A DNA stretch of 58,887 nucleotides from Treponema sp. (GTDB taxonomy: Bacteria > Spirochaetota > Spirochaetia > Treponematales > Treponemataceae), in NCBI GenBank assembly GCA_045534325.1, contig JAZSJM010000037.1, positions 1 through 58,887 on the forward strand. Direction: 5' to 3'. The notes below the pieces were generated by a model. That model was not told the origin of the DNA and searched no databases. It saw nothing but the letters and a program-made list of their open reading frames with translations. A program made the position numbers and the translations under genes. Shown one piece after another: positions 1-58,887 of the stretch; the stretch's first letter is position 1; each line of letters starts with the position of its first letter.

Positions 1-47
1 CTGATTGACTGATAAAATATGACTTAAACCGAACAGATTCCTCTTTT

Positions 48-85
48 TTTTACCCAATTTAAACCACCGTTTAAATTGGATAAAA
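48..85. promoter_or_regulatory. Inverted repeat over the -35 region of the pectinesterase promoter (TATAAT at 91-96)
   Basis: CCAATTTAAAC-cacc-GTTTAAATTGG, a perfect 11-bp arm extended by TTTTA/TAAAA. Confidence 0.45.
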
Positions 86-114
86 CTTTCTATAATAAAA
101 ATGGAGGAAAAATT

Positions 115-3100
115 ATGAAAAAGTTCATTAGTATGGGTGCAAAAATCCTTGCTGTTACAGCATCCATATTCCTGGCTTTTAACGTAACCGCCTGTTCTAG
201 TGACGGCGGTACAGGTGGTGGTGGCAAAGATACAAAATCTGAAACCACTCATCTCGTAAAATTCAACGCTGCATCCACTGAATTTGCAGCAGAGAACATG
301 ATTATCAAAGGCACGGCTTCAAGCGGTGGAAAGGAAGGCTACCTTGTTTTAAACCACAAAATTGATATACCGACAGAAGATGTAACAATCGAAGCCGATG
401 TTTCTTTCTCTTCTTTAAGCGGACATGTTGGTCTTGGATTTATTTCCGTTGATGGTTCTGACCGAAAGGGCTACTCCATGCTTACAGGTCAAAACATCAA
501 AAATGTAAGCGCAACTCTTGGTGGTGGCGGTAATGGGCTTACTCCTTCTGTAAGCTGGGCTGTTGGCACGACCTATCACTTTAAGGCTGCCTACACTGCC
601 GCAAACAACACAGAAAACGGTTCTTCAAACTGTATCGTTTACACGGTATATGATGCTTCTGGAACAGAGCTTGGTTCAAATACAACGCCACTTTATTACA
701 GCACAAGCGACATTGTTTATCCGGCTCTCGGTGGAACTACAGCAGAAAATGCTTCTTATTCAAACATTAAAATCAAAGTTGGTTCAACCCAGTACACAAT
801 TGATGGCCTAGATGAACAGACTGCACTTGCAGCACTTTCTGTAAGCACAGCAAGTGTTCGACTTCAGCTTAATGATGAAACAACCGTTAACTATACTTGT
901 CTTGCAGACGGTAGCAATGCTGGTATTGCTCTTGACTATGACAATACTATCCTGGAAGTAACTGACGATGAAAACGGAGCTATCACAATCAAGGGTATTG
1001 CTCCAACAACAGCTACAACAGTTAAGGTAATTAATACTAAGGCTGTATACATCACTGCTACTATCACAGTTGTTGTTGAAGATTTCAATTCAACTGATGA
1101 TTATGGGGAACTCACTTCAGTTTACCCTGCAAATGGAGCTACATCAGTATTTGAAGATGGTGAATTCAGAATCACATTTGATGATGTACCTTCTGTATCT
1201 TCAACAGGTTCAATTTCTATCTATGATGACGAAGGAAACTGGGTTGATACAATCAAGGCAAGTGATGAAACAATTGATGTACAGGCAGGAAATACTGTAA
1301 ATGTTAAGGATCAGATGATTCGTGTTGAAGGAAAATCTGTTTACTTTACTCCACATTATGGAGTTCTCAAAGCTGGAAAAACATACTTTGTAGCAATTCC
1401 TAAGGATGTAATTACAGCAACATTAAATACTAAAGCATTTGACGGGCTTGCCCTTAACAAAGATAGCCCGGCATGGTCATTTACAGTTCGTGCTGAACAT
1501 GCTGCAACTTCAACCATTACTGTTGACGGTTCTGAAAGTTCGACAGCAGATTTCCGCACTGTACACGGTGCTCTTCTTGCAATCGGAGCTTCAACAGGTG
1601 ATTACACTATCAATATCGCTCCGGGAACATACCGCGAACTTATTCACTTCAACGGTGAAGCAAATATTACTCTTGCAGGTACAGGAACTAATGCACGTGG
1701 AACTGACACTGTAATTCAATGGACTAACCTTAACAAATGGAACGGTTCAATGGATACTCGTTCAGTTGTTTATTTTGGCAACAAAGCAGGTCAGGTTGTT
1801 ATCAAAAATCTTACAATCAAAAACACTTGTGACCGTTCTGTTGTGGGAACTGCTGACACTCAGGCAGAAGCTCTCTACGATAAATCTTCTAACAAGCTTG
1901 TTGTTTATAATTCAACTCTCTTGAGTCATCAGGACACTGTTTGTACTCGCGGACCTTCTTGGTTCTATGACTGTTACATCGAAGGTGATACAGACTTTAT
2001 CTGGGGTTACTCTGATGTTGCATTGTTCGAAAAATGTGACCTCAAGTGTCTCCTTGATTCTGCAAAAGCTGCTTCTTCTACAGCAGACATATTGTTTGTT
2101 TCTCGCTGTGGAACTAAATCAAAGGCAAAACTTGGAAAGGGCTATGTTCTTCTTAACTCAACAGTAACTGTTGAAGATGGAGTAACCTGCTACCTCGGAC
2201 GCAATGCTGGATCTGGTGACTTCTACGATCAGATTGCAGTAGTAAATACAGCATTCGCAAAAGAAGGAGTCGGTTCGGTTTCAACTGACCTCTGGAGCGG
2301 TGCTAAGACTTATGATTATATCGACGGAAAAGAAGACAAGGTTGGTCTTAAGATTTACAATCTGACAGGCGATATTGATGTGTCAAAGAAAATTGACCAC
2401 ATCGGAACAATCTCTGCCGCTGACTATGCACTTGAATTCAACGGACGCCGAACAATTCTTAACCGCGTATATGTTGTAGATGATGACGCTTATGCCGCAG
2501 GTTCAAAATGGGACGAAACAGAACTTACAGCATGGGAAACAGATGCTAACGCTGTAGCAGATGAATCTAAGGATAATGATTATGGTGAAGAAACACCTAC
2601 AGCTTGGATGGTTGAAACTGCCGCAGACGGTACTTTCACTGATGGCGACTTAAATGTTATTGTCAGTGGAACAAATGCTAACAATCATGGTGCAGAAGTA
2701 AAGGCAACTGGTACATCAAGCGTAACAATTACAATTCCTAAAGGTTCGTACATTCTTGTTGCAGGAACATGTAAGTATGGTAATGCTGAAAAGCCATATA
2801 CATTGACATGTTCAAATGAGGACTTTAAATATGAATTTATCGGAACTCACACTTACTCAACCGAAGATTGTTACAATCCTGGAAGTTCAAGAACTGACCT
2901 TTATGGGGATATCTTCATTGTAAAATCAGACAGCACAATGGCAATTTCTTTGAACAGTGATGGTGTAAAAGAATATTTACCTTTCATCAAACTTGTTAAA
3001 GAGCCAAAATATTTTGTTGAGACTGCTGATAACGGTACATTTACAGACGATGAGATGAGCGTCGTTATCAGTGGTGGTAATGCAAACGGCCACGGTGTCG

Positions 3101-3423
3101 AAGTAAAGAGTTCTGGACTTACATCCGTTAAAGTAACATTGCCTGCAGGCTCATATATTTTTGTCGCAGGTACATGTAAATACGGAACAGCAGATACAAC
3201 TGAAACAGTTAATAATTACACTTTAACATGTGCAAATACAGATTTTACTCAGGAATATGTAGGAACTCATGCTTATGAATCAGAAGACTGCTATAACCCT
3301 GGCAGCTCAAGAACTGACTTGTTTGGCGATTATTACTACATTAAATCTGCAAGTGCAATGGAAATTACAGTGCAGAGCAATGCTGTAAAAGAGTATCTTC
3401 CATTTATCGGCGCAATAAAATAA
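115..3423 (+). CDS. Multidomain lipoprotein pectin methylesterase (CE8) with Ig-like/Big_5 domain and two C-terminal repeats
   Basis: GGAGG RBS at 103-107 before ATG 115 (preferred over TTG 76); lipobox VTAC; CE8 motifs QAEAL, SHQDT, IEGDTDFIWG, YLGR; Big_5-like YPANGAT...FRITFD. Confidence 0.85.
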   Translation: MKKFISMGAKILAVTASIFLAFNVTACSSDGGTGGGGKDTKSETTHLVKFNAASTEFAAENMIIKGTASSGGKEGYLVLNHKIDIPTEDVTIEADVSFSSLSGHVGLGFISVDGSDRKGYSMLTGQNIKNVSATLGGGGNGLTPSVSWAVGTTYHFKAAYTAANNTENGSSNCIVYTVYDASGTELGSNTTPLYYSTSDIVYPALGGTTAENASYSNIKIKVGSTQYTIDGLDEQTALAALSVSTASVRLQLNDETTVNYTCLADGSNAGIALDYDNTILEVTDDENGAITIKGIAPTTATTVKVINTKAVYITATITVVVEDFNSTDDYGELTSVYPANGATSVFEDGEFRITFDDVPSVSSTGSISIYDDEGNWVDTIKASDETIDVQAGNTVNVKDQMIRVEGKSVYFTPHYGVLKAGKTYFVAIPKDVITATLNTKAFDGLALNKDSPAWSFTVRAEHAATSTITVDGSESSTADFRTVHGALLAIGASTGDYTINIAPGTYRELIHFNGEANITLAGTGTNARGTDTVIQWTNLNKWNGSMDTRSVVYFGNKAGQVVIKNLTIKNTCDRSVVGTADTQAEALYDKSSNKLVVYNSTLLSHQDTVCTRGPSWFYDCYIEGDTDFIWGYSDVALFEKCDLKCLLDSAKAASSTADILFVSRCGTKSKAKLGKGYVLLNSTVTVEDGVTCYLGRNAGSGDFYDQIAVVNTAFAKEGVGSVSTDLWSGAKTYDYIDGKEDKVGLKIYNLTGDIDVSKKIDHIGTISAADYALEFNGRRTILNRVYVVDDDAYAAGSKWDETELTAWETDANAVADESKDNDYGEETPTAWMVETAADGTFTDGDLNVIVSGTNANNHGAEVKATGTSSVTITIPKGSYILVAGTCKYGNAEKPYTLTCSNEDFKYEFIGTHTYSTEDCYNPGSSRTDLYGDIFIVKSDSTMAISLNSDGVKEYLPFIKLVKEPKYFVETADNGTFTDDEMSVVISGGNANGHGVEVKSSGLTSVKVTLPAGSYIFVAGTCKYGTADTTETVNNYTLTCANTDFTQEYVGTHAYESEDCYNPGSSRTDLFGDYYYIKSASAMEITVQSNAVKEYLPFIGAIK
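2605..3420 (+). repeat. Two tandem ~135-aa domains at the C-terminus of pectinesterase 1
   Basis: 2605-3003 and 3010-3420 share VETA.GTFTD, NxHG, VAGTCKYG, EDCYNPGSSRTDL, KEYLPFI. Confidence 0.9.
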
Positions 3424-3463
3424 CTTTGCCGAAAAGACATTATTAGGCGTAAGCCGACTTTCA

Positions 3464-3500
3464 GCCGTGTGGCAACAGTTCTGCCACACGGCATTTTTTT
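3464..3500 (+). terminator. Rho-independent terminator
   Basis: GCCGTGTGGCA/TGCCACACGGC stem followed by T7. Confidence 0.85.
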
Positions 3501-3575
3501 CCCCATATCATGTTTTGCGGTGCAGGGAATTTTTGTTTATATTGACTTTTAGGTGAATTGTAGTACGATTTAATT

Positions 3576-3827
3576 ATACCAAAAGTCTTTGTGTATGATG
3601 GCTATAGGTTTTTCTTTTTCTCAAATGAGGGGTGTCCCTTAGAACCATGTCATATACATGTTAGAAAGGGGGAAAAGCTGGCTAAATTTTGGGTAGGAGA
3701 TACAGTATCTCTAGCTGATAATATTGGCTTTTCTGCAAATGAACTTAGCGATTTGTGTAAAATTGCGAATGATAATAAAAATAAAATCAAGGAGGCCTGG
3801 AATGAATTTTTCAAAGGAAACAGCTAA
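3576..3827 (+). CDS. DUF4160-family protein (putative toxin-antitoxin component)
   Basis: PKVFVYDGYRFFFFSNE..EPCHIHVRKG..AKFW; the natural N-terminus starts at ATA 3576, the first canonical start is GTG 3591. Confidence 0.75.
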   Translation: MPKVFVYDGYRFFFFSNEGCPLEPCHIHVRKGEKLAKFWVGDTVSLADNIGFSANELSDLCKIANDNKNKIKEAWNEFFKGNS

Positions 3828-4065
3828 AGCAAATAAAGTTTGGTTTGATAATGACAATCTTTGGATTTCGCTTGTGGATGGTCGCCAACTTTCTGTTCCT
3901 AAATCTTTTTTTCCTCCATTTATGACTGCTACAGAATCGCAACTTTCTCAATATGAGTTAAGTGGTGGTGGAATAGGTATTCATTGGGATTCATTGGACG
4001 AAGATTTATATGTACCGAATCTTTTGATTTCTACGAATCAACAATCAGAAACTAAATATGCTTAA
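3802..4065 (+). CDS. DUF2442-family protein (putative antitoxin partner)
   Basis: GGAGG at 3791 then ATG 3802; V.FD...LW..L.DGR.L.VP...GIHW.SLDEDL pattern; overlaps the DUF4160 gene. Confidence 0.8.
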   Translation: MNFSKETAKANKVWFDNDNLWISLVDGRQLSVPKSFFPPFMTATESQLSQYELSGGGIGIHWDSLDEDLYVPNLLISTNQQSETKYA

Positions 4066-4080
4066 TATATGCACAACACT

Positions 4081-4128
4081 TTCCCCCGCCTTGCAGGCAG
4101 ACCCCCTGCGGTGCGGGGAATTTTTTTT
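4081..4128 (+). terminator. Rho-independent terminator after the TA-like pair
   Basis: TTCCCCCGC...GCGGGGAA stem followed by T8. Confidence 0.7.
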
Positions 4129-4129
4129 A

Positions 4130-4222
4130 GGCCCCGACCTGGCGCCCCGTAGTCGACCGCAGGAGCGTAAGCGACGAGGACGATGAGCGGCTAGCGAAGG
4201 GCAGAAGGGCGGATAAGGCCCC
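4130..4222 (+). repeat. Structured intergenic repeat copy E1 (Flavo-1/REP-like)
   Basis: Core AGTCGACCGCAGGAGCGT..GCGACGAGGACGAT nearly identical to copy E4 (24370-24530, minus strand). Confidence 0.8.
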
Positions 4223-4355
4223 CGTATAAAAAACTTCAATTAATTTTTTTATTTTCTTTTTTTTTACTACAACTTTTTTGTATTTAAATGATAAAATAAT
4301 GTATTCATAATTTGCTCATTTTTTGGGCGTCTTATGAAAAACTGGAGGAATTTTT

Positions 4356-6665
4356 ATGTTAAAAAAAATGATGGGAGTTGTTTTGGCATGCACTACAATT
4401 TTTGCTGCAAGTGCTTCCCCAAAAGTAACTCTAAAGGGCCCAGGGGCAGACAATGTGTCTTTTGATACAATTCAGGCTGCAATTGATTCTATTAAAGAAA
4501 AGGGAGAATACACTATCTCTCTTCCAAAAGGAACTTATCAAGAAGTTCTTTATTACAATGGTCCAGCAACAATCAAACTTTCGGGACAAACTTCTGCAAA
4601 ATACGGAAGCGATGTAATCATCTACGAATGTAACGACGGAGACATCTGCTTAAACAAGCGTGCAAGCAGTGCGCAAAAACAAAGATGTATCATCGAATTT
4701 GAAGGCGACAGTAACCTTATTTTAGAAAATCTTACCGTAAAAAATACTTTTGAGCGCGGTTCTATCAAAGGTTCAAACACTCAGGCAGAAACTGTGGGTT
4801 ATGATGGTACAGGATTTGTTGCAGCATACAACTGTTCATTCTTAAGTCATCAGGATACCCTGCGCACAACAGGAAAAACATGGTTCTACAAATGTTATGT
4901 AGAAGGCGACACAGACTTTATCTGGATGGAAGTAACAGGAAAAGTAGCTCTTTTTGAAGAATGTGAAATTAATGCAGTTTACGATGAAAAACACACTACA
5001 AAAATTGCCTATGTCGGTGCACCACGCATGACAATTGCACCTACAGCAGGTAAAGGTCTTGTAATCTATAACTCAAAAATCATTACAGATCCTAAACAGC
5101 AGACATATTTTGGCCGAACTCCTTGGAGAAGCGGTTATTATAATCAAATTGCTTACATCAACACAAAAGCAAGTGGAATCGAAAAAGAAATTTGGTCGGG
5201 TACACCGCTTTTAGCCCCAGGCGTTCCAGAAAATATAATCGGCTGGAAAATGGATTCTAAAACAGCAAAAAATCTTAAACTCGACACAAAAACTCGTAAA
5301 GATATAGTCAGTGATTCTGATGTAAAAGTTGAATTTAACGGACGCGATGCAATCGTAAACCGCTATTTTGACATTTTGAGTAATTGCTATCGTGCTGATA
5401 CAGATACATACTGGAATCTCAACTCTCTTGCAGAAAAATCAGGCTGGAAAGTTTCTAAAGACAAATCTAATGCAGTACAAAAGGCTGACAATGAAAACAA
5501 AAAAATCGTTTATAATCTAGACGGTTCAAGTGATGTATCTTCTTTCAAACTTAACGGATTTAATAAAGAAGAAGGAAAACCTCATTTTCATGGGGATGCA
5601 GGAAGTTCACTTACAATTCCTGCTGTTGGTAAAGCAATTGTTAAAGTAACAGGTTATTACACAGGAAACGGAACTATCAAAGCCGGCACTCAGGGCGAAG
5701 TTGTTTACGACTTTAACACTGCTGCAACTGACACTTTTGCAACTAAATATTATGTTATCTATCAGGATAAGGCTGATTTAACAATCACTGCTGATTCTTC
5801 ATCTTATATTACACAGATTGTCATATTAAAAGATGACAGACTTACTTTTAGACCTGTAAATGCTATTCAGGTAAATACATACAAAAACCGCAAAGAAGTT
5901 CAGGGTAAAAAGACAATGCAGATGAGTGCAATCCTTAATCCTGAAAACCCTACAAACGACCAGTATGTATGGTCAGTTTCTGATCCAAACGCAGCAGAAA
6001 TCGATGCAAACGGATTCTTAACTGCAAAAGCTGTAAAAGAAGATACAGTTATAAAAGTAATTGCAACTTCCCGCGATGAAAAAAAAGTAAGCGGCTCACG
6101 CGACCTTAAAATCAAAAAACCAGAAGAAGGTGCATTTACAGTAACTTACCTTAACTCTGAAGCAGCATCTTCATCCCTCGAAGGTACAGCAGACGAAGCA
6201 GTAATTACAGCGCTTAAGGCAATTCCTTCAAAAGGAACATGGAAATTTAATTCTTCTAAGATAACATCTGATGTTGCAAAAGGTGCTTTATCATTCTCTA
6301 ATTACTCAGGCGAAATTATTGGACGCGACAAGGTTTACATTGACTTTCCAATCAAGGCAAACGAAAATATCGAAATCACAAATATCGAAGTTGCGTTCGG
6401 AAATCATGGAACAAGCAACATGGCCTGCCAGATTATGTGGTTAAAAGGAAATGATAAAGGCTCAATTGCAGATGACATTGACCGCCAGGTTCGCAGCACT
6501 AAAAAAAGCTACAGAGTATATCCTACTGTAAAGGCAAACAAAGGCGACACACTTACAATTCGTGTTATTCTTTACGGACTTAACGGTACAGGTGATATCC
6601 CAATTCCAACAGGAAAAGCACCTACGATCGGTACAGTTATCGTAAGTGGACGTGCTGTAAAATAA
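4356..6665 (+). CDS. Secreted pectin methylesterase (CE8) with CBM-like and Big_2 domains
   Basis: Signal peptide; QAET, SHQDTL, VEGDTDFIW, YFGRTPW; Big_2 P.N.T...VWSVSD..A.ID.NG.LTA. Confidence 0.85.
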   Translation: MLKKMMGVVLACTTIFAASASPKVTLKGPGADNVSFDTIQAAIDSIKEKGEYTISLPKGTYQEVLYYNGPATIKLSGQTSAKYGSDVIIYECNDGDICLNKRASSAQKQRCIIEFEGDSNLILENLTVKNTFERGSIKGSNTQAETVGYDGTGFVAAYNCSFLSHQDTLRTTGKTWFYKCYVEGDTDFIWMEVTGKVALFEECEINAVYDEKHTTKIAYVGAPRMTIAPTAGKGLVIYNSKIITDPKQQTYFGRTPWRSGYYNQIAYINTKASGIEKEIWSGTPLLAPGVPENIIGWKMDSKTAKNLKLDTKTRKDIVSDSDVKVEFNGRDAIVNRYFDILSNCYRADTDTYWNLNSLAEKSGWKVSKDKSNAVQKADNENKKIVYNLDGSSDVSSFKLNGFNKEEGKPHFHGDAGSSLTIPAVGKAIVKVTGYYTGNGTIKAGTQGEVVYDFNTAATDTFATKYYVIYQDKADLTITADSSSYITQIVILKDDRLTFRPVNAIQVNTYKNRKEVQGKKTMQMSAILNPENPTNDQYVWSVSDPNAAEIDANGFLTAKAVKEDTVIKVIATSRDEKKVSGSRDLKIKKPEEGAFTVTYLNSEAASSSLEGTADEAVITALKAIPSKGTWKFNSSKITSDVAKGALSFSNYSGEIIGRDKVYIDFPIKANENIEITNIEVAFGNHGTSNMACQIMWLKGNDKGSIADDIDRQVRSTKKSYRVYPTVKANKGDTLTIRVILYGLNGTGDIPIPTGKAPTIGTVIVSGRAVK

Positions 6666-6680
6666 TAAGAAGCACAATTT

Positions 6681-6763
6681 GCCGTCTCGACCGGCTTTTG
6701 CTGCAAGTCCTCGCCATGCCCGCAAAAGGGGCATGGCTGTGGTCTTTCCGCGACAATCCGGGC
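6681..6763 (-). repeat. Structured repeat copy E2
   Basis: Minus strand GCC-CGGATTGTCGC...ACCACAG-hairpin-CGAGGA...GCAAAAGCCG..GGC. Confidence 0.7.
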
Positions 6764-6785
6764 TAGGATTTATTGAGACAGGAAC

Positions 6786-6819
6786 AAAAAAAGGCTTCAC
6801 TGAGTGAAGCCTTTTTTTT
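6786..6819. terminator. Bidirectional terminator between convergent genes
   Basis: A7-GGCTTCAC-tga-GTGAAGCC-T8. Confidence 0.9.
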
Positions 6820-6833
6820 ATTAAAAATAATTA

Positions 6834-7436
6834 TTAGATACTATCTAACAGATAGTTAGCAATGATTTTTTTCCATGAAAACGAATTTTTTATGTTTTCC
6901 CAATTTACCGCATTTGAGGATGCACCAGCACCTGTGAGACATTCTGGAGCTCCACTAAGTTTTTTAAATCCTTCTTCATCTTTAGCTTTAGCTTTTGCAG
7001 CCTGATAAAAAATGCCCCATTTAACTCTATTCATAGAACCTACTTTAGAAATAATCGAAGATGTTTGTTCATCAGAAATACCATCACCTGTATCATCCTC
7101 ATCAAAAGAAAAATCTTCACCATTAGCCCATGTTTTTACAGTGTATTTTCCATTTGTTAATCCAGCAACAGTAGAATTTGAATATGTTGTTACTACAACT
7201 GTTAATCCTGCTGGAGCAGTATAGTTCGTTGTTCCTGAAAAAGTTTTTTCTGTATCATTCCAATAGTAATAAACATATAAAGTTGAAGAAGAATCATTTG
7301 AAGAATAGTCTGTAGTTGTCTGATACCATGTTCCGCTCGGTGCAAGAATTTCTTCAAGTTCTTCATCACATCCTGTAAACATAAATCCACTCAACAATAC
7401 CAAAAGTGCTGAGATAAGTGTCATTAATTTTTTCAT
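6834..7436 (-). CDS. Hypothetical lipoprotein
   Basis: MKK, hydrophobic stretch, FTGC lipobox; GAGGAG RBS. Confidence 0.75.
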   Translation of the reverse strand: MKKLMTLISALLVLLSGFMFTGCDEELEEILAPSGTWYQTTTDYSSNDSSSTLYVYYYWNDTEKTFSGTTNYTAPAGLTVVVTTYSNSTVAGLTNGKYTVKTWANGEDFSFDEDDTGDGISDEQTSSIISKVGSMNRVKWGIFYQAAKAKAKDEEGFKKLSGAPECLTGAGASSNAVNWENIKNSFSWKKIIANYLLDSI

Positions 7437-7679
7437 TTGTTATTTTTCTCCTCAATTTATAGGCAGTATTAAAAAAATTATAACACACGCTTTTAAAATT
7501 TCTATAGAAAAAATTGTAATAAGAACAAATTGGTTTTTAGCAAAATATAACAACAAAATTCCACAATGCAAAATAGAATTTTTTGATTTTACCAAAAACA
7601 CCCTTATCATTAAATTTTTCTTAAAAATGTGCTTTTTATCTTCTAAAAAATGCTCAATTAATGCTATAATGACTTTACT

Positions 7680-9872
7680 ATGAATCAGGGAATTGCTAAA
7701 CGACGTGCTTTTTTATCACAACGAAAAAATCAGGGAAACCGCGTAACAATCGGTTTTACCGGTATTGCAGACTTCCGCTCGTTTATTGGTCAGGAATATA
7801 TTGCCGGCATGATGAAGGCTGCCGCAGACTACGACCTGAACTTTATTAATTTTGCAGGAGCAATAAAATATTCACTTTTTGATGATATAGATTTCATTTC
7901 TCACTATTTAAAAAACTTTCGTTTTATGAAGTCTCCCCTTGTGGACGGGCTTGTTACCTGGGCCTCTTCTTTGTGTTCATTTTTAGACAATAAAACTGTT
8001 ATCAACACATTTAATGCACTCAAACCACTACCAATGGTCGATATAGGATATCTCGACATAGACGGCATTCCATGTATACGCATAGATAATACTTCTTCTA
8101 TTGCGCTTATTATGGATCATCTGATTAACACACACAAATACCGTCATTTCGTTTTTATAGGCTCAAAAATATCAGAACCGCATATCCGCCGTCTTGAAGC
8201 ATATCAGACAGAATTAAAAAAATACGGAATTTCAGAACTGCCAAATTCAACGTACATGACAAAGACAATGGATTCCATCGATATTGCTATGGCAGTTAAT
8301 CAATTATGTTCGGCTTATAATTTAAAAGACCATTCAGAAATTGACTGTATCATTACAACATCTGATATTATTGCTGAAATTGTTATTGAAGAATTAGATA
8401 AACGCGGCATAAATGTACCAAAAGATGTTTCTATAACAGGATTTAACAATCAGTACAATGGAATTACAGCCCGTTCACCTGTTACAACAATGGATCTTGA
8501 ATACTTTAAACGAGGATATGCAGCAGTTGAGCTTTTAATCGACCGCATTATGAACCCGGAAGTAAAATACGAAACACGCCTCGTTCCTACTTCTCTATTA
8601 ATACGACAATCCTGCGGATGCTTTGAAGAAAATATTGTTGATGCTGGCTCAACTGTGCAAAATCTAAATATCTCACCTATCAGCCCGAATTCCTCAGAAG
8701 AAGAAGTTCGCAATTATCTTTTTTTACAAGCAAGAAATATTTTTCCACAGCAGACAGAAACAGAAATAACCGAGCTTGTAGATTCAGTTTTTAATGACAT
8801 TTACGAGCAGAACTCTCCAAGTTCTATGCTAAGATGGTTCCAAAGACTTTTACAGAACATCAGAAAAGACTCAACTCTTGTAAATAGTGAACTTCAGCAG
8901 AATATAACTAACCTTCGTAAAGTTATTTTGCCAATGGTCAGGGATGATGAAGAACAATTCACTCATATCGAAAATGTCTTTCATCAGCTTCGCTCGCTGG
9001 TTTCTGTATTTATTGAATACGATACCCTTTCAACGAGAGAAAACTCTTATTTAATGAACAATATGTCCCAGATTGCAATGAATTTTGCAAGTGCCACAAC
9101 AGGCAAGCAGATTCAGGATGTATTGCGCTATCAGCTTTCTGAGATGGAAATTCCTGGAATCATCCTTTGTCTGTCAGATAATATGACCTTAGATCTAAGT
9201 TCCTCTAATATAGAGCTGATTCTTCCAGAGCCACCAATGGATATTAAAGAAAAACTTCCTTTCAAAGTTTATGACCCGACATGTATTCCAAAGAGTTTTT
9301 TCCCGCAAGGAAGACGGTACTCTTTAATGCTTGAAATCCTGTATCATGCAGACAGATACTTCGGATATTCTTTCCTAGAAATCGGAACTCAAAATATTTC
9401 TGTTTACGATACTGTTCGAATGCTTTTAAGCAATGCACTTCATGCAGTTTATATGAAAGAAGGCCGAACAAAAGAACACTCAATGTTGCTGTCTGGAGAA
9501 CAGCTTGTTGGAATTCTTCATCTTCCGTCAGACAATACACAAGAAAACAAAAACGGAATTACTGTTCGTCAGATTACAAACTACCTTGTTGAACACTTAA
9601 ACGAAATGACCAATCTCGACAAAATGGCCGACGAGTTAATGGTAAGTAAATCTCATCTTGTTCGTCGTGCAAAAGAGCTGACTGGATTTACAATTCAGAC
9701 CCTGCACGAAAAACTAAAAATTGAGCAGGCAAAAAACCTTTTACAGGTTGAATCCATCAAATTATCTGAGATTGCAAACAGGCTGGGCTTTCAAAATCAA
9801 AATTACTTCAGTTCTGTTTTCAAAAAGAATACAGGTATGTCGCCACGTGCATGGTCCCATAGATACCGCTAA
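7680..9872 (+). CDS. Hybrid regulator: LacI-type sugar-binding domain plus C-terminal AraC HTH
   Basis: GINVPKDVSITGFNN..VTTM..LLIRQSCGC (LacI effector fold); C-terminal IEQAKNLL..LSEIANRLGFQNQNYFSSVFKKNTGMSP (AraC). Confidence 0.85.
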   Translation: MNQGIAKRRAFLSQRKNQGNRVTIGFTGIADFRSFIGQEYIAGMMKAAADYDLNFINFAGAIKYSLFDDIDFISHYLKNFRFMKSPLVDGLVTWASSLCSFLDNKTVINTFNALKPLPMVDIGYLDIDGIPCIRIDNTSSIALIMDHLINTHKYRHFVFIGSKISEPHIRRLEAYQTELKKYGISELPNSTYMTKTMDSIDIAMAVNQLCSAYNLKDHSEIDCIITTSDIIAEIVIEELDKRGINVPKDVSITGFNNQYNGITARSPVTTMDLEYFKRGYAAVELLIDRIMNPEVKYETRLVPTSLLIRQSCGCFEENIVDAGSTVQNLNISPISPNSSEEEVRNYLFLQARNIFPQQTETEITELVDSVFNDIYEQNSPSSMLRWFQRLLQNIRKDSTLVNSELQQNITNLRKVILPMVRDDEEQFTHIENVFHQLRSLVSVFIEYDTLSTRENSYLMNNMSQIAMNFASATTGKQIQDVLRYQLSEMEIPGIILCLSDNMTLDLSSSNIELILPEPPMDIKEKLPFKVYDPTCIPKSFFPQGRRYSLMLEILYHADRYFGYSFLEIGTQNISVYDTVRMLLSNALHAVYMKEGRTKEHSMLLSGEQLVGILHLPSDNTQENKNGITVRQITNYLVEHLNEMTNLDKMADELMVSKSHLVRRAKELTGFTIQTLHEKLKIEQAKNLLQVESIKLSEIANRLGFQNQNYFSSVFKKNTGMSPRAWSHRYR

Positions 9873-9878
9873 ATTCGC

Positions 9879-11111
9879 CTAAAAGCCGATTTTTACTCCG
9901 ACAAATGCTCCAAGACCAGTTAAGTCAAAACTCTTTAAAAAGTCTCCGCCTCTGGTCTGAACATAGGCGTCAAGCTCAAGGACTCGTGCATTTATCATCA
10001 ATCCAACAGTCTGCTTAAACACCTGATTTTCATACGCTGTTCCAAAATTTAACCCGAGAACTTTTAAAATCACAAATTCTGACTGCAGGCTGTATTCACC
10101 GAAAATCTGATACTCGTTTGTAAAAGGATTTCGCATAGACATATTAACCTTTGGTCTGAATACACACCACTGTCCAAAGGGTCTCCATGCGCCTTCTAAC
10201 CCAAGGATAAAAGGACGATGAATAAATTTTATTTCTTTTGTATATGCTACATCTTCGCTGCCGTAATCTTTTTCTGTTGAATTAGTATCATCCAAAACAC
10301 CCAGCAGATTATTTTGCTCGAAATATCCCCAAACACGCTTTGTTGCCTTATAATTAAGCCGTCCTGGAACAATAGGAATTCGTGTAAATATTCCCATATC
10401 AAAAGTTTTGGTTATTTGATGTTCAATTTCTGCAGTAAAATCAAAACCGACACTTTTTACAACTTCTTGCAGAGCATCCTGAATATAAGCCACATCAACC
10501 TGCTGGTCGCTTATATTTTCTAGGCTGATTACTGAATAGACATTAACAGGAATATCAGCATCTGCACGAATCAAACCTTCGTCAGTTGATTTATATGTTA
10601 CAGATGCCTTTGTTTCTGCGACGTGCACAAGCGGAAAGAAAAAACTCGGCGCAAGTTTTATACCAAAGTCTTTTATATCTGTTTTTACAGAAAAACCAGT
10701 TTCGGCATAAAGGTCTCCATACAAAGCAATATCGATTGTTTCATTTGTATTAGCACCGATTCCCTTGCCCAGCATGTCAAAAAGATTTTTAGATATGTTT
10801 CCGTAGCCGCTGCCATTTACGCCCCAGAAAAATGAAAACCTGAAATATTTATTTGCGTTTACAGCAAAATAAAATTTTGTGTTTACGTCGTTATCTAAAA
10901 CAAATCCTCTGTCACTCAAATTTTCTGCAAGTTCTGTAAGGTCGATTGTCAAATCTTGGACAAAAACATCTGTTGCCCCGTAATAATTATTTGAGACACC
11001 AGCCTGAGCTTCTACACCAATTTCAAAATATCTTCTGGAATTTGCAAGTTCTCCGAAGGCACAATTTATGGCAAAGAGTGCAAAAACGAATGTAAGCAAT
11101 TTTTTATTCAT
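9879..11111 (-). CDS. Putative outer-membrane beta-barrel protein
   Basis: Signal peptide, alternating amphipathic strands, C-terminal VGVKIGF barrel signal. Confidence 0.7.
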   Translation of the reverse strand: MNKKLLTFVFALFAINCAFGELANSRRYFEIGVEAQAGVSNNYYGATDVFVQDLTIDLTELAENLSDRGFVLDNDVNTKFYFAVNANKYFRFSFFWGVNGSGYGNISKNLFDMLGKGIGANTNETIDIALYGDLYAETGFSVKTDIKDFGIKLAPSFFFPLVHVAETKASVTYKSTDEGLIRADADIPVNVYSVISLENISDQQVDVAYIQDALQEVVKSVGFDFTAEIEHQITKTFDMGIFTRIPIVPGRLNYKATKRVWGYFEQNNLLGVLDDTNSTEKDYGSEDVAYTKEIKFIHRPFILGLEGAWRPFGQWCVFRPKVNMSMRNPFTNEYQIFGEYSLQSEFVILKVLGLNFGTAYENQVFKQTVGLMINARVLELDAYVQTRGGDFLKSFDLTGLGAFVGVKIGF

Positions 11112-13905
11112 CTTCGCCTCCCCAGATTACATATTCATTATCTGTTTCTGCGGTAATTACCGCCCGTGCAGAAAACGAAGCGTCTCTCGGAACAATAAAA
11201 TCCTGTGCAGGAATTTCCAAAATCACCTGAGGAATAAATTTGTAATTAGAAAATATGCTTTTTATTTCCGTTCGGTTTAAGCCTATTGTTTTGCTGTTCT
11301 TTTCCCACTTATTAGAAGATCCTTTTAAGATAGAAATTTCCTTAGTGTAAATACCTTTTTCTTCATTCCAGCCAAGATATTTCACACCTCCCTCATTTGT
11401 TGCTACAAAATATGCATTTAAAGAAAGACCTATATTATTTTGGAATAAATACTGTAAATAAATTCCTTTAACCATGTCTGCATATTCTTCAAAATCAGAA
11501 GTTTCTTCTGCACTGTTTCTTCCTAATAAGTCGTCTTCCATTTCAATTCCAAAAGAAGAAAAAACATCATTAACATTAATATCATCGATAACTTCCAGTT
11601 TTAAAGCAAGAATCATTGCAAGACTCATTTTTATGGAAGTTGAATATCCTGATTCTTGCAGTGTATCTACATCAGATTTTTTTATAGTTATCGTTGAGTC
11701 TCCATCACCACTTGCCATTACCAGCGAATAATCAAATCCGAGATTCTCAGGTTTTTCATTGATAATTGAAACAAGAGATTCGCCATTCAATTCACCTGAA
11801 TAATCAATCTTAGATATGTCTGTAATTATACCTTCGTCGTCAGAAAGTTCTGCAAATGTTTTAGAAGCAGAAACAAATCTTAAATCGCTTCCAGTTAAAA
11901 GTGATGCAGATCCGCCGTCATAAGTTGCCGTTATTGAACCAGAAAATCCTGTAAAATCATCTAACCCTGCAAGATTCGGCTTTGTAATGTAAAGATAGCC
12001 TTTTATTGCATCAGTCTTGAACTTTGTCTTGTCAAGAATTTCTCCGATAAAGCCTTCATCAGAAATATCACCTAAAAATGTCTTTAAATTAAGTCCAGTA
12101 TCAATTGAACCGCTTAAACTCTGAGACTGAGTATTCAACACAATTTCTTCCCAGTCATACACCAGCGAAATTTCAAAATCAAAATTATATTCTGTTCCCA
12201 AAACAAAACTTGAAAGAGTAACTAAACTTGAATCGATTTCGTCACTTGAATAAAGATTAAAGTCGATGTCAAAGTCAACAGTTGAATTATCTGCAAGAGT
12301 TTTTTCCAGCATTTCTTCTCCATAATCCTTTATCATTGAAAGGGCATAAGGAGATGATTTTGAAAAATCTACTGTTTGTATCGCCAAAGGTTCGGATGGA
12401 GAAATATCAAAAAACGTAGACGAAAGTTCTCCGTCCAAAAGCATATTGCTGGAAGGCAGGTTTGTATTTATTGTGCCTTCAAGACCAACTTTTTTGAATA
12501 CGATTTTTTCTATATATTTTGTTACGTCATTGCTAATAGTTTGAGAAATATTTTTGCTTAAATTACTAGTGTCTACAAGTTTATCTAAATATACTTTTGC
12601 ATTTTTAAGTGAATTAATTTTAACTCCACCATAAAATGTAATTTTATCGCTGCTGTCTAAATCAAGAGTTGCATTGTTAACAGAAAATTTAATTTGACCG
12701 TTTATTGAAAGACCTGCGTTCGGTGAATACGTTTTTCCATGCAAATTTGCTGATTTATATACAGCATAATCTGACGATGCATTTGTAAAACTATCTTTTG
12801 AAATCTCAAGGTCGCCGCTTACTTCCAGCTGGGGATTTATTTTTATTCCAGTCCAGCCTTCAGGAACTTCTACATAATAAAAAAGCGATCCGTCATCAAT
12901 CTGTGCAGATTTTATGGTATCTCCAATAGAAGATGTATCAACTGTTGTATTTACATCAAAAAAATATGATTCTAATTCGCTTTCACTTATCGTAAGACCT
13001 GTTACTTTATCCAGTTCTGTATCATTTGAAAAATTCAGGTTAGCATTTAAAAGAGACGCTGTATTTTCCTGCCCATAAGATGATTTTGCATATAAATTAA
13101 GCTTGAATGCACTGTCCAGTGATTTACCGTTCATTGGCATGACAATGGAATTCATTGTACCATTGCGTTCACGCACAATTATTAAATCAGACGATGAAAT
13201 CTCCTGTTCATTTGTATCTAACAGGGTTGCCTTTATCTGAATTTCTTCGTCACTGCTTCCATCCTGCTGGGTAAAACTTATAATTAAGTTTCCCGTTTTA
13301 AAGTGAACTGAATCAAAGTCAGGATGCGTAAAATTTACAGTTATTTTTTCAAGTTCAATTTCTAAAGCATCGCTGGTTCCACTTTGTGGAAAGTATAAGT
13401 TATTTATTGTACACGAAATCTTATCTTTTACGACTTCACCAAAATCAAGTTCGTTACCAACTTCCTGACTTTCTACAACATTCTGCTTATCTACGCATAC
13501 TGTTTGTGAAAAAGTGTTATTACTTGAAAAATCAAGGGTATCTAAATTCTGTAAATATGAAGAAATATCCAAAGGAATTTCTGCAACAGAATAGTTGAAC
13601 AAATATTTTTGAGCACTGGAATCTGTTATATCGTTAAAATCGTAAATTTCAAAAACAGGGCTGTCAGCACCTCCAGAAGTGTTACCTGTAATGATTTCCT
13701 GCAACTTAGACACACTCATGTGATCCTTTAGCTTTGCAGTTGCCTGACCCAACGGAAGGGAATATGAACCTTCTGTTTTTACAGAAACAGTTTCAGGAAT
13801 TTGCATGTTTTTTATATCATCAATAAATGAACAGGATATAATAGTCCCTGTAATGCAAAAAATGAGGATAATTATTGCTGTCTTTACAACATTGTAAGTC
13901 TTCAT
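11104..13905 (-). CDS. Large acidic beta-rich lipoprotein of unknown function
   Basis: Likely start ATG 13905 (AAAGGA upstream), lipobox IISC; 8-nt overlap with the barrel gene. Confidence 0.7.
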   Translation of the reverse strand: MKTYNVVKTAIIILIFCITGTIISCSFIDDIKNMQIPETVSVKTEGSYSLPLGQATAKLKDHMSVSKLQEIITGNTSGGADSPVFEIYDFNDITDSSAQKYLFNYSVAEIPLDISSYLQNLDTLDFSSNNTFSQTVCVDKQNVVESQEVGNELDFGEVVKDKISCTINNLYFPQSGTSDALEIELEKITVNFTHPDFDSVHFKTGNLIISFTQQDGSSDEEIQIKATLLDTNEQEISSSDLIIVRERNGTMNSIVMPMNGKSLDSAFKLNLYAKSSYGQENTASLLNANLNFSNDTELDKVTGLTISESELESYFFDVNTTVDTSSIGDTIKSAQIDDGSLFYYVEVPEGWTGIKINPQLEVSGDLEISKDSFTNASSDYAVYKSANLHGKTYSPNAGLSINGQIKFSVNNATLDLDSSDKITFYGGVKINSLKNAKVYLDKLVDTSNLSKNISQTISNDVTKYIEKIVFKKVGLEGTINTNLPSSNMLLDGELSSTFFDISPSEPLAIQTVDFSKSSPYALSMIKDYGEEMLEKTLADNSTVDFDIDFNLYSSDEIDSSLVTLSSFVLGTEYNFDFEISLVYDWEEIVLNTQSQSLSGSIDTGLNLKTFLGDISDEGFIGEILDKTKFKTDAIKGYLYITKPNLAGLDDFTGFSGSITATYDGGSASLLTGSDLRFVSASKTFAELSDDEGIITDISKIDYSGELNGESLVSIINEKPENLGFDYSLVMASGDGDSTITIKKSDVDTLQESGYSTSIKMSLAMILALKLEVIDDINVNDVFSSFGIEMEDDLLGRNSAEETSDFEEYADMVKGIYLQYLFQNNIGLSLNAYFVATNEGGVKYLGWNEEKGIYTKEISILKGSSNKWEKNSKTIGLNRTEIKSIFSNYKFIPQVILEIPAQDFIVPRDASFSARAVITAETDNEYVIWGGEDE

Positions 13906-14058
13906 TTTTACTGTCCTTTTGTTTATCTGACATAAATTATAACCCGTCCGCCAATTATTATCGTACCGGATTACTGATTTTACCACACCTAACCAGTGTA
14001 AATTCATGTTATTTTAGTGTTTTTTATTATCGGCAGAAAACTGCCCATTTAAAACAGC

Positions 14059-14112
14059 AAAAAAAATAACCCTGTGATTGATATATGGTTACATAAAAAA
14101 CACAGGGTTATT
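14059..14112 (-). terminator. Terminator after tex
   Basis: AATAACCCTGTG/CACAGGGTTATT stem with a T-run on the minus strand. Confidence 0.7.
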
Positions 14113-14140
14113 CATTTTGTTTTATCGTTATAGTAATTTT

Positions 14141-16528
14141 TTATTTTTTTGCATTAAAAAATGCTGCAAACGGATTATATGTTTCTCCGCTGTCAGAAGC
14201 ATCGTAGCGGCCAGAAGAAGATGTTCGTGCTGGTCTATCACCTGCATTTCCACTCTTTTTTACAACAACAACTTTTTTTCTTCCTTCGACAGAACCAGAT
14301 ACATCGCGAGCCGGCTTTTTGCCTTCGTTTGTCTGCCCCAGTCTTGTATGTGCATCACTCTTAAGGGAAAGAGAAATTCTCATTCTATCCTTATCAAGGG
14401 CGATGATTGTAAATTCCTTTACGTCACCAACTTTGATAACGTCCATCGGGTCAGAAACGTAAGTATCGCTCAATTCAGAAATATGAATTAAAGCTGTTTC
14501 GTGGAGACCGATATCTACAAAGGCACCAAAGTCTACTACGTTTTTGATTTTACCTGTTACCTTCATGCCGACTGTAAGGTCTTCAAATTTAACAACGCCT
14601 TTCTGCATGATTGGTGCAGGATAATCTGAACGAGGGTCGCGGTTAGGCTTTCCAAGTTCATCAATAATATCGTTCATTGTAGTTTCGCCCACATTGTACT
14701 TTTCGCACAACTTCTTTTTAAGGTCAGCCGGAACCTGTTTGCCTTCCCGGACATAAGAAAGAACTTCCCGGGCTGCATCGTAGTTTTCCGGGTGAACCCA
14801 TGTGTTGTCGAGAGGGTCTGCACTTTCTGCAATCTTTAAAAATCCAGCACACTGTTCAAATGCCTTTGGCCCAAGCCCCGGAACTTTTTTTAATTCTTCG
14901 CGGCTCTTTATTTTTCCGTTAGCATCGCGGTAAGCAACGATTTTTTTAGCAGTTGAAAGGTTAATGCCTGAAACATATTTTAAAAGCATGTAGGAAGCAG
15001 TGTTGAGGTTAACGCCTACATTGTTTACAACCGACGCAACAACTTCATCCAGCTGCTCTGCAAGTTTTTTCTGGTTAACATCGTGCTGATAAAGCCCAAC
15101 GCCGATTGCTTTTGGGTCGATTTTTACAAGTTCAGCGAGAGGGTCCTGAAGTCGGCGTCCCATGCTGATAGCACCCCGAACCATTACATCAAGGTCTGGA
15201 AATTCTTCAGTTGCAACAGGAGAAGCTGAATATACAGAAGCTCCAGATTCATCTACAACCGTATATTTTACGTCTGAACCTGAATAATTATCCGAAAGAA
15301 CCTGCGAAACAATTGTCTGAACTTCCTGGGAACCAGTACCGTTACCTACAGCAATTACCTGAATGTCGTATTTATCAATTGCGTCATTAATCTGGTCGTA
15401 AGCATCTTTTGGATTTTGTTCCTGATAAATCTTAAAAAATCCAAGATATTTTCCTGTTTCATCCAGGGCTGCACACTTTGTACCGTTACGGTAACCCGGA
15501 TCAACTCCCAAAACACGGCTGCCTTTAATCGGCTGTGTCATCAAAAGGTTTTTAAGGTTTTCTGAGAAAAGCTCTATTCCATGGTCATCAGCCTCATCAG
15601 TTTCGTTACTGCGGATTTCGCGGACAACTGCCGGGGACAAAAGTCGAACAAGACCGTCTTCAATGGCATCACGGTGATATTTATTGCTGATTTTTACTTT
15701 TTTCTGGAGCATTGCTACAGCGTCATCAACAGGAACATCGATTGTTACAGAAAGAGCCCCTTCACGTTCTGCACGATTAATGGCCAAAATGCGGTGTGGT
15801 TTAACCTGATTCAAAGGTTCAGAATAATCCCAATACATCTTGTACACAGAAGTTTTTTCCGCTGTTTCTGCGTCCTGCCCGTCAGGAACGATTCCCTTTG
15901 TCTGGATTGAACCAGATGCCATATATAAATCAACAACTGCTGCACGGTTTTCTGTATTTTGGGAAGTACGCTCTGCAATTATGTCCTGTGCACCCATAAT
16001 CGCATCCATAAAGGTTTCTACATTCAAAGCAGAATCTTCGTTATCTGTTTTTACGTATTTTTTTGCTTCTTCTTCTACGGCAGCATCGTCATTTTCACTT
16101 TCCATAAAGTCAGCCAAAGGTTCAAGACCTTTTTCAATGGCAACCATACCCCGGGTCTTCTTCTTTTTCTTGAATGGAGCCCAGAGATCTTCAAGTTCCG
16201 TCAAAGTTTTTGCACCCATTACAGCGTTGTAGAGGCTTTCAGTAAGTTTTCCTTGAGCAAAAATACCGCGTACGATTTCCAGACGGCGTTCTTCAAGATT
16301 TTTATATGACTTAAATTTGTGATCGCATTCAAGAACTTCAACTTCATTTAAATTATCAGTCTTGTCTTTACGATAGCGCGAAATAAAGGCAACGGTACAG
16401 TCTTCGTTGATTAAACTTATAACAGCGCTTACCTGACTAACACGGATATTAAGCTCTTCCGCAATTCTTTTCATAATGTCCACTTCGTTAACAACGAGGG
16501 AGTCGATTAATTCCTGAGTAAATTCCAT
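14141..16528 (-). CDS. tex: Tex/YhgF RNA-binding transcription accessory protein
   Basis: FISRYRK, YqgF-like LGVDPGYRNGTK, SVYSAS, IGVGLYQHDV, HhH and S1 (GKIKNVVDFGAFVDIG) motifs; start set at ATG 16528. Confidence 0.93.
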   Translation of the reverse strand: MEFTQELIDSLVVNEVDIMKRIAEELNIRVSQVSAVISLINEDCTVAFISRYRKDKTDNLNEVEVLECDHKFKSYKNLEERRLEIVRGIFAQGKLTESLYNAVMGAKTLTELEDLWAPFKKKKKTRGMVAIEKGLEPLADFMESENDDAAVEEEAKKYVKTDNEDSALNVETFMDAIMGAQDIIAERTSQNTENRAAVVDLYMASGSIQTKGIVPDGQDAETAEKTSVYKMYWDYSEPLNQVKPHRILAINRAEREGALSVTIDVPVDDAVAMLQKKVKISNKYHRDAIEDGLVRLLSPAVVREIRSNETDEADDHGIELFSENLKNLLMTQPIKGSRVLGVDPGYRNGTKCAALDETGKYLGFFKIYQEQNPKDAYDQINDAIDKYDIQVIAVGNGTGSQEVQTIVSQVLSDNYSGSDVKYTVVDESGASVYSASPVATEEFPDLDVMVRGAISMGRRLQDPLAELVKIDPKAIGVGLYQHDVNQKKLAEQLDEVVASVVNNVGVNLNTASYMLLKYVSGINLSTAKKIVAYRDANGKIKSREELKKVPGLGPKAFEQCAGFLKIAESADPLDNTWVHPENYDAAREVLSYVREGKQVPADLKKKLCEKYNVGETTMNDIIDELGKPNRDPRSDYPAPIMQKGVVKFEDLTVGMKVTGKIKNVVDFGAFVDIGLHETALIHISELSDTYVSDPMDVIKVGDVKEFTIIALDKDRMRISLSLKSDAHTRLGQTNEGKKPARDVSGSVEGRKKVVVVKKSGNAGDRPARTSSSGRYDASDSGETYNPFAAFFNAKK

Positions 16529-16663
16529 AGTAAGATTATAGTACAAAAAACATCGTTACCGAACAATAAAAAATAACGACTTCTTTTTTCTTTTTTAAAT
16601 GATTTCGGTTAATATCTTTTTTCCCTATATTGTGATATATTCGCCTTATATACGAGGAAAATC

Positions 16664-17014
16664 ATGATTCACTCTATTCCAGATGAAGAAATTATTGAAA
16701 AAACTGAATGTTCTGTAGTTCTAAAAGTTTTTATTGACGTAAAAAGTGATTATTTTGACGGACACTTTGATCAGTTTAAATTATTGCCTGCTGTCGCTCA
16801 GATTGATTTATTGGTTCATTATGCAAATAAATATTTTGGACTTCCCCTTTCTACACCATCGATAAAACGTTTTAAATTCAGTGATAAAATCCTGCCAGAA
16901 ACAACGGTCCTTTTTAAAATCGATTTTGATTCTCAAAAAAACCGTGTTTCTTTCGAAATATCAGACTCCTCAAATGAACAAATCTATTCAAGCGGAAGTT
17001 ATTTTATATCCTGA
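16664..17014 (+). CDS. Hotdog-fold 3-hydroxyacyl-ACP dehydratase (ApeI/FabZ-like)
   Basis: YFDGHF..FKLLPAVAQI..KF...ILP motif. Confidence 0.75.
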   Translation: MIHSIPDEEIIEKTECSVVLKVFIDVKSDYFDGHFDQFKLLPAVAQIDLLVHYANKYFGLPLSTPSIKRFKFSDKILPETTVLFKIDFDSQKNRVSFEISDSSNEQIYSSGSYFIS

Positions 17015-18741
17015 GCAATTTGTTCTGGCGTAAGATGGTTTTCCTTTAAAACATCTGATGGATTGTATCGATCTAAAAACTCCTTTTTAAGACCAAAATT
17101 ATACACTTTTACAGAAGATGAGCCATAGAACGAAGCAATTTTTTGTCCAAATCCTCCGTCCAGGATTCCATCTTCTAAAGTGATTATTTTGGTATGAGTT
17201 TTTAAAAGTTCACACAAAAGCTCTTTATCCAGACCTGTAATGTATCGTGGATTTATCAGAGTTGGTTTTTTGCCTGTTTCTTTTTCAATATAATCAGCAG
17301 TTTTTTCTCCAAGCTGGTAAAAATCCCCCAGCGCCAAAATTGCAACTTCGCTACCCTTTTGCATAACTTTGTATTTGTTAAGATTTGAATAATCTTTATC
17401 TACTTCCAGTGATGTATGAATCATTCCGTTGCACGGCATACGGATTGCAACAGGGTATTTTGTCTGTTCAATCGACCAGTCAAGCATTGCAAAATACTCT
17501 TCAACATTTGTCGGTGCAAGATATACAAGTTCCGGAAGATTTGACATTAAAGGAATATCAAAAATTCCTAAGTGAGTAATATCATTCATTCCCCAGATAC
17601 TTGCGGTATTTACCAGAAGTGTAGCAGGATTTTTATTGATACATAAATCCTGATTTAACTGGTCGTATGTACGCTGTATAAAACTTGAATGCGTTCCAAA
17701 TACAGGTTTTGCACCCCCTTTTGCCATTGCACTTACTAAAGCAATTGCATGTTCTTCTGCAATTCCTGTATCGATAAATTGAATTCCTGCTTTCTGGCGG
17801 TTTGCCTTATTAAAACCAAAATTTCCAGGAACGGCAGGACACACAAAAGAAACAGTTTTATCTTTTGCCATTTTTTCCAGCAGAAATTCTGCCGTTTTGT
17901 TATTCAGATTATCAGGATTTCCCGTTGCTCGTTCACCTGTTTCGCGGTTAAAAGGGTTTGTCCAGTGCCAGATTTCTTTGTTGTCTTCTGCAGGTTTATA
18001 ACCGCATCCTTTTAAGGTGTTGATATGTACAACAACAGGATGATTTATATCCTTTACTTTGCTAAATGCATCAATTAATGCATCCACATCGTTTCCTTTA
18101 TCCACATAAATATAATCAAGCCCCATTGCTTTAAATAAATTTACAGGACATTCACCGTTTGACTGACGAAGTTCCCGAAGATTTTTATAAAGTCCACCAT
18201 GATTTTCTGCAATCGACATATCATTATCATTTACAACGATAATAAAATTAGTTGTCATCTCGCCGGCAAAATCCAGCCCTTCTAAGGCTTCGCCGCCGCT
18301 TAAAGACCCGTCTCCGATAACAGCAATAATGTTTTCTTTACCGCCTTTTAAATCCCGTGCCTTTGCAAGTCCACAGGCAAGACTTACTGATGTAGATGTA
18401 TGTCCCACGTTAAAAAAATCATGTTCGCTTTCGTCAGGATTTGTATAGCCGCTTATTTCCCTGAACCTTGTTTCATCATAAAAACCATAAGCACGACCAG
18501 TTAAAATTTTATGAGGATAACATTGATGACTTACATCAAAAACAATTTTATCTTTAGGTGAATCAAAAACATAATGAAGAGCAACTGTTGCCTCTACAAT
18601 ACCAAAATTCGGACCAAAATGACCGCCCTTTTTTGTGAGGCGGTTAAAAAGACCTTCACGGATTTCTGATGCAACTTGTGGAAGTTTTTCACGACTTAAT
18701 TTTTTTAAATCTGCAGGGGATTTTATTGAATCAATTAACAT
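16999..18741 (-). CDS. dxs: 1-deoxy-D-xylulose-5-phosphate synthase
   Basis: GGHFGPN, FDVSHQCYPHK, GHTSTS, GDGSLSGG...NDN TPP motif, GIAEEHA. Confidence 0.92.
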   Translation of the reverse strand: MLIDSIKSPADLKKLSREKLPQVASEIREGLFNRLTKKGGHFGPNFGIVEATVALHYVFDSPKDKIVFDVSHQCYPHKILTGRAYGFYDETRFREISGYTNPDESEHDFFNVGHTSTSVSLACGLAKARDLKGGKENIIAVIGDGSLSGGEALEGLDFAGEMTTNFIIVVNDNDMSIAENHGGLYKNLRELRQSNGECPVNLFKAMGLDYIYVDKGNDVDALIDAFSKVKDINHPVVVHINTLKGCGYKPAEDNKEIWHWTNPFNRETGERATGNPDNLNNKTAEFLLEKMAKDKTVSFVCPAVPGNFGFNKANRQKAGIQFIDTGIAEEHAIALVSAMAKGGAKPVFGTHSSFIQRTYDQLNQDLCINKNPATLLVNTASIWGMNDITHLGIFDIPLMSNLPELVYLAPTNVEEYFAMLDWSIEQTKYPVAIRMPCNGMIHTSLEVDKDYSNLNKYKVMQKGSEVAILALGDFYQLGEKTADYIEKETGKKPTLINPRYITGLDKELLCELLKTHTKIITLEDGILDGGFGQKIASFYGSSSVKVYNFGLKKEFLDRYNPSDVLKENHLTPEQIAQDIK

Positions 18742-18835
18742 TATTTTCTCCTGTAAAAATGATTGATTTATTCCTATTTTAAAATATTAACAAAAAAATA
18801 GTAAGACATGATTTTTTCATAAAAAACATGTAGTG

Positions 18836-18978
18836 GCTTAGGGATGGTAGCAGCGCCCTGAGTGCATTAATGCGCTCAGGTGCGTCCGACGGCATTTTGC
18901 CGTCGGATGAAGCGTTTTAGCGTAACTGCGGACAGCCCGCCCCCATTGCCCCGTTCAAGGGGCAATGGGGAAAGCTCC
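18836..18978 (+). repeat. Structured repeat copy E3
   Basis: GCTTAGGGATGGTAGCAG...CTGCGGACAGCCCG-hairpin-AAGC. Confidence 0.8.
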
Positions 18979-19018
18979 GTCTTATATACTGAGAGTTTTT
19001 GTGATACAATTTTTTGAT

Positions 19019-21202
19019 ATGAATGTTTTGATTCTTCAGCCGCCAATAATGCAGTTAAATACGGCATATCCAAGCGGGGCATATTTGTCGCGCTTTTTTA
19101 AAAGAGAAGGCTGCAACGTAAAATGGCTGGATTTAAATATTGAACTTTTTTACTCAATTTTTTGCTACAAGGGTCTAAAAAAAATTTTTGAACTGGGAAG
19201 AAAAAAAGCCCTTGAGATGGCAGATAAGGCAGAACAAAACGGGCAGGACTCTGTCTGCTTTAATTTACGACGATATATAAATCAGGAAAATTTATGGTGC
19301 AACTGGATAGATAGAATAACTGCAATTTTACGTGGTCACGGATTTGAAAGCGCACACAGCTTTGTTTTTGGTGCTCACGTACCGAGAGGCAACAGAATGG
19401 AAAACTATCTTAATTCTCTTGACCATAATTTAACCACAGATGACGCGAGAACACTATCAAGTCTTGCTCTTGCCGATTTGGCAGATTTTATTACAACGGT
19501 TTTAGATAAAAATTTTTCTCTCGTTCGTTATGCAGAAAGTTTAACCATAAGTGAAAGTACTTTTGAGCAGGTGGAAAAAGGTGCCGATTCTTTGATTTTG
19601 AGAGAGTTTTTTGTTCCTGTTTTAGAAAAAATTGTTTGCCCGATTGCAGAACAGCTTTTTGAGCAGGATAAAAAACTGCTTGTCTGCATAAGCATTCCTT
19701 TTCCAGGAATTTTTGCAGCAAGTTTATGTGCTGGTCGGTTTTTAAAAGAAAAATATAAAAATAAAGTATATATAAGTTTCGGCGGTGGATTTGTAAACAC
19801 GGAGCTTAGAGAAACAAAAGAAAAATCTCTGGCTAATTACTGCGACTCTATCTCCTACGACCGAGGATATGCTTCTTATAAGACACTTCTTAATCAATTA
19901 GAGGAGTGTAAAAATAATTTTTGCGATATTAGTAAAGACAATAATTTACCTCTTTTTTCTGCACCAATTTACAATGTAAGAAAGTTTTTAAAAGACAAAA
20001 ACGGCAATTTTTTTATTGTTGAAGAGGCTTCTGCAACAAAAGAAGATTTAGAATACGAAAAAAATATGACCTCCTCAATTGTGCCGGATTTTACAGACAT
20101 TGATTTTAGCCGATATCCGCGATTAATTGATGACACAAATCCCATGCACAGACTGTGGTCTGACGGAGCCTGGATAAAAGCATATATGGCACATGGATGT
20201 TACTGGCATAAATGCGCATTCTGCGATGTTACTCTTGATTATGTAAAAAGCTTCTGCATGACAGACATTCACGCCCTTTACAACAGTCTTTTAGAGCAAT
20301 GCAGAGAAAAAAACATTTTTGGAATTCATTTTGTTGACGAAGCAATGCCTCCGGCTGCGATGATTGCTTTTGCACGGGAAAACATTGCCCACGGGTGTCC
20401 GATAAACTGGTGGGGCAATGTTCGTTTTGAAAAAAACTTTACACGAGATGTAACAGATTATTTAGCCTATGGCGGACTTTGTGGGGTAAGTGCAGGCCTC
20501 GAAAGTGCTACAGGAAACGGTCTAAACACAATTCATAAAGGAACTGATTTAGAATCCATCGTTGCAGCCTGCTGTGCCTTTAAGGAATCCGGCATTTTAG
20601 TTCATGCATATATGATTTACGGTTATTGGTTTGAAACTCCACAGGACCTTATTAATTCAATGGAAACGTTGCGGCAGTTTTACAAAAACGGTCTTTTAGA
20701 CAGCTGCTTCTGGCATAAATTTGTTCTGACCTTTCATTCTCGGGTTTACAGCGAATGGAAAAATGGGGAGCACAAAGAATTAAAGGTGATACAAGAAAAG
20801 AATAAACCCCTGTTTGCAAAAAATGGTCTTCATTTTGAAGGAGAAGAAAAGTCTGAAAAATACGGTAACTCCCTTGAGTATTCTCTTAACGAATGGATGC
20901 ACGGACGAAATATAGATAGGCCTGTGCAAAAATGGTTTAATTTTAAAGTCCCTGAACCTACGGTTGAAAAAAATTTTATTGAAAAACTAATTGAAAAATA
21001 TGAAAAATCACGTGATATACAGTTTTCTGCCCCATTACCTCAAAACAAGGAAAAAATTGTATGGCTTGGTGGCGAAAAAATAAAAGTTAAAGAAAAAAAC
21101 ATGCAAAAGTTTCAGTGGTTTTATATGGGTGAACTGATGGAAGAAGATATTAATTCTCCTGACAAAAATTACAGGGGAAGAGGTTTATGTGTTCTACCTT
21201 AG
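19019..21202 (+). CDS. Cobalamin-binding-type radical SAM protein
   Basis: HGCYWHKCAFCD (CxxxCxxC), FVDEA, AGLES, HAYMIYG; N-terminal LQPP...QLNTAYP; start ATG 19019. Confidence 0.85.
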   Translation: MNVLILQPPIMQLNTAYPSGAYLSRFFKREGCNVKWLDLNIELFYSIFCYKGLKKIFELGRKKALEMADKAEQNGQDSVCFNLRRYINQENLWCNWIDRITAILRGHGFESAHSFVFGAHVPRGNRMENYLNSLDHNLTTDDARTLSSLALADLADFITTVLDKNFSLVRYAESLTISESTFEQVEKGADSLILREFFVPVLEKIVCPIAEQLFEQDKKLLVCISIPFPGIFAASLCAGRFLKEKYKNKVYISFGGGFVNTELRETKEKSLANYCDSISYDRGYASYKTLLNQLEECKNNFCDISKDNNLPLFSAPIYNVRKFLKDKNGNFFIVEEASATKEDLEYEKNMTSSIVPDFTDIDFSRYPRLIDDTNPMHRLWSDGAWIKAYMAHGCYWHKCAFCDVTLDYVKSFCMTDIHALYNSLLEQCREKNIFGIHFVDEAMPPAAMIAFARENIAHGCPINWWGNVRFEKNFTRDVTDYLAYGGLCGVSAGLESATGNGLNTIHKGTDLESIVAACCAFKESGILVHAYMIYGYWFETPQDLINSMETLRQFYKNGLLDSCFWHKFVLTFHSRVYSEWKNGEHKELKVIQEKNKPLFAKNGLHFEGEEKSEKYGNSLEYSLNEWMHGRNIDRPVQKWFNFKVPEPTVEKNFIEKLIEKYEKSRDIQFSAPLPQNKEKIVWLGGEKIKVKEKNMQKFQWFYMGELMEEDINSPDKNYRGRGLCVLP

Positions 21203-21979
21203 ATTTACATGAAAAGAAAGTCCTATTTCTGAATTAGAAAACGTATATGTTTGTCTGTCAAAAAACCTTGAATTTTTATTAAATCCGTTTCTAAAAGCTA
21301 CAAAAACAGTAAGAGCAACAGGGTGAGTGTCAAAAATTGCTTCAGTTCCGTAATTGTAGTAAAAAAATGATTTTTCTCCAGACTGTGTAATCATCAGCGG
21401 GGCAAATGATAAATAATAATTCTGCTTAATTGAACGCGTATATTTTGTACTATATTCCACACCTACAGAAAAAGCATGAAATTTAAATGTTTCTGCTCCT
21501 GAATTCAGATAGTTTTCTGCATAAGAATAGTTCAGATATGAATAGCCAACATAAGGATAAAAGACACCGTTATAACTGACAATGGAAGGCATCTGATAAT
21601 GAGCATCAAATTCAATACAGCGAAGTGTTTCGTTTAGCAGTTGATCGCCGTGATTAAAGTCTGGATTTTCTGTCCAGTAAATTTTGGTCATATCATTAAA
21701 ACCAAGATTCATCTGTGCCTTTATCATGGGGACTTTATCATAGTACGCATGATACAAAATACCATAGAAAAATAGTGCTTCATTTGTTTGAGAACTCGAA
21801 CTTCCTTCTTTTGACATAAGAAGATTGTTAAGGTTTTGAAATCCCATTGTTGTTTCAAACGTCCAATCTATTCCGTCAATAGGAGAAACATGGGTAACTG
21901 CTTTTGAAAAACCATATTCGAGCATGGCGAAAAGGAGAAAAAAAATATATATGATTTTTATAAATTTAAATTTTCTCAT
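21194..21979 (-). CDS. Putative small outer-membrane beta-barrel protein
   Basis: Signal peptide; aromatic-rich strands (YPYVGYSY, FSVGVEY); C-terminal IGLSFHVNLR. Confidence 0.6.
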   Translation of the reverse strand: MRKFKFIKIIYIFFLLFAMLEYGFSKAVTHVSPIDGIDWTFETTMGFQNLNNLLMSKEGSSSSQTNEALFFYGILYHAYYDKVPMIKAQMNLGFNDMTKIYWTENPDFNHGDQLLNETLRCIEFDAHYQMPSIVSYNGVFYPYVGYSYLNYSYAENYLNSGAETFKFHAFSVGVEYSTKYTRSIKQNYYLSFAPLMITQSGEKSFFYYNYGTEAIFDTHPVALTVFVAFRNGFNKNSRFFDRQTYTFSNSEIGLSFHVNLR

Positions 21980-22021
21980 TTTCGCTCAATTATTTTAAGG
22001 CAAGTTGTGCATAAAATCCAT

Positions 22022-23200
22022 TTATAATCTGGCAAGCCCTGCTTTTCTTGCTTCGTCAGCTACTGCTTTAGCTACAGTCTCTGCGACACGAGGATCAAAG
22101 GCTCCAGGGATAATCATGTCAGGGCCCAGCTCACTTTCTGAGACAAGGCTTGCAAGTCCTCGGGCGGCTGCAATCTTCATTTCCTCGGTGATTTTAGATG
22201 CACGACAGTCTAATGCTCCGCGGAAAAGGCCTGGGAAAGCGAGGATGTTGTTTATTTGGTTGGGGTAATCGCTTCGTCCTGTTCCGATGATGTAGGCTCC
22301 GGCAGCCTTTGCCTTTTCGTAGGTGATTTCAGGTTCAGGATTTGACATGGCAAAAAGAATTGATTTTGGTGCCATAGACTTGACCATTTCTTCGCTTACG
22401 AGATTTGGGGCTGAAACGCCGACGAAAATATCTGCTCCAACCATAGCTTCTTTCATGGTGATTCGGCGGTTGTCGGGGTTGGTAATTTCAGTAAGTTCTT
22501 TTGTCAAAAAGTCGTACTTGTCGTAGTCTTCTTTGATGATCATTCCGTTGATGTTGAATGCGTAGATTTTTCCGATACCGAATTTGTGTAGCATACGGAT
22601 AATAGAAGAACCTGCAGCACCCGCTCCGCTCACAACAAGAGTACAGTCTTCAGCCTTTTTGCCTGCGACTTTGAGGGCGTTCATGATTGCTGCCGTTACG
22701 ACGATTGCCGTTCCGTGCTGGTCATCGTGGAAAACAGGAATATCCAGTTCTTTAATCAGGGTTCGTTCGATTTCCACACAGCGGGGAGCAGAAATGTCTT
22801 CAAGGTTGATTCCGCCAAAAGTCGGGGCAATCTGCTTACAGAATTCTATGATTTTCTGGGGATCTTTTGTGTCAATGCAAAGGGGCACTGCGTCCACTCC
22901 GGCAAATTTTTTAAAAAGAACGCATTTTCCTTCCATAACGGGAAGTCCTGCGGCAGGCCCTATGTCTCCCAGCCCAAGAACAGCAGTTCCGTCAGAAACT
23001 ACAGCAATAGTGTTTCCCTTCCAGGTATACTTATAAACATCATCAGGATTTTTATGAATCTGACGGCATGGTTCAGCAACTCCGGGAGTATATGCGACAG
23101 ATAAATCATCGCGAGATTCCAAAGGCATTTTTAATTCAGTTGAAATTTTACCCTGCCATTCATTATGTTTTTCTAACGCTTTTTCGTAAATTGTACTCAT
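22022..23200 (-). CDS. NAD(P)-dependent malic enzyme
   Basis: AYTPGVA, DGTAVLGLGDIG, INLEDI, FHDDQHGT, GAGAAG, GRSDYPNQINN. Confidence 0.95.
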   Translation of the reverse strand: MSTIYEKALEKHNEWQGKISTELKMPLESRDDLSVAYTPGVAEPCRQIHKNPDDVYKYTWKGNTIAVVSDGTAVLGLGDIGPAAGLPVMEGKCVLFKKFAGVDAVPLCIDTKDPQKIIEFCKQIAPTFGGINLEDISAPRCVEIERTLIKELDIPVFHDDQHGTAIVVTAAIMNALKVAGKKAEDCTLVVSGAGAAGSSIIRMLHKFGIGKIYAFNINGMIIKEDYDKYDFLTKELTEITNPDNRRITMKEAMVGADIFVGVSAPNLVSEEMVKSMAPKSILFAMSNPEPEITYEKAKAAGAYIIGTGRSDYPNQINNILAFPGLFRGALDCRASKITEEMKIAAARGLASLVSESELGPDMIIPGAFDPRVAETVAKAVADEARKAGLARL

Positions 23201-23250
23201 AGTATTTAGTATAACGGAAAGAAGATTATTGTGCGAGTAGGAAGGGACAC

Positions 23251-23640
23251 TGGGAAGCAGTTTGTGATGGGTGCGGATTGTGCTGTTTCCGAAAGTTTAT
23301 TACTGGCCACGGCAAAAAAACAAAAATTCATTTTACGCGGATTGCTTGCGACCTCCTTGATTTAAAAACCTTCCGCTGCATGGATTATAAAAACCGTTTT
23401 GAAAAACAGAAAGAATGCACTCGCCTTACAAAAAAGAATGTCGGCCTGTGCGAATGGCTGCCTGAAACCTGTGCATATCGACTTTTACATAACGGGCAGG
23501 AACTTCCTGAATGGCATCACCTTTTAAGTGGTACCTATGACAGCGTTAAAAAGAGTGGAATCCTGATTAAAAATCCTATACACGAAAGCGATGTAGAAGA
23601 TATGAACTGGGAAGATTATGAAATCACACTCGAAACGTAA
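23251..23640 (+). pseudogene. YcgN-family cysteine-cluster protein lacking its N-terminus
   Basis: In-frame WEAVCDGCGLCC from 23251 and WLPETCAYR; no in-frame ATG/GTG/TTG between the upstream TAA (23212) and these codons. Confidence 0.65.
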
Positions 23641-23742
23641 GTTTTATCTTTCTTTAATTTCCGTAAGTTCGCCTGTAAAATTTACCATTGTCTATGACTA
23701 ACACAAATTATTCTGCTAGAATGGCATCAAAGGTACACAAAA

Positions 23743-24348
23743 ATGGAAAATAGTCTTACATTAATTTTTATGACGGTTATGATTTCTAACTTTGTAGCAG
23801 AATTTGGCGATAAAACCCAGCTTCTCTTAGTCGGAATGACTTCTAAATACAAAATGCGGGATATTTTTCTAGGGACTTTTGCGGCTGTTCTTGTCCTGAA
23901 CGGAATTGCAGTTTTTGCAGGTTCACTTTTGAATGAAGTTTTAAAGCATTGGCTTTGGGCCGTAAAGATTTGTGCTGCGGCTGCCTTTGCTTATTTTGCT
24001 TTTTCAAGCCTTTTTGCCGTCAATGAAGACGAAGATGAAGAAAAAGCCTCTAAATTTTCTTTTGCGCCCCTTGCGGTTTTCTGTACTTTTTTTATTGCAG
24101 AACTTGGAGACAAAACTCAGCTTACGGCAGTAACTTTTGGAGCGTCTTACGGCTTAAAAATGGCAGTTTTAATAACACTTGCCTGTTCAGCTGGTTTTTT
24201 TGCAGCAGATATGCTCGGTATGCTTCTTGGTAATTTTATAAATAAACATATTTCAAAAAGAAAGATGAATTTAATTTCCTTTGCACTTTTTGCCTTTTTT
24301 GCAGTTTTTACACTCTTTCAGGGAATAATGCTTTTTCTCAAAAAATAA
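23743..24348 (+). CDS. UPF0016/GDT1/TMEM165 Ca2+/Mn2+ transporter
   Basis: Two copies of E-x-G-D-K-T-Q (AEFGDKTQ, AELGDKTQ). Confidence 0.92.
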   Translation: MENSLTLIFMTVMISNFVAEFGDKTQLLLVGMTSKYKMRDIFLGTFAAVLVLNGIAVFAGSLLNEVLKHWLWAVKICAAAAFAYFAFSSLFAVNEDEDEEKASKFSFAPLAVFCTFFIAELGDKTQLTAVTFGASYGLKMAVLITLACSAGFFAADMLGMLLGNFINKHISKRKMNLISFALFAFFAVFTLFQGIMLFLKK

Positions 24349-24369
24349 AGTTCTTTCAGCAAAAAAATT

Positions 24370-24530
24370 GGGCGGCGCCATAAAAAAACCGCAGAAGAAA
24401 AATCATTTTTTCTCTACGGTACTTTAATTTATACTGCCTTTTTATGGCCGGGTGTTCCGCCCTGCGCTAACGCTTATCGTCCTCGTCGCAACGCTCCTGC
24501 GGTCGACTTTGGGGCTCCATACCCTGCCGC
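24370..24530 (-). repeat. Structured repeat copy E4
   Basis: Minus strand GCGGCAGGGTATGGAGCCC...GGGCGGAACACCCGGCC-long arm-GGCGCCGCCC; core shared with E1. Confidence 0.8.
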
Positions 24531-24534
24531 GCTT

Positions 24535-26298
24535 TTATCTTGTCAGCTTTCGGTAAACTGTTTTATGAGGCACATCGTCATCGATTCCCAAAACATTCTT
24601 TCGCCATTCAACATAATCAGACCAGCTGCCCTCAACAAAGTGAACTTCCGAGTTGTTCTCGAAGGCTAGGATGTGGGTGCAGATTCGGTCGAGAAAGTAA
24701 CGGTCGTGGCTGATTACCATTACCACACCCGCAAAGGAGTTGATTGCCTCTTCAAGAGAGCGGGTCGTTGTGATGTCGAGGTCGTTGGTCGGTTCGTCAA
24801 GAAGAAGGACATTTCCCGCTTCCTTGAACATCATTCCCATGTTGAGGCGGTTTTTCTCACCACCGGAAAGCACGGAGATTTTTTTATTCTGCTCTGCTGA
24901 GTTAAAGTTGAACCATGAGCAGTAGGCGTGAGCGTTGATTTCGCGGACAGCACCGTTTACAGGGCGGCCTTTTTCGTCCACCGCGCCGAGCTTAACCAGA
25001 TCGCTTCCACCAGAAAGCATTTCGTAAACGGTCTTGTTTGGGTCAAGTTTGCTTCGCATCTGGTCGACATAAACCAGTTTGACCGTATCGCCAACTTTTA
25101 TTGAGCCTGAGTCAGGTGCTTCCTTGCCCATTTTTCCGTCGGGGAGTTCAATTTCCTGACCTGCGGCAGAAGCAATCATCTTAAAGAGGGTGGTTTTACC
25201 GGCACCGTTAGGCCCTACGATTCCAACAACTGAACCTGCCGGAATATGAAAGTCAAGGTTTTCAAAGAGGAGCTTATCATCAAATGACTTGGTGAGTTTT
25301 TCTACGTCTATAACAACATTTCCTAAACGTGGACCTGCCGGAATACTAATCTGACTGTCTTTAAGCTGAACCCGTTTGCTTTCTTCGGCAAGCAGGGCCT
25401 CGTACTTGGTGATATGCTCCTTGTGCTTTGCCTGACGGCCTTTTGCCCCTGCGTGAATCCATTCCAATTCTTCCTGCATTTCACGGCGTCGGGTAGAAGC
25501 CTGTTTTTCTTCAAGGGCAAGGCGTTTTTCCTTTGCTTCAAGCCATTCCGAGTAGTTGCCCTTGAAAGGATAGCCTTCGCCCCTGTCCATTTCCAGAATC
25601 CAGCCTGCAACATTGTCCAAAAAGTAGTGGTCGTGGGTGATTGCGATGATTGTGCCCGGGTAGTCTTTTAAGTGCCTCTCAAGCCAGGCTACGGTCTCCG
25701 CGTCAAGGTGGTTGGTCGGCTCGTCCAAAAGAAGAATGTCCGGCTTCTGCAAAAGCAAGCGGCACAATGCCACACGGCGGCGCTCACCACCGGAAAGAAC
25801 ATCCACAACCTGATCGCCAGGAGGACAGCGAAGAGCGTCCATTGCAAGTTCCAGATTTGCATCCAGGTTCCATGCGTCTGCTGCATCAAGTTTTTCCTGA
25901 ATCTCGGCCTGTCGTGCGCAGAGTTTGTCAAAATCGGCATCCGGGTCCCCGAAAGCCTCGTTCACCTTGTCGAATTCGGCTAGCAGGTCAGTGATTGGCT
26001 TAACGCCTTCTTTTACAACTTCAAGAACGGTTTTGCCAGGCTCCAGATATGGCTCCTGCTCCAGATATCCCATTGAATAGCCGGGAAGAAGTTTTGTTTC
26101 GCCCGTGTAGTCTTTGTCGATTCCTGCAAAAATCTTGAAAAGCGAAGATTTACCGGCACCGTTTTCACCGATAACGCCGATTTTTGCCCCGTAATAGTAA
26201 GAAATGGAAATGTCTTTTAAAACAACTTTTGTTCCATACGCGCGACTAACGCGATCCATCGTGTAAATGATCTTTTTATCGTCGAATGTCTTTGCCAT
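24535..26298 (-). CDS. ettA: ABC-F translation factor EttA
   Basis: Two ABC domains (GENGAGKS, GPNGAGKT), GAKIGVIG, LLLDEPTNHLDAE, GRQAK linker, IPAGPRLG. Confidence 0.92.
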   Translation of the reverse strand: MAKTFDDKKIIYTMDRVSRAYGTKVVLKDISISYYYGAKIGVIGENGAGKSSLFKIFAGIDKDYTGETKLLPGYSMGYLEQEPYLEPGKTVLEVVKEGVKPITDLLAEFDKVNEAFGDPDADFDKLCARQAEIQEKLDAADAWNLDANLELAMDALRCPPGDQVVDVLSGGERRRVALCRLLLQKPDILLLDEPTNHLDAETVAWLERHLKDYPGTIIAITHDHYFLDNVAGWILEMDRGEGYPFKGNYSEWLEAKEKRLALEEKQASTRRREMQEELEWIHAGAKGRQAKHKEHITKYEALLAEESKRVQLKDSQISIPAGPRLGNVVIDVEKLTKSFDDKLLFENLDFHIPAGSVVGIVGPNGAGKTTLFKMIASAAGQEIELPDGKMGKEAPDSGSIKVGDTVKLVYVDQMRSKLDPNKTVYEMLSGGSDLVKLGAVDEKGRPVNGAVREINAHAYCSWFNFNSAEQNKKISVLSGGEKNRLNMGMMFKEAGNVLLLDEPTNDLDITTTRSLEEAINSFAGVVMVISHDRYFLDRICTHILAFENNSEVHFVEGSWSDYVEWRKNVLGIDDDVPHKTVYRKLTR

Positions 26299-26393
26299 GC
26301 GTCGCTACCGCTCCGTTTGAGTAAGTAGAAGTTATTGACATTTGTGCTTTCGCACATGGTCATAAAGAAAGTATAGCAGATTTGACAATAAGT

Positions 26394-27224
26394 TTATAGA
26401 CCGACCTGGACTGAAAGATTCCTTACGAAGACTTCTGAGAATATCTTTGGAGAATCCTTATTCTGATAATATGCTCCGACTTTAAAATAATTTTCGTATT
26501 CACTTTCTACAGCAGAATCAAAAGTGTGGGTCGCCATAATCTTACCGTCGCGATAAAGCCTGAGAGTTTTTTTATCCTGCTCAATAGTGATGGAAACTTC
26601 CTGCCCCTGTTTTATGCTTCCCATAGCATATTTATGTGTCTTATTATTGTCCGATGTCGTCTTGCCGTCCTTCATGTAATTTCTTACTTTTGCAGTTATA
26701 GTGCCGTTTTCCAGCTCAATCCTGCAAAGCGGAGAATCTTTTAAATCGCACTGCTGCAGAAACTGGCCAACGGTAAATTTCGCACTGGCAAAATCCGTTG
26801 AGGTAACATAAAAAGTGTAAGAAAGAATATTTTTTGTCGTCATATTCCATTCTTTCAAGTGCCTCATTTCTGCACGCACCGAAGAACCGTTCTGGGATTT
26901 TCCCTTGTCACTTGCATCAAGGGAAAAGCGTATATATTCCCTGCCCTCTTCATTTTTATAAAGCGAAAAGTATTTATTCTTAAAACCGTCGGACAATACA
27001 TTCCAGAGCATTCCCCCTTCCTCGGTTCCGCTGGGATACTGAAGCTGCCAGTCAGCAGGAGATGTAAAAAGACGGCAGGGGCTTTCTCGTCTGTCAAGTT
27101 CTTCATCTGAGCAATAATTATTTTCTATTTTTAAACCGCTATGATAATCATTTGACGAAGATTCCTCACATGAAATAAAAAATAATATGAATAAAACTGT
27201 ATATACTAACTTATTAAATATCAT
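26394..27224 (-). CDS. Polysaccharide lyase family 7-like lipoprotein
   Basis: Lipobox FISC; RAEMR and YFKVGAYYQ match the PL7 RxELR and YFKAGxYxQ motifs; QIH is replaced by QFL. Confidence 0.7.
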   Translation of the reverse strand: MIFNKLVYTVLFILFFISCEESSSNDYHSGLKIENNYCSDEELDRRESPCRLFTSPADWQLQYPSGTEEGGMLWNVLSDGFKNKYFSLYKNEEGREYIRFSLDASDKGKSQNGSSVRAEMRHLKEWNMTTKNILSYTFYVTSTDFASAKFTVGQFLQQCDLKDSPLCRIELENGTITAKVRNYMKDGKTTSDNNKTHKYAMGSIKQGQEVSITIEQDKKTLRLYRDGKIMATHTFDSAVESEYENYFKVGAYYQNKDSPKIFSEVFVRNLSVQVGL

Positions 27225-27274
27225 TTTGCTTTTCCTGACTGGAGCAATTCCGTATGTATTAAATCATCTGTACG

Positions 27275-27312
27275 AAAAAAAACCGGCTTTTACAAAAACA
27301 AAAGCCGGTTTT
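27275..27312 (-). terminator. Terminator after the sugar ABC ATPase gene
   Basis: AAAACCGGCTTTT/AAAAGCCGGTTTT stem with a T-run. Confidence 0.85.
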
Positions 27313-27331
27313 AAATAAAGTTTCTTACAGA

Positions 27332-28450
27332 TTACCAGGTCTTTTCAATTTCTGGTTCACAGATATTAATTTCTGTATCTGAATCAAAGAACTTACATTT
27401 TTCCATTCTTGGAACAAAGTTAATTGTATCTCCGAGCTGTGGATTTACAGTCGGATAACATTTTGCAACAACTTTTGTATTTTGAATCTGCATAAATATA
27501 TGAGTTTCAGCCCCAAGTGGTTCTTTATTTGTTACTTTAACTGCAATATTGCTGTCAGAAGCAGGTGCATCTTGATAAAGAAGATCTTCTGGACGAACAC
27601 CGAACCATACTTCTTTTCCTACATATGCTTTTAAATGTTTCTGCTGATCTGCAGTTGGTGTTAATGTGAATGTTCCTTCATCAGCGATTACTTTTCCACC
27701 TTTCTCAGCAATCTTAACTTTAAAGAAGTTCATCGGTGGAGTTCCGATAAATCCAGCTACGAACTTATTGATAGGGTGATTATAAAGATAGAGAGGAGCA
27801 CCAATCTGCTGAATGCGTTTTTCTGACATTACAACGATTTTTGTACCCATTGTCATAGCTTCAATCTGATCATGTGTAACGTAAATCATTGTAGCCTGAA
27901 GGCGGTTATGAAGTCCTGAAATTTCTGCACGCATCTGAACGCGGAGTTTTGCATCAAGGTTAGAAAGTGGTTCATCAAACAAGAATACTTTTGGTGAACG
28001 AACGATTGCACGACCTACAGCAACGCGCTGTCTCTGACCACCAGAAAGAGCCTTTGGTTTGCGGTCAAGATATGTATCAAGGTCAAGGATTTTTGAAGCT
28101 TCGCGAACGCGACGATCAATTTCTTCCTTATCTGTTTTGCGGATTTTAAGACCATATGCCATGTTATCGTATACAGTCATGTGTGGATAAAGAGCATAGT
28201 CCTGGAATACCATGGCAATATTACGATCCTTTGGAGGAACGTCATTCATCAATTCACCATCGATATAAAGCTCACCACCGGTAATATCTTCAAGACCGGC
28301 AATCATACGAAGTGTTGTAGATTTACCACAACCAGATGGACCTACGAATACACAGAATTCGCGGTCTTCAATTGTAACATTAGATCTTTCTACAGCCAGA
28401 ACATTGCCATCATAGATCTTTGTAATACCTTTAAGTTCAATCTTAGCCAT
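27332..28450 (-). CDS. MsmX/MalK/UgpC-type multiple-sugar ABC ATPase (orphan)
   Basis: GPSGCGKST, VFQDYALYPHM, LSGGQRQR, FDEPLSNLDAKLR, C-terminal TOBE region. Confidence 0.93.
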   Translation of the reverse strand: MAKIELKGITKIYDGNVLAVERSNVTIEDREFCVFVGPSGCGKSTTLRMIAGLEDITGGELYIDGELMNDVPPKDRNIAMVFQDYALYPHMTVYDNMAYGLKIRKTDKEEIDRRVREASKILDLDTYLDRKPKALSGGQRQRVAVGRAIVRSPKVFLFDEPLSNLDAKLRVQMRAEISGLHNRLQATMIYVTHDQIEAMTMGTKIVVMSEKRIQQIGAPLYLYNHPINKFVAGFIGTPPMNFFKVKIAEKGGKVIADEGTFTLTPTADQQKHLKAYVGKEVWFGVRPEDLLYQDAPASDSNIAVKVTNKEPLGAETHIFMQIQNTKVVAKCYPTVNPQLGDTINFVPRMEKCKFFDSDTEINICEPEIEKTW

Positions 28451-28617
28451 TTAGTCCTCTTGCAAGTAATAGTATAAAGGGATTCCCTAAAAATTACTTA
28501 TTTTATTCATTTTAACATGTAAAATAATTCAAAATCAATAAAGAACAGTCGAAAATAAGCAGTTTTCTCTATAATATACAATATCATCTTTTTGTATGAG
28601 ATGTTTTTTATGAAAAC

Positions 28618-29214
28618 TCATATAACAAAATCTCTTATCATTTTCCAGTCTTTGCAACGCCTGTAATTGTTTTTTTCTAGTACACATTCTTTATTCCACG
28701 GACGATTAAAAACCAATATTTTTGTGTCTTTAAGATGATCAAAAAACTTAAATGCAGCAGGAGAATCTTCTACTGCGTAATCAAAATTCATTTTATAATA
28801 ATCATCTAGTTCCAAAGTAAATTTGTTATTTTTAAAATAATTATCACGTCCATACTTATTAAGACAAAAAAGGTCTACACGACTAAGTCCATGCTGAATA
28901 AGCCATTCTTTCGAAACATCATAACAACTAGACGGACGCCCTGTAATAACTGAAACTTTATATCCCTTATCAATCCAGGAATTTATCGTTTCAACTGACC
29001 CAGAAGTTTCTTTATATGACAAAAGAACTTCAGGTTTATGACCTTCTTTCATCATCGCTTCATACTGCTCATCTGAAAGTGAAAAGGATTTTTTTAAATC
29101 AAAGAATTTGATTTTTTCGTACGGAACATTAATTTTGTATTGCTCCAAAGCAAATTTAGAAAAATATCGGGCTGTTTCGCATAAGCAGTCATCAAAATCA
29201 ACGTAAATATTCAT
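28618..29214 (-). CDS. HAD-superfamily 5'(3')-nucleotidase-like protein
   Basis: YVDFDDCL, VITGR, VEDS, FNRPWN. Confidence 0.75.
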   Translation of the reverse strand: MNIYVDFDDCLCETARYFSKFALEQYKINVPYEKIKFFDLKKSFSLSDEQYEAMMKEGHKPEVLLSYKETSGSVETINSWIDKGYKVSVITGRPSSCYDVSKEWLIQHGLSRVDLFCLNKYGRDNYFKNNKFTLELDDYYKMNFDYAVEDSPAAFKFFDHLKDTKILVFNRPWNKECVLEKNNYRRCKDWKMIRDFVI

Positions 29215-29253
29215 TCTGAGTGATTATAGCATAAAAACCACGCCAATAATAAC

Positions 29254-30198
29254 CTAAAGTCCCGTTCCCTCGTCAATACCCATCATAATGTTCATGCACT
29301 GAACGGCGGCTCCGCTGGCACCCTTGCCAAGATTGTCAAGGCGACTTGTAACAACAAGACGTTCATCGTTTCCATAAACAAAAATCTGCATGTTATTTGT
29401 GCCCTCAAGTGTATTTGCAGGAATAAAGCTTTCTGTAAGGATTCCTTCACCTAAAAAATCAGCTGCTTTTACAAAACGGCTTGAATTATAGTAATCTTTA
29501 TACATTTGGGCGAGTTGTGGACCTGTAAGTTTTTTTTCCATAAGACGAGTATGAAGACCTACAGTTACCGTCATTCCAGCAAAATAATCGCAAACATACG
29601 GAGTAAAAATCGGTTTATAAGTCAATCCGCTGACCTTTTGCATCTCTGGCAAATGCTTGTGTTCTTGAGTGAGTGCATAAAGGCGGGGAGAATCCAGTTC
29701 CTTTGGACGATCAGATGCTTCGTATTGGGCAATAGCTTTTTTTCCTGCCCCTGAGTATCCCGAAACAGCGTGGCAGACAACAGGATAATCCGGAGAAATA
29801 ATTCCCTTTTTTACCAGAGGATACACTATGGAAGCAAAGCCAGAAGCATAGCAGCCAGGAGTTGCAACACGATTAGAGGAAACAATTTTTTCGCGATGTT
29901 CTTTTGAGAGTTCCGGAAAACCGTATGCCCAGTCAGGATTTGTTCTGTGTGCTGTAGATGCATCTATAATTCGCACTTTTGGATTTGTGCACAAAGAAAC
30001 AGCTTCTATGCTTGCAGCATCAGGCAAACACAAAAAAGTAAAATCAGAAGCATTTATCATTTTGGCGCGCTCTGCACTGTCCTTACGTTTTTCGTCGTCG
30101 ATAAGTAAAAGTTCAATATCGTCGCGGTTCTGGAATCGCTCATAAATCTTAAGGCCTGTTGTTCCTTCCTTTCCGTCAATAAAAACTTTGTATGCCAT
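29254..30198 (-). CDS. argC: N-acetyl-gamma-glutamyl-phosphate reductase (type 2)
   Basis: FIDGKEGTTGL, DASTAHR, PGCYASG, VSGYSGAG, DNLGKGASG. Confidence 0.95.
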   Translation of the reverse strand: MAYKVFIDGKEGTTGLKIYERFQNRDDIELLLIDDEKRKDSAERAKMINASDFTFLCLPDAASIEAVSLCTNPKVRIIDASTAHRTNPDWAYGFPELSKEHREKIVSSNRVATPGCYASGFASIVYPLVKKGIISPDYPVVCHAVSGYSGAGKKAIAQYEASDRPKELDSPRLYALTQEHKHLPEMQKVSGLTYKPIFTPYVCDYFAGMTVTVGLHTRLMEKKLTGPQLAQMYKDYYNSSRFVKAADFLGEGILTESFIPANTLEGTNNMQIFVYGNDERLVVTSRLDNLGKGASGAAVQCMNIMMGIDEGTGL

Positions 30199-30269
30199 TT
30201 TTTGACTCCTGCTTTTTGCTGAATAATTAATTCGATTATAAAAAGAATAAAACTATTATTCTAGTAATA

Positions 30270-30292
30270 AATTTGATAATAATTCTCAAATT
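30270..30292. promoter_or_regulatory. Fur-family operator 1
   Basis: AATTTGATAAT-A-ATTCTCAAATT palindrome with a 7-1-7 TGATAATnATTCTCA core, just upstream of TTGACG (-35). Confidence 0.8.
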
Positions 30293-30319
30293 CTATTGAC
30301 GAACAAAATTAAATTCATT

Positions 30320-30342
30320 AATTTGAAAATCGTTATCAAATT
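30320..30342. promoter_or_regulatory. Fur-family operator 2
   Basis: AATTTGAAAAT-C-GTTATCAAATT, exactly 50 bp after operator 1 and overlapping the putative -10 (TAATTT). Confidence 0.75.
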
Positions 30343-30352
30343 GGAATAATAA

Positions 30353-30784
30353 ATGCAAAAATCACCCTACAAAACAAGACAGCAGGAATTACTCTTCTCT
30401 TATTTACAGCAGGTAAAGGGTCAACATTTTACCGTAGATGATGTATGCAGTTATTTTAAAAATAAAAATATTGCAATCGGAACGGCAACAATCTACCGCC
30501 AGCTGGAAAAATTTGTTGCAGAAGGAAAAATTCATAAATATTTTATCGATGAACACTCGGCTGCATGTTTTGAGTATTCTGGAGAAGATTGTTCTAAAGC
30601 AGACTCGCATTTTCACCTTAAATGTGAAGTTTGCGGTAAACTTATGCATCTTGAATGTGAAGAACTGGAAGAACTTGGAAGTCATCTAAAAAACGAGCAT
30701 GGTTTTAATATCAATCCTCTTAGAACTGTTTTTTATGGTGTCTGCAATGATTGTAAGAAAAGGGGGGATAAACTAGATGACTAA
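30353..30784 (+). CDS. Fur-family metalloregulator (probably Zur-like by context)
   Basis: HFT.DD, IG.ATIYRQL, HFHLKCEVCG, YGVCNDC. Confidence 0.9.
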   Translation: MQKSPYKTRQQELLFSYLQQVKGQHFTVDDVCSYFKNKNIAIGTATIYRQLEKFVAEGKIHKYFIDEHSAACFEYSGEDCSKADSHFHLKCEVCGKLMHLECEELEELGSHLKNEHGFNINPLRTVFYGVCNDCKKRGDKLDD

Positions 30785-31076
30785 AAATTCCCTTAAGTTT
30801 TTTTCTAAAACAGTTGCAATTCTGCTCACAGTTTTTTTATTTTTTGCTGTATTTTTTGAGATTAATCATGCAGGACACGAGGAAGAATGTCATGAAGACG
30901 GATGTCTTGTGTGCATGGTGCTGAATATAATTCATAACATAAATAAAAATCTTCTTACCGTTTTTGCTGCATCGGAGAAAGTTTTTTATCAATCTGTTAT
31001 TTTGTCCTTTGGTTTTTCTGCCTTATTATTTAGACCTTGTACCCTGGTAAGCCGAAAAATCAAACTTACAATTTAA
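30777..31076 (+). CDS. Small membrane/exported His-Cys protein, candidate regulatory leader
   Basis: N-terminal hydrophobic helix, HAGHEEECHEDGCLVC, C-terminal TLVSRKIKLTI; AGGGGGA RBS; overlaps the fur stop. Confidence 0.7.
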   Translation: MTKNSLKFFSKTVAILLTVFLFFAVFFEINHAGHEEECHEDGCLVCMVLNIIHNINKNLLTVFAASEKVFYQSVILSFGFSALLFRPCTLVSRKIKLTI

Positions 31077-31150
31077 AATTTCTCTCAACTTACGATTTAC
31101 GATAAAAAGTAGCCCAGATTTTCGGCTACTAAGAAGAGGAAATTTTAAAT
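31071..31150 (+). promoter_or_regulatory. Stem sequestering the RBS/start of the COG0523 gene
   Basis: ATTTAAAATTTC-TCT (31071-31085) pairs with AGA-G-GAAATTTTAAAT (31135-31150); inner AGTAGCC/GGCTACT hairpin. Confidence 0.7.
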
Positions 31151-32297
31151 GAAAACGAAGAATAAAAAACCTGTAGTTTTAATTACAGGATATCTTGGTT
31201 CGGGTAAAACTACTTTATTAAATAATCTATTAAAACAAGAAACCCGTCGCGTTGCCCTGATTGTAAATGATATGGGAAGCATTAATGTAGACGCTGAGAT
31301 ATTAAAAAAAGACGGAGCAAATGTTGCAGAATGTCCGATGTTTGAGCTACAGAATGGCTGTATCTGCTGTACCCTCCGCGATGAATTTATTCAGCAGATT
31401 GAAAAAATTTCTGCAATTGACAGTGTAGAGGTTGTCTTTGTAGAAGCTTCGGGTATTTCTGACCCGGGTGCTGTTTCTGCCAGTTTTTTAGCTTATGAAG
31501 AAGATAATCCTGACACAAATGTTTATCTAACATCTGTCGTTACAGTTGTTGATGCAGACAGAATTTATCGGGAATTTTTAAGTGATTTAAAAAAGAAAAA
31601 TAAAGAAAAAGATTCCCTTGATGAAAACAATTTAACTTCAGAAGAAATTTCTACCTTAATCGTAGACCAGATTGAATTCTGCAATTTTATTGTTTTAAAC
31701 AAGTGTGATTTACTAGAAGACAGTCAACTCAAAGAGGTAGAGGCTATTGTTCGCGAATTCCAGACAAAAGCTCCGATTTACCGCAGTGTGAACGGTTCAA
31801 TCGAGTTATCTAAAATTACGACAAAAGAACCTTTTAATTTTGAGCAGATTGATTCTTCTTCCGCAATTCAAAAAGCAATCAACAGCTTAAATCAAAAATC
31901 AAACGGCTGCACAGATGAATACGGAATTTCCTCTTTTGTTTATGAAGAAAGACGTCCATTCAATCGTAAAAAATTTGCAGATTTTGTGAACAATCGCTAC
32001 CCGAAAGAGTTAATCCGGGCAAAAGGGTATATATGGTTTTCTGATAGCGATGCAGATGTTCAGCTTTTTGAGCAGGCGGGGCGTAATTCTTCAGTAATGG
32101 AAGTTTCTTACTGGATAGATGCTTTAGTTGAAGAACAGAAGCAGGCTTATATTGCAGATAATCCTGATATTAAAGATAACTGGGATGAACAGTTTGGTGA
32201 CAGAGAAAATCAGATTGTCTTTATTGGTAAAGGATATAATCAGCAGGAAATTATAGCTGAATTAGAAAAATGCCTGGATGAAAAGGCAATAGCGTAA
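31149..32297 (+). CDS. COG0523/CobW-family G3E GTPase zinc metallochaperone
   Basis: TGYLGSGKTT, IVNDMG, NGCICC, VEASG, LNKCD, IRAKG, WD..FGDR.NQIVFIG. Confidence 0.93.
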   Translation: MKTKNKKPVVLITGYLGSGKTTLLNNLLKQETRRVALIVNDMGSINVDAEILKKDGANVAECPMFELQNGCICCTLRDEFIQQIEKISAIDSVEVVFVEASGISDPGAVSASFLAYEEDNPDTNVYLTSVVTVVDADRIYREFLSDLKKKNKEKDSLDENNLTSEEISTLIVDQIEFCNFIVLNKCDLLEDSQLKEVEAIVREFQTKAPIYRSVNGSIELSKITTKEPFNFEQIDSSSAIQKAINSLNQKSNGCTDEYGISSFVYEERRPFNRKKFADFVNNRYPKELIRAKGYIWFSDSDADVQLFEQAGRNSSVMEVSYWIDALVEEQKQAYIADNPDIKDNWDEQFGDRENQIVFIGKGYNQQEIIAELEKCLDEKAIA

Positions 32298-32320
32298 AAC
32301 TTTTTTATAGGAGAAAAATT

Positions 32321-33337
32321 ATGAAAATAAATAAAATAATCGCAGTAGTTGGAGTAGTATTTACATTAGGCATGTTCAGTGCATGTAATGAAAAAAAAGT
32401 AAACTCAAATAAAAACTTAAAAGTTGTTACTACGATTTTCCCAGAATATGACTGGGCACGACAGATTATCGGTGAAAAGGCTGATGATGTGGAGCTTACT
32501 CTGCTCTTGGACAACGGTGTGGATTTGCACTCTTACCAGCCCAGCGTAAAGGACATCGCAAAAATTCAGAACTCAGATATTTTTATTTATGTCGGTGGCG
32601 AAAGCGATGAATGGGTTGAAGATGTTTTAGAAAATTCAACAAATAAAGCACAAAAGGCTATAAATCTTCTTGAAGTCCTGGGCGACCGGGTTAAGGCTGA
32701 GGAAATTGTTGAGGGAATGGAGCATGAACACCATCACGGGCATGGACATCATGAACACGAGGGAGAGCATCACGACGAACATAGCCACGGCCATGAGGAA
32801 GAACTTGATGAGCATGTCTGGCTTTCCCTCAAAAACGCCCAGAATCTCACAGTTGCAATTGCAGATGCTCTCTGTCAGGCTGATTCAAAAAATGCAGTAA
32901 TCTATAAGAATAATCTTGCTGCTTACAATAAAAAACTGGCCGATTTGGACGCAAAATATGAAGCTGTCGTAAAGGACGGAAGCAAAAATACCCTTCTTTT
33001 TGGAGACCGCTTTCCATTCCGTTACCTTGTTGAAGATTATGGTTTAAAGTACTTTGCGGCTTTTAGTGGTTGTTCCGCAGAAAGCGAAGCAAGTTTTGAA
33101 ACAGTTGCATTTCTTTCTAAAAAAGTAGATGAACTGGCCTTGGAAAACGTATGCAAAATCGAAGGCGGAAGCGATAAACTTGCAAAAACAATTATTTCAA
33201 ACACAAATAATAAAAACGCAAATGTTCTTGTACTCGATTCTTTACAGTCAACAACTTCTAAGCAGATAAAAAATGGCGCCACATATCTTGGTGCAATGGA
33301 AGAAAACCTTAAAGTATTAAAAGAAGCGCTAAAATAA
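32321..33337 (+). CDS. znuA: ZnuA/AdcA-type metal ABC substrate-binding lipoprotein
   Basis: Lipobox FSAC, DLHSYQP, His-rich loop HEHHHGHGHHEHEGEHHDEHSHGH, DEHVWLS. Confidence 0.88.
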   Translation: MKINKIIAVVGVVFTLGMFSACNEKKVNSNKNLKVVTTIFPEYDWARQIIGEKADDVELTLLLDNGVDLHSYQPSVKDIAKIQNSDIFIYVGGESDEWVEDVLENSTNKAQKAINLLEVLGDRVKAEEIVEGMEHEHHHGHGHHEHEGEHHDEHSHGHEEELDEHVWLSLKNAQNLTVAIADALCQADSKNAVIYKNNLAAYNKKLADLDAKYEAVVKDGSKNTLLFGDRFPFRYLVEDYGLKYFAAFSGCSAESEASFETVAFLSKKVDELALENVCKIEGGSDKLAKTIISNTNNKNANVLVLDSLQSTTSKQIKNGATYLGAMEENLKVLKEALK

Positions 33338-33339
33338 AC

Positions 33340-33422
33340 GCAAAAGGGATTGTAGCGGCGGCGAAGCCGTTTTGCAGTTATGGTGGTTGAGTTTTGTCGA
33401 AACCTTCATAGCTGCACAAATG
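33340..33422 (+). repeat. Truncated structured repeat copy E5 (5' part only)
   Basis: AGGGATTGTAGCGGCGGCGAAGCCGTT...AAATG parallels E8, but the closing TAACC.CG.AAAGCCC arm is absent. Confidence 0.7.
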
Positions 33423-33450
33423 TTTTTCAATGACATCTAAGTCAAAAAAC

Positions 33451-34380
33451 TTAATTAAATTTTCCGTAATTTTCCGCTGCCTGCTCAACAGTCATGTTCC
33501 CGGTCATAACCTGCTGAACGGCGGTGCGCATCTGGGCAATTGCACTGTCAATAAGTCCCAGCTCTCCAAGATATATTGGGGTAGACTTACTCAGTTGGGC
33601 ATAAACTTCGTCAAAGGAATAATCTTTTGATACTGTAATAAGACGCTTGATTTTTGCAAGATTGTTGAGTTCCTCTGTTCTTACAAGAAAACGCATGAAT
33701 TCATCCGCCATATCAAGATTTTTAGACTTCTTGTTCACGGAAAATCCTACAGAAACATTGTTTACAAAACAACTGTTTTGATCCGTGGCTGGAAAAATGC
33801 GGAAGCTGTATTTAAAAGGATTATTTATAAAAGCCTGTGACTGAGCTTCCCTTTTTAAGGTTCCTGAAACTATGTCTGTATCACAGAGCATTATTGGAAT
33901 GTTTCCTTCAAAAAAAGTCATGATTACTTCATTGTATTTATCTTTAAGGGTACGGCACTGGTCAAGGTCAATAAGTCCCTCTTCCATAAAGCTTTTTGCC
34001 CATTCCAGCGCTGGCTTTAAGTATTGTCCGGCCTCAGGGGTAAGCTGATTGAGCATTGGAACAGCTTCAGAATTATTCTGAATGGATTTACAGAAATAAG
34101 AATAAATCAGAGGAAGCCCCATAAAATTGTCTGCATAAACCATAATGGGACTTTTGTAACCGGCGGCTTTCAGTTTGTTGCAGGCTGTAACAAGAGCTGA
34201 GTATGTTTGAGGAAGCTCAATTCCTTCTTTTTTGAAAATATCTTCGTTTACCATCATTCCGTAGGAGCCGGAAAGAACTGGAACCATGGGAGTTCTGCCA
34301 TCTGCCGTGTGCTCAATAAGCTCACTTCTGATTGTGGAAAGATTAAAGCCCAGGGCTTTTTCATCAGATAAATTATAATA
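33451..34380 (-). pseudogene. C-terminal fragment of a sugar ABC substrate-binding protein
   Basis: GMMVNEDIFKKEGIELPQTYSALV, GFSVNKKSKN..A.EFMRFL; the frame runs upstream of ATG 34287 to a stop near 34410 with no signal peptide or lipobox. Confidence 0.7.
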
Positions 34381-34462
34381 TACAAAGTCCCAAAAATCGA
34401 TATTTTTTTATTATGCTAGAAATATCATATTTCTAAACTTTATGAACTTCCGATAATATAAT

Positions 34463-35800
34463 ATGAAAAACTTTTTATTCTCTGTAATTTTTTTCTCAGC
34501 CGTGTCTCTTTTGTTTTGTCAGGAGACCCATTTCCCAGTTTCACTTTCTTATTCAGGATCTGGCGGATACTCACTTGTTGAACGCACTAATCTCCGGCGC
34601 TATGTAAACGGAAAATACGTTGGACTTACCAGTCGCGAAGTCCGCTCATTTATCAGTCCGAGCCTTCCTCCCAGCAAAAAATTTATGGCCAAAGGAAGCA
34701 TGTTTGAACACGACCAGTGGTATGACGGAAGTTTTTATGTAATGGAAGAAACTTTGCGCAATAACCAGGCCGCTGCCGCAGGTGTTCACGAAGCAATTCA
34801 ATCAGTTTTTCATATTTCGCCGGATGGCCGCCTGACAATGTACAAAGATAACGGCTATCCAAGTTACAGGAGTTTTCCAGCTTATGGAGCAGATTTGGTA
34901 AAAGCCGGAGACTCATGGCAAGCAAGGGCCGAGCGTTCGGTAGACCCCATGAATAAGGGCGTTTTTACCCGAATGCCGATGCTCGTTATGTATACCTTTG
35001 CAGGAAGCGAAGTGTACAAGGGAAAAGACGTTTATCGAATCAAGGCCATCTGGCAGACTTCTTATGGCCCGTCTGACTATGATGTGCGCGGAGATGGGTC
35101 CCTCAAAAAGGCGACAGGAGGCCACAAGGCAGATATCATAGTTCTCAAGTCCACCTGCGAACCGATTCTTGTAATCGACAATACCGACGAAACCTTCGTT
35201 TATTCGGACGGAACCCAGATAAATTTTAAGGGAACAATTACACTCTTTACGGAATTTCCTCCGGCAGTTGATACCGAAAAAATCGTTACAGCCCTCAACC
35301 GTGTTGCAACCGTTGCCCCGCAGACAGGCGGCTCTGGAAGCGGCGCTATTTTGGGCATTGATTCAACATCAGCCGCTAATTCAACCGTAAAAGACACTTC
35401 CCCAGCAGGTACTGCATTACCTGCAAAAAATAACATTATTGCCGAGGAGACAACGGCAGGAATCCGCTTAAGCATTCGCGACATAAAATTTGCACCTGAC
35501 AGTGCACAGCTTTTACCTGGAGAAACTGAAAGACTTGACCAAATTGCCGATGTCCTGAAACTTGCTCCAAATTCTCAATTTTTAATAGAAGGTCATACGG
35601 CAAGCGTTGGAAGACCTGAAGGCGAAAAACAGCTTTCAATCGAGCGTGCAAAGCAAATTGCCCGGGAACTTGCCGACCGCGGCATCACAGGCGATAGATT
35701 TATCTGCCGCGGATGGGGCGGAACAAAACCTGTGGCAGGCAATGATACAGAGGAAGGTCGTGCTCAGAATAGACGCGTGGAAATAACGATATTGGAATAA
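34463..35800 (+). CDS. OmpA-family peptidoglycan-binding protein with unknown N-terminal domain
   Basis: C-terminal IKFAPDSA, IEGHTA, LSIERA, NRRVEITILE; signal peptide. Confidence 0.88.
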   Translation: MKNFLFSVIFFSAVSLLFCQETHFPVSLSYSGSGGYSLVERTNLRRYVNGKYVGLTSREVRSFISPSLPPSKKFMAKGSMFEHDQWYDGSFYVMEETLRNNQAAAAGVHEAIQSVFHISPDGRLTMYKDNGYPSYRSFPAYGADLVKAGDSWQARAERSVDPMNKGVFTRMPMLVMYTFAGSEVYKGKDVYRIKAIWQTSYGPSDYDVRGDGSLKKATGGHKADIIVLKSTCEPILVIDNTDETFVYSDGTQINFKGTITLFTEFPPAVDTEKIVTALNRVATVAPQTGGSGSGAILGIDSTSAANSTVKDTSPAGTALPAKNNIIAEETTAGIRLSIRDIKFAPDSAQLLPGETERLDQIADVLKLAPNSQFLIEGHTASVGRPEGEKQLSIERAKQIARELADRGITGDRFICRGWGGTKPVAGNDTEEGRAQNRRVEITILE

Positions 35801-35861
35801 CAAATTTATAAATAATGTTGTTTTAAATGGAAAACCATATTTTATAAATTATAATTAGAAT

Positions 35862-36947
35862 ATGTTTTCAATCAAAAGATATCTTTCTATGCTTTCGTTC
35901 AATAAGAAAGATTATAATGAGCTTAAATCCTCAATAAGAGAAAATAACTATCGGGTTGTACGCTCCTTACTTTTGATTGTTACTATACTTTTTTCCTTAC
36001 TGTATACACTTTCCTATCTTTTAACAAATGACGTTACCCTTAGAAATAAGTATGTATACCAGTTTTTCTTAGCGGCTTATCTTTGTTTATATTTGCTTAC
36101 AGGTTTTATCGCTAAAAAACACACTAAATGGGTAATGGTTTTTGTATACATTTTTATGTTTTTAGGCCAAATACTCGGAATAATTATCGGTATAGTAAAA
36201 ATGCACGACCACCCGGCAATAACTTTTATCGTCCTTCAATTCGTAATGCCGATTTTATTTATTGACCGACCCTGGCGATTTACAATATTCAACTTTGTAT
36301 TTGCAACAATATTTTTGTATTTAGATTATAAAACAAAAGAATTCAACATATTCTTTCTGGATTTATCAAATCTTTCCAGCTTTTTTATCCTTGGCAATAT
36401 ATGTGGAAGATATTTTATCAACACAAAAATTCAAGGATTAAAGGCTGTAAAAATCATCGAAACAGAACGTGATACAGACTCAGTAACCGGAGTTCTTTCT
36501 AAGGCTGCTTTTATGCGAGAAATGGAACGTCTGTTTCAAAAAGATAGTTCCCAGGGAATTTTTTTGATGATAGACATCGATAATTTCAAACATTTTAACG
36601 ACACCTATGGACACGATGTAGGTGATCAGGTTCTTAATTCTCTTGGTGAATGTATGCGCCGTTCATTCCGTCAAGCAGATTTGCTCGGCCGTTTTGGAGG
36701 CGACGAGTTTTTTGTTTTTATTCCAGGAACAAATGATACTGATGTCGCTTTATACAGAGCAAAAAGACTTCAGATTCTTTTAAAAGATGATTTAAAACTT
36801 CCAGATTCAAATGCAAATGTAACTCTTAGCATTGGTATTTCCAATTGTAAAACCAAAAACGAAAATTACCAGAGTCTTTTTAAACGTGCTGATGAAGCAA
36901 TTTACGAAGCAAAAGCAGAGGGTAAAAATACAATTATAATAAAATAA
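35862..36947 (+). CDS. Membrane-bound diguanylate cyclase
   Basis: About 6 TM helices; DIDNFKHFNDTYGH, RFGGDEF, RQAD I-site-like. Confidence 0.92.
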   Translation: MFSIKRYLSMLSFNKKDYNELKSSIRENNYRVVRSLLLIVTILFSLLYTLSYLLTNDVTLRNKYVYQFFLAAYLCLYLLTGFIAKKHTKWVMVFVYIFMFLGQILGIIIGIVKMHDHPAITFIVLQFVMPILFIDRPWRFTIFNFVFATIFLYLDYKTKEFNIFFLDLSNLSSFFILGNICGRYFINTKIQGLKAVKIIETERDTDSVTGVLSKAAFMREMERLFQKDSSQGIFLMIDIDNFKHFNDTYGHDVGDQVLNSLGECMRRSFRQADLLGRFGGDEFFVFIPGTNDTDVALYRAKRLQILLKDDLKLPDSNANVTLSIGISNCKTKNENYQSLFKRADEAIYEAKAEGKNTIIIK

Positions 36948-36949
36948 GC

Positions 36950-37072
36950 GGGCGTTCGCCGTTCGCACTTTGTGCTCCCAGCGGCGGGCTTTACGCACTT
37001 ACGCTTTCGCTTCATCCGCCACTGCCCTTTTGCAGCGGCGGACTGCTTTGCAGGTGCTCCAATCCCTAACGC
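36950..37072 (-). repeat. Structured repeat copy E7
   Basis: Minus strand GCGTTAGGGATTGGAGCAC...GTGCGTAAAGCCCG...AACGCCC; supplies the TAG stop of the adjacent gene. Confidence 0.85.
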
Positions 37073-37863
37073 TCATGAAGAAGCGTTTTTGGAAAAATTT
37101 CGTTCTTGTGTATTTTACCAAGTTCATGCACAGACTGAATCACTGAAAGTTGTGGATTATTTTTTCTGAATTCTTTTAAATCGATTGCAAATCTATTCAT
37201 GGAAAAATGCTGAAAAACAAAAACGTTTTTCCACCATTCTTCTGCATAACTATTTAAGAGAACATCACGATAATCCGTAAAAATACCTTTATTCTTTAAT
37301 TCTGCATATCCCACAAGCCAAAGTTCTGGAACAAAATCATCTTTATCTGCCAAAACACATAAATTCTGGTGCAGTTCTGCTGTTTTTTTTGCCATCCACA
37401 CAAAACTTTCTTTAATTGCGTTTTGTAATTCTGGAGAAGCATTTTTTAAAATCTGTTTCAGGTGATTTGTTTTAGCCGAATGAAAAGGTGTTTTATTTAA
37501 GATGATTACATTTTTTCTAAAATCTGTTTTTAATTCCCTGTTCTTTTCAAAAAACCCGGCTGCAATTTTTCCTGCCTGTCCTACAAGGTATTTTTGATTC
37601 TTTTTCAGTTGCTCGTTCTTTCCAGGATTATCACCGATTACGATAAGATGAATTTCAGTTTTTTCTGTTATCTCATCTAAAGCGGTGTTGTATACTACTG
37701 GTGTCTCAACCAGATACTCAGGGGTATCTTTTTTTGCAGCGTCTTTTTGTAGAGGAATAAGTTCTTTTGCGTATTTATTATTTAAATCGTTGCAATAACT
37801 GCGGAATTCATTTCGAAAATAATCAAAAGAGTTAAACTGTGCCTTATTCATTTTTCTCTTCAA
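37066..37863 (-). CDS. Uracil-DNA glycosylase-like protein
   Basis: VIGDNPGKNE...LVGQAG resembles UDG family-4 motif A; QHFS sits in place of the motif B HPS. Confidence 0.55.
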   Translation of the reverse strand: MKRKMNKAQFNSFDYFRNEFRSYCNDLNNKYAKELIPLQKDAAKKDTPEYLVETPVVYNTALDEITEKTEIHLIVIGDNPGKNEQLKKNQKYLVGQAGKIAAGFFEKNRELKTDFRKNVIILNKTPFHSAKTNHLKQILKNASPELQNAIKESFVWMAKKTAELHQNLCVLADKDDFVPELWLVGYAELKNKGIFTDYRDVLLNSYAEEWWKNVFVFQHFSMNRFAIDLKEFRKNNPQLSVIQSVHELGKIHKNEIFPKTLLHER

Positions 37864-38428
37864 TAATAAAATTTTGCGAAGAACTTGTCATCAATATACC
37901 GTTGCTATAAGGTTTATGCAGGCTTGGAAAAAAATCATTTAAGACCCGAATTTCCTTAAAACCAAGGCTTTCGTAAATATGTTTTGCACCGCTCCATTCT
38001 TCGTTTACCAAAAGTAAAACTGTTTTTATTTTTGGCATGGAAGTACAGATTGAACAGAGGCTGTTGTAAAAAAATGGTTTTGCAAGATGGCGACTTCTGT
38101 ATTCTGGAAAAAGTGCAAACGAAGAAACATAAAGCACGGGCCCGTCCTGACAATGAACTTTAGAAGGCGAGTGCCCAAGTACAAAGAAATTATCATCATT
38201 TGGAATTGTATTCCATATCTCGCTGCAAAAATATCCGGCAGTTTGAGCATGTCCGGTTTTTAAAACGACTTCTTCAGAAGAATCCTGCAACAGCAGAAAC
38301 CCCTGAGGAAATACACAAAGGCGCTCTTCAAAAGTTTTCTGACTCTCTTGAATTGACGGAATAAAAGAAGCTCTTTCTATGTTCATTATTTGAGGAATAT
38401 CAAAACTTTTGGCAGGAACAATATTCAT
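37844..38428 (-). CDS. GNAT-family acetyltransferase
   Basis: DI..IMNIE..SF, YVSSFAL.PEYR.RHLA, A..IYESLGF; start moved to ATG 38428 because the longer ORF starts inside repeat E6. Confidence 0.8.
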   Translation of the reverse strand: MNIVPAKSFDIPQIMNIERASFIPSIQESQKTFEERLCVFPQGFLLLQDSSEEVVLKTGHAQTAGYFCSEIWNTIPNDDNFFVLGHSPSKVHCQDGPVLYVSSFALFPEYRSRHLAKPFFYNSLCSICTSMPKIKTVLLLVNEEWSGAKHIYESLGFKEIRVLNDFFPSLHKPYSNGILMTSSSQNFIIEEKNE

Positions 38429-38437
38429 TTTTTTCTT

Positions 38438-38526
38438 GCGTGAGGGATCGTTGCAAAAACACCGCAGCAAAGCGAGGAGTTGAAGCAAGAGCCCGACCGT
38501 CTGCCTTTTGGCAGACGGGCACGCCC
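38438..38526 (+). repeat. Structured repeat copy E6
   Basis: GCGTGAGGGATCGTTGC..ACCGCAGC-AAA-GCGAGGA..GCAAGAGCCCGACC-hairpin-GGGCACGCCC. Confidence 0.85.
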
Positions 38527-38530
38527 TTTT

Positions 38531-41143
38531 TTATTTTAAGAATTCTTTGTTGTCGTATGCTGCGCGTAAAATTTCTTTTATATCAGATACAACTGGAACC
38601 CTAGGATTTGCAGGTGAACACTGGTCTTCGTAAGCAAGGAAAGAAAGTTTATCAAGGCTATCCATCCAAGCTTTTTCATCGATTCCCTGACTCTTAAAGT
38701 TCATTTCGATTCCTACGTTACGACCAAGTTCTCCACAGGCTTTGGCGTAAGACTCTACACCTTCTGCTGTTGTTTTTGCTGGAAGACCGAGCATGCGTGC
38801 AAGTTCTGCATATCGTTCTGCGGCTTTGTAATAATTGTATTTTGGCCAGGTCGAAAGTTTTGTAGGCTGTGTTCCGTTATATCGGATTGTAAACGGTAAT
38901 AAAATTGCATTTGCCCGTCCATGAGGAACATGGAATTCGCCGCCAACCTTGTGAGCCATTGAGTGATTCATTCCGAGGAATGCGTTTGCAAAAGCCATGC
39001 CAGCAAGACAAGAAGCATTATGCATTTTTTCTTTGGCTTCCATGTCAGCTGCTCCGTTTTTATATGAGCGCTCAAGATATTGAAATACCATTTTTATTGC
39101 TTGAATACAAAGTCCGTCTGTAAAATCATTTGCCAAAGTTGAAACATAGGCTTCAGTTGCATGAGTAAGAACATCCATACCTGTGTCTGCAACAATTTTT
39201 GAAGGAAGGTTTTCAACAAATGAAGGGTCGATAATTGCGATTGTTGGTGTAAGTGAGTAGTCAGTAAGAGGATATTTTTTGTTTTCTTCCTTATCTGTGA
39301 TTACGGCAAAGGGCGTAACCTCTGAACCTGTTCCTGATGTTGTAGGAATACAGACAAGATGTGCTTTTTTTCCAAGATCAGGATAGCGGAATGCACGCTT
39401 ACGTATATCCATAAATTTCTGTTTAAGGTCATTAAAGTCAACTTCCGGATACTCATAAAAAAGCCACATACCCTTTGCACAGTCCATTGCAGAACCACCG
39501 CCGAGAGCAATAATTGTGTCCGGCTGGAAACTTCTCATAAGTTCAACACCTTCACGTACTGTCTGAATTGAAGGATCTGGTTCTACATCGCAGAAGAGCT
39601 GGTACTGAACAGGATCTCGTCTAAGTTTTAGCTGATCTGTGATTTTATCTACAAATCCTAAATCTACCATTGAGCGGTCTGTTACGATAATTACTTTGTG
39701 AATACCTTTCATCTGATGCAGATATTCAATTGAATCACGTTCAAAGAAAATTTTTGCCGGAACTTTAAACCACTGCATATTGTTTCGTCTCCTGCCGAGT
39801 TTTTTTACATTTAAGAGGTTAATTGCACTTACGTTATCATCTGTGGAATTGTGGCCGTATGAACCGCACCCTAAGGTAAGTGAAGGAATAAATGAATTGT
39901 AAACGTTTCCGATTCCACCAAAAGTAGAAGGTGAATTCCAAATTATGCGGATTGCAGGTACGAGGTCTCCAAAGCGTTCTGCAAGTTTTTTATCTGTCGT
40001 GTGAATTGCAGCCGAGTGTCCAAGACCATTAAATCGTACAGATGCCTCTGCTTTTTTAAGCCCGTCTTCTGTGTCCTTTGCTTTTACAACGGCAAGAACA
40101 GGACTCAATTTTTCACGGGTTAAGCACTCTTCTACTCCCACATCCTTACATTCAGCAAGAATAATTGTCGTGCCTTCAGGAACTTTAAATCCAGCGTTTT
40201 TTGCAACATTCTGAGGTGACATGCCTACAACATCTGGATTAAGTTTTGCAACTGAAGGGTCTCCTGTTACACCAAACATGTATTTTTCAAGAAGTTTCTT
40301 TTCTTCTGCTGTTGCAAGATATGCCCTGTATTCCTTAAAAAGTTTTATTGCATCAGAATAAATCTCTTTATCGATAATAGCTGTCTGTTCGGACGCACAA
40401 ACCATGCCATTATCAAATGATTTGGACATTACGATATCATTTATTGCCTGTTTTAAATTGCAACTTTTTTCTACATAAGCAGGAACATTTCCAGCGCCTA
40501 CACCAAGTGCAGGTTTTCCACATGAATAAGCTGCCTTAACCATTGCGTTTCCGCCAGTTGCAAGAATTGTTGCCACATCAGGATGATTCATCAAAAGCGA
40601 TGTTTTTTCCATTGATGGTTCTTCTATCCATTGAATACAGTTTTCTGGGGCTCCGGCAGAAATTGCAGCTTCATAAACAATGCGTGCCGCTTCTATTGAA
40701 CATTTTATTGCGCTCGGATGAAACGAAAATATAATCGGATTTCGAGTTTTAAGACAAATAAGAGATTTAAAAATTGCTGTTGATGTAGGGTTCGTAACTG
40801 GTGTAAGAGCTGCAACAACGCCAACTGGTTCAGCAATTTTTACAATACCCGATACTTCATCGTCTTCTACAATACCTACTGTTTTTAAGTGTCGCATGTG
40901 ATTTACAACATATTCACAGGCAAAAAGATTTTTTGTGGCCTTATCTTCAAAAACACCGCGTTTTGTTTCTTCTACGGCAAGTTTTGCAAGAGCACCATGA
41001 TGATCAAGGGCAGCAACACTAGCTTTTGCAACGATGTAATCAATTTTTTCCTGATCAAAAGAAGAAAAATCATTTAATGCCTTAACAGCCTTTTCTACAA
41101 GACCATTAATCTCTTTTTGAGGTTCTGTTAATTTTTCGCTCAT
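38531..41143 (-). CDS. adhE: Bifunctional acetaldehyde-CoA/alcohol dehydrogenase
   Basis: PVTNPTST, FDNGMVCASEQ, SLTLGCGSYG, ALGGGS.MD, IPTTSGTGSE, NHSMAHK; start ATG 41143 with GGAG RBS. Confidence 0.96.
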   Translation of the reverse strand: MSEKLTEPQKEINGLVEKAVKALNDFSSFDQEKIDYIVAKASVAALDHHGALAKLAVEETKRGVFEDKATKNLFACEYVVNHMRHLKTVGIVEDDEVSGIVKIAEPVGVVAALTPVTNPTSTAIFKSLICLKTRNPIIFSFHPSAIKCSIEAARIVYEAAISAGAPENCIQWIEEPSMEKTSLLMNHPDVATILATGGNAMVKAAYSCGKPALGVGAGNVPAYVEKSCNLKQAINDIVMSKSFDNGMVCASEQTAIIDKEIYSDAIKLFKEYRAYLATAEEKKLLEKYMFGVTGDPSVAKLNPDVVGMSPQNVAKNAGFKVPEGTTIILAECKDVGVEECLTREKLSPVLAVVKAKDTEDGLKKAEASVRFNGLGHSAAIHTTDKKLAERFGDLVPAIRIIWNSPSTFGGIGNVYNSFIPSLTLGCGSYGHNSTDDNVSAINLLNVKKLGRRRNNMQWFKVPAKIFFERDSIEYLHQMKGIHKVIIVTDRSMVDLGFVDKITDQLKLRRDPVQYQLFCDVEPDPSIQTVREGVELMRSFQPDTIIALGGGSAMDCAKGMWLFYEYPEVDFNDLKQKFMDIRKRAFRYPDLGKKAHLVCIPTTSGTGSEVTPFAVITDKEENKKYPLTDYSLTPTIAIIDPSFVENLPSKIVADTGMDVLTHATEAYVSTLANDFTDGLCIQAIKMVFQYLERSYKNGAADMEAKEKMHNASCLAGMAFANAFLGMNHSMAHKVGGEFHVPHGRANAILLPFTIRYNGTQPTKLSTWPKYNYYKAAERYAELARMLGLPAKTTAEGVESYAKACGELGRNVGIEMNFKSQGIDEKAWMDSLDKLSFLAYEDQCSPANPRVPVVSDIKEILRAAYDNKEFLK

Positions 41144-41263
41144 ATAGAAACTCCATATATTTATCACCACTTTTCATTTTAAATGAGAGAGGTATTGAAT
41201 TTTACAAAAGTGTACTAGTTATAATTATAGACCGTTTTTTTTCAGTTATCATTTAAGAAATTG

Positions 41264-42460
41264 TTATTCGTGCTTTATTATCAGACTTGCATTACAGCCG
41301 CCAAAGGCAAAACTATTGCTCATGCAGCAGTGAATTTTTTTTGTTACTTCAGTATTTTTTATCAGATTCAATTCTGGAATTTCTTCATCCTGTTCACCAT
41401 CCCACACATGAATCGGCAACTTCTGGCTTTTTATTGTATAAAAGCAGACTGCCAGTTCAAGGCTTGCTGCAGCTCCCAGAGTATGTCCTGTAAGGGGCTT
41501 TGTAGAAGAACATGGAACTTTAGATGTTTCATTTTTAAAAACATTATAAATGCCTTTACCTTCCATGCTGTCGTTTAAATGGGTGCCTGTTCCATGAAGG
41601 TTTATATAATCAATATCTTCAGGCATTAATGATGCATCTTTTAAAGATGCACTCATAGCTCTCGCCGCTCCGCTTCCATCTGCAAGAGGAGCCGTCATAT
41701 GGCTTGCGTCAGAACTTTCTCCTGTACCTGCCAAAATAATTTGTGTCTTATCCAAATCATCGCGGCTTAATACAAAAATTGAAGCTCCCTCGCCAAGATT
41801 TATTCCATTTCGATTTTTTGAAAAAGGATTTGTTTTTTCATGGCTTACCGCCTCCAGACTGTCAAATCCTAGCAAAACTGTGTCCGAGGCAATATCAATG
41901 CCACCAGCGATTACTGCGTCGCACACTCCCGAAAGAATAAGCTCTTTTGCTTTTATTATCGCACTGGCACTAGAAGAACAGGCGGTAGAAAACGCAAGGG
42001 AAATTCCTTTTACTCCAAATTTTTTTTGTGTATATACAGCAGGATAATCTGCCCCCTGCGCTTTTAAATCGTATCCGGCAGGAAAAGCTCCTTCAGTAAA
42101 AAACGATTTATGAGCATTAAACGACAGAAAACTGCCATTGTCGCATGAACCGATACAAACTCCAACCCTCTCTGCCCCATAAGCAGAAACTGCTTCTTGA
42201 ACAGCGTCTTTCACCCCACAGAGCGCAAAATCAAGAATCTGCAAAATCCGCATATCAAATTTATCACCAGTAGGTTTTAATAGATTATCTTCAATTTTTC
42301 CAACATAGTATTTTTTTATGCCGTCTTCTCCACTTAGACCGCATTCAATCTGTTTTATGCCATCACGATTACCACAAGAGAAATTTTTTATAAATGAATC
42401 TGTATCGCAAGAGTTTCCCGCAGCACAGATAAATCCTGGATTAGAAAGATATATATTCAT
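41264..42460 (-). CDS. Beta-ketoacyl-ACP synthase (aryl-polyene-cluster-like KAS)
   Basis: STACSSS, GINLGEGA, NLHGTGT, KPLTGHTLGAA, SNSFAFGGCN. Confidence 0.88.
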   Translation of the reverse strand: MNIYLSNPGFICAAGNSCDTDSFIKNFSCGNRDGIKQIECGLSGEDGIKKYYVGKIEDNLLKPTGDKFDMRILQILDFALCGVKDAVQEAVSAYGAERVGVCIGSCDNGSFLSFNAHKSFFTEGAFPAGYDLKAQGADYPAVYTQKKFGVKGISLAFSTACSSSASAIIKAKELILSGVCDAVIAGGIDIASDTVLLGFDSLEAVSHEKTNPFSKNRNGINLGEGASIFVLSRDDLDKTQIILAGTGESSDASHMTAPLADGSGAARAMSASLKDASLMPEDIDYINLHGTGTHLNDSMEGKGIYNVFKNETSKVPCSSTKPLTGHTLGAAASLELAVCFYTIKSQKLPIHVWDGEQDEEIPELNLIKNTEVTKKIHCCMSNSFAFGGCNASLIIKHE

Positions 42461-42492
42461 TGCATTCCTCAGTTTTTTTGCGGTTTTTTGTG

Positions 42493-42936
42493 TCAGACAT
42501 TGCCGTCTGATGTATTTTCAAGCAGCTTTTCGACCTTATCAGTAAAAATTTTTGGGCATACAAACTGAGTTTCGTTTGTTTTTCCATCCACGCACATCTG
42601 GCTTACGCTGCCTTTAGTCGTAAGTTCATTTGTATGGGCATTATAAAGCTCAAAATTGATTTTTATCATATTTTCCCATTCAACTAAAACTGCTTTTGCC
42701 TTGCATACATCGCCAAAACGAAGTGATTTTACATACTTAGCTTTTACTTCAGTAACTGGAAAAATATAACCAGATTTTTCCATATCGATATAGTTATAAC
42801 CTATTTTATCCAGAAGAGCACATCGCGCTCGTTCAAAATAATTTATATAGTTTCCGTGCCACACAATTTTCATGGGATCACAGTCATTAAAATCTACCTT
42901 AAACTCAATCGATGTTTGCAAATATTTTTTTTCCAT
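42493..42936 (-). CDS. YbgC-like acyl-CoA thioesterase (ApeK-like)
   Basis: V.F.DCDPMKIVWHGNY..YFE.AR; start ATG 42936. Confidence 0.85.
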   Translation of the reverse strand: MEKKYLQTSIEFKVDFNDCDPMKIVWHGNYINYFERARCALLDKIGYNYIDMEKSGYIFPVTEVKAKYVKSLRFGDVCKAKAVLVEWENMIKINFELYNAHTNELTTKGSVSQMCVDGKTNETQFVCPKIFTDKVEKLLENTSDGNV

Positions 42937-42974
42937 AAAAAAATTATAAAATAAATAAAGGTGATTATCTAGAA

Positions 42975-43073
42975 GGGCGTTCCCCAAGTGAACTTGGGGC
43001 GGGCTTTTCGTGGTTACATTCGACGGTCAACAAGTGCCCGCCGAACGCTTCGCGCCACTACAATCCCTAACGC
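42975..43073 (-). repeat. Structured repeat copy E8
   Basis: Minus strand GCGTTAGGGATTGTAGTGG...CCACGAAAAGCCCG-hairpin-GAACGCCC. Confidence 0.85.
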
Positions 43074-43089
43074 ACATGGAGGTTTGTTT

Positions 43090-44043
43090 TTACTCCCAAA
43101 AATCAAAAAAATTGTACCACTGATACGGGTGCTCTTTAACACGGACAGTAAGTTCTTCGATAAAATTTTGTGCAGTCTTAATAATACGGTTTTCCCTTTC
43201 TTTTCGAGTGCAATCAAATGTAACGTCATTCTTTTTTACATACATATCGTAGGATGGATTTAAGGTCAAATCACTGTGCCTCATACCAAAAACAAAATAT
43301 GTCGGAGCATTTAAAAGAGAAATCATCAAATAAACGCCATAAGGAAACTTTGCTTTACGCCCCAAAAAATCAAATTCAATAAATCTGTCTGAATGTGAAC
43401 CTATTCTGTCGCCGGCAATTACAACAAGTTCTCCTTTTTTTAGCCTTTCTTCCAGAATAAAAATTGTATCTGGTCCTATACTGTCTGAGCTTATCACATG
43501 AAAAGTTGAATCTGGATTAACATGTTCCAAAAGCTTTGTAAATCCGCCTGTCATTTTTATATCCATCACACTTGTAATGTCTATTTTGCGTCTGGTTCCA
43601 GCTTCATTCATTGATGCAAGGGCTTTCATCATCTGTGCATTTCCAAGATGACTTACAAGTAAAATAGCACCTTCTCCCGAATTTATTTTTTCCACAAGGT
43701 TATAAACATCGTCATTCTGCCATGAAACGTTTTTAAACGAAAATTTTTTTGCCCAGCCTTGCAGGTTTTCCACGACATTCAAGGCAAAAGAAATAAAATG
43801 TTTTAGTGTGGAAGGTCTTTTTTTATTAAAATCCGCACCTGCAGAATACGCTGCCGTTAAAAACGTTTTTGAAAAATTCCTGTCTTTTGCAGAAAAAATC
43901 CAGTAAAAAAATCCAATTATATAGGCCAGAAACCGCATGAATAACGACGGAAAGCATTTTAACACAAAAAGCATCATAAAATATCCCAATCCGGAACGAG
44001 ATTTTTCTTTCTGGTTAAACCATTTTCCGTTATTTTGATTCAT
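43090..44043 (-). CDS. LpxL-like lipid acyltransferase (ApeJ C-terminal-like)
   Basis: SHLGN, IAGDR, FLG..A.FP.G, HPYQWYNFFDFW. Confidence 0.85.
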   Translation of the reverse strand: MNQNNGKWFNQKEKSRSGLGYFMMLFVLKCFPSLFMRFLAYIIGFFYWIFSAKDRNFSKTFLTAAYSAGADFNKKRPSTLKHFISFALNVVENLQGWAKKFSFKNVSWQNDDVYNLVEKINSGEGAILLVSHLGNAQMMKALASMNEAGTRRKIDITSVMDIKMTGGFTKLLEHVNPDSTFHVISSDSIGPDTIFILEERLKKGELVVIAGDRIGSHSDRFIEFDFLGRKAKFPYGVYLMISLLNAPTYFVFGMRHSDLTLNPSYDMYVKKNDVTFDCTRKERENRIIKTAQNFIEELTVRVKEHPYQWYNFFDFWE

Positions 44044-44794
44044 GAATAAGCCGCCATAAAAGTTTTGGAATACGTATTATCATTCCGCAGCAAAGTCTTG
44101 TAAAAACCCAGCTGATTCTTACGTTATCCCTCACAACATGAAAATTTGAAATTCCGTCACTTGGATATGTTACTTTTACTGGATAATATTCAAACAAAAG
44201 TCCTTTCCAGATAAGTTTAACGAGAATTTCTATATCAAACCCCATGCGCAAATCCAAAGAATGTGTTTTTAAAAATTCAACTGTTTCCTTGATTGGATAA
44301 ATACGAAATCCACACATGGAATCTTTTATTCCCCGCTTCCATGTAACAACTGAACACCAGTTATTGGCAAATTTCCGTCCATTTTTTCGATGGCCTGGAA
44401 CAGTTTCGTCATATTCAGGATATCCCAAAATCATGGATGATGGAGAATTCTTTGCCCTGTTAAAGAAAAAATCTGCGCGAGTCCAATCATGCTGTCCGTC
44501 TGCGTCCAATTGCAGCACATGAGAAAAACCCATTTCCTGTGCACGAATGATTCCTGCCTTAAACGCACCGCCTTTTCCGCTATTTTTTTTAAGAACAACA
44601 AGCTCTATCAGTTCGGGGAAAGAATTCCTGAGGTTTTCAAGACAAAGTTTTGTTTCATCGGTGTTCCCATCATCAACAAGAATAATTTTTATTTTATTTT
44701 CGGTGCAATACAAAACCATTTGTCTGACCATGGCTTCACATGCTTTTCCGTGACGATAAACGGGTATTAAAAATGCAGGGGAAAATGAATTCAT
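44030..44794 (-). CDS. Glycosyltransferase family 2 (ApeJ N-terminal-like)
   Basis: IPVY.H, VDDG, N.GKG.A, QLDADGQH, DSMCGFRIYP, RMGFDIEILV, GISNF. Confidence 0.88.
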   Translation of the reverse strand: MNSFSPAFLIPVYRHGKACEAMVRQMVLYCTENKIKIILVDDGNTDETKLCLENLRNSFPELIELVVLKKNSGKGGAFKAGIIRAQEMGFSHVLQLDADGQHDWTRADFFFNRAKNSPSSMILGYPEYDETVPGHRKNGRKFANNWCSVVTWKRGIKDSMCGFRIYPIKETVEFLKTHSLDLRMGFDIEILVKLIWKGLLFEYYPVKVTYPSDGISNFHVVRDNVRISWVFTRLCCGMIIRIPKLLWRLIHESK

Positions 44795-44990
44795 GAAATC
44801 ATAGTATAAAAAAAAGTTTTTTATCTCAATGGAAATTTAATGGCTTAAAGCTTTTTCACACAATTGTTTTCGAGATTTTTCTAGTCGATTTTTATTTTTA
44901 TTATTAAATTTATTCATATATGAATGGAGGTATCTTTTTTTTTACCTCCACATTACACTGTTCATTCTAAAACGTTTAGGAGAAAAATAA

Positions 44991-46958
44991 ATGGCACAGT
45001 ATCAGTTTCAAACAGAAGTAAATCAGCTTCTTAAATTGATTATTCACTCAATGTACTCTAACAAAGATATTTTTCTTAGAGAAATTATTTCCAATGCCTC
45101 AGATGCTATCGACAAATTAAATTACTTAAAAGTATCTGACGATTCTTATAAAAACTTAAAAACAGAACCAAGGATCGACATATCATTTAATGATACTGCA
45201 AAAATCTTAACTGTTCAGGATACCGGTATTGGTATGACAGAAGAAGATTTAAACAATAACTTAGGTACAATTGCCCGCTCAGGAACAAAGGCCTTTATCG
45301 AAAAAATGGCTGAAGAAAAAGCCGAAGGCGAATCAAATCTAATCGGACAGTTTGGTGTAGGTTTTTACTCAGCATTTATGGCAGCTAAACAGATAAATGT
45401 TTATACACGCAAAGCACTTACAGATAAAATTTACAAATGGTCTTCTGACGGCACAAATTCTTACACAATTGAGGAAGTTGCTCCGGATAGTGATGCTGCT
45501 AAAAAGTATGGTTTTGACAACTCGGATACCCATGGTTCAGCAATCGAAATGGTCTTAAATGATGAAAGCAAAGATTATGCATCTAGATGGAAAGTAGAAG
45601 AACTTGTAAAACGTTATTCTGACCATATTGCCTTCCCAATTTATCTTCATTATTCACAGAACAAATACGATGATAAAGGAAATATCACAGGAAGCGAAAA
45701 TAAAGTTGATCAGGTAAACAGTGCTTCTGCTCTTTGGAAAAAATCAAAATCTGAGCTTAAGGAAGAAGACTATAATAACTTCTACAAAACAATAAGCCAC
45801 GATTCAACGGATCCTCTTCACTATATTCATACCCATGCAGAAGGAACTCAAGAATACACAACTCTTTTCTATGTTCCTTCTCAGGCTCCCTTTGATATGT
45901 ACCAGTCGGATTACCAGAGCGGTGTAAAACTTTATGTAAAACGTGTGTTTATTACAGATGATGACCGCGAGCTTTTACCCTCTTATCTGCGTTTTGTACG
46001 TGGTATTATCGATTCTGAAGATTTACCTCTTAACGTCAGCCGCGAAATTTTGCAGCAGAACAGAATCCTAGACAATATAAAATCTGCTTCTGTAAAAAAA
46101 CTTTTATCTGAATTTAAGAAAATGGGTGAAGAAGCTGATAAAGCAAGAAAAGCAGAAAAACCTACTGATGAAGAAAAGAAATCAATAGAAAAATGGAATA
46201 AATTTGTTGAAAATTTTAATCGTCCTATAAAAGAAGGCCTTTATCAAGATTATGCAAATCGTGATGAACTTTCAGAAATTGTTCGCTTTAAATCTACTGA
46301 CGACAGCGGAAATGGAGACGGTAAATGGACAAGCTTTAAGGATTATGTTTCGCGCATGAAGAGCGACCAGAAAGCAATTTACTACATCACCGGCAATAAT
46401 GAAAAAAATCTACGAGCTTCTCCTCTACTTGAAGCATACAAGAAAAAGGGATTCGAAGTTCTTATCATGGCAGACGATATTGACGATATCGTTATTCCAA
46501 GCCTGATGAAATATAAGGATTTTGACCTGAAAGGTGTTAACCGTGCTGGTTCAGATGATGAACTTGGAATTGATAAAGAAGAAGCAAAAAAGAAAGAGGA
46601 AGAATTCAAATCTGTTCAGGAAAAGCTTAAAAAAGCTCTGGGCGAACGCGTTAAGGATGTTGTTCTCTCTAAGCGCTTAAGCGACAGCCCATCTTGTGTT
46701 GTTGTTGATGAAAATGATCCTGGCATTCAGATGGAACGAATGATGAGGGCAATGGGTCAGATGGCTCCAGCAGTAAAACCAATCCTCGAAGTTAATGCAG
46801 ATCATAAAATCGTTCAGACATTAAAAGATACAAACGATGAAACTTACATTGCAAATGTCGCAGAAGTTCTTCTTGATCAGGCACTTCTTGCCAGCGGAGC
46901 AGAACTTTCAAGTCCTGCAGACTTTATAAAAGCAATGAATACTCTTATTGCAAAATAA
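44991..46958 (+). CDS. htpG: Hsp90 chaperone HtpG
   Basis: YSNKDIFLREIISNASDA, DTGIGM, IGQFGVGFYS, DLPLNVSRE. Confidence 0.97.
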   Translation: MAQYQFQTEVNQLLKLIIHSMYSNKDIFLREIISNASDAIDKLNYLKVSDDSYKNLKTEPRIDISFNDTAKILTVQDTGIGMTEEDLNNNLGTIARSGTKAFIEKMAEEKAEGESNLIGQFGVGFYSAFMAAKQINVYTRKALTDKIYKWSSDGTNSYTIEEVAPDSDAAKKYGFDNSDTHGSAIEMVLNDESKDYASRWKVEELVKRYSDHIAFPIYLHYSQNKYDDKGNITGSENKVDQVNSASALWKKSKSELKEEDYNNFYKTISHDSTDPLHYIHTHAEGTQEYTTLFYVPSQAPFDMYQSDYQSGVKLYVKRVFITDDDRELLPSYLRFVRGIIDSEDLPLNVSREILQQNRILDNIKSASVKKLLSEFKKMGEEADKARKAEKPTDEEKKSIEKWNKFVENFNRPIKEGLYQDYANRDELSEIVRFKSTDDSGNGDGKWTSFKDYVSRMKSDQKAIYYITGNNEKNLRASPLLEAYKKKGFEVLIMADDIDDIVIPSLMKYKDFDLKGVNRAGSDDELGIDKEEAKKKEEEFKSVQEKLKKALGERVKDVVLSKRLSDSPSCVVVDENDPGIQMERMMRAMGQMAPAVKPILEVNADHKIVQTLKDTNDETYIANVAEVLLDQALLASGAELSSPADFIKAMNTLIAK

Positions 46959-46974
46959 AAAATCTTAAATGTAT

Positions 46975-47014
46975 AAAAGACCCCCAGCCGCTTTGCAGCT
47001 GGGGGGCTTATTTT
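46975..47014. terminator. Terminator between convergent htpG and gntR
   Basis: CCCCCAGC/GCTGGGGG stem flanked by A/T runs. Confidence 0.75.
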
Positions 47015-47699
47015 ATAGGTTATTAAATCCTCCGCTCGAAAAAAAACCTGAAAATTCTTTGCTTAAAGGTTCTATTACTTTTGACAATTCAACAAGATGC
47101 TGTTCGTTTATTTTTAGTGCTTTTTCTGTATTACCATTAATAATAGCATCAACAAGTTCTTTATGCTCGTTTTCTACATTATCGCGGATTTTTTCTGCAC
47201 TAAAACTTAGCATTCGGATTCTGTGGTCATTTCCTGTATGACTGCTTACAACATCCCAAAGCCACTGATTATCTGTTTCTTCATAAAAAAAATGGTGTAA
47301 TTCATCATCATATTTTAAGAATTCTTTTTTATCGTTCGCCATCAAACTAGCATTTTGTTGAAGTAAAATTGCTTTTAGTTTTGTTCCTGCAATCTGGCGT
47401 TTACTTTCATTTAATGAATTCATAAACATTTTTAAAACACCAAGTTCAAGATTTTTTCGCATAAACCTTTCCTGATTGATTATCTTTACATCTAAAAGAG
47501 AAACCCGAGTCCCTTTTTGTGGAAAAATATCAATCAGTTTATCAAGGCTCAGATGTAAGAGTGCATCTCTTACTGGCGAACGGCTTACGCCCAGCTCACT
47601 TATAAGCTCATTTACGTTTAGCTCCTGCCCTGGCTCATAATCAAGATTTATGATTCTATCACGCAAAATCTCATAAACAGAAATATCAGTTTTTTTCAT
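47013..47699 (-). CDS. GntR/FadR-family regulator
   Basis: Y..LR..II...Y.PG, LGVSRSPVRDAL, PQKGT.V, FCD D.ELH. Confidence 0.9.
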   Translation of the reverse strand: MKKTDISVYEILRDRIINLDYEPGQELNVNELISELGVSRSPVRDALLHLSLDKLIDIFPQKGTRVSLLDVKIINQERFMRKNLELGVLKMFMNSLNESKRQIAGTKLKAILLQQNASLMANDKKEFLKYDDELHHFFYEETDNQWLWDVVSSHTGNDHRIRMLSFSAEKIRDNVENEHKELVDAIINGNTEKALKINEQHLVELSKVIEPLSKEFSGFFSSGGFNNL

Positions 47700-47772
47700 T
47701 TTTCTCTATTTATTCTCTATAAACTTGAATTGAAGATTTTAAATACTCAATCACAAGATTTATTAATTATCA

Positions 47773-49080
47773 TTAAACCTGAAATCCAAAAAATTTAGGC
47801 AAAAATAGTGACAGCTGCGGAATAAATGTTACAAGGAGTAATCCGATAATCATTACAGCATAAAAAGGAAGCATTGCCTTTACGGTTTTTTCAATACTAA
47901 TTCCTCCAACGCCACAACCAACAAACAACGCTGAACCTACAGGTGGAGTACAAAGCCCTACCGCAAGATTAAAAATAAGCATTACACCAAACTGTACTGC
48001 AGTCATTCCAATTGCCGGACTTGTTACAACAGGAACCAGAATCGGAGTTACAATAAGAATAAGCGGTGCCATATCCATAATACAACCCAATATAAGCAGC
48101 ATTAAATTAATCAAAAGAAGCAAAATAACCTTGTTATGCGTAATAGAAAGCAATCCCTGTGTAATTAATGTAGGAACCTTTAAGAATGCTAAAAGCCATC
48201 CAAACGCATTTGCTGCCGCAATCAGAGAAAATACCATAGCAAGAGTTTTTACCGTATTCATTAATAAACGAGGCATCATTGAAATTTTCAATTCCTTGTA
48301 CACAAACACGGAAATAATAAATGCATATATGCAGGCTATGGCGGCAGATTCAGTTGCTGTAAAGAACCCTGCCGTTACACCGACTAAAATAATTACCGCA
48401 GTAAAAAGGGCAAGAATTGCGCTAAAACATATTTTTAATGCTTGTTTTAAACCGATAGATTCACCCTTTGGATAATGCCTTACAATGCTCATTATCGCAC
48501 ATAAGATAAGCATTAAAATTCCAAGAGAAACACCTGGAATAAGACCTGCCATAAATAGAGCACCAACAGAAACTCCGCCAGCAGCAACTGAATAAATAAT
48601 CATATTATGGCTTGGTGGAATTAAAACTCCCTGACACGAAGTAGCAACCGTAACGGCTACTGAAAAATCCCTGTCATATCCACCCTTTATCATCATTGGA
48701 ATTTCAATCGACCCAAGGGAAGAAACATCGGCAACGGCAGACCCAGACAAATGACCAAAAAACATTGAAGCCAGGACATTTACATATGATAAACCGCCTC
48801 TAAAGCGACCGACAATCGCATTTGCAGCCTGTAATAAACGGTCACTTATTCCGCCAGCACCCATTATTTCACCCGCAAGAATAAAGAACGGAATTGCCAT
48901 TAAACTAAAACTATCGACACCTTTTCCCATTTGCTGTATAAAAGCCATCATTGGTATTCTGGTATAAAAAAGCGTAATACAGGAAGAAACCGCAATTGCA
49001 AATATGACTGGCATTCTGAGTAGAATAAAAACTAAAAATGAACCAAGTAAAATCCATACGGCCACATTTTGATTAAACAT
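47773..49080 (-). CDS. dctM: TRAP transporter large permease DctM
   Basis: LMAIPFFILAG, SGSAVAD, IPPSHNMI, TPPVGSALF; start ATG 49080 after GAGGAGG. Confidence 0.93.
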   Translation of the reverse strand: MFNQNVAVWILLGSFLVFILLRMPVIFAIAVSSCITLFYTRIPMMAFIQQMGKGVDSFSLMAIPFFILAGEIMGAGGISDRLLQAANAIVGRFRGGLSYVNVLASMFFGHLSGSAVADVSSLGSIEIPMMIKGGYDRDFSVAVTVATSCQGVLIPPSHNMIIYSVAAGGVSVGALFMAGLIPGVSLGILMLILCAIMSIVRHYPKGESIGLKQALKICFSAILALFTAVIILVGVTAGFFTATESAAIACIYAFIISVFVYKELKISMMPRLLMNTVKTLAMVFSLIAAANAFGWLLAFLKVPTLITQGLLSITHNKVILLLLINLMLLILGCIMDMAPLILIVTPILVPVVTSPAIGMTAVQFGVMLIFNLAVGLCTPPVGSALFVGCGVGGISIEKTVKAMLPFYAVMIIGLLLVTFIPQLSLFLPKFFGFQV

Positions 49081-49789
49081 TTTTTTCCTCCTCATCTGTT
49101 TTTGTTTCTTCTATTTTTGAAGACTCATTTTTTTTCGAATCTCTCATTTCATCTACAATCTGCTGATCCGTTTTGTCATTTCCTCTGTCACCATCTTCTA
49201 CCATAAGATGACGATACTTGTTTAAACCAAAAAAATCTAAAATCGCAAAATAGCAGATAAACACTCCTGCAACAGGCATCATTATAAATTTAATTCCATT
49301 CGGCCACTGAGTTGCCGGAAGCCTGTTTCCCATCGAAACGTTAATTAAACTGATTCCATATTTAACCAAAATAAAACCAAAAAATATCATTGCAATTAAA
49401 ATGAATTTATATAAAATCCATTGAATTTTTTTAGGCATCATTCCATAAAAAATAGTAATTGCGATATGTAATCCTTTTTCAACACCTATAGCCATTGCAA
49501 TAAATGCAGTCCATACCATCAGCAAAAGCGCTACTTCTTCAGACCACATTATCGATTTACTGAAAAACCGACAAAATACCTGTGCACTTACAACAAATAC
49601 AATTACAAGTAGTACTAATTTTGAAAACTCAAGCAATACCCTATATACAAAGTCAAAAACTAATGTAACTGAAGAAATTATTCGTTCTACAATTGAATAT
49701 TCTGGCTTAAGAATCTCTTCATTTATTGTTTGTCGCAACAGTGAAAAAATATGATAAAATTTTTTATCTTTTTCTCCTGTATTTTCCAT
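49073..49789 (-). CDS. dctQ: TRAP transporter small permease DctQ
   Basis: QVFCRF...WSEE.A, HI.I; 4 TM helices. Confidence 0.9.
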   Translation of the reverse strand: MENTGEKDKKFYHIFSLLRQTINEEILKPEYSIVERIISSVTLVFDFVYRVLLEFSKLVLLVIVFVVSAQVFCRFFSKSIMWSEEVALLLMVWTAFIAMAIGVEKGLHIAITIFYGMMPKKIQWILYKFILIAMIFFGFILVKYGISLINVSMGNRLPATQWPNGIKFIMMPVAGVFICYFAILDFFGLNKYRHLMVEDGDRGNDKTDQQIVDEMRDSKKNESSKIEETKTDEEEKNV

Positions 49790-49829
49790 AATTCTTTCCC
49801 CTTAAAAACACAACTTGTCCACCTGACAT

Positions 49830-49843
49830 ACTAATATATTAGA
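49830..49843. promoter_or_regulatory. Putative GntR operator upstream of dctQ
   Basis: ACTAATATATTAGA, a near copy of the palindrome at 50937. Confidence 0.5.
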
Positions 49844-49861
49844 TTTTCAACATAAAAATTT

Positions 49862-49907
49862 GGCTGCCTGATTAATCTTTTTTTGATTATTCAGACAGCC
49901 TTTTTTA
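49862..49907. terminator. Stem-loop between dctP and dctQ
   Basis: GGCTGCCTGATTAATC/GATTATTCAGACAGCC. Confidence 0.6.
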
Positions 49908-49908
49908 T

Positions 49909-50898
49909 TTATTTGCTTTGAATAGAGCTAAGAAGGTCTTCATATCCTGCACTGAACTGAGCATACAGCGGAGCCATTGCAGCCTGGAATTTTTCTTTTT
50001 CTCCTGGTTCAAGTTCTGTAATCACAGCACCACCAGCTTTTACTTTTTCTTCAGAAGCTTTTTCTTTAGCAGCCCAAAGTTCGCGTTCAATTTTTGCTGA
50101 TTCAAGAGCACATTCTTTGATAATTTTCTGATCTTCTTCAGAAAGTTTATCCCATGTAGCTTTAGAAATCATCTGCATTTCTGGAACACGAGTATGTTCG
50201 TCAAGAACATAGTATTTTGCAACTTCGTAATGTGATGTTGATTCATATGACGGCCAGTTGTTTTCTGCACCATCAATTATTCCAGTCTGTAAAGAACTAT
50301 ATACTTCACCATATGCCATTGGTGTTGCATTTGCACCTACAGCTGCAACCATACCCATCATGAGTTTTGATTCTTGAACACGGATTTTTAATCCTTTAAG
50401 GTCAGCAAGTTTTGTTACAGGACGAACTGAATTGTAAAAATTGCGAGCCCCTGCATCAAACCATGAAAGACCTATAAGATTTGATGAACTTACGTTAGAA
50501 AGGAATTTTTCTCCGATTTCTCCATCAAGAACACGCCACATCTGGTCAGCATCTTTATAAAGGTAAGGAAGCTGAAGAACATTTAATGATTTATCAAATT
50601 CTGAAAGTGGTGAAATAGAAACACGTGTAAAATCAATAGCACCAAACTGAAGCTGTTCGATTACTGATTTTTCATCACCAAGCTGAGCACCATAATAAAC
50701 ATCAATATGAATGCGTCCTTTTGTCTTTTTTTCAACCATTTCGGCAAACTTATAAGCGGCCTGTGTAGTTGGATAGTCCTGAGGCTGATTTTCTGCGTAA
50801 CGGAGAACCAGTTTTTCACCTTTGTTCTTAGAGCAACCTGTCATTGCCATACATACAGCAAGAATTGCACAAGAAACTGCAACTAAAGTTTTTTTCAT
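49909..50898 (-). CDS. dctP: TRAP substrate-binding lipoprotein DctP (uronate-type by context)
   Basis: Lipobox MTGC; QLGDEKSVIEQLQFG, GARNFYN, KIRVQES, DGAENN. Confidence 0.92.
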   Translation of the reverse strand: MKKTLVAVSCAILAVCMAMTGCSKNKGEKLVLRYAENQPQDYPTTQAAYKFAEMVEKKTKGRIHIDVYYGAQLGDEKSVIEQLQFGAIDFTRVSISPLSEFDKSLNVLQLPYLYKDADQMWRVLDGEIGEKFLSNVSSSNLIGLSWFDAGARNFYNSVRPVTKLADLKGLKIRVQESKLMMGMVAAVGANATPMAYGEVYSSLQTGIIDGAENNWPSYESTSHYEVAKYYVLDEHTRVPEMQMISKATWDKLSEEDQKIIKECALESAKIERELWAAKEKASEEKVKAGGAVITELEPGEKEKFQAAMAPLYAQFSAGYEDLLSSIQSK

Positions 50899-50936
50899 TT
50901 TCTTATTTCCTCCAAATGTCGAAGCTTCGACGGCTA

Positions 50937-50950
50937 ACTAATATACTAGT
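50937..50950. promoter_or_regulatory. Putative GntR operator upstream of dctP
   Basis: ACTAATATACTAGT near-palindrome in the promoter region. Confidence 0.55.
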
Positions 50951-51060
50951 ATTATCAACCCCAGTTTTTATCACTGTCAAATTCTATTTGTACATTTAGT
51001 GCAAAAAAATCTATTTTTCAGAGGAAATACTTAAAAATTTGGAGAAATTTGAGTCGTTTT

Positions 51061-52500
51061 TTATTTCCAAAAATCTTTTGTAAATAAAATTATCAGATTG
51101 TATATTTCAAGACGGCCCGCAATCATAACAAAGCAATACCACCACTTTAAGAAAGGTGGAATCCAACCATAATCTGCAAAAGGGCCAAAGGCCGGTCCAA
51201 CACTTCCGAGCATACTTAAACTTGCCGTAAAAGATTCAAAAAGTTGCAAACCTCCTGCACATCCGACAAACGTTGTTACAACAGTCAATACAGAATATAC
51301 AAATACAAATGATGCAATGTTTAAGACAAGATCCTCTCGTCCCGCAGAACCATTCACCCTAATAGAAAATACTCCATGGGGATGAAGCATTCTCAAAACT
51401 TCTGTACGGGCTTTTTTTCCAAGAATAACCCACCTTATTACCTTAAAGCCACCAGAAGTTGAGCCAGAACATCCTCCGATAAAATAAAGGATAAAAATAA
51501 AAAATTGCGCAACCGATGGCCATTGCATAAAATCATCAGTCCCAAAACCCGTTGTGCTCATAATCGATGCAACCTGAAAACTGGCATAACGGAGAGCTTT
51601 TCCAAAACCGCCGTAATATTTTATAAGTGAAAGAGTAAGACATATAACGACTATCAGGAAAATTGAAATATATGCTTTAAGTTCGCTGTTCTTTTTTACT
51701 TCCCTGTATTTTCCCGTTATCATATAAAAATACAGACTGAAATTTACTCCCGCTAAAAACATAAATATCGTACATATAATTTCTACAGCCAAATTGTTAA
51801 AGCCACCAACGCTTGCATTCTTTGAACTAAAACCCCCTGTTCCTAATGTTGAAAAAGCGTGTCCGATTGAATCAATAAAATCTAAACCAGAAATCATAAG
51901 AGCCAATGTCTGAATCAAAGTAAGTCCTATGTAAATTGACCAGAGGGCTTTTGCTGTATTTGCCATCTTTGGAGTAATTTTTCCTTTTTCTGGACCAGTA
52001 GATTCTGCCTTAACAAGTTGAAAACTGCCTACACCGAGCAAAGGAAGAATTGCAGTTGTCAGGGCTATAATTCCCATACCACCAAGCCAGTGCATTTCCA
52101 TCCTCCACAGATTTACAGACCGGGGTAAAATTTCCAGATTTTTTAAAACAGTTGCTCCTGTCGTACTAAAACCGCTTACAGCTTCAAATACCGCATCAGT
52201 AAAGTTTTTAATCCATCCGCCTGCATAAAGAGGAATACAGCCAAAAATACTGATGGCAATCCATGAAAAGCTTACAAATACAAAAACAGCTCTTGTTCCA
52301 AGTTTTACCGGAGTTCTTTTTCCTGCAAAATAAAAAATAATTCCCAAAATCCATGATACAAACATTGGAATCAAAAATGGAAATATGACCTCTTTTTCTC
52401 CAAGGACAAGTGCCGTTCCTATCGGAAATAAAAATGAGGTTCCGATAATACCCAAAATAATCGAGAATATTCTAATAAAAACAAAAACAGTCTGTATCAT
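51061..52500 (-). CDS. trkH: Trk potassium uptake permease
   Basis: FEAVSGFSTTGA, WLGGMGI, TLGTGGFS, STTGF, GGCSGSTSGG.K, GRLE. Confidence 0.95.
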   Translation of the reverse strand: MIQTVFVFIRIFSIILGIIGTSFLFPIGTALVLGEKEVIFPFLIPMFVSWILGIIFYFAGKRTPVKLGTRAVFVFVSFSWIAISIFGCIPLYAGGWIKNFTDAVFEAVSGFSTTGATVLKNLEILPRSVNLWRMEMHWLGGMGIIALTTAILPLLGVGSFQLVKAESTGPEKGKITPKMANTAKALWSIYIGLTLIQTLALMISGLDFIDSIGHAFSTLGTGGFSSKNASVGGFNNLAVEIICTIFMFLAGVNFSLYFYMITGKYREVKKNSELKAYISIFLIVVICLTLSLIKYYGGFGKALRYASFQVASIMSTTGFGTDDFMQWPSVAQFFIFILYFIGGCSGSTSGGFKVIRWVILGKKARTEVLRMLHPHGVFSIRVNGSAGREDLVLNIASFVFVYSVLTVVTTFVGCAGGLQLFESFTASLSMLGSVGPAFGPFADYGWIPPFLKWWYCFVMIAGRLEIYNLIILFTKDFWK

Positions 52501-53915
52501 TATAATTCAGTTCCAAATTTTTCAAGGACATGCTGGTTTTCTTCAGCTGTTGTTATCAGTACTATTTCATCATTTTCTTCAACCGTTGTACTTCCTATCG
52601 GAATAAAATAGTCCTCTGAGCCAGATTTTTTCATCATCAATATCAGGAATTTTCCATTTTCAGCTATATCTCGCAAAGAATGGTCTTTTGCAGGGCTCTT
52701 TTCATTCACAGTAATTTCCATAATTTCAAGAGAACCTTCGTTTACCGTATGTACACCAGAAACAGCCTTTCCTTTTAAGTGACTCATAATTGAATCAACA
52801 ACCGTATCCCGTACAGGAACAGCAACCTCAATTCCGATTTTTCTGGCAATTTCACCAAAAGCATTATTACCAACAAGAGCAATCGTGTTATCGATTCCTA
52901 AAGATTCAAAATATGCTGACATAACAATGTTCAATTCATGGTTATGTGTTGCACAGATTGCTAAATCATATTTATCGATTCCCTCTTCTTCTACAAAGCC
53001 TTCTTCCGTTGCATCTGCACAAAATACTTTTACACCGGAAAATTTTTCTGCTGCCGCTTTTGCCCTTTCTTCATCACTGTCAATTAAGCAAAACTCTTGA
53101 GTCGGCATTCCGTCTCTTTTTAAAAACCTAGTTACAAAATTTGCTTTTCGTTTTATCAATTTTTCTGCAACAATTGTGCCTACACGCCCAATACCAACAA
53201 TTGCAATCTTTTTGATTTTTTTGATTTTTGAACCACAAAGTTTTAGAAACTCAGGAATATCTTCTCTTAAAAGTAAAACACCAAGACAATCATTTGCCTG
53301 AATTTTTGTTTCTCCAGAAGGTAAACTTGTCTGACCGTCGCTTTCTATATATGCAATAAGAACTGGTCTGTCCGTTATCTTTCTTATATTCATTAATTGC
53401 TGGCCTTCAAGTCTGCTACCTTTTTCTACAGAAACACGTATCAATTCATATTCATTTCCGAAAGGCATTACATCGGTTATTGCTCCATGTTTTGCAGCAT
53501 TTGCAATGGCCTCCGCAGCTTCAACGTCTGGGTGCACCATGTAATCAATACCATAAAGTGGTCTTTCATTCTCTGACTTTTCAACACTCGCAGTATCAAC
53601 ATAATAAGCATAATTTCTTACACGGGCAATTTTAGTAACATTCGGATACACCGCATCTGCAAGGGAACAGGTAATCATGTTAATTTCATCATTTGATGTA
53701 ACACATACAAGAGCATCTGCTTCTTTTATTCCAGCTTTCTCTAAAACTTCAAGATTATTACCATCTGCCTGAATAACATCGCAATCAAGGCTGTTTGAAG
53801 CATGACGAACAACTTCATCATCATTATCGATAATTACTACATCATTTTTGCCATTTACAAGACGTTTTGCTAGCTGAATTCCTGTAAATCCAGCACCTAC
53901 AATCACAATTTTCAT
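52500..53915 (-). CDS. trkA: Trk potassium uptake NAD-binding subunit
   Basis: Two RCK_N (GAGFTG, GIGRVG) and two RCK_C domains. Confidence 0.93.
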   Translation of the reverse strand: MKIVIVGAGFTGIQLAKRLVNGKNDVVIIDNDDEVVRHASNSLDCDVIQADGNNLEVLEKAGIKEADALVCVTSNDEINMITCSLADAVYPNVTKIARVRNYAYYVDTASVEKSENERPLYGIDYMVHPDVEAAEAIANAAKHGAITDVMPFGNEYELIRVSVEKGSRLEGQQLMNIRKITDRPVLIAYIESDGQTSLPSGETKIQANDCLGVLLLREDIPEFLKLCGSKIKKIKKIAIVGIGRVGTIVAEKLIKRKANFVTRFLKRDGMPTQEFCLIDSDEERAKAAAEKFSGVKVFCADATEEGFVEEEGIDKYDLAICATHNHELNIVMSAYFESLGIDNTIALVGNNAFGEIARKIGIEVAVPVRDTVVDSIMSHLKGKAVSGVHTVNEGSLEIMEITVNEKSPAKDHSLRDIAENGKFLILMMKKSGSEDYFIPIGSTTVEENDEIVLITTAEENQHVLEKFGTEL

Positions 53916-53997
53916 AAGTCAATTATACAATTCTTAAATGTAACTGTCATTAAATTAAATTCTCTTTTCTTTTTTTATACAAAGTTATATTGTAAAT

Positions 53998-54030
53998 GTG
54001 TGCATTGACTATCGTTGATGGCAGTGACAC
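53998..54030 (+). ncRNA. pan-motif-like cis-regulatory hairpin upstream of coaX
   Basis: GTGT-g-CATTG-a-CTATC-gtt-GATGG-CAGTG-ACAC, a stem with two single-purine bulges 5 bp apart, just after a TATATT -10. Confidence 0.55.
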
Positions 54031-54099
54031 TTTATAAAAATATCCTCATCTTAATTCGGCTTTTTTAGCCTTATAGACTTGATCTTAAGGACAGGTACT

Positions 54100-54873
54100 A
54101 TGATTTTAACTCTTGATGTAGGAAACACCAATATTACTGGTGGAGTATTTGATGATGACAAACTGATTTTTCAGTTCAGGCAGACAACTCATCAAAATTC
54201 ATCATCGGACGAAATTGGTATTTTCCTTCGCTCTGTTCTGCGGGAAAACGAAGTTGATCCTGCAAAAATCCACAAAGTTGGAATCTGCTCTGTTGTTCCT
54301 CCAATTAACTATTCCCTTTCAAACGGAATTATTAAATATTTTGGAGTTGAACCTCTTTTTATCCAGGCAGGTATAAAAATCGGTCTTAAATTAAAAACCG
54401 CAAATCCTAGGGAAATAGGGGCTGACCTGATTGCAGATTCAATTGGAGCAGTAATGCTTCATCCTGATAAAAATCTGATAATTGTTGATTTGGGTACTGC
54501 AACAACTATTCACGCTGTTACTAAAAACAAAGAATATCTTGGTGGTTCAATCCTTGCAGGACTCAAAACATCTGTTCACTCTCTTGCTTCAGGAACTTCT
54601 AAACTTCCTCATGCAGAAATAAAAAAACCAGAATTTGCTTGTGCTTCAGGAACAATAGAAGCTATTCAGTCTGGCATTTTTTTTGGAACTGCTGGAGCAA
54701 TAAAAGAAATTTGTAAAAACATAAAAAATGAAGTTTTTGCTGATTCATCTTCTTACATTGTTGCAACTGGTGGATTTTCAAAAATTTTTGAGAACATGAA
54801 TCTTTTTGACGAAATTATACCTGAACTAACTCTTTTAGGCGTTAAACAGGCTATAGAACTAAATAATATTTAA
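54100..54873 (+). CDS. coaX: Type III pantothenate kinase
   Basis: LDVGNTNI, CSVVP, IGADL, VDLGTATT, GG.I.AG, ATGG; start ATG 54100. Confidence 0.92.
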   Translation: MILTLDVGNTNITGGVFDDDKLIFQFRQTTHQNSSSDEIGIFLRSVLRENEVDPAKIHKVGICSVVPPINYSLSNGIIKYFGVEPLFIQAGIKIGLKLKTANPREIGADLIADSIGAVMLHPDKNLIIVDLGTATTIHAVTKNKEYLGGSILAGLKTSVHSLASGTSKLPHAEIKKPEFACASGTIEAIQSGIFFGTAGAIKEICKNIKNEVFADSSSYIVATGGFSKIFENMNLFDEIIPELTLLGVKQAIELNNI

Positions 54874-54888
54874 ATAGGAGAATCTAAA

Positions 54889-56379
54889 ATGACTAAAACA
54901 TATAAAATTTTATCTTTCATATTTTCATCACTTCTTTTATTTTCATGTGCTAACAAAAAAAACACAGAAACACTTCGCATGAGCATAGTAAGTGAACCGG
55001 ACAGTTTTTTCCCATGGAAATCAGCCGCAGCTGAAACTGCTGCAATTAACAACAATATTTATGAAGGACTTTTAAAATATGATGAAACAGGTTCTTTGTA
55101 TCCAGCTCTTGCAGAAAGCTATTCTGTTTCTCAGGACAACCTTACATATACTTTTAATCTGCGAAAAAATGTAAAATTTCATAATGGTGCTGATTTTACA
55201 TCCGAAGACTGTGTTTATACTTACAAAAACCTTGCAGGTCTTGATGGTCTTACAGCCCGCTCAGACAAAATGCTTATTGTAAAATCTGTATCTGCTCCAG
55301 ACAAATATACATTCATTGTAAATCTTAAAAAACCTTCTGGAGATTTTCTTCTTATCACTTCTACCTCTCCAATTCTTTTTCACGATTATGAAGAAAATGA
55401 AACAGCCCCAAATGGAACAGGTCCATACAAATTTGTTTCATATTCCCTCCATGAAAAAGTAGTATTAGAAAAAAATGAAGACTATTATGATACTTCTCGT
55501 GCCGGAAAAATAAAAAATATTGAACTATATATAATAACTGACGAAAATTCTGCAATTTCTGCCTTACATTCTGGACAGCTTGATATAGCACAAATGATTT
55601 CTGGAATAAACGCTAAAACCTTAGAGAAAAAATTTAATGTCATTTCTCATCCTCAGAACATGGTTCAAATTTTAGGATTAAATAATACTTATGGTCCTCT
55701 TACAGATATAAATGTCAGAAAGGCTATTACATGTGCAATAAATAAAAAAGAAATAATCAATGGCGTTTTTGATGGCTTTGCAACTGAACTTTACTCTAAC
55801 TTTAGTCCAATTCTCGCAGAATACTACAATGATTCCCTGAGTAAGGTTTATGAATATAACATCGAAACTGCAAAGAATTATCTATCTCAATCAAACTATA
55901 AAGACGGCTTTAATCTTACAATAAAAGTTCCGGCAAATTATCAGCCACATGTTGATACGGCACAATTGATTGCAAACATGTTAAAACCATTAAATATAAA
56001 CTGTACAATTCTTCCGATTGAATGGGCATCATGGCTTGATAATGTTTACACAAAATTTGATTATGAGGCTACTGTTATCGGTTTCGGAGGAAAAATCGAC
56101 CCTGCCGATGTTTTAAGAAGATATTACTCAACTTACAAAAGAAACTTTACACGTTTTTCGAATAAAGAATTTGACAGCACTTTCGAAAAGGCTCTGTCAG
56201 AAATAAATCTTTCCAAACGTGCTCAGTACTTTAAGGATTGTCAGAAAATTTTAACTGAATTCTGTCCGGCAGTTTTTATCTGTGATCCAGGACGAAACAT
56301 TGTTACTTCTAAAAATGTTGCCGGATATACACCTTATCCTGTTTCTATGTACGATTTTTCAAAAATTTATTTTAAATAG
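54889..56379 (+). CDS. Opp/Dpp/Nik family ABC substrate-binding lipoprotein
   Basis: Lipobox LFSC; YEGL, PALAESY.VS.D..TYTF.LR..VKFHNG, GTGPYK, VRKAI. Confidence 0.9.
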   Translation: MTKTYKILSFIFSSLLLFSCANKKNTETLRMSIVSEPDSFFPWKSAAAETAAINNNIYEGLLKYDETGSLYPALAESYSVSQDNLTYTFNLRKNVKFHNGADFTSEDCVYTYKNLAGLDGLTARSDKMLIVKSVSAPDKYTFIVNLKKPSGDFLLITSTSPILFHDYEENETAPNGTGPYKFVSYSLHEKVVLEKNEDYYDTSRAGKIKNIELYIITDENSAISALHSGQLDIAQMISGINAKTLEKKFNVISHPQNMVQILGLNNTYGPLTDINVRKAITCAINKKEIINGVFDGFATELYSNFSPILAEYYNDSLSKVYEYNIETAKNYLSQSNYKDGFNLTIKVPANYQPHVDTAQLIANMLKPLNINCTILPIEWASWLDNVYTKFDYEATVIGFGGKIDPADVLRRYYSTYKRNFTRFSNKEFDSTFEKALSEINLSKRAQYFKDCQKILTEFCPAVFICDPGRNIVTSKNVAGYTPYPVSMYDFSKIYFK

Positions 56380-56397
56380 TGCTTTACTGCCTGGCAA

Positions 56398-57312
56398 ATG
56401 AAAATTTACGTAAAAAAAGTTTTAGATTTTATAACGACTCTCTTTCTTGTTTCTCTTATTACTTTTTTTTCTTTTCAGCTTCTGCCAGGCAATCCGGCAC
56501 TTGCTATTTTAGGAACAGAAGCAGAACAAGCACAAATCGAAGCATTGGAAATTCAACTAGGTTTGAACAAAAGTCTCCCTGACCGATATATAAGCTGGTT
56601 TTTTGGTGCATTACATGGAAATCTCGGATTGTCTTATAAGTATAACCAGAGTGTTGGAGTTTTAATAAAAAATGCTTTTAAAACGACAGCTTCTTTAGCT
56701 TTTCTTTCACTCATTTTTACAATTATAGGCGGTTCTTTTTTTGGAATTTTATTTTCTGTTTACAGGAAAAAATTTTTTTCTAAAGTAGGATTTAATTTAA
56801 GTCAACTGTGGATTTCCATGCCTTCTTTTTGTACTGCACTCGTCCTGATTTTAATTTTTACAGTTGGCCTGGGACTTTTACCTTCAGTGGGTTTTATTAA
56901 CTTTACAAGTCTTATTCTTCCCTCTCTTGCAATCTCCTTAGGTTCTTCATGCATGCTGTGCCGATATATAAAAACAAATATAGAAAGTGAATTAAAAAAA
57001 GATTACGTAAGAACAGCAAAAAGCAAAGGTTTAAATGATAGACAGGTTATTGTGCGACATGTCCTTAAAAATGCCCTTATACCGTCTATTACAACACTTG
57101 GACTTATAACTGCTGATATTTTTGGAGGAAGTATAATTATAGAAAATGTTTTTTCTTTGCCTGGTATAGGAAAACTCCTGGTAAGTTCTATATCATCAAG
57201 AGATTTTCCCTTATTACAGGGTCTTACTCTTTATCTTGCTGCAATAACCCTAACCTGCAATTTTGCGGTTGATATGCTTTACACAGTTATTGATCCAAGA
57301 GCAAGAGTCTGA
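56398..57312 (+). CDS. OppB/DppB-type ABC permease
   Basis: LPGNPA, DYVRTAKSKGL, IIENVFSLPGIG, DPR. Confidence 0.92.
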   Translation: MKIYVKKVLDFITTLFLVSLITFFSFQLLPGNPALAILGTEAEQAQIEALEIQLGLNKSLPDRYISWFFGALHGNLGLSYKYNQSVGVLIKNAFKTTASLAFLSLIFTIIGGSFFGILFSVYRKKFFSKVGFNLSQLWISMPSFCTALVLILIFTVGLGLLPSVGFINFTSLILPSLAISLGSSCMLCRYIKTNIESELKKDYVRTAKSKGLNDRQVIVRHVLKNALIPSITTLGLITADIFGGSIIIENVFSLPGIGKLLVSSISSRDFPLLQGLTLYLAAITLTCNFAVDMLYTVIDPRARV

Positions 57313-57839
57313 CAAATTACATCAAATAATTGGTCTGGTTCAGGCATTTTTCCCTGTCCTGTATCGCCACAGGCAAGGTACCCCTCTATCGGCTCAATTA
57401 TTTTTATGCCGTATTTTCGGCAAATAGACATATTGTCCTGTGTTATAGGATTAGTGAACATGGCAGTATTCATTGCTGGTGAAACCAGTTTTGGACAAGT
57501 ACAGGCTAAAAATGTTGTAGTGAGCATATCATCTGCAAACCCATGGGCAACTTTTGCAATAACGTTTGCTGTAGCTGGTGCAATCAAAAATAAGTCAGCT
57601 TTTTTAGCGAGAGAAACATGTTCAACCTTAAACTCAAAATTCCGGTCAAAAGTGTCTGTCAGACATTTGTTGCCCGTTAGAGTTTCAAAAGTTATTGGAG
57701 TAATAAAATTTTGAGCGTTCTTTGTCATTATGACATGAACATCAGCGTGATTTTTTACCAGTTTACTGGCAAGACTTGCAATCTTATAAGATGCTATGCT
57801 GCCAGTTACACCAAGAACAATAGTTTTTCCCTTTAACAT
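57279..57839 (-). CDS. coaC: Stand-alone phosphopantothenoylcysteine decarboxylase domain (CoaC; N-terminal half of CoaBC)
   Basis: GVTGSIASYK, HVSLA, APATAN.IAK, PAMNTAM, LACGDTGQGKM; no CoaB domain follows. Confidence 0.85.
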   Translation of the reverse strand: MLKGKTIVLGVTGSIASYKIASLASKLVKNHADVHVIMTKNAQNFITPITFETLTGNKCLTDTFDRNFEFKVEHVSLAKKADLFLIAPATANVIAKVAHGFADDMLTTTFLACTCPKLVSPAMNTAMFTNPITQDNMSICRKYGIKIIEPIEGYLACGDTGQGKMPEPDQLFDVICQTLALGSITV

Positions 57840-57926
57840 AAGAGAAAATCTATTTTATTTTTTTATTACGGTCAATTCCTTTTTTGTGCGAATATTAACG
57901 CAATAAATTTAGGAGGTATGATAAAG

Positions 57927-58739
57927 ATGAAAAATTACTTGAAAAATAAATCATTTATTGTCGGTTTATCTTTTTTCTGCTTTATTCTTCTGATTATGAT
58001 TGCAGGAATTATCCATCTGCCTTATGACCCTATATCTACGGATTCTCATTCAAAACTTCTTGGATTTTCATTATCACACCCTCTGGGAACAGACAATCTC
58101 GGGCGCGACATGCTTAGCAGGATTATGGTTGGAATCCGCATTTCTGTTGGAATCGGGGTGATTGTTATGCTTTGTGGTCTTATAACTGGAATTGTTCTTG
58201 GTTCGGTTTCAGGATGGTTCGGAGGATTTTTTGATTTAATAATCATGAAATTAATTAGCACACAGATGTCTTTTCCCGGCATTCTTCTTGCTTTAATCTT
58301 AATTGCTGTCTTTGAACCAGACCTTAAAATTACAGTTTTTGCCCTTTATTTAATGAGTATTCCCCGTTTTACTCGAATTTGTCGTTCAGGATATATAAAA
58401 TATAAAAATTCACTTTTTGTACTTTCTGCAAAAGCCCGCGGAGCAGGAAATTTAAGGATTATGTATCTTCATATTCTGCCAAATCTTACAGGAGAACTTA
58501 TCGTTACTTCTACTATTTCTTTTTCAATGGCAATTTTAAGTGAATCCGGTTTAAGCTATTTAGGGTTGGGAGTCCGCCCTCCATATCCTAGTTTTGGCAG
58601 AATGTTAAACGATGCCCAGCATTATATTTTTACAAATCCTGAAGGAGTTTTATTTCCCCTGTTCTTTTTAACAATTCTTATTTTTGGTTTAAACTTGATG
58701 GGAGAAGGTATTTCTGAAGTAAATAATAAAAACACATGA
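57927..58739 (+). CDS. OppC/DppC-type ABC permease
   Basis: HPLGTDNLGRD, HILPN, ESGLSYLGLG; AGGAGG RBS at 57911. Confidence 0.92.
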   Translation: MKNYLKNKSFIVGLSFFCFILLIMIAGIIHLPYDPISTDSHSKLLGFSLSHPLGTDNLGRDMLSRIMVGIRISVGIGVIVMLCGLITGIVLGSVSGWFGGFFDLIIMKLISTQMSFPGILLALILIAVFEPDLKITVFALYLMSIPRFTRICRSGYIKYKNSLFVLSAKARGAGNLRIMYLHILPNLTGELIVTSTISFSMAILSESGLSYLGLGVRPPYPSFGRMLNDAQHYIFTNPEGVLFPLFFLTILIFGLNLMGEGISEVNNKNT

Positions 58740-58887
58740 AAGAAATATTAAACATTAAAAATTTATCTGTAGAATTCTCATCTTTTAAGGCTGTTTCGAA
58801 CATAAATCTAAAAGTGAACGAAGGCGAATTTGTAGCTTTAATCGGTGAATCAGGCTCAGGAAAAACAATCACCTCTTTGAGCATTAT
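58736..58887 (+). CDS. OppD/DppD-type ABC ATPase (partial, runs off the window)
   Basis: ATGA overlap with the oppC-like gene; MKEILNIKNLSVEF...IGESGSGKT Walker A. Confidence 0.85.
   Translation, partial: MKEILNIKNLSVEFSSFKAVSNINLKVNEGEFVALIGESGSGKTITSLSI

Follow-up and report, generated by a model that had tools for sequence, protein, structure and literature searches.

What does the small open reading frame (ORF) between a Fur-family regulator gene and a COG0523 GTPase gene of a treponeme do? The locus lies in a 58,887-nucleotide stretch of Treponema sp. DNA (contig JAZSJM010000037.1, assembly GCA_045534325.1), referred to here as the window. A preliminary description read the encoded peptide as a ribosome-arrest leader that lacks the RAPP motif and gates translation of the GTPase gene, whose ribosome-binding site (RBS) would be hidden in a stem. 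The CruR paper, in the portions available, states that no zinc or copper riboswitch has been described (PMC9426467). The family's sequences support the reading as a RAPP-less arrest leader, and the comparative evidence for a ribosome-gated switch is strong.

Results

The leader gene and its operon

The operon consists of the Fur-family gene, the leader, the COG0523 GTPase gene and the gene for a ZnuA-family lipoprotein, in that order (Table 1), and the end of the first gene overlaps the leader start by 8 nt. As the preliminary description had it, a 99-residue ORF at 30777-31076 (+) contains HAGHEEECHEDGCLVC and has the C-terminal end TLVSRKIKLTI-stop, and the two genes downstream match the COG0523 and ZnuA families in Pfam. 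Pfam places a Fur-family gene upstream; every NCBIfam score of this gene fell short of its cut-off, and it is not assigned as Zur. It is the single Fur-family match in the window's own genome, which is 85% complete. The best NCBIfam matches of the downstream proteins, ZigA for the GTPase (301.5 bits, below the cut-off of 600) and AdcA for the ZnuA-family protein, were likewise below cut-off.

Palindromes were scored against a Fur-type consensus. The one at 30274..30288, a likely repressor site, was the only 13/14 site among those listed in the window's genome. The second palindrome overlaps a promoter-like -35 hexamer. A promoter scan returned fewer sites than were found in shuffles.

Table 1. 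Features of the leader locus, in window positions.
Feature	Position	Strand	Basis
Fur-type palindrome upstream of operon, likely repressor site	30274..30288	.	13/14 match to consensus
Second, weaker Fur-type palindrome	30324..30338	.	12/14 match; such scores are frequent by chance in the window's genome
Fur-family regulator gene	30353..30784	+	Pfam FUR, E 6.5e-17
Leader ORF P0001, 99 aa	30777..31076	+	ORF call and translation; family relatives
N-terminal hydrophobic helix (~residues 9-29), predicted N-in/C-out	30801..30863	+	Hydropathy and charge bias
Candidate metal site His34, Cys38, Cys43, Cys46	30876..30914	+	(Nearly) invariant in alignments A1, A2 and A3
C-terminal motif TLVSRKIKLTI + stop, candidate arrest sequence	31041..31076	+	Residue conservation in 186 loci
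5' stem arm: last codon, stop codon, anti-Shine-Dalgarno	31071..31086	+	Repeat and minimum-energy fold
Inner 7-bp hairpin in loop, 31108-31114 / 31124-31130; no conserved part	31108..31130	+	Fold
3' stem arm: RBS GAGGA (31136-31140), spacer, COG0523 start codon (ATG at 31149)	31136..31151	+	Repeat and fold
COG0523 (CobW-family) GTPase gene, predicted directly controlled gene	31149..32297	+	Pfam cobW and CobW_C
ZnuA-family solute-binding lipoprotein with His-rich loop	32321..33337	+	Pfam ZnuA, E 2.5e-69

The leader represents an unnamed family in three phyla

The leader belongs to a real and widespread family that has no name and occurs in Spirochaetota, Bacillota and Synergistota. The window leader P0001 has no Pfam match and no NCBIfam match near cut-off; Pfam also matched none of the 24 members of alignment A1 and placed no domain on the best 120 of 483 database proteins. 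A PDB sequence search with the family found no known protein, and Foldseek with a low-pTM AlphaFold model matched no solved fold. A known RNA family was dismissed as an explanation, the sole Rfam match being at chance level (E 0.8). Close homologues that bear a name are few and are annotated as hypothetical proteins of Treponema.

Searching 1.84 billion representatives with a single sequence yielded 25 proteins, of which we discarded P0003 (1559 aa, 27 repeats) because it is a repeat protein, and syntenic leader copies were found across 81 related genomes searched. Family searches used profiles A2 and A3, which hhalign joined as one family. Leader matches were found in 126/301 genomes of the window's genus, in 34/251 genomes of the family of a Butyrivibrio genome (the lachnospiraceal sample), in 15/251 genomes of the order of an Oscillospiraceae genome, in 12/101 genomes of the phylum of a Synergistaceae genome (two being weak false hits) and in 19/201 genomes of the window's phylum, including 13/29 of a genus in another family. 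The distribution is patchy, since an even draw of Bacillota searched with the first profile gave a match in only 5/401 genomes. The protein database search, which covered leader-length forms, yielded the 483 leader-family proteins. Members in named strains come from Treponema saccharophilum JCM 32279 (WP_002703376.1), Subdoligranulum variabile and Butyrivibrio sp. INlla14.

For comparative analysis we assembled 186 distinct loci in which a next gene follows the leader: 109 largely from the window's own genus, 56 from Bacillota (13 shared between these two sets) and 34 from the weak-scoring tail, which were fetched so as not to choose good cases only. They are part of the profile matches from the genus and lachnospiraceal samples, and the majority are kin. 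Left out of the counts were L074 (wrong start); L016, L018, L020, L149, L172 and L209 (no next gene within 330 nt, or contig end); L192 and L193 (run off the contig); L196 (N gap); L197 (deletion); and L198 and L248 (weak false hits). L140, with its N-terminus cut, was left out of the 185-member N-terminus and linker counts only. L227 and L242 (mis-picked starts) and L249 (a false hit) were retained in their counts.

A predicted export helix and a candidate His/Cys metal site stand at near-fixed distances from the C-terminus

All 185 members with a whole N-terminus begin with a hydrophobic helix (hydropathy >=1.6) that carries an excess of Lys/Arg on its N side. A CxxC follows in 186/186 loci, preceded by His..Cys in 173 and by His..His in 12. 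Between the CxxC and the C-terminus lies a linker of 53-57 residues in 181/185 members (sd 1.35), even though its sequence is free, with an entropy of about 3-3.9 bits. The distance from helix to stop varies little as well (sd 2.4). A -3/-1 small-residue pattern ahead of the conserved His, sought as a signal-peptide cleavage site, was present in 45/173.

In 76/109 and 51/56 leaders (own-genus and Bacillota sets) the linker holds a second hydrophobic stretch (19-residue hydropathy >=1.6), which is compatible with a two-helix membrane protein. The AlphaFold model, which adds little, likewise has two helices, one of them at residues 3-31, and a loose tail (pTM 0.36). Both observations suit plain translational coupling. 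On that view the stem is melted for a moment whenever a ribosome terminates, and the ORF encodes a small metal-binding protein of the membrane, with a tail that has another job, for example as a protease signal or as a strand that binds a partner. The linker argues otherwise, for its length is fixed although its sequence and its pattern of hydrophobic residues differ between members.

The C-terminal motif is locked to the stop codon

The family tail has the consensus [TS][LP][VI]xxK[IVT][KR][LMI]xx and ends at the stop. Among the 186 loci, Thr/Ser is found at -11 in 175, Leu/Pro at -10 in 177, Val/Ile at -9 in 173, Lys at -6 in 178, Ile/Val/Thr at -5 in 180, Lys/Arg at -4 in 180 and Leu/Met/Ile at -3 in 174. 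The last two residues are looser. Where two loci share a residue at a motif position, they encode it by different codons in 40-79% of cases, and each of the three stop codons occurs in the family. An RNA motif posing as a peptide motif was ruled out by this synonymous variation together with weaker conservation in shifted frames, the Lys-derived position excepted. These patterns indicate that the motif is selected as a peptide and fixed to the stop. The expectation that some 12 C-terminal residues would be conserved at a set distance from the stop thus proved sound for the last 11, at the peptide level.

Terminal recognition tags are unlike tails whose last two residues vary. A tail conserved from -11 to -3 and variable in its last two residues therefore speaks against the other job that plain coupling would assign to it.

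The motif was found again in 58 Bacillota leaders, in 27/28 held-out loci (the sole miss being a false hit) and in 118 of the best 120 of the 483 database proteins, with the reservation that the search profiles include the motif and so favour matches that bear it. We checked the partial matches for this bias: two run off the contig, one has an N gap, one a deletion and one is a weak false hit; the others comprise one diverged tail that retains Lys-6 and one degenerate tail. No member of the own-genus and Bacillota sets or of the best 120 of the 483 proteins joins an intact front to a RAPP tail. The absence of RAPP, claimed at the outset for one peptide, extends to the family: a RAPP-like tail occurs in 0/109 and 0/56 leaders and in 0/120 database proteins (best 120 of 483). 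PP occurs in 0/109 and 1/56 leaders. The motif resembles no known arrest sequence in the literature covered, which speaks against the arrest reading.

A predicted stem joins the leader stop codon to the downstream RBS

In the window, a perfect 12-bp inverted repeat joins 31071-31082 to 31139-31150, and the minimum-energy fold adds 3 bp past a bulge (31084-31086 with 31136-31138). The stem had been described with this repeat and a 3-bp extension after one bulge, and only the register of the extension is slightly different in the minimum-energy fold; the register first given, 31083-31085 with 31135-31137, is also possible by inspection. The 3' arm is made up, as claimed, of the GAGGA RBS, the spacer and the AT of the COG0523 ATG. 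The intergenic region had further been described as folded closed. The inner 7-bp hairpin is present, but 31092-31107 is unpaired, and therefore the region is not wholly closed. Loop sequences and lengths vary widely among relatives. Folding of 31040-31175 gave -23.6 kcal/mol (z = -2.96), and 2/200 shuffles were as good. The predicted cost of opening the window RBS is 7.6 kcal/mol free versus 2.1 kcal/mol with a ribosome over the stop.

We then compared stop arms with RBSs across the family, picking downstream start codons by Shine-Dalgarno strength, independently of the stem. In the 109-leader set, a 24-nt segment around the stop pairs with the RBS downstream of it at -9.45 kcal/mol and with the RBSs of other loci at -6.06 kcal/mol; by the same measure, 212 control junctions of the window's genome gave -4.65 kcal/mol. 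In none of 10,000 permutations was the mean as good as the native one, in the own-genus, Bacillota, weak-tail and 28 held-out sets alike. When the 28 held-out loci were permuted within subsets, 44 and 1 of 10,000 were as good. Because kin loci are not independent, we also swapped arms between sister leaves of the leader tree: among 50 sister pairs, 45 were usable, and the native arm was better in 28, the swapped arm in 14, with 3 ties (p = 0.022, one-sided). The controls from the window's genome, the shuffled arms and the permutations across loci rule out chance AT-rich complementarity.

The probability of pairing is highest from +2 to +8 past the stop and has sunk to background by +11/+12 in the own-genus and Bacillota sets. 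The 3' edge of a ribosome with a stop codon in its A site lies about 11 nt past the stop. A ribosome over the stop lowers the modelled opening cost by at least 2 kcal/mol in 75/109 leaders versus 19/212 controls; by set, this holds for 44/56 Bacillota, 12/34 weak-scoring-tail and 20/28 held-out loci, and overall for 122/186. A stop-bound ribosome is thus predicted to open the stem. By the same modelling, the stem is weak, or mis-modelled, in about a third of loci.

In 76/185 loci the GGA core is paired to the stop arm in the minimum-energy fold, and flanking positions in these 76 include all four Watson-Crick pair types, in a census that leans to pairing by construction. RNAalifold on 32 aligned junctions gave no consensus structure, because the arms slide in register. 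Of the conservation that the preliminary description set as a check on homologous stems, pairing with the own RBS is there (0/10,000 permutations) and a column-wise consensus is not. The stem is thus a genuine rule of position and not a structure of fixed register.

Ordinary termination accounts for the modelled footprint geometry as well as a programmed stall does. This position of the arm, and the weakness of the stem in a third of loci, again agree with plain coupling, which we consider unlikely overall given the fixed linker, the tail and the placement of the leader described next.

Leaders precede genes of zinc-type uptake

The next gene encodes COG0523, recognised by its P-loop motif, or ZnuA in 169/186 loci. 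ZnuA-family genes account for 105 (21 with a ZinT domain), COG0523 genes for 64 and others for 17, namely six ABC ATPases, three family-5 binding proteins, two TonB receptors, two CbiK, two DUF1980, one alkaline phosphatase and one dCache protein. No copper family and no sec or yidC gene was among the cargos of the 186 loci. In many loci, then, the directly controlled gene is predicted to be znuA itself. The leader directly precedes the cargo and, in genomes with two or three cargo copies, is repeated before each. It neither overlaps nor abuts the next gene: an intact leader was less than 35 nt from it in 0/186 loci versus 390/691 co-oriented junctions of the window's genome, a control that was built on first ATGs and leans short. 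Plain coupling accounts poorly for this arrangement.

A Fur-like gene lies directly upstream in 63/95 scored non-Bacillota loci versus 5/56 in Bacillota. Against the Fur-type consensus, a palindrome was present in 34/63 loci with an upstream Fur-like gene versus 0/63 coding controls, and a Fur-type box was seen at 6/56 Bacillota loci. Neither two consensus motifs nor a de novo palindrome count found a common repressor box upstream of Bacillota leaders. Given so few Fur-like genes and boxes, the leader may act alone in Bacillota, although a different box could be missed.

Since the cargo serves uptake, switching off by metal is the logical direction of control, and it is from the cargo that we infer this direction. 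The same arrest and stem could work with the opposite sign, as in CutF: metal outside would prolong the stall and turn translation on, forming an AND gate with the repressor (metal low inside, available outside). In CutF, copper makes the stall last longer and the stem open, and the candidate metal site of our leaders is predicted to lie on the outer side as it does there; one leader, moreover, precedes the gene for an alkaline phosphatase, a zinc-using enzyme. At that phosphatase locus, however, a ribosome at the stop leaves opening unchanged (-0.3 kcal/mol); the cargo is COG0523 or ZnuA in all but 17 loci, and most Bacillota leaders are without an adjacent Fur-like gene or Fur-type box. We regard the opposite sign as improbable.

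Zinc is favoured as the metal by the ZigA- and AdcA-like best matches, below cut-off as they are, and by the ZinT fusions. CbiK, TonB receptor and alkaline phosphatase genes among the cargos run counter to this reading, as does the binding of Mn and Fe by the ZnuA family. An arrest leader might instead answer to Co, Mn, Fe or Cu, to the redox state of the CxxC, or to secretion capacity, as SecM, MifM and CliM do. Such a signal would suit the CbiK (2), TonB receptor (2) and family-5 binding protein (3) cargos, a window regulator below every NCBIfam cut-off including that of Zur, the narrow helix-to-stop distance, and the fact that the CxxC leaders tested in the literature covered all sense copper. 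Set against it are the zinc-type best matches and 21 ZinT fusions, first-ligand Cys-to-His swaps that suit a metal site and not a disulfide, and the 0/186 count of sec or yidC cargo; we rate it as the least probable of the alternatives considered.

The family compared with known arrest leaders

CruR (Bp2923) of Bordetella pertussis, of the DUF2946 family (PF11162), resembles our leaders, as far as the available text on it goes, in having an export signal and a CxxC, in the conserved distance from the latter to a C-terminal motif, in the long gap that precedes a metal-uptake gene downstream and in the proposed direction, with metal relieving arrest. Its CxxC lies 52 residues from the C-terminus (53-57 in our family), and both the CxxC and its spacing are needed, according to the portions available (PMC9426467). 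CruR arrests at RAPP, and arrest was seen in vitro, in the accessible text of a later report (PMC12992588). Our family, by comparison with what is accessible on CruR, lacks RAPP and a PF11162 match, ends its motif at the stop and precedes zinc-type cargo; its predicted output is an RBS-hiding stem in place of Rho-dependent termination, and its hosts are Spirochaetota, Bacillota and Synergistota, those of the CruR type being mostly Proteobacteria.

CutF of Rhodobacter capsulatus, in the available parts of its description, is likewise an exported Cys leader with a Shine-Dalgarno-shielding intergenic stem that senses outside the membrane. Those parts give it a proline-rich tail and copper sensing, with metal prolonging the stall and inducing detoxification (PMC9973294; bioRxiv 10.1101/2025.02.05.636593). 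As a precedent for sensing outside, CutF works in the direction opposite to the one we propose.

Other likenesses are more distant. The stop-dependent Sec/YidC arrest peptides (NSP-stop, NAP-stop, DGMK-stop and CliM) share an N-terminal membrane signal and stop-fixed residues with our family, which differs from them in consensus and has no sec/yidC cargo. The CliM, DGMK and LudP motifs are proline-free too, CliM also has a downstream RBS-hiding stem, and stop-dependent arrest by short proline-free tails has been shown for DGMK-stop and for CliM of C. difficile. In an engineered ADR1a zinc finger-SecM fusion, Zn-driven folding of a small His/Cys domain releases an arrest peptide, by the available text (PMC4571824); that artificial construct folds within the tunnel at 24-26 residues, whereas our site, 53-57 residues from the end, is predicted to lie beyond the membrane.

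With the DUF2946 type the family shares the predicted N-in/C-out export signal (185/185), the CxxC (186/186) and the spacing (181/185); absent are a PF11162 match, the RAPP or proline-rich tail and copper-handling cargo. PF11162 matched neither P0001, nor the 24 A1 members, nor anything in the window's genome, and was not among 25 of the 34 families listed for 33 A3 members. No DUF2946 member over cut-off was present in 251 Bacillota genomes. Nearest in the ESM Atlas were 30 unnamed clusters, and among named clusters the closest bear DUF2946, at 0.86-0.88, no more than a lead. By its sequence features the family would work like CruR and CutF, but we have not filed it under DUF2946, because the Pfam match and the RAPP/PP tail both fail.

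Discussion

The layout described here is that of arrest leaders, because an 11-residue motif is locked to the stop, the linker behaves like a ruler and the anti-Shine-Dalgarno sequence falls inside the ribosome footprint. Very probably the peptide is an arrest leader of some kind. We put at roughly 60% the probability that it is a RAPP-less one that stalls at termination and keeps uptake on until metal, likely zinc, releases the ribosome. The fuller proposal, a new proline-free arrest class that blocks termination while zinc is read outside through the His/Cys site at the translocon mouth, is about an even bet.

In the mechanism that we propose, the N-terminal helix would engage the translocon and the His/Cys site would be placed outside. 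With residue 99 in the P site, some 30-35 residues would occupy the exit tunnel and some 20 would span the membrane, which would therefore set the CxxC at the outer mouth of the translocon. Without metal, the motif would block termination at or next to the stop codon; the stalled ribosome would cover about 10 nt past the stop and hold the stem open, so that COG0523 and ZnuA are translated. Metal-driven folding would pull on the chain, termination would be completed, the stem would close and translation would fall. The repressor would read metal in the cytoplasm, and the leader metal outside.

We found no description of this family in the full-text literature searched, which includes few subscription journals. 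The survey of CutF-like leaders, in its available text, demanded PP in the last 15 residues (PMC9973294), which would exclude nearly all of the family (PP 0/109, 1/56). A later leader survey, again in the accessible portions, filtered on RAPP/RGPP (PMC12992588). An arrest-peptide screen filtered on sec/yidC neighbours. Each of these filters would therefore miss the family.

In the literature covered, copper is the sole metal for which sensing leaders have been tested, and all those tested have proline-containing tails. If our reading is correct, this family adds zinc sensing, a new ribosome-arrest sequence and a mechanism that acts at the stop codon. It would also provide a test of how a ligand signal from outside reaches the ribosome, with four ligands, a ruler of 53-57 residues, an 11-residue motif and a predicted toeprint position. 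For the bacteria themselves, the reading would explain a hypothetical gene carried by 126/301 genomes of the genus and 34/251 of the lachnospiraceal sample. It would mean that mostly anaerobic bacteria of three phyla place a peptide-based zinc switch on their uptake genes and that, in many Bacillota, this switch may be the chief means by which zinc controls the importer.

Variants and possible natural loss of the leader

Within one genus (g49; loci L257-L269), several leaders carry a His-rich run in place of the first Cys, and these same members retain the CxxC motif, the spacing (56-59) and the C-terminal tail. Folding predictions for the genus have the stem opening at 11 of the 13 loci. Reading continues beyond the usual stop position in two database proteins of 125 aa (P0026 and P0023), which are putative stop-loss or frameshift variants. 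At locus L197 (G296:C16, around 32333-32605), approximately 186 nt flanked by a duplicated 9-nt repeat have been deleted. The deletion takes out the C-terminal half of the leader, its stop codon and the 5' intergenic arm, and the znuA ribosome-binding site stays. The switch could have been lost naturally here, or the deletion could be an artefact of assembly. The His/Cys segment of the leader is also matched by 27 stretches of the 1559-aa protein P0003, which is likely to be an unrelated repeat protein.

The source genome and the window

A profile search of the source genome recovered no second leader. Its other contigs hold two further ZnuA-family genes and the sole ABC-3 permease found (C289:3-803, C185:35084-35917 and C285:5213-5992). 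The window itself contains a 13-nt direct repeat (92%; 31063-31075 and 31087-31099) covering the end of the leader and the intergenic loop, and this repeat was not seen as a common feature of the relatives.

Alternative cargo genes

An alkaline phosphatase gene directly follows the leader-family member at L064 (Synergistaceae record, 2992-4951), where modeling predicts no opening of the site with a ribosome at the leader stop. Another leader in that genome stands in front of znuA, and L064 is possibly a reversed switch.

Features beside znuA and unusual cargo genes directly after leaders
Feature	Location	Strand	Remark
SBP_bac_1 solute-binding protein gene	window 33451-34287	-	convergent with znuA
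Terminator-like hairpin	window 33326-33341	-	accompanies the convergent SBP_bac_1 gene
CbiK	L096, L223		cargo
TonB-dependent receptor	L216, L224		cargo
Family-5 binding protein	L007, L043, L087		cargo
ABC binding protein	L237:2968-4968		cargo, 540 aa
DUF1980	L181, L186		cargo

Swapped cargo after the same leader points to additional metal-starvation genes, and the swaps in Treponema may include metallophore importers.
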